The notes below the pieces were generated by a model that saw only the letters and a program-made list of their open reading frames with translations, did no database searches and was not told where the DNA came from. Of a DNA stretch of 64,000 nt, positions 1 through 64,000 are shown in pieces (positions within the stretch are counted from its first letter, which is position 1; each line of letters opens with the position of its first letter). The stretch is from Macrostomum lignano (lineage: Eukaryota): assembly GCA_002269645.1 (NCBI GenBank), contig NIVC01001149.1, forward strand, positions 1-64,000, read 5' to 3'. Position numbers and translations under genes: made by a program.

Positions 1-3000
1 AGATATCATCATTAGTATAGATGCTATTAAACCTTAAATGACACTTATGGTCGTAACGACAGGATTTTTGACATATAGAAACTAAAAGGTAAAAGTCTTA
101 TAACATTTTTCATTTTTGATATTTTTCAATACATTTTTAAAATTTGACTAAGAACATCTTTAGAAATCATACTCTTTTATTAGAATATATAAACTCAAAA
201 GGCAACAAAGATACAAAAGAAAAGGCAGCCTTATGGTCGTAACATTATGGTCGTAACATATTTTTTTCTGTCAATTCAGTAACTTTGAGGTACTAATACA
301 TTAAAAATATAATAGATTATTTGGTCACCAATGCTTTTATCTGATGATGCAAGTACTATACTTTTATCTATAGTTTGTTTCAATCTTCAAAAGCTTTCTA
401 TTTGTTTTTAAAAGGTACAAAATCTTAATGATGTCTTTTGCTTCGAAAAATGTCCAAATTTTTACAAAAATGACTTTTTGCCAATTGATAACATACTAAT
501 CCAACATTTTACCATTCCTTTATTCTTAGATTGTATATATTGCACAATATAAAAATTTGGTAAAAAAATAGGCTAATTAGGCAATGGCAAGCAAAAATAT
601 TGACTTTTTTCTATTTTCCAAATATGTCTATCTTATATGGAATGAGCCTTTAGCTTTTGCTAGTTGGAGTGCATTCATTAGTTGGAAGTACATTTGAACT
701 AGATTAAAACTTTCAGGGCCAAAATGTATTACTTCATTGCAATAGTATCTACTTTGACTCTAGTTGTGACACTAGAATATTAAAATTATGATGGATAGTC
801 AGATACCTTTGCCCACTAATCTAATAGGGGCTTGAACAGCAATTCAAGAGCAAAAAGCTTAGTGAATTAAAAAAGAATATAAAAAAGAACTATTTACTAT
901 TGTATTCTTAACAAATGCAAATGCAATATGCTTATTTTATATCTATGGCTTAGCTATGCTCAAATATATAGATAAGTAAGTTGTAGCCCCAAAGGCTGAT
1001 TATTTCTTTTCTAGCACAAGAGCTAGCATACCATTAATACAACATTTACAAATTTAAATATTCTAAAAGAGAGTAAGCATAGAATGAACAATAGAAAAAA
1101 TAACTTTTAATATTAATATATTTGACAAAGAAGTATCAAATGAGTACAAAGTGAATAAAGCACAGAAACAAAAGATATGAATAAAAGCTAAAAGTAAAAA
1201 TATTATTAGACTTAGAGTGCCTAGTCATTTTGTCTTTGTTTTGATAATAATCTTTACAAATATAAGCCTAAAGCCTAGAGACCAAGCGAGATTAGTAGAA
1301 GTAGACATTGTAGCTAATGCCAAACCAAATTTAAAAAGACATAGATTCAATAAGTAGGCTTGAACCAAAACCTGGCCATTGTTTCTTCTATAATCAACTA
1401 GGACCTATGAGACCATAGGTAAGATGCTATTACCATTGCCAGATTAGCTTCAGCCTTCAATTGATATAGGCCTACCTAGCAGAGGTAGCAGAGCCTAATA
1501 TTTTAGGGGGAGGGGCACTGGGTACAGACAGGGCAAGGGGGGCACAGGTACCTTTATAAGCTGCTAATAAGGGCCTAAAATCAGAAAAAGCACTAAAAAT
1601 TAACATGTGGTCTGTGGACTCATTTTCTGGGAGGGGGCATAAGGATATGCCCCTAGTGCCACAAGCTCTTGCCGCCCATGATGCCAGCAGAAGCTCCCAT
1701 AAGATATCATAAGAAAGTGACTATAAAGTAGGCCTAATATATAAATTTTGATAATAATAGCTTAATAATAGCCTAATTTTAGATATAGCTAAGCCAATAG
1801 AATTTCATATGGCCTAGGCTAGGCCTATTTATTTGTAATTAATTAAATGCAAATTTAGTCTAATACTAATAGGCCTAGTGTAGCCTATCTCAAAATCATG
1901 GTCATGGTATTGTTTTTTTAATCTATGGTCGATTAGGCTGTTTTATGTTTTGTTAGGCGTATATAGTAATAGTTGTAGGCCTACCCATATTAGCATGTTT
2001 TGATATAGTAATATAGTATACTGTAGGTATAAGTAGGCCTATGTATGCTAATCAGCATAATATAGTTGTTGTTATGCTGTATGTGTATATGTATTAAAAT
2101 GCGTATCTAGAGCCTGTCTCTGATTAGCGGTATAGGCCCTAGTTTGCCTGATCGCCCCTAGGGCCTAGTCAATGAGGCCTTGACACTTGACACTGACAGT
2201 AGGCGGCGTAGGCCCCTAGAACTAACTAGGCCTAACACGAACAGCCTACAATAGTTTAAAAGAATTAAAGACAAAACCAACGTATAAAAATATGTGTATA
2301 GTCATACAAATCATAACATATCAAACTCGCCAGACAAGAGTGGTTGAGATGATTAACAGGGTCTAATCAAGCATTTCGTTAATATCTTGACAACAAAAAA
2401 TGCTATCTACCGGTTTCTACCGCTGCGTCACAACTTTTCATTTCATGTATTTGTTTATATTAAATGCCATATAAAAAGTTAAAATGTTTTTTTAAACTTT
2501 GCTATCACCACAAAAACATGCGATTAGCTTAAAGCCGCTTTTAACTCTACGTAGCTTTGTTTAGACGCTTACCATTTTTATGTTTTATTTTAAATTTGAA
2601 AAAGTAATTTTTTCCATGAACTTCAAAGTATTCTTATTATAAAATAGAGACACACACAGATTGAGGCAGGGCGCTGCATGTTACACATTACACTTAAAGT
2701 TGGACTAATAATTGTATAATTTATGTTAAGCAATTTTTACAAGTGTCAAGTAACCGACAAACTTTATGCCAGTACTGAGCCATCATTTTAATTAAAATTC
2801 AGTTAAATCTAGCATTTTGTGATAGTTTTACTTAGAATGAAAAATGAAGTTCTCTGGCCTAGCTGGCCTGGCCTAACATGATATTTATATGGCTAAGATG
2901 AATTTAATTTTCGTTTTATTTAAACCAGTAGGTCAATAGCTACTTAGAATAATGAAATCTAGTCTAATGTGCAATTGCTGCTCTGCTTTTACCTTTTGTT

Positions 3001-3485
3001 TTGTTGGGTGTCTAAATCTTTAGGGCCTATTTATTTAATATTAGAATTGGGGCACTCAATATTCGCATGGTACCACGTAAATCGGGCTTTCATTGAGGTA
3101 AGGTGGCACGCTTTAGAAGGCAAAGAAATATAAAAGTGAAAATCAACATAGATTATATTATAATGCTATTCTTTTGACGTGTTTTGGTCCAACTAGGCTA
3201 GGGCCATCTTCAGGTCTACTGTCTTTTTAGTCACAAAACAACTTTTATAAGAGATAAGTGAACAAATGTTTAATACAGTCCAAGGGCATATCATGGGCAG
3301 AATTTTCAAAGTAAATAAAATCTTATTTACTTTGAAAATAATTTGAGTAGAGATTTAATTTAATTTTAATTTTAATTTTTAACTCATTAAGCAGCTTTTC
3401 AACTGCTTAGTAAAAAACAGCTTAAATAAGTAGAGTGTCAACTGTCAATGAGTCCTGCTACTACTAGGGCCTACTACAGTCTATA

Positions 3486-5873
3486 TTAATGCAAAGGATT
3501 AGTCAAGTCAGTCACGTTGAAACTTTTTCTGGCAATAGATGCAAGCAAAGGTGTCATAGCTGCCAGCTCAGCAGTCTTCCTCTTTAAAACTAATTGCATA
3601 ATTCGCTCTAACTCTTCTTCATTCCTTTTCCAAATATGATCCTTCGCCTTTCGAAGCTCTTCAAGCTCATTTTCGTGCATCTCTGCTTTCTACTAAGCTT
3701 CTTTAAGCAACAGAAGTGCAACACTCTTCTTTTTTTCCCTAATTTCCATTGCATTTGAAACATCCATTTGCAAAGAGCTGAATTGCTTGCTAGCTTTCTT
3801 TTTGCCTCCACTTTAGTGAGCACCCTTTCGTTAGCTTTTTATAGCGCTCTCACTTTGCTTCTGCTGCCTTATCCTTCAGTCTCTGTCAGTATGCCAAATG
3901 AGCACTTGCGCACATGTTCAGAGAGCTAAGGTGACGGGCAGATTTGCAGCAGTCTATTTCTTTATAGACAAACAGGAACAAGTGACAATTAACTTAAGGC
4001 CTTGACAGTGAAGGGTGCCGAACTCATTGCTTCTTAGTAACTGTGTCCCAAACCATAAACCAGACTCAAGACTCACTCAAATTCAGCATTCCCATGTGGG
4101 AGAATAAGAAGTGCTTTGACAAATCTGATAGAGGATGATTACTAGCCTTAGATACAGACTCCCAAAGCTCAATAACATTTGACAACTCTAACTCTAGAAT
4201 CTCTATCTGGTGTAGACATACCTCAACTTCCACATTGCCAATCTCCATGTCAGTGAAAGCAAATTACATTTCGCCGCAAGGGTTGTAACCCACTTAACAT
4301 ACAATAAATTACACTGCTCCTTCAGATCCAGCATTTTCAGGCCTTGACGAACTTACTCTTGAAGGGCAAGTAGTCCCTTAGTTTTTCAGTTCCAACTTGG
4401 AAGAATTTTTTCATTGCTTGAAGACACACTTGCTAGTCGTTAGCACTCATGTCAACAAACAATCCTTTGCTGGCTCACCCATCCTAATGCTATAGGGCCC
4501 TAGCCAGACAGCTGGATCATCCAAGTTGACTTTCCATGGATGCCACTTGGAAAGCTTGGCCAAATCTACAAATTGCATCAGCTAGCACTTTATCAAGTCT
4601 AGCATTTGAATGTGTAGGATGTGGAGCTAGGAGCTTTCCTGCTGGAAAAGAAGCTCAAAATGCTAAAGTGGCTGCAAAACCTTGACTAAGAAGCAAAGAA
4701 AGAACTCAGTCTTTGGATCTCTTAGGGCCTTTTTATGGTACCAGTGTGCAGCCCTGAGTCCCTACTCTTGATGTTCAGTTCCAAAAAAAACTTATCAATT
4801 GGTGCATATAGATAGAGCACTTGTTCAAGGATAGGCAGCACTTAGAGCCACCAGGTGTCCACAGGTCTGAGGAATGCGAGCTTCTTTATCTCACAGAAGC
4901 TGTCAGCTAGAATGTCATCAAAACCATCCAATTGCACTATCTTAAAGAAGGCGTAGATCTCCTTAAGCAAGTGTTCTATTGACATTCCAAGGTCTGAAGA
5001 ACCATAGGCATATCTAGCCACGTTAGTGATATGGTGTAAGGAACAGCCTCCTAGATTGATTATGTTAGGAAACCCATTGGTTTTTAGCCTAACAACTGTA
5101 CCACTCTTGACACCACACATAGCATTATAACTGTCACTCATAATAGAGAGACAGTTGTTGCTATTGATTCTACACTCCAACATTGACTGATGGATGGAAG
5201 TCGCCATTGCCTCTGCTGTTGTAGACTTTAACTTACACAAGTCAATGCAGACCACTTTAACGTCAAAAGACAAGCTGGGCAGGAAGCGGGCAACTACTCC
5301 AAGGTATTTGGATCCTTTATTAGCCTCATTGATTTGGAGCGAGAACCATTTAGCTGTGCGGATCTCTTGCAGCACTACTTCTCTGATGTATAGAAACAAT
5401 GCATCCTAAAAGAGATAAGCAATCTTGCTTTCATGGAGCTGCATACAGGGAGGAATCTTTGAATCTCGACAAATCGCAGCAATATTCTCAGTGAGATCTT
5501 CTGATTCGAAGCTGCGTGCCTTGATTACAAGTCTTGTAACACATCGGATCTCAGCTGCCCATGTATCAGCAATTGTACTGCTTGTGTCTAATGTAGTTGA
5601 AGCAACTATATTGCCTGAGCTGGCTTCAGCAGCGCCTTCAACATCAGTTTGGGTTTGAGTCACCACCGGCAGTGGAGCGCAGTTCTTTCTACTGGACAAA
5701 ATCTTTTTATGTTTGCCAGCCTCTGCGTGGCTTCTAAAGTTGGTCAGGCCACTTTTTATTTCAAAAGTTTTGGCACCAGTTGCAGCGCACTGTGCTACTC
5801 TCGCTGTTGAGCTTCTTTGCCCAGATACCAATCTTTTTGCCATTGTTATCAGTGCACTCCAGCCAGTCTTCAT
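3486..5873 (-). pseudogene. Decayed hAT-superfamily DNA transposase (N-terminal Zn finger, catalytic core, dimerisation domain)
   Basis: The 5406-5873 ORF has a zinc-finger-like C..FEIKSGLTNFRSHAEAGKHK. The 4842-5399 ORF has FSLQINEA..KYLGVVARF and IMSDSYNAMCG..GGCSLHH. Further minus-strand frames give VLPILEQVLYLY, LRDPKTEFFLCFL and a dimerisation-like ALLILPHGNAEFE near 4080-4120. Multiple stops and frameshifts. Confidence 0.85.
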
Positions 5874-6988
5874 TCCAAGCCACTGGTAACCTCGGGCTAT
5901 TACTTAGGCTTATGGAGGCACTGGATTGAGTTGTTGAATGGCTGAAAGTATCAAAAGATAAACAAAAGGTATAAGCAGACTATGCTAGCTTTTACAAATC
6001 CATAGTTGCATAGATAACACATTTATCTATCTCATGATATTTATTATTAGACGAATCCTAAAAATCTATACATTTAACAAAATAAAATGTTTGATTAAGA
6101 CAATAAAAACATGGTGATAGCTTCATTTTATTCAAGTACTACACAATAAAGAATAAAGAATTCAGTAGTCAAAAATTTATTTAATAAGCATTTGTATGAA
6201 GGCCCATTACACAACACAATTCTTTAGAAAAACTTATAAGAAGCATTTTGTTTTTTTTTTGCATTCTCCATTGCCTTCAATTTTTGTGTCCGGGTGATAG
6301 AATTTGCATATCCACGTTATTTTCGTGTTTGACATGAATTCGCGTCATGCCACAGCCCTTAGAGGTCTATATACTCGTAATTTATCAAGCTTAGAGAAGT
6401 TCCGAAGTATCAATTTCATTTTCCAAAATTTGAATTTTTTAAAAGCAAATTTCAATTTTGAAAAAAATTAGAAGTCAAAATTTTAGAAGTGTCTAAAAAG
6501 TTGCTAAAATAAACTAATTTCTGCTACATATACATGTATTTCATTTTGCATAAGCAGTAAATTGAAAGTAAAAAGTGAGTGTTGGTCATACTAAACTTAC
6601 TAAACTAAACTTTTTCTGAATTTTGATTTTGGAAAATTTCAATTTCTATTTTGGAAAGTTACCAAATTTTGATTTCAACAAAATCGAAATGGAAATCCTA
6701 AAGCATGGTAAAATAGTTTGACTCTTTTCTAAATGCGCGTCTGCGAGTTTTACATTTATTCCAATAGAGCTTGACTGAACCAAGGGTGAAGGGAGTCTGT
6801 ATTTATAGCCCAAGAATCCCTAGTGCACCTTTGTGCACAAGACCTTCTGACTTTTTCTTTTTTAGAACTGATGTCACTTCCTGCCAGAGCGAATGCAGGG
6901 TCCCTAGGCAAAGTGCACAGGGCTGTGTGACTCACTGTCTATTTTTAGAAACATGAGTCACCTCTGGCAAGGGCTCCGGGGCACGTGA

Positions 6989-7360
6989 TCTCTAACTATA
7001 AAAATCAAAACTCTGTCTGTGTGTCTGTCTGTCTGTCTGTGTGTCTGTGGACAATTTTGATCGCTATGGACTCCCAAACCACTCAACCAACTAACACCAA
7101 ATTTTACACCCACCCTAAACTTACTACGGAGAATGTCTTAGGCTATCTTTCAATTTCCTAAATTTGAGTCTTCCTACCTAAAAGTGCAAAAAACTGCTCA
7201 AAATGCGCGATTTTTTCACTTAATCCTCCATAGCGCCGCTCCACTTCTACCGATTCTCTTCAAATTTGACACAGATAATCTTTAACTATTTTGGCACAAT
7301 CATGTAAAATTTTGAGTCTCAAAGTTAATCCTGAGCGGTGCTGGGCACTTTTAAAGTTAG
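6989..7360 (+). mobile_element. Non-autonomous Helitron-like element (5' end)
   Basis: A|TC start (TCTCTAACTATAAAAATC), then a (TGTC)n tract and ACCACTCAACCAACTAACACCAAATTT, resembling Helitron-derived MITE 5' ends. A possible 3' hairpin lies near 7331-7347, but no canonical CTAG end is visible. Confidence 0.5.
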
Positions 7361-8189
7361 GCTGTTTTTTTCAGCGTAGCAACCACCCCAACCTCCACCC
7401 GCCTGCCTCTCCCGATCTGGGCAAAAGGTGTAAATAGGTTTTAAAATGACTAACTTTCGGCTGCCATAAGTTTTCTCCACGTGAGGCGATTGGCTTCAAA
7501 TTTGACACAATTCTTCATTGACTCATTCTCTGTCTAAATGTAAAGTCTCAACTCTGTATCTTAATCAGGACAGAAACTATAAGCATGTAAAGTTTGTCTG
7601 CTTTTTCTGTTGTTTGTGCCACTCACTCACTCATTCCCCCAGAGCCAGACGAAGGGTCAGGCGATAGGGCTCAATGTACATAGCGAATGTACAGTGTTTT
7701 GGAATAACTTTTTAATAGCCTTCTCTGTACCCCGCGAGTGGAGAGGCGTGGAGAGGAGAGAGTTTAGCGAGAGATTCAATTTCAAACCAGTGTCCTCTGA
7801 ATAGACAAGTCTGCAGCAGTTAAACAAGGATGGCAAATCAAGGCGATATGGGATGGTTTGTAAAAATATCGAAAAATTAATGAATAACTGATTACAATGC
7901 AATCCTACTAAATTAGTTACACCATGAAAATTCTAACATTAAGATTCGCATAAGGTAACTTTAAAATTTAAATGGCCTCCTAAGAAATGCATATTTCCAT
8001 GGTTGTTAGACTGCTGCAGACTGTGGTGGTGGAGCTGGAGATATACAAATTTCTCTCAGGGCTGCTAATTGACCAGAAAGATGACGTGATTAAAGCATGA
8101 GAAATGATAACAACCATGATAGTATTACGTCCCACAAACTGGCTTTCGAAGCAGGGATCGGCAGATTTTTATCTCAAAGGCCAGATAAA

Positions 8190-9720
8190 GAATCCAGCTC
8201 ATGGCTACGGGCCAGATGAGAGTGAAAAGGAAAAAGAATAGACTATTAGAAAGGGAGGAGGGGCGAGAGGAGATAAAAGAAAAGATAGAAGATAACAGGA
8301 GAGACGTACGAGGAGGTTGAGGAGAGAGCAGAGAATATGGGACGAAGAAGCGAGAGGAGGGGAGAGAAGAATGTAGAGGAAATAGTAGAGGTGAGAAGAT
8401 GGAGAGAGAAGAGGGGAGAGATGAGACAGAGGATCGATGAGAGAGGAGAGTAGAGAAGAGTGAGATGAGAGAACAAAGAGGAGATGAGAGTATCGAGAGG
8501 GGGGATTAGAAAGGATAGAGGAGAAGAGATAAGAGGGGGAGAGACGAGTGAGAAGAGAGAAGATAGAGATGAGAGAGAGAGTTGAGAAAGAAGAGAGGAC
8601 AAAGGAGAGATGATAGAGTAAAGGGAAGAGGAGAGAGGAAAGAGATGAGATTGTAAAGATGAGTGAGATGAAAGGAAATATGAGAGAGTAGATTAGAGAT
8701 GAGAGATGAAGGAAGAGAGAGCAGAGTGCGGAGAGACGAGAAAAGAGAATAGAGGGGAGAGAGTATAGAAGAGGGAAGAGAAGAGAGGAGTAAGGAAAGA
8801 GAGGAGTCAGAAGAGGGGAAAGAGAAGAGTACACAGTAGAGAGGAGAGTAGAGATGACAGAAGAGAGAGGGGAATGAGAGAGCAAAGATGAGAGTGAACA
8901 GACGATATAAGAGAGGAGAGAGGAGAGTGAGAGAGAAGAGAGAAGACAAGAGAGGGAGAGAGTATAGAAGAGAGAAGAGAAGAGACGAGAAGAAAGAAGA
9001 AAGGATCGAGTCCTCCTGAGTCAAAAAGGGGAAAGAGAGGAGTACAAGGGAGAGAGGTGAGAGAACATATGAGAGGAAAGATGACAGATAAGAGAGGGGA
9101 GATGAGAGAGCAGAAACGAGAGTGAACAGACGAGAGATGGGAGAGTAGAGAGAAAAGAGGAGAGATAAGAAATAAGGGATGAGAGGTGGAGACAAGGGAG
9201 AGATGAGAAGTGAGTGAGGAGAGAGGAGGGGAAGGGAGAGAATCGAGAGGACAGGGGAAATTGGTGAAAAGGACGAGAGAGGAGAGGAAAGAGGGGAGAG
9301 AAGAGAGAGAAGAGAGATGAGAGGAGAGAGTGGACAGAGGAGAGGAAAGAGTTGAGAGAAGAGAAGAAAAAGGAGAGAGTAGAGATAAGGAAAGTGTTGA
9401 GAGAGGGTAGAGTAAGGAGTGAGAAGAGAGGTGAGGGAAGAGAGAGCAGAGAGCAGAGGGAAGAGAGAGTAGAGAGCAGAGAGAAATGAGAAAAGATAAA
9501 ACAGGAGAAAGGAGATATGAGAGACCAGAGACCAGAGCGAAGAGAGGAGAAGAGAGAGAAAAGAATAGAGGGAGAGGGAAGAGATGAGAGAAGAGACAAG
9601 AGAGGAGAGAAGAAAGAAGAGATAAGAGGGGAGAGAGAGAAGAGACGAGAGAGAAGATAAGAAACAGAAAAGAAGATGGAAGTTTCAAAGAATGCAAAGG
9701 ACATAGGGAGAGGCAGAGGT
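8190..9720. repeat. ~1.5 kb polypurine (GA-rich) low-complexity tract
   Basis: Almost only G/A on the + strand; the S/L/P-rich minus-strand ORFs are artefacts. Confidence 0.95.
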
Positions 9721-10284
9721 ACGTAGAGGCCAGAGTTTGCCTGACATTCTGCGCAGCACCCCAGCCAACAATATCAATGTTTGCCTCAAATCCTAATTTT
9801 ACATGAATGTACACTTTTTTATGTTTAACTCTATCCTAACTATTAACAAGGGAACAAGTTTCTGTTTGAGTTTTACCTCAGATTTTAGAAAACATGCAAA
9901 AATAATTCCCGGGAATGGAGTTCCCCGGGTTCAAAATCCGCGGGTTTCAACAGCTTGTTTCCTATAAACACAGACAAGCAAGTGTAGCAAATATGTTTAA
10001 TGCACTTTAGGACTACAAGAAGACAAGGCTTGTCATATGACTAGGTCATATGAAAATGAAAACAGGCCACCATCGTGACCTCAGGACATAAGCGAAACAA
10101 GAGCAGACCACAGCAGAGATAACCGTGGCTACAAACAAGAGGGTAGAGAACAGACAGAAAATGAGGGGGAGGGCAGCAAACAAGCAGACAAAAGATAGCA
10201 AAAAGCTCTTCTGCAGACAGTCTGGTAGACAGTCTCTGGATGTCTAGCAAAAAAACATTATAGCATCTATAGTATGTGGTAAGA

Positions 10285-10400
10285 GGCTGTAGCCTAGTGG
10301 TTAGGTGATAAGACTGAAATGAAAGGTTGAGGGGGTTCAATTCTCAACCCATTCGGAAGAAAATTTGTCTCCTTGAGAAGGCACCTAACTCTGCACACAG
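10285..10400 (+). mobile_element. tRNA-derived SINE head with CORE-like motif
   Basis: A-box TAGCCTAGTGG, B-box GGTTCAATTC, then TCTCCTTGAGAAGGCACCTAAC, which resembles the CORE-SINE motif CCTTGRGCAAGKCACTTAAC. Confidence 0.6.
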
Positions 10401-10608
10401 CCTGCATATGTTTTGTTGGCGCTCAGATTTCCTATGAAATGTGATAAGTTTGTGTCCACAAATTGCTACACACTGCTCAAAATATCATGAGTTGGGTGAG
10501 ATGTACACCCGGACCCCCGGACACTGTTCGGACACTTGTGCAATGCAACCTCATTACTTCCAGTCTGCATCAGCGCCAGACGAAGAAGCGGGTCCAACTT
10601 CGTCGTCA

Positions 10609-24368
<13,760 letters not shown>

Positions 24369-24589
24369 GCTGGCGACTTGTGTTTTTGTTTGTCTTTTTT
24401 GCTGTTGTTTAAACTGCTGGATTGACACTTTGATGTGGTGAGAGTCAGTATATGAGACACAAGGTGAGATTTAGATTGATTTGCAGGTTGAGATTCAAAG
24501 TGAAATGTAGGGTGAGAATTAGACAGATAGTGAGTGAGATTCAAGAATCAAAAGAATCAAAATGAGAATGGCCAGATTAAATATAAGAT

Positions 24590-24970
24590 GCAGGGTGAGA
24601 TTCAGTATGAGATGCAGGGTGAGATTCAGTATGAAATTCAGGGTGAGATTCAGTATATTATGCAGAGTGAGATTCAGTATGAGATGCAGGGTGAGATTCA
24701 GTATGAAATTCAGGGTGAGATTCAGTATATTATGCAGAGTGAGATTCAGTATGAGATGCAGGGTGAGATTCAGTATGAAATTCAGGGTGAGATTCCGCAT
24801 AAGATTCAGGGTAAGATTCCGCATAAGATTCAAGGTGAGATTCCGCATAAGATGCATGGTGAGACTCAGTATGAGATGCAGGGGGAGATTCCAAATCAGA
24901 TACAAGTGAGATTCAGTATGCGATACAGGTGAGAGTCAGTCTAAGATATAAGGTGAGATGCAGGGTGAGA
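24590..24970. repeat. 24 bp minisatellite downstream of Tpr
   Basis: Unit GAGATTCAGTATGAGATGCAGGGT. Confidence 0.9.
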
Positions 24971-25429
24971 TTTCTCTTCAATGTTGAATTCGCAGCAGCA
25001 GCAGTATTTTATTAGTTTTAATTGCGGCAGAATGTGTTCGCCTGTTAATGATGAGCAAATCTTGAATTGCTTGTCTCAGTCTGAAAGCAAATAAAAGACC
25101 AGCCTGTAAAATATTTGTCAAACCCCGTGTGCAGCATTGCAATATCTGAATTTGTTTGCAAGTTTATTTTCTATAAGTATTCATTGTCTCAGTTGCTCCC
25201 AGCACCAACCGTTTATTTTGTTCTCTTTTTAGCTTCATCAGTTTAAGCGTTCCTTCATCAAACTGTGTTGCAGCCAATTTCTAAATGCGTTTAATTCGCC
25301 AAAGTGCTTTGTTTAAGTGCTCGTCTGTTTGTGGTCTTCTTATTTACATTTTCGCTTATCACAGCAGTGTTCTAGATCTATAGAATTGGTTGCTATTTAG
25401 TGTCAGTGACAGAATACATTGTCAGAAAT

Positions 25430-26095
25430 TAGTGTCAGCAGCGAGTGTCAGCAACTAGTGTCAGCAGCTAGCAGGATAGGATGCTCCTACAAGTGTCAGT
25501 AGCTATCGGTAGCAGGATAATTTGTAGTGTCAGTATAGGGATATTATAGCAATTTTTGTCAGTGTAGGGATAAGTATCAGCATAGAGACACGTGTCAGCA
25601 GTTGGTGTCAGCATAGGGATAAGTAGTGTCAGCAGTCAGTGTCAGCATAGGGATAAGTGTCAGCAGTCAGTGTCAGCATAGGGATAAGTGTCAGCAATCA
25701 GTATCAGCATAGGGTCAAGTGTCAGCACAGAGACAAGTGTCAGCAATTAGTGTCAGCATAGAGACAAGTATCAGCAATTAGTGTCAGCATAGGGATAAGT
25801 GTCAGCAGTCAGTGTCAGCATAGGGATAAGTGTCAGCAATTAGTGTCAGCATAGAGACAAGTATCAGCAATTAGTGTCAGCATAGAGACAAGTATCAGCA
25901 ATTAGTGTCAGCATAGAGACAAGTATCAGCAATTAGTGTCAGCATAGAGACAAGTATCAGCAATTAGTGTCAGCATAGAGACAAGTATCAGCAATTAGTG
26001 TCAGCATAGAGACAAGTATCAGCAATTAGTGTCAGCATAGAGACAAGTATCAGCAATTAGTGTCAGCACAGAGACAAGTGTCAGCAGTCAGTGTC
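25430..26095. repeat. ~31 bp minisatellite
   Basis: Unit GTCAGCATAGAGACAAGTATCAGCAATTAGT. Confidence 0.9.
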
Positions 26096-26136
26096 AGCGC
26101 CCTACAAACCGCAGCCACTCCCACGCATTCCCGCAG

Positions 26137-28019
26137 CTCCCATCAGCATCGCCAGCTCCCCCACCCGCCGTGGCCGTCGCTGGCCTCAGTGCCAGCGAGC
26201 CCGCAGAGCCTGACGAGCCGGACTTTGTCAGCGCCCTGCCGGACAGGCTGAAGTGCCCCATCTGCCTCGGACACTTGAAGTCGCCGCTGCAGACCTGCTG
26301 CGGTCACCGCTTCTGCCGAGGCTGCTTCTTCTCTGCAGCCGCGGCCGCCGCTGCCTCCACCACCACCTCCGGGGCAGCCTCAACAGTCCAGCAGGCGCCC
26401 CAGCTGCACCATCAGCACCTGCACCTTCATCACCACCAGCAGCATCATCAGTTCCAGCAGCCTCTGCCAGCTTCGGCAGCCGCAGCAGCAGCAGCTGCCG
26501 CCGCCGCAAGCCCGGCCTCTGTCAGCGCCCGCCGCGCCTGCCCGCTGTGCCGCTCGCCGATTCTCGACGTCGGGCCGTCGGCTGCTGGCCGCGGCGGCCT
26601 GACCGCTGGCGTGTTCAACGATCTGGCCACGGAGCGCGAGGTCCAGCAGCTGACGGTCCGATGCCCGCGCACCGGCTGCGGCGCCGCCATGGAGCTGGGC
26701 GGCCTGAGATCGCACCTGGCTACTGCCTGCCAGTTCGTGGAGGAGCTCTGCCCCGAGCAGTGCCAGGTGAGCAACCATAATTTTGCACATGCAAGCACCC
26801 AGTGTGAAACAGCACCCAATGTACACCCGGCACCCAATGTACACCTGGCATCCAATGTACACCCGGCACCCAATGTACACCCGGCACCCAATGTTCACCC
26901 GGCAACCAATGTACACCCGGCACCCAATGTTCACCCGGCAACCAATGTACACCCGGCACCCAATGTTCACCCGGCAACCAATGTACACCCGGCACCCAAT
27001 GTTCACCTGGCATCCAATGTACACCCGACACCCAATGTACACCCGGCACCCAATGTACATCCGGCACCCAATGTACACCCAGCACCCAATGTACACCCGG
27101 CACCCAATGTACACCCGGCAACTAATGTACACCCGGCACCCAATGTTCACCTGGCACCCAATGTACACCCGACACCCAATGTACACCCGGCACCCAATGT
27201 ACACCCGGCACCCAATGTACACCCAGCACCGAATGTACACCCGGAACCCAATGTACACCCAGCACCCAATGTACACCAGGCACCCAATGTACACCCAGCA
27301 CCCAATGTACTCCCAGCATCCAGTGTACACAGCACCCAATGTACACCCGGCACCCAATGTACACCCAGCACCCAATGTACCCCCAGCATCCAGTGTACAC
27401 AGAACCCAATGTACACCCACCGATCATCCCGCAGTCCCACATTCGCCGCTGCGACCTGGCCGCCCACCGAGCGGCATGCCGGGAGCGCCAGGTGGCCTGC
27501 GTGTTCTGCTCCGCCTCGGTGCCCTACCGGCAGCTGAACTTTCACTACCTGTTCGGCTGCTCCAATTTCCCCATGCCGTGTCCGCACCGCTGCGGCCGGG
27601 TGCTGGCCGGCCATCAGCGCCTGCACGAGCACGTGGACCGCGCGTGCCCGCTCACCCTGGTGCTCTGCCCCTTCGCCAGCTTCGGCTGTCCGGCTGCCAA
27701 TCGGCACAGGCGCGATCTCGGCCGCCACGTGGCCGAGGCTCACAGCTACCATCTGCAGTTGCTATGGCAACAGCAGCAGCATCCTCATCAGCAGCAGCAG
27801 CAGCAGCAGCAGCAGAGAGCCACCACAGCTGATCTGAACTGCATGCTGGACAAGCTGGTGGTGAACCTGCAGCAGCCGATGCAGTCACAGCAGCAGCAGA
27901 TGTACGCTGCTCAGCAACAACAGCAGCAAGCGGCTGCTCTGAGGAATCTTCTGCACCAACAACAACAGCAGCAGCAGCAACAGCAGCAGTACCAGCAGTA
28001 CCAACCCGCTTGGCGTTAA
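26137..28019 (+). CDS. TRAF-family-like protein (RING + TRAF-type zinc fingers + poly-Gln tail); 5' exon not located
   Basis: Exons 26137-26766 and 27435-28019 (phase 0, GTGAGC donor, CAG acceptor). RING PDFVSALPDRLKCPICLGHLKSPLQTCCGHRFCRGC...CPLC, then DLATEREVQQLTVRCPRTGC, then zf-TRAF CPHRCG and CPLTLVLCPFASFGC..RRDLGRHV..HLQLL, as in TRAF4/6. There is no ATG at the start of the first exon found. Confidence 0.85.
26810..27420. repeat. 18 bp minisatellite (TRAF intron)
   Basis: Unit CACCCAATGTACACCCGG; produces spurious APNVHP ORFs. Confidence 0.95.
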
Positions 28020-28384
28020 AATAAAGTGTCTCACCAGATCGAGCTAGTTGAGTCGAGGAGCCAATCGGCCAACCAGAACTGGCGCACTTTTATTTTTGGT
28101 TTTTTGTCGGATTTCAAGGAAACGCTTAATCAGTCCCAATAATTATCGTTTCAGTTATTAATTATTAGCTTATTATTAGCCGATATGTAGCCTGCGAGTG
28201 TAGAATCCGCTTCCTGTCTTCTGGATTTTTCCGTTGCGTCAATCTGTCCTGAGGTTTTTGATTTCGCATCCTGGTTGATTTCTGTTAGAATATGGGAGAC
28301 AGACCGCAGAGTGTTTAACCATATTCTCAGGCTGAGCTGCCTTACTGAAGAGCCCTGATGTAGTCCACACCGTTCCAGAAACTT

Positions 28385-29090
28385 AGTTGCTGGGCCAGCC
28401 TCCCAGATCCTCAGTTGCTGGGCCAGCCTCCCAGATCCTCAGTTTCTGGGCCACCAGCCTCCCAGATCCTCAATTGCTGGGCCACCAGCCTCCCAGATCC
28501 TCAGTTGCTGGGCCACCAGCCTCCCAGATCCTCAGTTGCTAGGCCACCAGCCTCCCAGATCCTCAGTTGCTGGGCCAGCCTCCCAGATCCTCAGTTGCTG
28601 GGCCAGCCTCCCAGATCCTCAGTTTCTGGGCCACCAGCCTCCCAGATCCTCAGTTGCTGGGCCAGCCTCCCAGATCCTCAGTTGCTGGGCCAGCCTCCCA
28701 GATCCTCAGTTGCTGGGCCACCAGCCTCCCAGATCCTCAGTTGCCTGGGCCACCAGCCTCCCAGATCCTCAGTTGCTGGGCCACCAGCCTCCCAGATCCT
28801 CAGTTGCTAGGCCACCAGCCTCCCAGATCCTCAGTTGCTGGGCCAGCCTCCCAGATCCTCAGTTGCTGGGCCACCAGCCTCACAGATCCTCAGTTGCTGG
28901 GCCACCAGCCTCCCAGATCCTCAGTTGCTAGGCCAGCCTCCCAGATCCTCAGTTGCTGGGCCAGCCTCCCAGATCCTCAGTTTCTGGGCCACCAGCCTCC
29001 CAGATCCTCAATTGCTGGGCCACCAGCCTCCCAGATCCTCAGTTGTTGGGCCACCAGCCTCCCAGATCCTCAGTTGCTAGGCCAGCCTTC
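28385..29090. repeat. 27/31 bp minisatellite
   Basis: Unit GGGCCA(CCA)GCCTCCCAGATCCTCAGTTGCT. Confidence 0.95.
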
Positions 29091-31184
29091 CAGAGCCTCA
29101 ACCACAGCCCCTCTCTCCGTCTGTCTCTCAGTCTCACCCGCAGTCCTGGGGCAGAGGCGGTTCGCCTTGCTGTACCGGTCGGTCACTGCTTGAAGGTTCC
29201 AGCCTCCTGTGATGACGTCATACCACTGGAAGCCGCATCTCACTTACGCCGCTTCTCAACTGACCACCCCTCAATCTGCTGCCAGCTCACTGATTCGCAT
29301 TAAGTATTAATTATTAATGCATTGACTGCTCGCGCTGCGTTCGCGGCTCCTGGTGGGCCGAGCTTAATTTTTGTTAATAATTCTCTCCAATCTGCCGTAG
29401 GCTTCTGTTGTGCGTTTATTTGCTATAATATAAACTTTCTATAATTGCGTTTCTGCGTTTGGTTCTTGTTTTCAAATTGACAACTTGATTAGCTTGGTGT
29501 CCGCCTGATCCAGCTGCTCTGATAGAATTTTTATACTATACAAAATCTGTATTGTAAGCGATCTGTTTTGCACAAGTATCGGTCTGCTGTAATATTTTTA
29601 CCTCTGTTTAATTGAGTCTGTTCCACCACTCGCTTATCCAATATGCAGTCTGCTGTTCTGGTGTGTTCTTATCATGTGTCCTGAGCTGCAGTGCTTTTCT
29701 TCGGTATTGATTTTAGGCGGGTGTCTATTCAAAAAATTAAATTTTGGTGTTTTTTATCGTCTAATCAAATTTTAAGCACATTTTATTAAGCGTACTACTT
29801 TTGGTAGTAGTCTGTTGTGAATAGCGATTCTTTTTTTAGTAGTATCTCGGGTTTTTTGGTTGATTTCAAACTGACGCGCATCTTTTTAAGCATTTTATCC
29901 GTTCTAAGCTAATTATAAAAAATAATGTGTTGCTATTAAATAATTTTATGCTTGTTAATTACCTCTATTTATTAGGTGATTTTAGGATTTTAATTTGGGT
30001 CATTAAGCTTAATCACGTAGTAAGGCTAAAGCTGTGTTTATTTACTAATCAGCTTGTTTTATATTTACAGGCTTTGTGACCCCACTGACCCCTCATCTGC
30101 AGGCTTTGTGACCCCCCTGACCCCCCATTTACAGACTTTGTGACCCTCCCTGACCCCTCTTTTTCAGGTCATTGCTGACGCTCCTTGACCCCTCTGTCAG
30201 GTCATTGGTGACCCTCCTTGAACTAATTCCTAATTCAGTTATTTAAGGTTTCATCTGGTTAAAAGTTTATCCTGGGTGTCCCTGAACTGTTCTTGCACTG
30301 TAGCCATAGATTGTCTGCTTTATCGCATCTGTAACTCCATGTACCCGCTTAGGCGATTTTTTACAAACCTTCACCATTTGGTCCATGTGTATTTTTACCT
30401 TTTAATAATTTTTAATTACATATTCTGTGCTTCTCCTAAAACATCGATATTATTCTGGTTTGTTAATTCAGTTTTAACTAGGTGATACTGGCTACTCACT
30501 GTTTAATTTCTGAGCTGATGGAGTTTTAACTGTGCCTTTTTATGAATGCGATTGAATTGACTATTTGCTGAACTGTGCTGTCTGTTCTGATAACAGCCAA
30601 TGCTCGTATTTATTATGCAGGTAGAATTGCCCTTAGTCTACAGGTAGAATTGCCCTCAGTCTACAGGTAGAATTGCTCTTAGTCTACAGAATTATCAGCA
30701 AACCAGGCGGCACAGTTAATAAAATTCAACCATTAGAAAGCTTAATAACTATTCTTTGTTTAGTCTAACCAACTGATAACTGGCTGTTGTTATTCAATAA
30801 GGTAGCATAACATTATTATACTTTATTAATTACATTAATATAGACTTTCTGGCACGTTCGAATTGATTAAACTAAATTTCAGCATATTAGCGCTGTAGCT
30901 GTTGGGGCTGATTCCTCGATTCTTGTGTCTGCGCTTTTCTTACTCTTTAATAAAACTTTTTATTTTCTCTTGATCCATCGTTGGATCCTGTGGGATTTAG
31001 TAATTCTTTCTTTATTATTCAACAATAAATAAATGTTTATGTATGTAGTGGCTCACCTGCTCTTTGTGTCTCCTATTCGCAGAACTGATTTTACTGTTGC
31101 ACACAGGACCTTCAATTCTTGACGCGTTTGGAGTTTGTTTAGTGCAGTTCATTTTTCATCTCTGTTGGCATCATTGACGCGATG

Positions 31185-32190
31185 GATCAGTGATGAGTTG
31201 CTGAGATGCCATGGCTCAGTGATGAGTTGCTGGGATGCCATGGATCAGTGGGGAGTTGCTGAGATGCCATGGATCAGTGGGGAGTTGCTGAGATGCCATG
31301 GATCAATGGGGAGTTGCTGAAATGCCATGGATCATTGGGGAGTTGCTGAAATGCCATGGATCATTGGGGAGTTGCTGAAATGCCATGGATCATTGGGGAG
31401 TTGCTGAGATGCCATGGCTCAGTGGCGAGTTGGTGAGATGCCATGGATCAGTGGGGAGTTGCTGAGATGCCATGGATCAGTGGGGAGTTGCTGAAATGCC
31501 ATGGATCATTGGGGAGTTGCTGAAATGCCATGGATCATTGGGGAGTTGTTGAGATTCCATGGATCAGTGGGGAGTTGCTGAAATGCCATGACTCATTGGG
31601 GAGTTGCTGAAATGCCATGGATCAGTGGGGAGTTGCTGAGATGCCATGGATCAGTGGGGAGTTGCTGAGATGCCATGACTCATTGGGGAGTTGCTGAAAT
31701 GCCATGGATCTGTGGGGAGTTGCTGAAATGCCATTGATCAGTGGGGAGTTGCTGAGATTCCATGGATCAGTGGGGAGTTGCTGAGATGCCATGGATCATT
31801 GGGGAGTTGCTGAAATGCCATGGATCATTGGGAAGTTGTTGAAATGCCATGGATCAGTGGGGAGTTGCTGAGATTCCTTGGATCAGTGGGGAGTTGCTGA
31901 GATGCCATGGATCATTGGGGAGTTGCTGAAATGCCATGGATCATTGGGAAGTTGTTGAAATGCCATGGATCAGTGGGGAGTTGCTGAGATTCCATGGATC
32001 AGTGGGGAGTTGCTGAGATGCCATGGATCATTGGGGAGTTGCTGAAATGCCATGGATCATTGGGAAGTTGTTGAAATGCCATGGATCAGTGGGGAGTTGC
32101 TGAAATGCCATGGATCAGTGGAAGTTGCTGAGATGTCAATTGGCTCAATGGGGAGTTGCTGAGATGCCATGGCTCAATGGGGAGTTGCTG
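31185..32190. repeat. 29 bp minisatellite, family also at 56735-57030 and 57920-58550
   Basis: Unit GGGGAGTTGCTGAGATGCCATGGATCAGT. Confidence 0.95.
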
Positions 32191-32194
32191 ACAC

Positions 32195-32401
32195 TGCTGA
32201 GTACACGGGGGTAAATGCCGCGGTCAGAGCCGTGGCGGAGCAAGCGACCCCGTTGATGCGACCGGCCCAACGTAAGCAGCCGGTCTTTCAGGATGAACCT
32301 ACGATTCGGCAAATGAGGGCAGAGCTGGAGAGGCTCCTTCTGAGCAGGCGGCTAACTCGTGAGGGAACTCGTGAGACCAGCTGATGAAGTCTTCACTTCA
32401 T
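32195..32401 (+). mobile_element. Possible non-LTR retrotransposon (RTE-like) fragment
   Basis: Peptide VNAAVRAVAEQATPLMRPAQRKQPVFQDEPTIRQMRAELER resembles the endonuclease-RT linker of RTE ORF2. It ends in a hairpin ATGAAGT-CTTC-ACTTCAT (32384-32401). Confidence 0.35.
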
Positions 32402-32409
32402 ACATAACC

Positions 32410-32791
32410 ATAATAATAATAATAATAGAGGCAGGGGGGTTGTGTGCACCCTGGCGCACTTTAAGCGACATAGGCACACAACCGGCGAGAGGCATTACTG
32501 CCCATTCCGCCGACTCCCCTGAGCAGGCACACAAGCGCGCGGATACGTACGCAGGCACACACTCACACAGGAGTGTACAGCGGCCCTAACTTTATATTAT
32601 CGTTAGGCATGTACACTTCACGTCTTCACTGCGCCTTGGGGGGGGGGGTTGGCTCTCAAGGCCGTTAATTGCACGAGCAGAGCCAAGCCGAGATTCCAAT
32701 TTAGCCCCAAATTAATGTGACTGCACTTGGAATCGAGCCTGGGTCGCTGGCACACCAGAGCAGCTGCGCTACCGCTGGGCTACGGCCCCCC
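32410..32791 (-). mobile_element. tRNA-derived SINE (~380 bp) with (TAT)n tail
   Basis: The minus strand starts GGGGGGCCGTAGCCCAGCGG (A box), has GGCTCGATTCC (B box), and ends in TATTATTATT. A related 3' half lies at 32844-32995. Confidence 0.7.
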
Positions 32792-32843
32792 TCATGCATA
32801 ACCATAAGTAGCAATTGGCAACTCTTTGTCCGACAGTGATGGC

Positions 32844-32995
32844 TTATTATTGCAGGAAGGCTGCGGGCACCCTGACAAAGCGCCTTGGACGACTTCCTCT
32901 CACCCAACCAGCGCTGAGGCAATTCTGCCCATTCCTCTGACTCCTGAACGCATACAGCGCGCCAATACTGTACGCAGGCACGCACTCATGCACAG
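32844..32995 (-). mobile_element. Diverged 3' half of the same SINE family
   Basis: Shares GTGCCTGCGTAC..GCGCGCT..GAGTC.G.GGAATGGGCAG..TGCCTC..CAGGGTGC..C.GC with the body of 32410-32791, and ends AATAATAA. Confidence 0.6.
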
Positions 32996-34274
32996 GGGCT
33001 GGGTCTGCTCTAACGGCAGTTTTTTCTCATGGATCAATATGTTGCACAGTTATTTCTTTCGTTGGTTAGAATACCTTAACTTCACCGAAAGTACCCGTCG
33101 TCGCCTTTTCCTCCAATTTTTGTCTTCTGTTACGTGAGCAAAATCCAAATCAGCACTTTGAAACCTGATACGAGTATTCTTAATGTTTCTGAGTTTAGAA
33201 CACTGGTAAAACAGTAAATGATCTTTTCAAGCCAAATCTTTATTGAGATCTGCGGGAATTCACAACAGCTCAGAACCCAAGGAGCGGCGATGCTCAGACT
33301 ATGAAAGAGGTCAGGAATGGCACTGGCACTGTTTACACTATCAGTTTTTAAGCCGTAAAAATCTTTCCAATGGAGAGCCTTGACACTAAGCGACCTTATC
33401 TACATGTACATGCAGAGTCTCTAGAGCCATTTAAGGAATGCAGTTAATGGATTTTATCCAGTGCCAAAAATTAATCCAGCTGTGACGGCCCATCTGCCAG
33501 CAAGTGGGTCTCATGCAGCTCGATTCGGCTCACAAAGGCAGAGAAGCGAAGCAGCTCTCTGTTAGAGTCAATCTTTTGGGATTTTCGACCGTGCCAGATT
33601 CCGCCTCACTTGGGCTGCAGCCTGTAGCCTTACGGGCTCCATTTGTAAAAACATTTCAATTCCGCCGATTTTAGTATATTTCTACTAGCAATCTAGTGCC
33701 CCCTTTTCAGCAAGGATCCAAATTTATTTATGCAAATCCATTGAAAGAACGATTTTTTAGAATTTTTGAAAATTTAGCACATTTTCTAAAGCAGCAATTC
33801 CTTCTTCGTTTTTTAAATCACCTCGTCTGAGTAAAATTGTCACGGACAAAGATGTTTGCTATGAGCACTAAGTGCAATCCGAACAAAATTCATCTCTAAT
33901 CTTCGACGTATGATTTGAACTATATTTACTGGACAGGCGCTACAGGTGGCAGTGTGGTTGCACTGAAGAGCATCCGACTCATGCTGCAGTTGGCCTGAGT
34001 GCCCGAATTGGCGAATCCACAGCAAGCAGCTCGAAATATCGTTCAATAGGTCGCGAGTTTATCAACGAACTTGACAAAAACAAACTGGTATATAGCTCGT
34101 AGAATAGAAATTTACTCTTTACAGAAATACAAAAGTTCCCCAGATACTATATTATCTTAACTGTTTAAAATAGTAGCTAAATCAGCACGCAACACCTTAT
34201 TTTTACTTGCAGACCTGATTTTGGAAACCAGATGGACCAGATAAAATATCCCCAAAGATAAGCAATCTGATTTC

Positions 34275-36111
34275 ATGTATATAATCATGGATGTTTAATG
34301 CGCATTAAACTACCGTGATCTTATATGAAATCCGAATTGCTTTTTTGTAGCTTTCTCTTGAGCCGGGCCGAATGCGGTGCAGTCAGTCGGTAAAGCCCCG
34401 ACTGGGGGTGTCGGGGCGAAGCCCCGACTGGGGGTGTGGGGGCAAAGCCCCCACATTGGAACCATAGACAAATTTTCCATAAATTTAAGACAGTACTAGC
34501 TAGACGAAATCCGAATTACTTCTTTCGTAGCTTTCTCTTGAACCACACCGCGATGGAAGAAGAATTTGATAGCGACAACTTTTTTTAATTATTTCGATCC
34601 AGCCCCTGCTGGAAATGTAGTTCCGCCGCCCCTCGGAAACGCTAAAACACTGCCGACCAAACCTAGCTCTCGTTTCGGTGAGTTGCTTGATGAGACCGCT
34701 TTGGAGCGCAGAATGCTAGAGAGCTCACCTGAGTCTACACTAGCAAGAGAAAAGTGGGCGATGAATGTGTTCCGGACGTGGAAGGATCGAATCGTGTCCA
34801 ACTGCAAATGCAAGGCCGTCTGTCAGGACTCGCGGTGATTAAGCCTGTCGAAGAGCTTACAAAGAATGAGATCAACGAACTGTTGCAATTCTTCGTTTTT
34901 GAGGTGAGGAAGGAGAATGGCGAAAAATATCCGCCGGGAACTCTGAAAAACTTGGTGTCGATGATCCAACACTTTTACGTGTATACAATGAAGCGCCAGA
35001 TGTCCATCTGGACGGACGCAGAATTTGCTAGCTCGCGACAGGCCTTGGACGCGGCAATGCGTGAGACTGCTAAAGCCGGGAACCTGAATGGCTCTCAAAC
35101 TGCAGCACCGATTCCTGCCACAGAGGAAGCCACTCTCTGGGAGCGAGGATTTCTTGGAGACAGCACACCAAAGACGCTCGTTTTTACAGTGATATTTTTA
35201 ATTGGTAAAGTGTTTGGACTTCGTGGAGGACGCGAACTTTATCTCCTAGAGTATAACAAACAAATCCAACTGGCGACCGAGGGAGAAGACGAGATTCTGA
35301 CGTATGCCGAAACCACGGTGTCCAAAACACGACCGTGTGGCTTAAGACCTTCAATCGGCCTATCAAGTGTAACACGGTGTATCATACACCAGGACACAAT
35401 CGCTGTCTTGTTTGCTTTTACAAGCGCTACGTCAGCCTCCGCCCGACCGAATGCACAAAGCCGCAACTATTTTTGGTCTGGTACCGGAATCCTGCATCTA
35501 TTCAAGCTGGGAAGTGGTATCAGAATCAGTTACTAGGACGCCACACTATCGATTCAGTTGTGCGCAGCGTCACGGTGAGCCTGCCGGAGCCAACAAGTGG
35601 GAAGTACAGCAATCAGTCGCTCAGGAAGACTTGCGCCACAACGCTGCGTGACGAGGGCATGTCCAGGCCCGAAATCGCGAAAATTACTGGACACAGTTCA
35701 GCTGCCATAGAACGCTATATCGCTCCGTCTGCAAAGGTGGCCAGATTCGCTTCTAATGTTTTACAGGGTGCGTCTCCTGCAGCCGAAACTAATCCAGGCA
35801 TGCATGTAAGTGAGCCTGTCGCTTCTGGAGATTCCAGCGCTTCTATTACTGACCACGGTGTCAAGTCTATCATCATTGATGGAGCTAAAATCGAAATTCA
35901 GTTTAAGTGAGTTTGTGAAACGTTTAATGCACTGAAGAAAACGTAATATGTTTCCTATATAATCCTACCAATTGTCTATGCTTTGGCTAGAAAATTGTTT
36001 TTTTGTTGCTTCGTTATACAGTAATATAACTCGCTCGCCTCGAGACCATCAACTGCAGCCTTGGACTTTCTAACCCTAGAATGCGCATTAAACATCCATG
36101 ATTATATACAT
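34275..36111 (+). mobile_element. Crypton-type tyrosine-recombinase DNA transposon, 1837 bp
   Basis: Perfect 32-bp terminal inverted repeats (34275-34306 / 36080-36111, ATGTATATAATCATGGATGTTTAATGCGCATT) enclose a DUF3504/YR-like coding region. Confidence 0.88.
34553..35910 (+). CDS. Crypton tyrosine recombinase (three single-base frameshifts)
   Basis: MEEEFDSDN.. SRFGELL..KWAMNVFRTW, LLQFFVFEVRKENGEKYPPGTL, FGLRGGRE (catalytic R), RCLVCFYKRYVSLRP, WYQNQLLGRHTI, YSNQSLRKTCAT, ITGHSS..IERY. Indels at ~34583, ~34790 and ~35343. Confidence 0.85.
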
Positions 36112-36538
36112 CTCTGCCTCTCAATCTGCTTTTCCCGCATTCTGCCCGGTCTATAATTTTGCACAACTGCGCTAATGGCTTCCCAGGCGTAAACCATGTG
36201 GGAATTATGCTGGCGCATTCATATCAGCATATCATGCAATACTGAATATCGTTTTGACGTGCCGGCATTATATAACTATCAGTATAAAGAGCCAGCTTAA
36301 TTCTGGTTTTATGCCAACAATCTGCTACCCATGTGCCTGTTTTCTAACATAGTGAGCCAATCACGTACAGAAGCTTTGCGCGATTGTACTTTTACTTTGC
36401 ATACCTCCTATGAATTCCACAAGGCGTGTAGGAAGTGGTAGTGGTTTGTTCTGCATTATGAAGTTTTTAGAGTCAGCTTTTGTAACCAAGCGTCCCTTTA
36501 TGCCATGGCTTAACCCTTACTTACCTCTCCAAAGGTAG

Positions 36539-37940
36539 CAGGGCGACGCCATGGATTTTATGGTGGGGGGACAAAGCCAAAAATTCCACATGTACATGTA
36601 CAGGACTAAATACCTACATGAACATTATTTTCAGAATTGGTGTTTTCAGCGTTCATTTTAGCGCCGCGGGCACTCATTTTGGCGCCGCAGGCACTCATTT
36701 TGGCGCCGCGGGCACTCATTTTAGCGCCGCAGGCACTCATTTTAGCGCCGCAGGCACTCATTTTAGCGCCGCAGACACTCATTCTAGCGCCGCAGGCACT
36801 CATTTTAGCGCCGCAGGCACTCATTTTGGCGCCGCGGGCACTCATTCTAGCGCCGCAGGCACTCATTTTAGCGCCGCGGGCACTCATTCTAGCGCCGCAG
36901 GCACTCATTTTGGCGCCGCGGGCACTCATTTTAGCGCCGCAGGCACTCATTTTAGCGCCGCAGGCACTCATTCTAGCGCCGCAGGCACTCATTTTAGCAC
37001 CGCAGGCACTCATTCTAGCGCCACAGGCACTCATTCTAGCGCCGCAGGCACTCATTTTGGCGCCGCAGACACTCATTTTAGCGCCGCAGGCACCCATTCT
37101 AGCGCCGCAGACACTCATTTTAGCGCCGCAGACACTCATTTTAGCGCCGCAGGCACCCATTCTAGCGCCGCAGACACTCATTTTGGCGCCGCGGGCACTC
37201 ATTTTGGCGCCGCGGGCACTCATTTTGGCGCCGCGGGCACTCATTTTGGCGCCGCGGGCACTCATTTTGGCGCCGCGGGCACTCATTTTGGCGCCGCAGA
37301 CACTCATTTTAGCGCCGCAGGCACTCATTTTAGCGCCGCGGGCACTCATTCTAGCGCCGCAGGCACTCATTTTAGCGCCGCGGGCACTCATTTTAGCGCC
37401 GCGGGCACTCATTCTAGCGCCGCAGGCACTCATTTTAGCGCCGCGGGCACTCATTTTAGCACCGCAGGTACTCATTCTAGCGCCGCAGCCACTCATTCTA
37501 GCGCCGCAGCCACTCATTTTAGCGCCGCGGGCATTCATTCTAGCGCCGCAGGCACTCATTCTAGCGCCGCAGGCACTCATTTTAGCGCCGCAGGCACTCA
37601 TTCTAGCGCCGCAGACACTCATTTTAGCGCCGCAGGTACTCATTTTAGCGCCGCGGGCACTCATTTTAGCACCGCAGGCACTCATTCTAGCGCCACAGGC
37701 ACTCATTTTAGCGCCGCGGGCACTCATTTTAGCACCGCAGGCACTCATTCTAGCGCCACAGGCACTCATTCTAGCGCCTCAGGCGCTATGTTTAGTCACC
37801 ATAAAGCAATTTTTTTTATTTCAATAACAGGTAAGCAAAGGTTTGGGGTGGGGGGACAAAACATTGGCTTGTCCCCCGCGTAACTTTTACTGGGGGGGGG
37901 CATGCCCCTCCACCCTGTCCCCACGGTGTCGACGCCCCTG
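36539..37940. mobile_element. hAT-type MITE with 8-bp TSD, containing a tandem array
   Basis: Imperfect TIRs CAGGGCGACGCCATGG / CCACGGTGTCGACGCCCCTG. Flanked by AAAGGTAG (36531-38) and GAAGGTAG (37941-48). G-rich GGGGGACA / TGTCCCC subterminal motifs. Confidence 0.8.
36655..37785. repeat. 21 bp minisatellite inside the MITE
   Basis: Unit CACTCATTTTAGCGCCGCAGG, ~54 copies. Confidence 0.95.
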
Positions 37941-39001
37941 GAAGGTAGCTCTTCTTGGAGGAAATCCAAGTCTTTTCACCATCTTCGTTGTGACTTCCCA
38001 ATAATACAGCTTAGTGATAGGTTTTATTGCAGGTAGACTGAGAAGGCCCTGTAGAATTGCCTTGTAAAGCATTGTTTCTCTAGGCATCTTTAAAGCTTGC
38101 AAGGACTCAGCCGTCTCTCACAAACAAGCATGTCACGGTCAAAGACACTGCTCAAAGTCAATTCGCAGGGCTGTCAGGTGTCACGCATTGGAACTCATGC
38201 AGTCTAGCTTAGCAAAGCAGCTCAGAAGGTCCCTGACACTTGGAGTGGTGCTGGAGCTAGATTGAAATTATTGTAAATATGAAAAAGTGTATTTGATTTG
38301 AAATTATAAATGGAAATGACAGCACTGAAATTTATTACTGAACAGGGAGTTTAAATATGAAAAATTGTTGAAAAGTGCACCTCGGTGCACTGATAAGACA
38401 TGACTAATTAGAAATTCAAATGTTTGCTTTTGGAGGCTGCGAGCCCAGCCCCATCTGCACCTGCCTGCCCTCTCTCGGGTCCCCTGCCGCAGCAGAAGCT
38501 CTGAGTCAGTACGCATTTATGGACAGCAGCTTGACAACAAGGAAAGCAATGGGGTTTGCTGCTCACCTGCTAAAGCTGCTTTCCCAATCCAGCATGCACC
38601 CTGCCTGCAGCCTCTGCATTTTCCAGCTCAGATTCCATCAGCCATCAGCTCAGCTCGGTGCCTGCCGACCGACACTTCAGCATTTGCACAGATTTGTGAC
38701 CTCGACAGCTCAGCTTCTCTATTCTCCATCAGATGGGATGTAGGGTGACGCGGACGGGCAGGGAGAAGACAGGCTGGGATGTAGGGTTGGTGCAGGGTTG
38801 GCTGCCGGCTAGCAGTGTAAGATCTCCAAACATAGTAGACTACTAGAAGTAGCAAGATAAAATATGAACACAAATTAAAAAATAGCACGTGTCATACTTT
38901 ACGTAATACCAGTAATATCACAAAAACAGCGAATGACAGCAAATATGGTAAATGTTAACCTAAAATGACCCTGATCTTTTCTATTCAAAAACGGCCCCAC
39001 C

Positions 39002-39760
39002 TGTCAAATGATACAATTTCTTTCTCGACCTCATCAAAAACCGGTTGGAGCTCAAGTCCGACTCAAATTGTGTATAAGGGCCTTGAGAACAACCAAGAAC
39101 TACGAGGCTACATCTCTGAGAGAAGTAGATACCGTTCGGTAAGTCTTTGTCATTTGATTATTGAGAGCTTCGTAATTGTCGGCCGTTACTGATCAGCTGA
39201 TTTCTATTGAGTTATTGAATTTGAGGCCTCCCTATTCCTAAGGGATTGGATAGGATCTACGGACCGATTTATATACTCTTAGACGATTATTTATTGATTA
39301 ATTTTGATACCCTAGAGTAACTGATAGGGGCACACGACTCCGGTTCCGTTATTTCTAGAAGACGCTCTTCCTGGAGAACCGTTATTGTTATTGAGTTGAC
39401 TTTGCTATTAGGGCTCATCTCTGATTTTGATTACTGATCTCGAAGAGTACATTGACTTCGACGGATTAAATTGTTACGTTCACTAAATTGCTCTCATACT
39501 CGGTTGACTTCAGAATCCAAGAAACTCCGGAGGAAGAATGCTTTGCAGAGACGAGCTCGCGAAACCTGCCCGACAAAGAGGAGCCCGCAATAGCAAGTGG
39601 CCACTAAATTCTGTTCCCAGACTTGCGGTCTGGGAGTGGGAGTTCGTGCGTTTAGACACTAGACTTAATTCTCTCCCTCTTTCCCTCTCTCTCTCTCTCT
39701 AGTGTGCTAAAGCGAACTCTTCAGCAGGAAGGGCCACTATTGATACTGATTGGATGTACA
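39002..39760. mobile_element. Possible solo LTR
   Basis: Unique ~760 bp segment bounded by TGT...ACA. No matching TSD was seen, so the call is weak. Confidence 0.25.
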
Positions 39761-39904
39761 CAACACCTCCAAAAAGCGCAAGTCAAGCAAGTACAATAGT
39801 TGAATTGCCATCAATCTATAGAGTGCATGGCTTCTTCGGCCCTCACAGCCAAATACGGATATATAGTCTACCAATAGAATACAACTTAAACGTCCGCATC
39901 AATA

Positions 39905-40150
39905 TCCTTTATATACTAAAAATGAGTTGCTTGTTTGTTTGTTTGTACGCAATCGATTAGAGAAAAAATGGCTGGACCGATTTTCATGAGACTTGCACTG
40001 TTCGATCAGAAATTTTCCCGTGACGGTACATGCATCGTGGCTAAGAAATTGCTCGATGCTAAAGGCATTAAATATTCGAAAAACATGCTTTTTTGCAAAG
40101 GTCAAGCAAACTTTTCGACTTGAAATGCATTGTAAGAATGCTAGAGAAAA
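39905..40150 (+). mobile_element. Non-autonomous Helitron-like 5' end
   Basis: A|TCCTTTATATACTAAAAATGAG, a (GTTT)n tract, then GCTGGACCGATTTTCATGA, typical of Helitron-derived non-autonomous element starts. Confidence 0.6.
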
Positions 40151-40354
40151 AACTGACTGGTTGAATTCTGATTCTGAAATAGATTGCATCATCACAATAG
40201 GCTTTTTATTTATCGTCTGTGTACTGGCTAAATTTTGACACTGAATTCAATTGCGTAACAGTGTTGAAAACGTAGTGTGGAACTTGATTTAGATTGCGTA
40301 ACTATTTTGAGACTGATACTGACTTGCCTGAGAAATTGATTATGTCATAGAAGC

Positions 40355-43200
40355 GTCATGTAAACAATCATAGAAGCGTCATACAAAAAATCATAGAAGC
40401 GTCATGTGAACAATCATAGAAGCGTCAGGTAAAAATCATAGAAGCGTCATACAAAAAATCATAGAAGCGTCATGTAAAAAATCATAGAAGCGTCAAACAA
40501 AAAATCATAGAAGCGTCATGTAAACAATCAAAAAAGCGTCAGGTAAAAATCATAGAAGCGTCATGTAAACAATCATAGAAGCGTCATGTAAACAATCATA
40601 GAAGCGTCAGGTAAAAATCATAGAAGCGTCATACAAAAAATCATAGAAGCGTCATGTAAACAATCATAGAAGCGTCAGGTAAAAATCATAGAAGCGTCAT
40701 AAAAAATCATAGAAGCGTCATGTAAACAATCATAGAAGCGTCAGGTAAAAATCATAGAAGCGTCATACAAAAAATCATAGAAGCGTCATTTAAACAATCA
40801 TAGAAGCGTCATGTAAAAAATCATAGAAGCGTCATGAAAAAATCAGAGAAGCGTCATGTAAAAAATCACAGAAGCGTCATGTAAACAATCATAGAAGAGT
40901 CACGTAAAAAATCGTAGAAGCGTCATTTAAAAATCATAGAAGCGTCATGTAGAGAATCAAAGAAGCGTCATGTAAACAATCATAGAAGCGTCATGTAAAA
41001 AATCACAGAAGCGTCGTGTAAAAAATAATAGAAGCGTCATGTAAAAATCATAGAAGCGTCATTTAAAAAATCATAGAAGCGTCATGTAAAAAATCAGAGA
41101 AGCGTCATGTAAAAATCGTAGAAGCGTCATGTAAACAATCATTGAAGCGTCATGTAAAAATCATAGAAGCGTCATGTAAACAATCATAGAAGCGTCATTT
41201 AAGAAATCATAGAAGCGTCATGTAAAAATCATAGAAGCGTCATGTAAACAATCATAGAAGCGTCGTGTAAACAATCATAGAAGCGTCATGTAAACAATCA
41301 TAGAAGCGTCACGTAAAAAATCGTAGAAGCGTCATTTAAAAATCATAGAAGCGTCATGTAAAAAATCATAGAAGCGTCATGTAAAAAATCATAGAAGCGT
41401 CATGTAAAAAATCGTAGAAGCGTCATATAAAAATCATAAAAGCGTCATGTAAACAATCATAGAAGCCCCATGTAAAAAATCATAGAAGCGTCATGTAAAA
41501 AATCATAGAAGCGTCATGTAAAAATCAAAAGAAGCGTCATGTAAACAATCATAGAAGCGTCATGTAAAAAATCATAGAAGCGTCGTGTAAACATTTATAG
41601 AAGCGTCATGTAAAAAATCATAGAAGCGTCGTGTAAACAATCATAGAAGCGTCGTGTAAAAAATCATAGAAGCGTCGTGTAAAAAATCATAGAAGTGTCA
41701 TGTAAAAAATCACAGAAGCGTCATGTAAACAATCATAGAAGAGTCACGTAAAAAATCGTAGAAGCGTCATTTAAAAATCATAGAAGCGTCATGTAGAGAA
41801 TCAAAGAAGCGTCATGTAAACAATCATAGAAGCGTCATGTAAAAAATCACAGAAGCGTCGTGTAAAAAATAATAGAAGCGTCATGTAAAAAATCACAGAA
41901 GCGTCATGTAAACAATCATAGAAGAGTCACGTAAAAAATCGTAGAAGCGTCATTTAAAAATCAGAGAAGCGTCATGTAGAGAATCAAAGAAGCGTCATGT
42001 AAACAATCATAGAAGCGTCATGTAAAAAATCACAGAAGCGTCATGTAAACAATCATAGAAGAGTCACGTAAAAAATCGTAGAAGCGTCATTTAAAAATCA
42101 CAGAAGCGTCATATAAAAATCATAAAAGCGTCATGTAAACAATCATAGAAGCGTCATGTAAAAAATCATAGAAGCGTCGTGTAAACATTTATAGAAGCGT
42201 CATGTAAAAAATCATAGAAGCGTCGTGTAAACAATCATAGAAGCGTCGTGTAAAAAATCATAGAAGCGTCGTGTAAAAAATCATAGAAGTGTCATGTAAA
42301 AAATCACAGAAGCGTCATGTAAACAATCATAGAAGAGTCACGTAAAAAATCGTAGAAGCGTCATTTAAAAATCATAGAAGCGTCATGTAGAGAATCAAAG
42401 AAGCGTCATGTAAACAATCATAGAAGCGTCATGTAAAAAATCACAGAAGCGTCATGTAAACAATCATAGAAGAGTCACGTAAAAAATCGTAGAAGCGTCA
42501 TTTAAAAATCAGAGAAGCGTCATGTAGAGAATCAAAGAAGCGTCATGTAAACAATCATAGAAGCGTCATGTAAAAAATCACAGAAGCGTCATGTAAACAA
42601 TCATAGAAGAGTCACGTAAAAAATCGTAGAAGCGTCATTTAAAAATCATAGAAGCGTCATGTAGAGAATCATAGAAGCGTCATGTAAAAAATCATAGAAG
42701 CCTTATATAAAAACTAATGGAAGTGTCATTTAAGAAATCATAGAAGCGTCATGGAAGAATAAAAGAAGCGTCATGTAAAAATCAAAAGAAGCGTCATGTA
42801 AAAAATCATAGAAGCGTAATGTAAAAAATTATCGAAGCGTCATGTAAAAATCATAGAAGCGTCATGTAAAAAATCACAGAAGCGTCGTGTAAACAATCAT
42901 AGAAGCGTCATGTAAAAAAACATAGAAGCGTCATGTAAACAATCATAGAAGCGTCATGTAAAAAATCATAGAAGCGTCATGAAGTAATCATAGAAGCGTC
43001 ATGTAAAAAATCATAGAAGCGTCATGAAAGAATAAAAGAAGCGTCATGTAAAAATCAGAAGAAGCGTCATATAAAAATCATAGAAGCGTCATATAAAAAT
43101 CATAGAAGCGTCATGAAAAAATCATAGGAGCCTCATTTAAAAACTAATGAAAGTGTCATTTAAAAAATCAAGAAGCATCATGGTAGAATAAAAGAAGCGT
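40355..43200. repeat. ~2.8 kb 22-23 bp satellite with higher-order blocks
   Basis: Unit CATGTAAAAAATCATAGAAGCGT. Multi-unit blocks (e.g. ...GAAGAGTCACGTAAAAAATCGTAGAAGCGTCATTTAAAAATC...GTAGAGAATCAAAG) recur. Confidence 0.97.
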
Positions 43201-43429
43201 CATGTCAGACATGAAGGGTATCATGTAAAAATTAAATGCAGCTATAATGCTGTGCTGGGGAGAAAAACTGAGATGTAAAGGCTCTCAGAGAATAACTGAG
43301 ATTACGGGGGGGGGTTCTGAGATGTCAAAGCAAAAGTCAGAAGCTACTTCAAAGTTCATGTACTTTACTCAATTTTTTTATTGCATTCTTTGTTGGCTCG
43401 CCACAGGGGGGGGCGCTGATAGAAGAAGA

Positions 43430-44335
43430 GTCATGTAAAAAATAAAAGTAGCACTATGTATACATAAAAGAAAAGTCATGTCGAAGTTAAAAGATTCATT
43501 TGGGAATTGCTACGATGTCAAAGCTTGGTGGAAATCGTTATAGTGCTGTGATTCTTAAAGAAGGAATCACTAAAATTTTAAGGCTTAGGGGAGAAGAATT
43601 GCTGAGATTTCAAGGCTTTAGGTTGGGTTAAAGTTAGGTTTAGGTCAGGTGTGGGTTGAGGGTTATATTTTATCGGGTTTCAAGGTTAACAGAATAACAG
43701 GGGATTTTTTAGATTTCAAGGTTTATGGGGCCATCGCTGACATGTTAAGGCTTACGGGGGAATAGCTGAGATGTCAAGGCTCACGGGGGTATAAATGAGA
43801 TTTCAAGGCTAAAGTCAGAAGCTACATGTAGTTTATTGGAAACTTTTTATTACATTATTTGATGCCTCCTCAGGGGAGGGATCGCTGATAAAAAAAGCGT
43901 AATGTAAAAAATAAAATAAGCTTCATGTCGAAGTTAAGAGATTCATTTGGGAATCTCTACGATGTCGAGGCTTGCAGGGAATCGCTATAATGCTGTAGTA
44001 GTGCTATAATGACTCTTAGAGAGAATTACTGAAATTTCAATGCTTTAGGGTTAGGGTTAGGGTTAGGGTTAGGGTTAGGGTTAGGGTTAGGGTTAGGCTA
44101 GGGTTAGGGTTAGAAGGTTGACAGATATTTTTAGATTTCCAAGGCTTATTGGGGGCATTGCTGAGATGTCAAGGGGGAAGTTGATATGTTAAAGCTTGTG
44201 GGGGGGGGGGAATTACTGACATGTCAAGGCTTACAAGGTTTGACAGGAGATTTTTAAGATTTCAAGGATACATGTAGCTTATTAAAAAAACGTGTATTGC
44301 ATTTCTTTGGCTCCCCAACGGGGGGCGTAGATTGC
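43430..44335. repeat. Diverged ~450 bp tandem duplication containing telomere-like repeats
   Basis: CATGTCGAAGTTAA.AGATTCATTTGGGAAT..CTACGATGTC occurs at ~43478 and ~43923. There is a degenerate TTAGG tract in copy 1 and clean TTAGGG in copy 2. Confidence 0.8.
44045..44113 (+). repeat. Interstitial telomeric repeat (TTAGGG)n
   Basis: 8 perfect TTAGGG units followed by ~3 degenerate units. Confidence 0.95.
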
Positions 44336-44370
44336 TAGTTCATACTACTCATAGGCTACTCATAGGACTA

Positions 44371-46457
44371 GTGCGGCAAGCATATCCTCATTGCATTAAG
44401 AGAGAAGAGTTGCACAGCATTTTTCGCTATGCTAGATGATATTGCTCAAGAGCTATTCACAGCGTCTCTTGCACCACTGCCTTGAGTCCTGCCTTTGGCT
44501 CTAGGCAATGGGCGCTCAGTTTTTTTAAATATCCAGCGTCTCTACGCGCTGCACTCTGCATCTCTCTTTGACGCACAGCTTTTGTTTTGTTGCTCATCCG
44601 AGCACCCCTCTGTGCACCTGCCTCAGTGCAAAACTGCTACTTATAGGAAGGTCGAGCAGTTGCTCGTTTCATTTGTCCTTCTTTTGGCTCATAAATAACT
44701 GCTTTGTTGAACAGTCTTTTCGCATTTCGTAGCAAAACTCGTAGATCTCTTTTTTATTTAAGGTGCGAGCGTGAGCAGTCCTGCTCACACGGCTCTCTGC
44801 GCCTGTTACATTTGCACGCATATCAATCAACAGAATTCAACTCTGGCTTTGATCTATTGACCAGATGTTCCGCCTTTATTCGTATATTTTAGTCTCGTCT
44901 CCCCGTATATATCACAGGCATATTCATGAACGTCTGATCGCGTACCTGCACCTGTAGTTGCCAACTGCATATCAAGGAGTCACCAGGCAAACACTAATCC
45001 GATGTTTTGGGATGCGCCGTCTTTTTGGCGGCGATAAAACTCAAAATAAATACTGATTTATTCTTTGGAAAACTTTGGGTATAATTTTAAAATTGAGAAA
45101 CAAAAATCACAAAGCACATCAATCAGGTTGCTGCATCAGCTTTAAAATTTAACACAATCACACATGCATTAGGAGCTTGTATACTTAAGCTCGTAATTTC
45201 ATTTTTTGTTAGTATTTTACTTTAAAAGTAAAAAATCCAGAAACTAAAGATAACGGTAAAGTAGTAAGGTTATGCAGATCAACTTGAGCATAGAGTGCGC
45301 TTGAGCTGAAGGGGCCAACACAGCAGTCAGATAAACAAAAACTGTGAGCACTGAGACGCAAAGAAGGAACAAAATATAAATAAAAAAATCAGAGCAGCGC
45401 GTACGGATATCGGTTTTATCTTTGAACAGTTAGAAATCTCAGATAAAAATTTAGAAAGCTGTTTGCCTCACAAAACAAATTAATTTAAACCATCAGAGCG
45501 GTCTTATCAGTTTAATCAGACTGGCCATCAGTCTGATCTGGTTAGGCAGAGCAGAGTAACGAAATTGGTCCCAACTATGGGTGATTCAATTCGCGTCATC
45601 ATAAGGCCCTAAGCTTAGGCTGGTGAGGAGAGAGCGGAGAGTCATGGCTAGAGTTGGATTAAACCTGCCTCTCAGTTCTCGTGAACTGTGGTTCAATGTT
45701 GCTGCGAAGTATAAGTATCTCAGGAACCGCTAAACAATTTCATTGAACAGCCCCTAACCTTTTGGAGCTCTTTCTGGATCAAAGCTAACAAGGCGTGAAA
45801 GCTGGTCGACTCTCTGCGGCACAACATGGTACAGGCTTTTATTCACCTGAACTTTGGCTTCCTGCAAGTAGCCGCTCACCTTGGTCATGATGGTACTGAG
45901 GTCCAGGTCACGAAAGTTCTCCTCAATGAAATTGCAAACAGTCTGCACGTACAGCGAACCCGTTTCGACATTTCTAAAGGCGACTGAGCCTGGAGTGTTG
46001 GCGTAGCAGACCAGAAAGTCGCCCTCTGCCGGACGGACTGCGGTGTTGTACACCGGAGCGGTGGAGTCCGTTTCCTCGCGAGAATTGGGAGCAGCAACTG
46101 GTTCGACGCGGCTTCCGCGACAGGCCTGGATGAAGAACACCTTCGGCTTTCCTCCAAGTCTGCGGCAGACGGAGGTCTGTGATGCGATGGCAGTGGCGGT
46201 AAAGTCGTCCGAATTAGAAGCTAAATACAGTCTCGTCAATACTTTGGTGAATGCGAAAAACAAGTTCTTTTTCATTCAAGTTGGGAATTTGGTTCCATTT
46301 TGTACGAGCGTACATTATTACACTGTAAATTTTTCATATCCCTGTTCTTTCGTATATTTAGATAAAAAATATGAAACGATAATATTGGCTAGTTAGGCTC
46401 ACCTGGAACCTGTCTGTCAGCTTTTGAATTTCGCAGGGCACGCCGTCTTTACCGTAG
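44371..46457 (-). other. Copy A of a diverged segmental duplication (copy B = 47301-49751)
   Basis: Both copies start GTGCGGCAAGCATATCCT and share blocks through to ACCGTAG inside caspase exon 8. Confidence 0.88.
45754..46457 (-). CDS. Partial caspase duplicate: 3' fragment of exon 8 (46403-46457) plus a complete last exon (45754-46176) with QACRG and the small subunit
   Basis: YGKDGVPCEIQKLTDRFQ|TSVCRRLGGKPKVFFIQACRG..EETDS..GDFLVCYANTPGSVAFRN..GSLYVQT..VPQRVDQLSRLVSF. The His-Gly region is absent, with an in-frame TGA just upstream of the fragment. Confidence 0.85.
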
Positions 46458-46659
46458 GCTCACATCGGAGCAGTGAAAAACAGCGGCCTCTACTCGCCCC
46501 GACCCCAGCTGTCCAAGCAGCTCCAGACCAGCCGAGCTCAATGCCCAGAGGACAATGGCGTTCTCGTTGACTGTAAAATTCGCTGCCGTGGATATTCGGC
46601 ACTGCGGGTTTTCACATGCGAGCCTCGCACTCATAACTGGGCGTTTAGAATTAGGGTGA

Positions 46660-47220
46660 GGGGCAGGGAGAGAGACAGGCTGGGATGCAGGGTGAGGGGT
46701 AGGGAGAGAGACAGGCTGGGATGCAGGGTGAGGGGTAGGGAGAGAGACAGGCTGGGATGTAGGGTGAGGGGCAGGGAGAGACAGGCTGGGATGTAGGGTG
46801 GGGGCAGGGAGAGAGATAGGCTGGGATGTAGGGTGAGGGGCAGGGAGAGAGATAGGCTGGGATGTAGGGTGAGGGGCAGGGAGAGAGACAGGCTGGGATG
46901 TAGGGTGAGGGGCAGGGAGAGACAGGCTGGGATGTAGGGTGGGGGCAGGGAGAGAGATAGGCTGGGATGTAGGGTGAGGGGCAGGGAGAGAGATAGGCTG
47001 GGATGTAGGGTGAGGGGCAGGGAGAGAGACAGGCTGGGATGTAGGGTGAGGGGCAGGGAGAGAGACAGGCTGGGATGTAGGGTGAGGGCAGGGAGAGACA
47101 GGCTGGGATGTAGGGTGGGGGCAGGGAGAGAGATAGGCTGGGATGTAGGGTGAGGGGCAGGGAGAGAGATAGGCTGGGATGTAGGGTGAGGGGCAGGAAG
47201 GGAGAAAGGCTGGGATGTAG
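46660..47220. repeat. ~35 bp minisatellite; short related copy at ~38735-38800
   Basis: Unit GGGCAGGGAGAGAGACAGGCTGGGATGTAGGGTGA. Confidence 0.93.
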
Positions 47221-49049
47221 TGCTGGGGGCAGCGTTGGCGCCGGCCAATGATAGAAGCAAAATCGATTCTGATGGGACAGTAATTCCTCTGTAAGGTCTG
47301 GTGCGGCAAGCATATCCTTGTTGTAAAAGAGAATATCCGTAAAGCATTTTTGGAACATTTGATTGCTCCTGTAGATCCGCCTTGCTGGATTATTTTACTA
47401 GGTCACAGACCTCTGCACTGTCTTGAATCGGGCCTCTGGCTCTCGGAGGGTGAGCGCCCAATTTCCGAATTTTCCAGGGTCTCTTCGATGCACTTCGTTC
47501 TGCATCTGTCTTTTGTTTTGTTGCTCAGCCCGAGACCGTGGAAAGCACCGCCACCTCTGTGCACCTGCTTCAATGCTTAATTGCTACTTCTGTTAAAAAT
47601 TTTAGTTTCTGAATACTCCTGTCTGTCTTTCTGTTGGTTTCATTGTCCTGCCTTTCGCTTGTAAAAAAACTGGCCTGTCAAGCATTTTTTGCATTTGTAG
47701 CGAATGCTCGCACAGCTCGTGTTTTGTTTAGCTGCGAGCTTGAGCAGTCCTGCTCACAGGGCTCTCTTAGCCAGCTACATGTGCACGCATATCAACTAAC
47801 AGTTTCATCAATCCACCCTCGCTTTGACCCATTGACCAGATGTTTCACCTATCTTTATATTATTATGTATTCTTATGTCTAACCTCCAGTGTACATCTCA
47901 GACACATTCCTAAACATCTGATGGCGCACCTGTGCCTGCAGTTGCCAACTGCTCATCAAGGAGTCACCAAGCAGCAATCAATTTGATTTGGTTTGCGATG
48001 CAAAGTTTTTTAGTGCGGGAAAAAAACTGAAATACAAACTGGTTTATTTTTCAGAAAGCTTTTGATTAACTATTGAACAACAGAAACAATTTATCACAGG
48101 GTTAAAAACTTATTGGAAATGAAAAAAAGATTATGAAAAAACTACTTTTCACGGCAATTGAGTAAAGGTTAAACAGATCAACTTGAGTAGACATGGGAGC
48201 CGATTAGCAATTGGGTTAAAGTGCGCTTGAGCTGAAGGGGCCAAAAATTAACGCAATCAAAATTGATTATAGCAGATCCACTTAAGTAAGCAGACCAAGT
48301 ACCAGTGCAGGTACCAGCTTACAGTGGGCTTGAGCTGAATGCCATGGCAAGACAGCAGTCAGAGAAGCAAAAAACTGTTGAGTATTGTAGCGCAAAAAGG
48401 TGAACAAAACTTGAATAAACAATATAAAAACCACCGACACGAATATCTATGTTTTCTCTGATAAATTGAAAATCTTACGAGGCATATAAAAATTAAAAAA
48501 AGCATGGAAAGTTGTTGTTACATACCGGACATACCGGAAACATACCGGAAAAATTATATAGATTGTAAAGCATCAGATCGGTCAAATCTGGAGAGGCACT
48601 GCACACAATAAAACAATTGGGCTGCAGGTACAGGAAAAGTTCGGCTGCTTGGGTAAACTGGAGCAGTGCTTCTGCAAGAAAGATAGTGTGTCAAAATAAA
48701 AAACAGCTATATAAAAAACTAAAGAAACTAAAAAATATCTAAAAAACAAACAAACAAGCATATATGTTTCAAATATTATACACTCAGCAACTTTAAAAGT
48801 TTCCACCACGAAACCAGTGGCCAAAATTGTCTCAGATCTCAGCCCCAAAATAACGAAATTCATCGCAGCTGAGGCAGGTGAGGAGAGAACGAAGAGTCAT
48901 GACTAGAGGCTAGATTGAAGCTGCCAACTTTGAAGATGTCAGTTCTCAGTCCCCATGAACTGGTTTCGGTGTGAAAACTCTTACACGTTGCTGAGTGTAT
49001 GCTGGTATAAGTGTCTCAGAAACCGTTAAACAATGTTATCGAGCAGCCT

Positions 49050-50051
49050 CTAAGCATTCCGAGCTCTTTCTGGATAGAAGCTAACAAGGCTTGAAAGCTG
49101 GTCAACTTTCTGCGGAACAACGTGATACAGGCCGCCTTTCACCTGAACCGGGTTTTTGTGCAAGTGGCCGCTCACCTTGGTCATGATGGTAATCAGGTCG
49201 AGCTCACGGAAGTACTTCTCGATGAACTCGCAAACAGTCTGCACGTACCGCGAGCCCGAGTCGATGTTTCTAAAAGCGGCTGAGCCTGGAGTGGTGGCGT
49301 AGCAGAGCAGAAAATCGCCCTCTGCAGGGCGGATTGCGGAGTTGAACACCGGAGCGCCTGCCTCATCCGTTTGCTCACGAGAGCTCCGAGCAACAGCTTG
49401 GTCGCGACCGCTGCCGCGACAGGCCTGGATGAAGAACACCTTCGGCTTTCCTTCAAGGCTGCCGCAGACAGAGCTCTGTGATGCGATGGTAGTGGCGGTG
49501 AAGTCTTTGGTATTAGAAACTACTAACAGCTTTGTCTATACTTTTGCAGAGACGAAAAACAGGCTAAACATTACTCTCGTTTCAATATCATTGGTTTCTA
49601 CTCTTAGGAATTCTTCGAAACTTTTATATCCCTGTTCTTGCTCATATATGCTCATAAAATAATAAACATGGTATTGTTAGCTATAGTTAGGCTCACCTTG
49701 AACTTTTCCGTCAGGTTTCGAATTTCGCAGGGCACGCCGTTCTTACCGTAGATGCAGTCGTGGCTGCCGTGCGCCATCAGGAAGCAGACAAAGCTGCCGT
49801 GATTGGCAAGGTCCGGTGATCTTTTGATCTCGTTGAGGAAATCGTCCACCTCCTCAGCAGTGAGGTCCTCTTTTATTCTGACGATGAAGCGCAGCCTCTC
49901 GAAAACCTGTTTCACTCGTTCAACATCACGATCCGAACCTTTACGCTCTTTGTGACTGAATGTGATGTCACTTCCGGACTCGTACTTGCTGATGTTGATG
50001 ATCAGGCAGTAGCCTTGCGGGTCCGTCGCTGGATAGAAATCTCCCTCCACC
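49050..50051 (-). CDS. Caspase (peptidase C14A) catalytic domain, exons 8-9 of the ANK-caspase gene
   Basis: Catalytic His (AHG, codon 49769-71) and Cys (QACRG, codon 49419-21). The join FK|SSVCGSLEGKPKVFFIQACRG aligns without gaps to the canonical [23 protein letters not shown]. Confidence 0.95.
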
Positions 50052-53000
50052 CTGAAATGCAACAGACGCTCAATATGGTTTCATACTTTGACAGCACAAA
50101 ACTATTTATGTATGAGCACCTTGACAATTGACGACAAACTACTTTGTCGCCCATGGCTCCTTTCGGGTTTCTAAAAGTATTTTAATTGATATACGAATAA
50201 ATTCAATTTCACTGTCGAGTGACAAAATATGTGTAAGAAGTTTGCATTATAAATAGAAATGTTGACTCACACATCTGTTTCATCATCAATTGGTTCCTCG
50301 TCATAGGCATGTTCCGTGACAACTTTTTGCCTGAAATTGTAAAAAAAAGATTTGTACTCGTAGTTTCTCAGTTGTATGCTCTGCTGCTGTGTGTGCTGTA
50401 GCTGTGTGCTGTAGCTGTGTGTGTGCTGTAGCTGTGTGTGCTGTAGCTGTGTGCTGTAGCTGTGTGTGTGCTGTAGCTGTGTGTGCTGTAGCTGTGTGCT
50501 GTAGCTGTTTGCTGTAGCTGTGTGCGCTGTAGCTGTCTGCTGTAGCTGTGTGTGTGCTGTAGCTGTGTGTGCTGTAGCTGTGTGCTGTAGCTGTTTGCTG
50601 TAGCTGTGTGTGCTGTAGCTGTTTGCTGTAGCTGTGTGTGTGCTGTAGCTGTGTGCGCTGTAGCTGTCTGCTGTAGCTGTGTGTGTGCTGTAGCTGTGTG
50701 TGCTGTAGCTGTGTGCTGTAGCTGTTTGCTGTAGCTGTGTGCGCTGTAGCTGTCTGCTGTAGCTGTGTGCTGTAGCTGTGTGCTGTAGCTGTGTGTGCTG
50801 TAGCTGTGTGTGCTGTAGCTGTGTGCTGTAGCTGTGTGCTGTAGCTGTGTGTGCTGTAGCTGTGTGCTGTAGCTGTGTGCTGTAGCTGTGTGCTGTAGCT
50901 GTGTGCTGTAGCTGTGTGTGTGCTGTAGCTTTGTGCAGTAGCTGTGTGCTGTAGCTGTGTGTGCTGTAGCTGTGTGCTGTAGCTGTGTGTGCTGTAGCTG
51001 TGTGTGCTGTAGCTGTGTGTGCTGTAGCTGTGTGCTGTAGCTGTGTGTGCTGTAGCTGTGTGTGCTGTAGCTGTGTGCTGTAGCTGTGTGTGCTGTAGCT
51101 GTGTGCTGTAGCTGTGTGTACCAAAAAAACTCACGGCAGTTCCAGAAGCTCGTTAAAGTAAATCTTGCCGTCGTACCTAAATAGGCAGTGCGGAGTCTGA
51201 AGTCAGATGAATTTAGGTGAGAGCCCATGCTCTGTGCTTAATTCTGCTTTAAATAACAAATGTTTAGATTGACTACAAGATAAAGTCCATAATATTTTCT
51301 GTAATATTACAGAAAATCACAAAAAAACTCAACTGCCACAGCAAAACGCAATTGCTGGTGTCTCACAGCTCGCAGGCTGCTGAACATTAATATTCAACTG
51401 GCAATCTGCAGTCAAACTGCACTGCAAACTCCCTCAATGCAGCTTAGTCAGTGTCTGCTGCCCACTCAGAGAAACTGCAGTCAGCTGCTCACTATTCAAT
51501 CATAAATTACAGCATAATGTTTACTAAAGTCAGAGAGACATTCTCAGTCGCCATGGAAACTCACCCACGCAGCAGCTCAGCCAGTTTGCATTTTCCGTAC
51601 TTTGTGGCGAAATCCAGCGCAGTCCTGCCCTTAATGTCCTTCAGGCTCCAATCCGCCCCCGAGTCCAGCAGAACCCGACCGACTGCGGCGGCGGCGGCGG
51701 GGGGCGGCCAGCCGGCTGCCCGCACAAGGGGCGTGAATTCACAGCAATCACTGGCATTGGCGGAGGCTCCGGCAGCCAGCAGAGCGGAGGCTGCGGCAGA
51801 ATTGCCAGCGTAGGCTGCATGGTGGAGGCAATTGTTAGCCCAAATATCCGCACAGGTGGGGTCACCCAGCAGCACTAGCTGCTCCCAGTGAGTCTCATTA
51901 TCGCTCGAGCTGCTGAAAGATACCCTCATCAACGCGGTGCGACCCCATTTGTCAGGCAGGTCGCATCTGCCGCGGATTGCCGCTCGCCGCAGCCCTGCCG
52001 AGTCGCCCGCCTTGACCAGCCGCTGCAGTTCCTGTCGATCCGCCTCCTCCTGCAAAGGCGAGCGGGAAATTTGAGCACAGCTGCTCAGCTGCAGCCGCAT
52101 CGGCACCGCAGATGTCACTTACCTGAGCTGTCAGGCCGGAGATCCTGCCACGTGCATCCACAATTAGCCGCATCTCCCTGCAACAGCAATAATGAGCAGT
52201 AAATTTGTAATTGGCGATTGTTGAACTACGATCGTCATTATATAATTTAAGGCTGTACCTTACAATTTTTGTCATAAATAAAGTAAACAGTCAAAATTCC
52301 AAATTATCTGAGCTGCTCACAGATGGAGTTTCCAAGAGGACTGCAGCAGCTCTGCAACAATCAGCATCGGCGAGAGCGCATCCGACTTCTCACACGCAGC
52401 TCATTTTCCATTTCTGCAGCATGAGTTTCCTTCCATCTCATAATGTCTTACAAAGCATTCACACACAGCCTCCCAGTTCTCCATCTGCAGCTCAACCCAC
52501 ACACTCTCACTGCACACCGAGGCCCTACAGCTTCCATTCTCGACTGAGATCAACCGGCACCCCATTGGCTGGGAAGCAGGCAGCCAATCACAGCTCTCGC
52601 TTATCAAGCAGCAAACTGCTCACTCACCGCTTGATGTAGCTGGCCAGCTCTGAGTGGCCGCTGAGCCTCGCCAGTGCGGACGCCGTCCAATCTTCGAGAT
52701 CTTTCAGTCCGAGCAGCCGCGACCTCTTCAAGTTTCCGTGCTGTCTGCATTCATTGAACCTCTTCTGCCTGAGCAGGTGCAGCAGGTGCTTGGCGCATTT
52801 CCAGCTTCCAGTCCGCGCCGCCTCCATCAGCGGAGTGGCGCCGTTGTCGTTCCGCAGCCACTTCGCATCGAACGACAGCAGCGTCAGCAGCCGCAGGTGG
52901 TCTCGCCGGGCTGCCAGGTGCGCAGCCGTGTCGCCGTTCGCGTCAGCCGCCCTGGGGTTCGCGCCCAGCTCAAATAAGTACAAGATGCACTTTTCAGTGT

Positions 53001-53411
53001 GCACGGGAGTCTCCGGAGCGTCGGCCACCAGCATGAGGACGGTTCGACGAGCTGCATCAGCGCTGGTGACCAGCTGGCGCGTTGCCAGCCGCCGGATCTG
53101 TCCGAATTCACCTCGGATGACGTCGTGAGCGAGAGTCTGGAGATCGGCTGGTGAGTCTCCGACGCTTGTCCGGTTGCTGGGGTCCGGCTGAGTGAGTTCC
53201 TGCAACTGCAATTGAGACACCCAAGCTGCACATTCAAACATGTAAGTGAGTTCCTGCAACTGCAATTGAGACACCCAAGCTGCACATTCAAACATGTGAG
53301 TGAGTTCCTGCAAATGCAATCGAAGCCTACAATAAGTCATATGTTTCAATTTGCTTAACTAACTTTACTCACCTTTTCGTCAGGAAATGGTGTTGGCCTT
53401 CTCTCTGCCAT
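49050..53411 (-). CDS. Ankyrin-repeat-caspase fusion protein, 694 aa, 9 exons
   Basis: Exons 53411-53373, 53199-52628, 52177-52123, 52049-51565, 51176-51135, 50330-50271, 50170-50120, 50051-49697, 49475-49050. All introns are GT-AG, phases are consistent, and the total is 2085 nt with no internal stop. ANK motifs: GDTAAHLAA, GATPLMEAA, NNCLHHAA, GRTALDFA. Caspase motifs: GYCLIIN, RKGSDRD, FLMAHG, KPKVFFIQACRG, DFLLCYATTPG..FRN. Confidence 0.88.
50385..51118. repeat. 11-13 bp satellite (intron 5 of ANK-caspase)
   Basis: Unit TGCTGTAGCTG(TG); an inverted copy lies at 55425-55820. Confidence 0.95.
51565..52049 (-). CDS. Ankyrin repeat block 2 (exon 4 of ANK-caspase)
   Basis: DKWGRTALM, DIWANNCLHHAAYAG, DCCEFTPLVRAA, LLDSGADWSLKDIKGRTALDFA. 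Confidence 0.9.
52628..53199 (-). CDS. Ankyrin repeat block 1 (exon 2 of ANK-caspase)
   Basis: DAARRTVLMLV, LFELGANPRAADANGDTAAHLAARRDH, NDNGATPLMEAARTG, DLEDWTASALARLSGH. Confidence 0.9.
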
Positions 53412-53766
53412 GGCTGCAAGCTCAATCTTAGGTGTCTCAGCTCAGCCCGAGAGTCCGGCAGGGCAGCGGCCGCCTCTGCAGCAGATTTTATTGGCCCTGG
53501 AGCAGCTGCAGTGAATTCCTTCTCACCCTGCCTGCTCAGATTGCGGCTGCTTTTGCTGGCTTGTGCGGCCGCCTCTGCTCAGGTTTCTGCCTCTTCCATT
53601 GGCTCTGAGGGAACAGCAGAACTGCTGCAATATCTGCGTATGGCTACTTAAAGCAGTGTGTGACTGTGGATTTTCCATCAGTTTAAAAAGAGTGAATAGG
53701 AATAATAGCGTTATTTGTGAACAAACTCAGTGTTATCGATCGTGAGCTTCTAGCTAAAATATACTT

Positions 53767-54291
53767 TGTTGCGCTGATGCTAGATCAGTGCTAATATAAA
53801 CAGCTTGGGCATACTAAGCTCCGGGTTGCAGTAGATGAGCTTGTCTCGCTGAACGCATTCTGCTGAGGAAGGCCCCTGTTTCACCGGACACACTTGGCCA
53901 GCATCTGTTGAGAGGCGCCACGACGGTAGACAGGTTGGGTCAGCATGTGTCAGCCGTACTGTGTCAGCATGTCAAAGAATGAGCGCGGCTGACTGACTGT
54001 TCTATATGCTCTTATTTAACTGTTGCATATACGACGCACGCTAATTTTAATCAGTTAATTTGTGTTATGCATTACAGTGCTTATGTCTTATGTGCTTGAC
54101 TTGAGTGCTCTTAATAAGCCCCGACTAAAAGAGAAAGAAAGAACAAGTCGCGGCTGCAGAATAAAATATAAAGTACGCTGGTAACTCGCTTCAATTAAAC
54201 ATCACGGACTTCGACTTTAACTTACCTCGTTGATCTAGAAGAGTCTATCGAGACTGGAATTATTGTCTTACAAGAAGCAGAAGACATAACA
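53767..54291 (+). mobile_element. 5' LTR of a Ty3/Gypsy element
   Basis: TGTT...AACA ends, AATAAA at 54160, followed by the PBS-like TGGCGAC at 54293. Confidence 0.75.
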
Positions 54292-55385
54292 ATGGCGACA
54301 AGTAGAAAAATTGAAGAGTTTGACGTGGCTAAACCGGATCAATGAAAGCCTACGAAGAGCGACTAGAGCAATTTATCGTCGTGAATGAAGTGACCGAGGC
54401 ACAAAAACGAACGAGCTTGATCACAGTGATAGGCAATGACTGTTATCAATTACTACGCAACCTGCTATCGCCTAAGAAGCCAAAGGATGTGGCGTACGAC
54501 GAACAAGTGAAGACGCTGAGGGAACACTTCAACCCGAAGCCTAAGATGTTTGTCGAGCGGTACAACTCCCACAGCAGAGTCCAACACAAAGGAGAAACAG
54601 TGAGTGACTTTGTTGCAAGTCTGCGGAGGTTGGAGGCCACGTGTGGTTTTGACAAGTTCCTGGAGGAGGCATGAGAGACAGGTTCGTCGTTGGCCTCAGG
54701 AACAGGCTCATCCAGCACCGATTGGTACAAGAAGAGACACTGACCCTGTCGGGTGCACTAACGCTAGCGACTGCGATGGAAGCAGCAGAGTGAGGAGTCG
54801 TGAGTCGAGTACTCACCTCGACCACAGGAGACGGTTATAGGGTCAATTTCTTGAAAGAAACTAACAAGCAATCAACTGCAGCGAACATTGGAAAAGCAGC
54901 CGCGCCCAAGATAGATGTTTCCGCTGTAACGCGAAGGATCATTGGGCAAGGAGCTGTCCGAGTGCGGCCGAGTAGGACACCTTAGAGATGCATGCCGTAC
55001 AAAGGACAAGGCAAAAGAGTCTGGAAGTGGCAGGTCAAAGTGATTCAACTCTTCAAAACGTGGGAAGTCCGGTAAGGTGCATTACGCACGGAATTTCGAC
55101 AGTAAGTCAGAAAGTGAGGGTTCGGACTGCAGTGGTCGAGACGAGCATTCCGAGATCAGGACTGTTTGCTACAGGAATGGCTGGCTTTAGTGGTTCAGCA
55201 CCGTATATGTGCGAGTTAAATATAAATGGGCATTTTGTAAACTCCCAACTTTGACAAGACCCTTATTAGCAAAAATACTGGCAAGAAAATTGGCCTAAGC
55301 TGGTCTAAATCTAATGTTAGACTGTCAAGCTACACAGATCATCTCATACCAGTTCTGGGCGAAACTGCTGCTACCTTAACTAACT
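54292..55385 (+). pseudogene. Ty3/Gypsy (Mag-like) gag and truncated protease, degenerate
   Basis: YEERLEQFIVVN..LITVIGNDCYQLLRNL..LREHFNPKP..ERY..RVQHKGETVSDFVASLRRLEATCGF..RDRFVVGL. Two CCHC knuckles (CFRCNAKDHWARSC; CGRVGHLRDAC). Protease start LNINGH..LSSYTDHLIPVLGE lacks the DTG motif. Stops, frameshifts, and truncation at a satellite. Confidence 0.88.
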
Positions 55386-55424
55386 AGCACACACAACTGC
55401 AGAACATACAATTAGATCACACAC

Positions 55425-55820
55425 AGCTACAGCACACAGCTACAGCACACAGCTACAGCACACAGCTACAGCACACAGCTACAGCACACACAGCTACAGC
55501 ACACACAGCTACAGCACAAAGCTACAGCACACACACAGCTACAGCAAACAGCTACAGCACACAGCTACAGCACACAGCTACAGCACACAGCTACAGCACA
55601 CAGCTACAGCACACAGCTACAGCACACAGCTACAGCACACAGCTACAGCACACAGCTACAGCACACAGCTACAGCACACAGCTACAGCACACACAGCTAC
55701 AGCACACACAGCTACAGCACAAAGCTACAGCACACACACAGCTACAGCAAACAGCTACAGCACACAGCTACAGCACACAGCTACAGCACACAGCTACAGC
55801 ACACACAGCTACAGCACACA
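55425..55820. repeat. 11-13 bp satellite, reverse complement of 50385-51118
   Basis: Unit CAGCTACAGCA(CA). Confidence 0.95.
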
Positions 55821-56524
55821 TCAACAGCACACAGGTTACAAAGGCTCGTAGAATGATTACAGCAGCTGATGGCAAATAGCAAAAAGCTTGAGTACCGTTT
55901 GGCATTTGAGCAGCTTCACTGCTTGAAGGTGGAAAGAGATTAAAACAGTGACAGGAAGAGAAAACAGAGGCGGTAACGACTGCGGTGCAGATAAACAAGT
56001 TTAAAAATGAGAAAAGTTCATTAGTGCATCTGTCACTCAGCGCAGGGGCATTGAAGCAGTCCCAGCCTGTGTGTGCAGCATATTCATAAACAGTTCTGGG
56101 ATAAATAGTGTGAGAATCAAGAGAACTCGAGACACGAAAGTTGCATAAATTTGGTCTGAAATTTGAGCGGGCTGTAAATGTTTTAAAACAATTCCAAATT
56201 GTATTCAGATTTGCCAGAAATTTTCACTGTGCAAGAAATCCTCAGTAATTGATTACAAGGCCTTGAAAATATTTCAACACGGTCTCTGAATGCGACATTT
56301 TAGAGATGGGAATTAGTTCTAAGTAAAATCAGCCAGTCACAGAAAGTTTAATAAAACTTCACCGTGTTATATAACTGCCTAAAGTACAAAACACCAAAAT
56401 AAAAGTGCATGCGCTGGTATCAAAACACTCGTTAAAATGGAAGAATCGAAACGCAAACTGAAGCATGCATATCATTATATGTAGGGATGAAATTAGGGAA
56501 GATTCAAAAAACAAGAATTGTAAG

Positions 56525-56737
56525 CTAGACTGCCATCGTCTGTGCGGATCGTCTCTCCCTGCGGTCTCTGGCGGTGCATCGGCTGTAGAAATACCTCAGC
56601 TCCGCGGGCACGCCATCCGGCAGGGCCGTGGCGCCCCTCCTGTCAAGATGCTGGAACAGCTCACATTAGCTTCTGGCATTGGCGATTCCGAGCAGCTCTG
56701 GCGCCATGATGTTCAGAGTGCCTTTTAGTGTCCTTGG
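56525..56737 (-). pseudogene. Protein kinase fragment (subdomains VIII and X-XI)
   Basis: Minus-strand translation PRTLKGTLNIMAPELLG, then a stop, then ELFQHLDRRGATALPDGVPAELRYFYSRCTARDRRERRSAQTM. Subdomain IX is missing. Confidence 0.65.
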
Positions 56738-57030
56738 GAGTTGCTGAGATGCCAATTAGCTCAATGGGAAGTTGCTGAGATGCCAATTAGCTCAATGGGA
56801 AGTTGCTGAGATGCCATGGCTCAATGGGGAGTCGCTGAGATTCCATGGCTCAATGGGGAGTCGCTGAGATGCCATGGCTCAATGGGGAGTCGCTGAGATT
56901 CCATGGCTCAATGGGGAGTCGCTGAGATGCCATGGCTCAATGGAGAGTCGCTGAGATTCCATGGCTCAATGGGGAGTCGCTGAGATGCCATGGCTCAATG
57001 GGGAGTCGCTGAGATGCCATGGCTCAGTAA
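56735..57030. repeat. 29 bp minisatellite (31185 family)
   Basis: Unit GGGGAGTCGCTGAGATGCCATGGCTCAAT. Confidence 0.93.
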
Positions 57031-57919
57031 GGAGTTACTATAAGGATTCAATTTTATATGCATGTAGGCTTTAGGGACTATCGTAGGAACTATTAGGAAT
57101 AGGACTTAGGATTTAGGAAATTAGGGAATTGCATTGTTATCAGAGCGTGGTGGAGTGTAGCAGTTGTGGACAGCTGCACTCTTACAAAAAGCCACAAGGG
57201 CTTGATGACGGCATTGCAAAGGGCGATTGCAGGCCGCCCTAAAAGTCTGCTTCCACTTTAGAGGGGTTGTATGCCTTTATGTGGGGAGGGGTTCAATTAC
57301 ATTTTTTAACAGAGGCATTTCAGAAATCGCACGAGAAAGGGGAACCGTGAGAATCGGCCGGAATTGCGCGGTGGCTGGAAGACGTGGGAAATGATAACGC
57401 AGACAGTTTCACAGGGACTTCATCGGGGAAATTTACTATAAATAAGCGAGGGGTTAAATGTCTAAAACTTTACCTTTTCTCACTCTCTTTTCACTCTCTT
57501 TTTACACGCCTTGTATTAACTCTTGGATTGCTTAAAATAGTTTGTAAATCACGACGACCGCTTCTGCAGACACCTGTGACCGGAGGGTAAGACTGAGCAC
57601 TGCCATGACTATAGATTTATGAATAGTAGCGTATCGGTCTCAGACCAAGTAGATAGGCGTAATTTATTTATATATATATAATAATAGATGAATAGGAGTA
57701 TTTGAGTAGCTAAATTATACCGTAGTGTCTCAGACTTATTCTCCCTGCTTGTAGCTCGCTTATTTGCTTATTTACTTATTTATATAAACATTAAAAATGC
57801 AGTAGTAAATATAATTTTACGGTTGATCATTAAATAACATCCAAGCATATTCTACCTCGTTTGAGTTTCTATTAATCATACGTAAGGTTCTTAGTTTGCG
57901 GCCAACTAGGAAACTTATA

Positions 57920-58550
57920 GTTACTGAGATGCCATGGATAAATGGGGGGAGTTGCTGAGATGCCATGGCTCAATGGGGGGAGTTGCTGAGATGCCATGGC
58001 TCAATTGGGGGAGTTGCTGAGATGCCATGGCTCAATGGGGGGAGTTGCTGAGATGCCATGGCTCAATGGGGGCAGTTGCTGAGATGCCATGGCTCAATGG
58101 GGGCAGTTGCTGAGATGCCATGGCTCAATGGGGGCAGTTGCTGAGATGCCATGGCTCAATAGGGAGTTGCTGAGATGCCATGGCTCAATAGGGAGTTGCT
58201 GAGATGCCATGGCTCAATGGGGGGAGTTGCTGAGATGCCATGGCTCAATGGGGGGAGTTGCTGAGATGCCATGGCTCAATGGGGGCAGTTGCTGAGATGC
58301 CATGGCTCAATGGGGGCAGTTGCTGAGATGCCATGGCTCAATGGGGGCAGTTGCTGAGATGCCATGGCTCAATGGGGGCAGTTGCTGAGATGCCATGGCT
58401 CAATAGGGAGTTGCTGAGATGCCATGGCTCAATGGGGGCAGTTGCTGAGATGCCATGGCTCAATAGGGAGTTGCTGAGATGCCATGGCTCAATAGGGAGT
58501 TGCTGAGATGCCATGCCTCAATAGGGAGTGTCTGAGATGCCATGGCTCAA
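57920..58550. repeat. ~30 bp minisatellite (31185 family)
   Basis: Unit GGGGGCAGTTGCTGAGATGCCATGGCTCAAT. Confidence 0.95.
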
Positions 58551-58589
58551 TAGGAAGGTCTGAGGTCAGACAGCTCAGAAACCAAATTA

Positions 58590-58920
58590 GGACTAGCGAT
58601 GCTCAGACTATGAAAAAGATCGGATGCTCAGAAATGACACTGGCACTGTCTCTAAAGCACTGTTTTAAGAGCTATGGGAGAGCTGACAGTATGCGGAGCC
58701 TCGCTTTAAATGCAGGATTTCTATAGCTGGCAATGGATGCAGCTGATGGGTTTTATCCCAGGCCAATCCAGCTGTGACGGGCCTTCTGCTCATCTGTCAG
58801 CAAATGAGTCTCAGCTCGATCTGGCTCTGGCAGGCAGCGAAGCGAAGCAGCTCTGCTAAAGTCAATCCAATCAGTTTTCCCGAGCTAGATTCTGCCTGCA
58901 GCCTCGCGTCCATTGTAAAA
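58590..58920 (+). repeat. Dispersed repeat, second copy at ~33285-33655
   Basis: Shared GATGCTCAGACTATGAAA, ACTGGCACTGT, TTTTATCC, AATCCAGCTGTGACGG and AAGCGAAGCAGCTCT, in the same order. Confidence 0.8.
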
Positions 58921-60216
58921 ATATTTTTAGTCAGTTGCTTCATTTGAATCTGTTTGAGAATAGAATTTCTCATGCGGTACTCTCACAACTCCTGGGGTTC
59001 TTTCAGCACTTGCACCGTTCCTGAAGTGCTCTGGACGCGCCACCAGCAGATCGGCTGGTTTTCGCGGGATGGGCGGCGACGCCTCCCCGCTGCTGCATCC
59101 GGGTGCCCGGAACCACCGGCAGTTGATGAGTTGTTCTCTCGCTTCTGAGCACACGTAGCTTTGCTGTCGCAATTATCGGATTACTAGAATGCAAGTATGT
59201 ACTGAAAGCCTTCGAGACTCAACGGTGCTTTCGAATTCAATACTGTAGAATGCTTGGCTTGCTCTCAAAGGCCTTCGGATAAGTTGTCTCAAGACCGTCT
59301 GATATAGTTATACGTTGCGCCTGGCGTTCTCCATTGGTTCGTAGCACCTCAACAAGATTTGATGCACCCATTTCTCTAGCTCAGATCTCGGCGCGCTGCC
59401 GAGCTGCATCCAGATCGATTCCGTTCAAGTGAGCACTTTTCTGCATCCTGGCTGCAAAGACAGCTTCTCAAACAACATCAGCATACAGATAACTGATCAA
59501 AGCCCTTGTGGCGATTTTGCGCCCGAGGCTATAATGAATATATTTGAAATCCATCATCTTAGCAAAAAAGAGCTCAATCCGGAAAACACCAGACGCTGTG
59601 TCGGAACACAGGTTTCTATGCGCACAGGGCAGCCTTTTGAAACAAACTGGCAGAACAAGCACACAAACAAAAAACTCTCAACAAAAACACAGTAAAGTCA
59701 ATTGGTCATGCGGTCTGGGTCCGTTAGATGATGCGCTGCAGTGCAAGCGAGCAGACAAAGTCCGTCTCGCCAGCAATCTCACCGCAGGCAGTCAGCGTAT
59801 CGAGTTTGCACGTTACAGGTTCCCGCCTAAATGAAGTCTGAAAGACGATCAGATTAGAAGATAATCAGGACATCCTCTAGAGACTGGGGGACAGTAGCTC
59901 TCGGCCCAGATTACGAGTCTGACTTTTTCTACAAAAATAAGTAAAATACAGAGAGTAGAACAAAAATAAGGTATAATGAGCGACAACACTTACTAAAAAT
60001 TGCACTGGGTACATTTCAGAAACAACTGTGTGGCATACAGTTCAGACTCTGTTCATTAAATAAGTTGAAGAGTAAAAAGGAGAATCAGGGCTTCCGTTGA
60101 AACTCGTAGGTTATTAAGTTCACTTATACAAAATCGCCACAATAATTGTCATCAAGTTAAACCAATAAACACAAGCCATAGCATATTATTAACTCTTTTC
60201 TCCACTTCATTCGCAC

Positions 60217-61017
60217 TCAGCGGCGGACAAAGAAGTCGCCGCTGCTGGCGCTGCTGAGCGCGACCGGGACTGCAGCGAACTCCAGCAGGTGGCACAGGCG
60301 CTGCTGCTGGCTGAAGATCACCGCCTGGCAACCGGAGCGGCACCGGTACAGGCACTCGGGCAGCCCGGCACACTGCAATGTTCTGAAGGCGGGCGCATCC
60401 GGGACGCTCAGCTCAACGAAGGTCCGGTTGCCGGGGACGAACACGTTCCGGTCTGCAGATGTAGAATGGGGCCAGTTGCATTAATGCCAAGCCTTTCTAC
60501 ATCATAGAAAGCAAGCCTCTCTACGGCTCGTAAAGAGCAATTTGTACTTTAACCTACTTGTGCAAGCGGCTTCCGCACTGCCCGTGTAGCTCAGCCGGAG
60601 CACCCAGTTTTGGTAGCCGCCTCCGCAGTTCTGGCTCAGATTTCCACTGCAAGCATGGGTGCAGTCCGAGTCTGAAGCAGCGCCCTGCGACCCGTACGAG
60701 TTGCCGCAGAAGCACCAGTATCCGGCCTGCAGAGCAGCGAACTCAAAACTGCCCAGAGCGCAGACGCTGCCGCACAGCTCGTGAGTCATCATCCAGTAGC
60801 TGCCGACATATGCGCCACCGCCATCGTTTATCGACATCAAACTGGAGCTGCCAATTTGTGTGAGGCCGAGGTGCTTCATGTCACCGACGTCTCTCGCGCC
60901 ATTCGCGCCGTCAACGAAGCAGCCGAGGTCCGAGATCTGGAACTGACGGCAGAGAGCGGCGCAGATCAGGCAGCTCAGGATCTGAGCGCAGAAGCAGATC
61001 CTGTACAGAGCCGGCAT
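60217..61017 (-). CDS. Secreted WSC-domain + PAN/Apple-like protein, 231 aa, 2 exons
   Basis: Exons 61017-60558 and 60452-60217 (phase 1). Signal-like MPALYRICFCAQILSCLICAALC. WSC: LGCFVD..MTHELCGSVC..FAALQAGYWCFCGN..CTHACSGNLSQNCGG. C-terminal ECLYRCRSGCQAVIFSQQQRLCHLL is PAN/Apple-like. Confidence 0.85.
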
Positions 61018-62314
61018 GGTAGGCTGATTTACAGTGCGATTTTCAGAGAAAATTGGACTCTTAGAGTAGAGAATGGATTCATCAAAGCTATTTGAAGTGG
61101 CATTATAATTGCTAACACAGAGACAATGGGCTTTCAATACAGAACCCGCGACGGGTTTGCACAGCTGCGCTGATTGGAATCCGTGGGCTGCTGCCATTGC
61201 GTTAAATCCCACAGCTGCATCGTCTGTTTAATTTATTTTAACTGTAGCACTGAATTCCTAGGCTTTTCGAATACAGCTGCACGCGCTCAAGGCCACAACG
61301 TTCGCTCCGTTGCCCTGCCGCTGTTGGCCACTGCAGCAGTGACGCGGATCTGCACCGTCTTGGCCACTTGGACGTCGCGGCATTCACTTGCACAAGGTGC
61401 AATTAATTTAATTGCGCTAAAACAGCTAACAATGTCAAATTCATCACTTACTTGTCCTCAGTTGTGTTTAGTGAGCCCTGCAGATTCATGTAGGATCTGG
61501 CTGGTCCCCTTCGGGATGGCATCGAAGGCACCCAACTTGTTGCTGACTTGAATATAGCGGCATTTTCGCACCTGCTGCTCAAACAGCTGTCGGTTATTGC
61601 TGGCTGAGGGAGGGGTAGCTCTGCAATTCCGCTGTTGCTGCAACTGTGTCCGGCATGTCAGGTCGGGTGAGGCGGAAGCAGTAACGGATGCCATTCAGCA
61701 GCAATTCAGGGTCATGGATCGTCAGTCATCAGTTGTCAGACGGGCCTGCTGCGCTGTAGTTTGAGTACCCCAGCCGGGACGCAATTTAGTTTAATGACGT
61801 GCTGATTTAGCGCTGGTGCGCTCGTAGCAGGAGAAGCAGACATACCGGAACCTGCGGTCGCGCTAAATGCAGCCGTTGTGGTTGTTGGACTTCACGCCCC
61901 CAGCTGTCCCCCTTCCGTATCGTCGGCCCAATCTGAGCTTTGAGTTGGTCCACTGCAGGTTGCTGATTGCAGGTTTGCGTCGCTGATTAACTTGGACTTG
62001 GATTTTTTTATCATCAGTTGGTTAGTACAGTATTACACTCGTAATGCGCCGATAGCAATATTCGCTCGTAAATCCAATGGGATCAAGAGATTTACATCAG
62101 TGGACAGAATTTGATGGGTTTGTAACCTGGGTTTTGGCTTTAAAAGCATTTGCTATTCCTCTACATGTAAGAGTATTGATAATTGATTTCACCTGCCCTA
62201 ATAGACAGATGTGCAACCGACAGCTCAGCCGCAGCTATTGTGCGGTGCATCTGAAGGCCGCGTACGGCTGTTCGGGGTTGCCACACACACCCTCAATTAC
62301 TTCAGGTAGAGTTT

Positions 62315-62620
62315 AGATTCCTCAGGTAGGGTTCAGATTCCTCAGGTAGGGTTCAGATTCCTCAGGTAGGGTTCAGATTCCTCAGGTAGGGTTCAGATTC
62401 CTCAGGTAGGGTTCAGATTCCTCAGGTAGGGTTCAGATTCCTCAGGTAGGGTTCAGATTCCTCAGGTAGGGTTCAGATTCCTCAGGTAGGGTTCAGATTC
62501 TTCAGGTAGGGTTTGGATTCTTCAGGTAGGGTTTGGATTCTTCAGGTAGGGTTCAGATTCCTCAGGTAGGGTTCAGATTCTTCAGGTAGGGTTTGGATTC
62601 TTCAGGTAGGGTTCAGATTG
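62315..62620. repeat. 20 bp minisatellite
   Basis: Unit CCTCAGGTAGGGTTCAGATT. Confidence 0.95.
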
Positions 62621-62789
62621 TATGAAATTCCATGGCTCAATGTTCATTTGTGACTGCTAAAAGCTCGTTAAATGCATTGCAGGCCCTGCAGCTTCAGACC
62701 TGATAGCTTGGAATGCATTTTATTACCAAATATGTATATGGGATATCATGCTCGCTTCTTTGTTGCATCAGCTGCTTCCCTTTCTTACA

Positions 62790-63556
62790 GTCTCTCTTCC
62801 TCTCTCCCTTTCTCTCTCCCTCCTCTCCCTCTCTCCCTCCTCTCCCTCTCTCCCTCCTCTCCCTCTCTCCCTCCTCTCCCTCTCTCCCTCCTCTCCCTCC
62901 TCTCCCTCCTCTCCCTCTCTCCCTCCTCTCCCTCTCTTCCTCCTCTCCCTCTCTCCCTCCTCTCCCTCCTCTCCCTCCTCTCCCTCTCTCCCTCCTCTCC
63001 CTCTCTCCCTCCTCTCCCTCTCTCCCTCCTCTCCCTCCTCTCCCTCCTCTCCCTCTCTCCCTCCTCTCCCTCTCTTCCTCCTCTCCCTCTCTCCCTCCTC
63101 TCCCTCCTCTCCCTCTCTCCCTCCTCTCCCTCTCTTCCTCCTCTCCCTCTCTTCCTCCTCTCCCTCTCTCCCTCCTCTCCCTCTCTCCCTCCTCTCCCTC
63201 CTCTCCCTCTCTCCCTCTCTCCCTCCTCTCCCTCCTCTCCCTCCTCTCCCTCTCTCCCTCCTCTCCCTCTCTTCCTCCTCTCCCTCTCTTCCTCCTCTCC
63301 CTCTCTCCCTCCTCTCCCTCTCTTCCTCCTCTCCCTCTCTTCCTCCTCTCCCTCTCTTCCTCCTCTCCCTCTCTTCCTCCTCTCCCTCTCTTCCTCCTCT
63401 CCCTCTCTTCCTCCTCTCCCTCTCTTCCTCCTCTCCCTCTCTTTCTCTTCTCCCTCCTCTCCTCTCTCCCTCCTCTCCCTCTCTTCCTCCTCTCCCTCTC
63501 TTTCTCTTCTCCCTCCTCTCCCTCTCTCCCTCCTCTCCCTCTCTTCCTCCTCTCCC
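62790..63556. repeat. Polypyrimidine (CCT/CT) tract
   Basis: Only C/T on the + strand for ~770 bp. Confidence 0.97.
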
Positions 63557-63828
63557 AATTAGGGACAGAATTTACCTTGATTTTGCTCCCAACTAGCTCG
63601 TATATAGATAGACTGTAAAAAATTAACCCGCAGTGACACGCACTAATCCAACGAAAACCATCACTGACCTAATCCAAGTGTCGATCAGTGACCCGCTTAA
63701 TGGCAAGTGATCTTCACTGACCCGAACTAATCCAAGTGGCCTTCAGTAACAGGCATTAATCCAAGTGGCCGTTAGTGAACTGCACTAATCCAATTGACCA
63801 TCAGTGACCCGAACTAATCCAAGTGACC

Positions 63829-64000
63829 ACTACACAGATCTGGAGGCCGGACAGAATTACCTGAAATTTGCTCCCCACTACACAGATCTGGAGGCCGGAC
63901 AGAATTACCTGAAATTTGCTCCCCACTACACAGATCTGGAGGCCGGACAGAATTACCTGAAATTTGCTCCCCACTACACAGATCTGGAGGCCGGACAGAA
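63829..64000. repeat. 48 bp tandem repeat running off the window end
   Basis: Unit ACTACACAGATCTGGAGGCCGGACAGAATTACCTGAAATTTGCTCCCC, ~3.5 copies. It is preceded by a degenerate ACTAATCCAAGTG array (63640-63830). Confidence 0.92.

What the first reader, a model, noticed from the sequence alone, without database searches (positions are those of the whole stretch)
49050..53411. Ankyrin-repeat caspase: ANK blocks in place of a CARD/DED prodomain
Seen: four apparently separate ORFs (two ankyrin, two caspase) join through five small exons into one 2085-nt, 694-aa frame, with every intron GT-AG and every phase matching. The caspase keeps its His-Gly and QACRG dyad, both Asp-pocket arginines (RKGSDRD, AFRN), and an acidic linker site (EQTD). 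Known: long-prodomain initiator caspases normally use CARD or DED domains for recruitment. Inference: the ~8 ankyrin repeats could be a non-death-fold sensor or recruitment module, implying a non-canonical caspase activation route. An acidic spacer (AYDEEPIDDETD) sits where prodomain cleavage would be expected.
Basis: partly seen in the sequence, partly recalled or inferred. Interest (0 to 1): 0.88.

Follow-up and report, generated by a model that had tools for sequence, protein, structure and literature searches.

The report
Flatworm caspase with ankyrin-repeat prodomain
This is a real nine-exon gene from a Macrostomum flatworm that encodes a seemingly active caspase carrying eight ankyrin repeats instead of a CARD or DED, a design already published for flatworms in 2024, though said there to be missing from free-living species.

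Summary
Nine minus-strand exons (53411-49050) join in frame, all introns GT..AG, into a 694-aa protein. Using the exon-2 acceptor that the homologues use, 6 nt upstream, gives 696 aa. The protein has eight ankyrin repeats, a disordered acidic linker and a caspase domain with every catalytic and Asp-pocket residue.

All eight intron positions and phases match a transcript-derived Macrostomum lignano gene model (P0001). That match includes an unusual GTGCT donor. The one-gene reading is therefore well supported without RNA from this locus.

The novelty claim does not hold. "ANK caspases" were described in flatworms by Krasovec et al. 2024 (PMC11463336), who credit Lee et al. 2014 with the first one, in Schistosoma. 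M. lignano databases already hold at least 12 ANK+caspase protein clusters.

Three things are new:
- This is a free-living flatworm, and that paper says free-living flatworms lack ANK caspases.
- The same ankyrin head also occurs on MAP3K-like kinases, on kinase+caspase fusions and alone, in interleaved tandem gene arrays.
- The only parasite ANK caspase I recovered is closer to a different M. lignano ANK caspase than to this one.

Function is unknown. Activation by ankyrin-mediated recruitment is an inference. Verdict: new member of a known kind, moderate interest.

The parts
53373..53411 (-). Coding exon 1 (ATG at 53411; MAERRPTPFPDEK)
   Evidence: The N-terminal peptide M..R.P.PFPDE[KR] recurs in paralogues P0006 and P0003. 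The donor is GTGAGT.
52628..53205 (-). Coding exon 2: first ankyrin block (repeats 1-4).
   Evidence: It is 91% identical in protein to M. lignano P0008, P0007 and P0001. Homologue P0001 uses the upstream 'cag|TTGCAG' acceptor.
52123..52177 (-). Coding exon 3 (55 nt): helical connector between the two ankyrin blocks
   Evidence: 89% to P0010. The equivalent P0001 exon lies at L001 11279-11332.
51565..52049 (-). Coding exon 4: second ankyrin block (repeats 5-8). It is the most variable part of the protein.
   Evidence: It is at most 72% identical to any M. lignano protein. The mean across 35 homologues is 52%, against 64% for block 1. dN/dS against L001 is 0.82.
51135..51176 (-). Coding exon 5 (42 nt, YDGKIYFNELLELP): a linker exon shared with the ANK-kinase and ANK-only paralogues
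   Evidence: One search shows P0006 with ..RGYDGKIYFYEPLALP followed by the kinase, and P0003 ending ..YDGKNYFDEPQAMP. The equivalent exon lies at L001 14236-14277.
50331..51134 (-). Intron 5, carrying a 13-nt minisatellite (50386-51118) that is open in all three frames
   Evidence: Its translation (TATAHTATAH...) forms the false N-termini of database models P0067 and P0069.
50271..50330 (-). Coding exon 6 (60 nt): acidic linker (QKVVTEHAYDEEPIDDETD, candidate prodomain cleavage after Asp417)
   Evidence: The AlphaFold2 model is disordered over residues 397-438.
50120..50170 (-). Coding exon 7 (51 nt, NPKGAMGDKVVCRQLSR): a cassette-like linker exon with a weak GTGCTC donor
   Evidence: It is present with the same GTGCT donor in P0001 and is also present in P0002. 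It is skipped in models P0067, P0069 and P0077.
49697..50051 (-). Coding exon 8: caspase large-subunit (p20) core up to the catalytic His529, including Arg471
49050..49475 (-). Coding exon 9: QACRG (Cys572), intersubunit loop with REQTD|E (Asp590), small subunit (p10) with Arg622, and stop TAG at 49050
   Evidence: It is 95% identical to M. lignano P0067.
45612..46457 (-). Partial downstream duplicate of the gene's 3' end: tail of exon 8, intron 8, an intact exon 9' (46176-45754, with QACRG) and 3' flank
   Evidence: Exon identity is 81.5% against 65% for the intron. dN/dS between exon 9 and exon 9' is 0.56. The exon-8 donor could splice to exon 9' in frame.
56474..56752 (-). Decayed kinase C-lobe pseudo-exon upstream on the same strand, a relic of an ANK-kinase paralogue
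   Evidence: 41-48% identity to P0005, P0006, P0007, P0010 and P0011. One search shows an in-frame stop and an internal deletion.

Best explanation
The region is a single protein-coding gene of a Macrostomum flatworm (M. lignano or a close relative). It has nine coding exons on the minus strand and encodes a 694-696-aa 'ANK caspase'. The protein runs, N to C:
- Two blocks of four ankyrin repeats.
- A disordered acidic linker of about 45 residues, encoded by three in-phase micro-exons.
- A canonical caspase domain with the His529-Cys572 dyad and the Asp-binding Arg471, Gln570 and Arg622.

The gene belongs to a large, fast-evolving, tandemly arrayed Macrostomum family. In that family one ankyrin head is joined to different outputs: a caspase, a MAP3K/STE-like kinase, kinase plus caspase, or nothing.

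Proposed mechanism (inferred, not shown): the ankyrin head, especially its hypervariable second block, binds a partner or ligand. That binding brings zymogens together, or relieves autoinhibition. The caspase domains then dimerise and cut their own intersubunit loop after Asp590 (REQTD|E), and perhaps the linker after Asp417. The active protease then cleaves downstream substrates in a death or immune-type pathway. In this scheme the ankyrin repeats do the job that CARD or DED does in classical initiator caspases.
For: Gene structure:
- The spliced frame is intact, with GT..AG at every intron.
- All eight intron positions and phases, a rare GTGCT donor and the micro-exons match M. lignano gene model P0001 (BOX15_Mlig016858g2) in L001.
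- That annotation is built from RNA-seq and cuts transcripts at measured trans-splice and poly(A) sites (PMC5730564).
- The window and L001 are colinear at 77-89% DNA identity, introns included.

Domains and fold:
- Pfam finds Ank plus Peptidase_C14.
- The AlphaFold2 model has mean pLDDT 83. The ankyrin solenoid (30-390) and the caspase domain (445-690) are confident. The linker (397-438) and the intersubunit loop (576-604) are disordered.
- Foldseek matches caspase-3, -7 and -8 at target TM about 0.85, and DARPins for the ankyrin part.

Catalysis:
- The residue-by-residue match to caspase-3 has E 3e-38.
- The acidic P4-P1 motif in the loop recurs in paralogues that keep QACRG.
- The paralogue that lost the Cys (P0001 and P0020, QAGRG) has also lost that Asp.

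Family context:
- One search found 45 M. lignano clusters carrying this head: 12 with caspase, 18 with kinase, 14 ankyrin only, 1 with SH3.
- P0122 combines Ank, Pkinase and C14.
- L003 holds an interleaved tandem array of these genes.
- Block 2 is more variable than block 1.
- dN/dS is 0.45-0.82, and dS differs between exons, which indicates a mosaic history.

Nearest caspases outside Macrostomum are mostly DED (caspase-8-like) caspases: 53 of 145 nearest representatives.
Against: - There is no RNA evidence for this locus. Support for a single transcript comes from a homologue that is 70% identical.
- Other M. lignano models skip linker exons (P0068, P0020, P0070, P0077) or end after exon 5 (P0003). 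An ankyrin-only product or linker-less isoforms are therefore possible here too.
- High dN/dS and the neighbouring gene relics would also fit a recently duplicated copy drifting towards loss.
- No partner of the ankyrin head is known.
- By sequence against solved structures, the catalytic domain is closest to executioner caspases-3 and -7. An initiator role is not established.
- The prodomain site DDETD|V is poorly conserved.
Confidence: 0.72

Rival explanations
1. There are two products rather than one: an ankyrin-only protein (exons 1-5) and a separate short-prodomain caspase (exons 6/7-9). On this view the fusion is an annotation artefact.
For: - Database models exist for ankyrin-only proteins ending exactly at the exon-5 boundary (P0003..YDGKNYFDEPQAMP).
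- Database models also exist for caspase-only proteins (P0067, P0069, P0071).
- Retaining intron 5 gives an immediate stop ('..LELP*').
- Exon 7 contains an internal Met.
Against: - The 'caspase-only' models P0067 and P0069 have no start codon. They begin inside the translated intron-5 minisatellite (TATAH...), so they are truncated predictions.
- P0001 is cut at experimentally defined transcript ends and spans both halves with identical intron phases.
- P0068, P0020 and P0070 join ankyrin exon 4 directly to caspase exon 8.
- Introns 4 and 5 contain no AATAAA or ATTAAA.
- An ankyrin-only isoform could still exist alongside the fusion.
Confidence: 0.12
2. It is a young, redundant copy in a churning tandem family, either not expressed or on its way to becoming a pseudogene. 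Its architecture would then have no function of its own at this locus.
For: - The gene is flanked by family relics: a kinase pseudo-exon carrying a stop and a truncated caspase 3' copy.
- dN/dS is 0.45-0.82.
- The closest full-length homologue, P0001, has already lost the catalytic Cys.
- This exact protein is absent from the searched protein collection.
Against: - The frame stays open across nine exons and 2085 nt.
- All splice sites are intact.
- Every catalytic and S1-pocket residue is retained.
- dN/dS is below 1.
- Exon 9 is 95% identical to a M. lignano protein.
Confidence: 0.12
3. It acts as an executioner-type caspase. The ankyrin repeats would then serve as a substrate-targeting or localisation module, or as an autoinhibitory cap removed by an upstream protease. 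They would not be a recruitment domain for self-activation.
For: - The best matches among solved structures by sequence are caspase-3 and -7 (E about 3e-38).
- The intersubunit loop is short, as in caspase-3.
- An acidic, disordered linker with Asp sites lies between the ankyrin head and the protease.
Against: - In the exhaustive profile search, DED-bearing initiator caspases are the commonest type among the nearest non-Macrostomum relatives (53 of 145).
- The literature places flatworm ANK caspases next to DED caspases (PMC11463336).
- Foldseek does not separate caspase-3, -7 and -8.
Confidence: 0.2

Closest known systems
Platyhelminth 'ANK caspases' (Krasovec et al. 2024, Genome Biol Evol, PMC11463336; that paper credits Lee et al. 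2014, Trends Parasitol, with the first one, in Schistosoma)
   Same: Both have ankyrin repeats N-terminal to a p20/p10 caspase domain with no CARD or DED. Both are from flatworms. Both have caspase domains nearest to DED caspases. Both are uncharacterised functionally and proposed to be initiators.
   Different: - The paper states that the clade is restricted to parasitic flatworms and absent from free-living ones. This gene is from free-living Macrostomum.
- The one neodermatan ANK caspase I recovered (Cichlidogyrus, P0196) shares 31% identity (122 bits) in the caspase domain. Its ankyrin region shows no specific similarity to this one (E 0.075).
- P0196 is closer to another M. lignano ANK caspase, P0138 (37%, 195 bits). 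The two pair in an NJ tree with bootstrap 59%.
- A common origin of the two ankyrin prodomains is therefore not shown.
M. lignano hypothetical proteins BOX15_Mlig016858g2 (P0001) and BOX15_Mlig007583g1 (P0002), and UniProt A0A1I8GRA2 (P0067)
   Same: They have the same family, exon layout and linker. P0001 is 70% identical over 99% of the length, and P0067 is 90% identical over the caspase domain.
   Different: - P0001 reads QAGRG, so it has lost the catalytic Cys, and it has also lost the loop Asp. The window copy keeps both.
- P0002 is truncated within the p20 and its locus shows little upstream flank.
- P0067 is a truncated model.
- None is named or studied.
[quoted passage not shown]
   Same: It has the same ankyrin head family (E 2.9e-44 to the window head) and a C-terminal caspase. 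It falls in the same loose Macrostomum clade.
   Different: It carries a Pkinase domain between the ankyrin head and the caspase. The paper did not mention its ankyrin repeats. Identifying P0122 as the paper's sequence is my inference; the accession was not checked.
DED initiator caspases (caspase-8 and -10)
   Same: Both have a long prodomain. They are the commonest type among the nearest caspase domains outside Macrostomum (53 of 145). The presumed logic is the same: recruitment followed by self-cleavage.
   Different: This protein has no death-fold domain. Its prodomain is a repeat solenoid, so the FADD/DISC-type homotypic assembly cannot apply.
Zebrafish Caiap (a CARD + 16 ANK inflammasome adaptor, PMC5662874)
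   Same: Ankyrin repeats physically engage a caspase and stabilise its active complexes.
   Different: In Caiap the ankyrin repeats sit on a separate adaptor and act in trans. Here they are fused in cis to the protease. No homology between the two was tested.

Membership tests
Caspases (MEROPS C14A / Pfam Peptidase_C14) | Caspase fold with p20 and p10 parts | tested here: met
   Pfam PF00656 has E 6.5e-45 over residues 448-660. The AlphaFold2 model is confident over 445-690. Foldseek gives target TM about 0.85 to caspase-3, -7 and -8.
Caspases (MEROPS C14A / Pfam Peptidase_C14) | Catalytic His-Cys dyad with the QACxG pentapeptide | tested here: met
   His529 (AHG) and Cys572 (QACRG) align to caspase-3 His121 and Cys163.
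Caspases (MEROPS C14A / Pfam Peptidase_C14) | Asp-specific S1 pocket (two Arg and one Gln) | tested here: met
   Arg471, Gln570 and Arg622 align to caspase-3 Arg64, Gln161 and Arg207. The two Arg and the Gln are invariant across 11 Macrostomum paralogues.
Caspases (MEROPS C14A / Pfam Peptidase_C14) | Asp-directed proteolytic activity and self-processing | not testable with these tools
   This needs recombinant enzyme. The only support here is a candidate site, REQTD|E, in the disordered loop.
Platyhelminth ANK caspases (PMC11463336) | Ankyrin-repeat pro-domain in place of CARD or DED, on the same polypeptide | tested here: met
   Ank families cover residues 83-320 and no death-fold family is hit. 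The single spliced frame is conserved with transcript-derived P0001.
Platyhelminth ANK caspases (PMC11463336) | Platyhelminth origin | tested here: met
   All strong hits are Macrostomum lignano. The window is colinear with M. lignano contig NIVC01003438.1 at 77-89% DNA identity.
Platyhelminth ANK caspases (PMC11463336) | Membership of the single clade formed with the parasite (neodermatan) ANK caspases | tested here: inconclusive
   In an NJ tree of 104 caspase domains, the only neodermatan sequence available (P0196) pairs with M. lignano P0138 (bootstrap 59%). The window sits in a separate Macrostomum group: 100% with P0001 and P0069, under 30% deeper.
Platyhelminth ANK caspases (PMC11463336) | Restriction to parasitic species, as claimed in the paper | tested here: not met
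   Macrostomum is free-living, yet at least 12 M. lignano clusters carry Ank plus C14. This contradicts the stated distribution rather than the architecture.
Initiator (apical) caspases | Long prodomain that mediates recruitment and proximity-induced activation | tested here: inconclusive
   The prodomain is long, about 435 aa. Whether it mediates recruitment or activation cannot be tested here.
Executioner caspases-3/-7 | Short prodomain (about 20-30 aa) | tested here: not met
   About 435 residues precede the p20, even though caspase-3 and -7 are the best sequence matches among solved structures.

The most novel reading that the evidence does not exclude
The Macrostomum ankyrin head is a lineage-specific, diversifying sensor module. 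It is wired by exon shuffling within tandem arrays to alternative outputs: a caspase, an ASK1/STE-like kinase, both, or a decoy with no effector or a dead one. On this reading the family is a flatworm innate-immune or death-receptor system that activates a caspase directly through a repeat-solenoid sensor, without any death-fold adaptor. ANK caspases would then predate parasitism in flatworms, or have arisen at least twice.
Probability: 0.2. Interest if true: 0.7.

Novelty: new member of a known kind. Interest (0 to 1): 0.4.

Why it matters
How ankyrin-prodomain caspases are switched on is unknown. The 2024 paper that named them treats them as a parasite-specific invention and as possible drug targets. 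Finding an intact, apparently active member, and a whole family of them, in free-living Macrostomum changes two things.
- It corrects the reported distribution. It also raises the question of whether the design is ancestral to rhabditophoran flatworms or arose more than once.
- It places the question in an organism with published transgenesis (PMC5730564) and RNAi knockdown studies, where activation and partners of the ankyrin head can be tested directly.

The shared head on caspases and MAP3K-like kinases, arranged in interleaved tandem arrays, is a clear example of effector swapping by exon shuffling.

Tried and rejected
- **Word-index protein searches for parasite ANK caspases.** Three searches were run: the full-length protein, the caspase domain alone, and a profile of 11 Macrostomum caspase domains. 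None returned a Schistosoma or other parasite ANK caspase. In one search I set the cut-off at 1e-8, which may have hidden weak hits. Only the exhaustive HMMER search recovered one, the monogenean Cichlidogyrus (P0196, named).
- **Supplementary tables of PMC11463336.** They are not held, so I could not check which M. lignano accessions the authors used.
- **First tree attempt.** A Biopython NJ run with bootstraps timed out. I replaced it with a numpy NJ on 104 taxa and 200 bootstraps. This is a rough distance tree, not a maximum-likelihood or Bayesian analysis, and its deep nodes are unsupported.
- **Exact look-up of the 696-aa model in public assemblies.** I cannot say whether the window is M. 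lignano itself or a sister species.
- **Poly(A) signal scan.** It is uninformative. No AATAAA or ATTAAA occurs in introns 4 and 5, but none occurs in the 3' flank either.
- **Caspase-only models as evidence for two genes.** Rejected, because P0067 and P0069 begin in translated minisatellite sequence.
- **The stop codon right after exon 5 as a designed ankyrin-only switch.** Rejected as meaningless. Any intron that follows the second base of a codon and starts GTGAGT or GTAAGT gives an immediate stop when retained.


Full report

On the minus strand, nine exons join into 2085 nt and 694 aa. They are 53411-53373, 53199-52628, 52177-52123, 52049-51565, 51176-51135, 50330-50271, 50170-50120, 50051-49697 and 49475-49050. 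There is a single terminal stop. Every intron starts GT and ends AG, and every phase matches.

Pfam finds the caspase domain (Peptidase_C14, residues 448-660, E 6.5e-45). It also finds five ankyrin families across residues 83-320, and no CARD, DED or Death domain.

The window is eukaryotic. It has 47% G+C, many intronic minisatellites and transposon fragments. All strong protein hits are from the free-living flatworm Macrostomum lignano.

**2. One gene or two?**

The best full-length hit is P0001 (BOX15_Mlig016858g2, 731 aa). It is 70% identical over 99% of the query and carries both domain types.

I fetched its locus (L001) and mapped the protein back exon by exon. It has nine coding exons, with intron positions and phases identical to the window model. 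The shared features include:
- the 42-nt exon 5;
- exon 6, which is 60 nt in the window;
- the 51-nt exon 7 with its unusual GTGCT donor;
- the 'atcacag' acceptor of the last exon.

The two loci are colinear at 77-89% DNA identity, introns included.

The BOX15 annotation is not an ab initio prediction. It derives from RNA-seq assembled with StringTie and TACO. A pipeline then cuts transcriptional units at experimentally observed trans-splice and poly(A) sites (PMC5730564). A transcript joining the ankyrin and caspase exons therefore exists for the homologue.

The apparent counter-evidence is three 'caspase-only' M. lignano models (P0067, P0069, P0071). It dissolves on inspection. P0067 and P0069 have no initiator Met, and they begin with 'ATTQLQHT' and 'AHTATAHTATAH', which are translations of the intron-5 minisatellite.

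Other models join ankyrin exon 4 straight to caspase exon 8 ('AELLRG|VEGDFYP': P0070, P0020, P0068). P0077 joins exon 2 to exon 5 to exon 6 to exon 8. This is possible because exons 5, 6 and 7 are 42, 60 and 51 nt and all sit in the same phase. They behave as cassette exons that vary the linker length.

One refinement follows from the homologues. They begin exon 2 at the upstream member of a tandem 'ttgcag ttgcag' acceptor. The window equivalent is 53205, which adds Leu-Gln and gives 696 aa.

No RNA data exist for this locus itself, so I put the single-gene reading at about 0.85, not at certainty.

**3. What the protein looks like**

An AlphaFold2 model built on a 33-sequence alignment has mean pLDDT 83.
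- Residues 30-390 form a confident helical-repeat solenoid: two blocks of four ankyrin repeats joined by a helical connector.
- Residues 397-438 are disordered. This stretch corresponds to the end of exon 5 plus exons 6 and 7, and it is acidic.
- Residues 445-690 form a confident caspase fold.
- The intersubunit loop (576-604) is disordered.

Foldseek matches the C-terminal half to caspase-3, -7 and -8 (target TM about 0.85) and the N-terminal half to DARPins.

By sequence, the best solved relatives are caspase-3 and -7 (E about 3e-38). The alignment places Arg471, His529, Gln570, Cys572 and Arg622 on caspase-3 Arg64, His121, Gln161, Cys163 and Arg207.

The loop motif REQTD|E (Asp590) aligns with caspase-3 IETD|S. 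Related acidic motifs occur in paralogues that keep QACRG: REQTD, REETD, ETID and VSTD. The paralogue that has lost the catalytic Cys (P0001 and P0020, QAGRG) has also lost this Asp (REESR). That co-loss is indirect support for self-processing at this site.

The prodomain site DDETD|V (Asp417) lies in a region that is acidic in all paralogues, but the site itself is not well conserved.

**4. What is already known**

The architecture is published. Krasovec et al. [quoted passage not shown] They name these proteins ANK caspases and place them as sister to DED caspases. They credit the first example to Schistosoma (Lee et al. 2014) and suggest the proteins are initiators with an unknown activator.

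[quoted passage not shown] They also note one annelid ANK caspase.

No functional study turned up in the searches I ran.

**5. What this locus adds**

(a) *ANK caspases occur in a free-living flatworm.* Public M. lignano protein sets contain at least 12 clusters with Ank plus Peptidase_C14 related to this gene. They also contain two further, divergent ANK-caspase types:
- P0138 (BOX15_Mlig019067, named 'Caspase-8');
- P0158 (BOX15_Mlig001045).

The protein that fits the 'kinase-prodomain caspase' of the paper is P0122. It carries the same ankyrin head in front of the kinase: Ank, then Pkinase, then C14.

(b) *The relationship to the parasite ANK caspases is unresolved.* An exhaustive profile search of 1.84 billion representatives returned 145 proteins not already seen in the earlier searches. 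DED occurs in 53 of them and ankyrin repeats in 7. Of the seven:
- five are M. lignano;
- one is a jellyfish model;
- one is the monogenean Cichlidogyrus casuarinus (P0196).

The window protein matches P0196 at 31% identity (122 bits) in the caspase domain. The ankyrin regions show no specific similarity (E 0.075). M. lignano P0138 matches P0196 better, at 37% and 195 bits.

In a rough NJ tree, P0138 and P0196 pair with bootstrap 59%. The window groups with P0001 and P0069 at 100%, inside a weakly supported Macrostomum-only cluster.

So the window type may be a second, Macrostomum-specific ANK-caspase lineage. The P0138 type may be the counterpart of the parasite enzymes. A proper phylogeny is needed.

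(c) *The ankyrin head is a shared module.* Of 45 M. lignano clusters with this head, 12 carry a caspase, 18 a protein kinase, 14 nothing else and one an SH3 domain.
- The kinase is nearest to MAP3K5/ASK1, MAP3K2, PAK and TNIK, all in the STE group.
- The ANK-kinase proteins share exon 5 (YDGKIYF..LP) and diverge immediately after it.
- The window's head is closer to ANK-kinase paralogues (P0007 and P0008: 91% in block 1, 72% in block 2) than to ANK-caspase P0001 (90.5% and 56%).
- Synonymous divergence from L001 differs several-fold between exons: 0.076 in exon 2, 0.30 in exon 4 and 0.47 in exon 9. This indicates a mosaic history of recombination or gene conversion.
- A 60-kb M. lignano locus (L003) shows the substrate for this. 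On one strand it carries caspase exons, a complete ANK-caspase gene, extra copies of ankyrin exon 2, and two ANK-kinase genes.
- P0001 and P0002 lie on the same contig.

The window has the same signature in decayed form:
- a kinase C-lobe pseudo-exon with an in-frame stop lies upstream (56752-56474);
- a truncated 3' copy of the caspase lies downstream (46457-45612).

Ankyrin block 2 is the most variable region: mean 52% identity against 64% for block 1, lower in 28 of 35 homologues. dN/dS is high throughout, at 0.45-0.82.

**6. Most likely mechanism**

Shown:
- a single conserved reading frame;
- an ankyrin solenoid;
- a flexible acidic linker of variable length;
- a complete caspase active site;
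- a loop Asp site that co-varies with the catalytic Cys.

Inferred:
- the ankyrin head binds a partner, and the variable block 2 is the likeliest recognition surface;
- binding brings zymogens together or relieves autoinhibition;
- the protease dimerises and cuts after Asp590, and possibly after Asp417, which would release it from the head.

The family's features resemble immune or conflict-type receptor families. These features are lineage-specific expansion, tandem arrays, effector swapping, catalytically dead members and fast evolution. I rate that reading at about 0.2.

The rivals are set out in their own sections: separate ankyrin-only and caspase products, a decaying redundant copy, and an executioner with a targeting or inhibitory cap.

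**7. Verdict**

I classify this as a new member of a known kind. It has a useful twist on distribution and modularity, and it sits in a genetically tractable flatworm. Interest is 0.40.

Noticed in passing
window 45612-46457 (-); exon 9' at 46176-45754: A partial duplicate of the gene's 3' end lies about 2.9 kb downstream of its stop codon. It holds the last ~45 nt of exon 8 with its donor, intron 8, a full open exon 9' (QACRG, REETD loop, p10, own stop) and the 3' flank. Exons are 81-85% identical and the intron and flank 62-65%. dN/dS is 0.56. It could be a relic or an alternative terminal exon, because the exon-8 donor would join it in frame.
   Followed up: partly
window 56474-56752 (-): A decayed protein-kinase C-lobe exon, 41-48% identical to the M. 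lignano ANK-kinase paralogues, lies upstream of the gene on the same strand. It has an in-frame stop and an internal deletion. No ankyrin exons lie upstream of it, so it is a family relic.
   Followed up: yes
window 50386-51118 and 55420-55834: The same 13-nt minisatellite (CACACAGCTACAG) fills intron 5 of the gene and recurs about 4.3 kb away in inverted orientation, upstream of the gene. The intronic copy is open in all three frames. Its translation has been absorbed into public M. lignano protein models (the N-termini of P0067 and P0069).
   Followed up: partly
window 53191-53320: A 54-nt tandem duplication (2.4 copies, 97% identical) spans the exon-2 acceptor. It creates repeated in-frame 'ttgcagttgcag|GAACTCACT' acceptors.
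   Followed up: partly
L001 (M. lignano NIVC01003438.1), P0001; also P0020: The closest full-length homologue reads QAGRG instead of QACRG, and it has lost the intersubunit-loop Asp. Two independent annotations show this. It is therefore a likely catalytically dead pseudo-caspase paralogue.
   Followed up: partly
L003 1-60151 (M. lignano NIVC01000754.1): This locus holds a tandem array on one strand: caspase exons, a complete ANK-caspase gene (5.2-9.7 kb), two extra copies of ankyrin exon 2, and two ANK-kinase genes (37-40 kb and 48-51.7 kb). The annotated 404-aa 'ankyrin-only' gene P0003 is drawn across 40 kb of this array.
   Followed up: partly
M. lignano proteins P0122, P0147, P0088: M. 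lignano has other unusual caspase architectures. P0122 is Ank + Pkinase + caspase (three near-identical gene copies). P0147 is Pkinase + caspase-like + Ank + caspase, which may be a merged model. P0088 is Ras/Roc + caspase.
   Followed up: partly
window 26170-28019 (+): A TRAF-like gene (RING finger plus TRAF-type zinc finger) lies about 21 kb from the caspase gene. An 18-nt minisatellite (26812-27418) lies within its long ORFs. No link to the caspase gene was tested.
   Followed up: no
window 10441-24368 (+): A long multi-exon gene encodes a Glu/Gln/Ala-rich coiled-coil protein. Nearly every intron carries a different minisatellite. It was not identified.
   Followed up: no
window 34754-35910 (+), 54342-54674 (+), 4842-5873 (-): These are mobile-element remnants. 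The first pair of ORFs has DUF3504/QRICH1 and a weak phage-integrase match, so it looks Crypton-like. The second is a PNMA/gag-like ORF about 1 kb upstream of the caspase gene's ATG. The third is a pair of ORFs with no Pfam hit for the one ORF scanned (4842-5396).
   Followed up: partly
window 60502-61212 (-): An ORF with a WSC (carbohydrate-binding) domain, Pfam E 9.7e-14.
   Followed up: no
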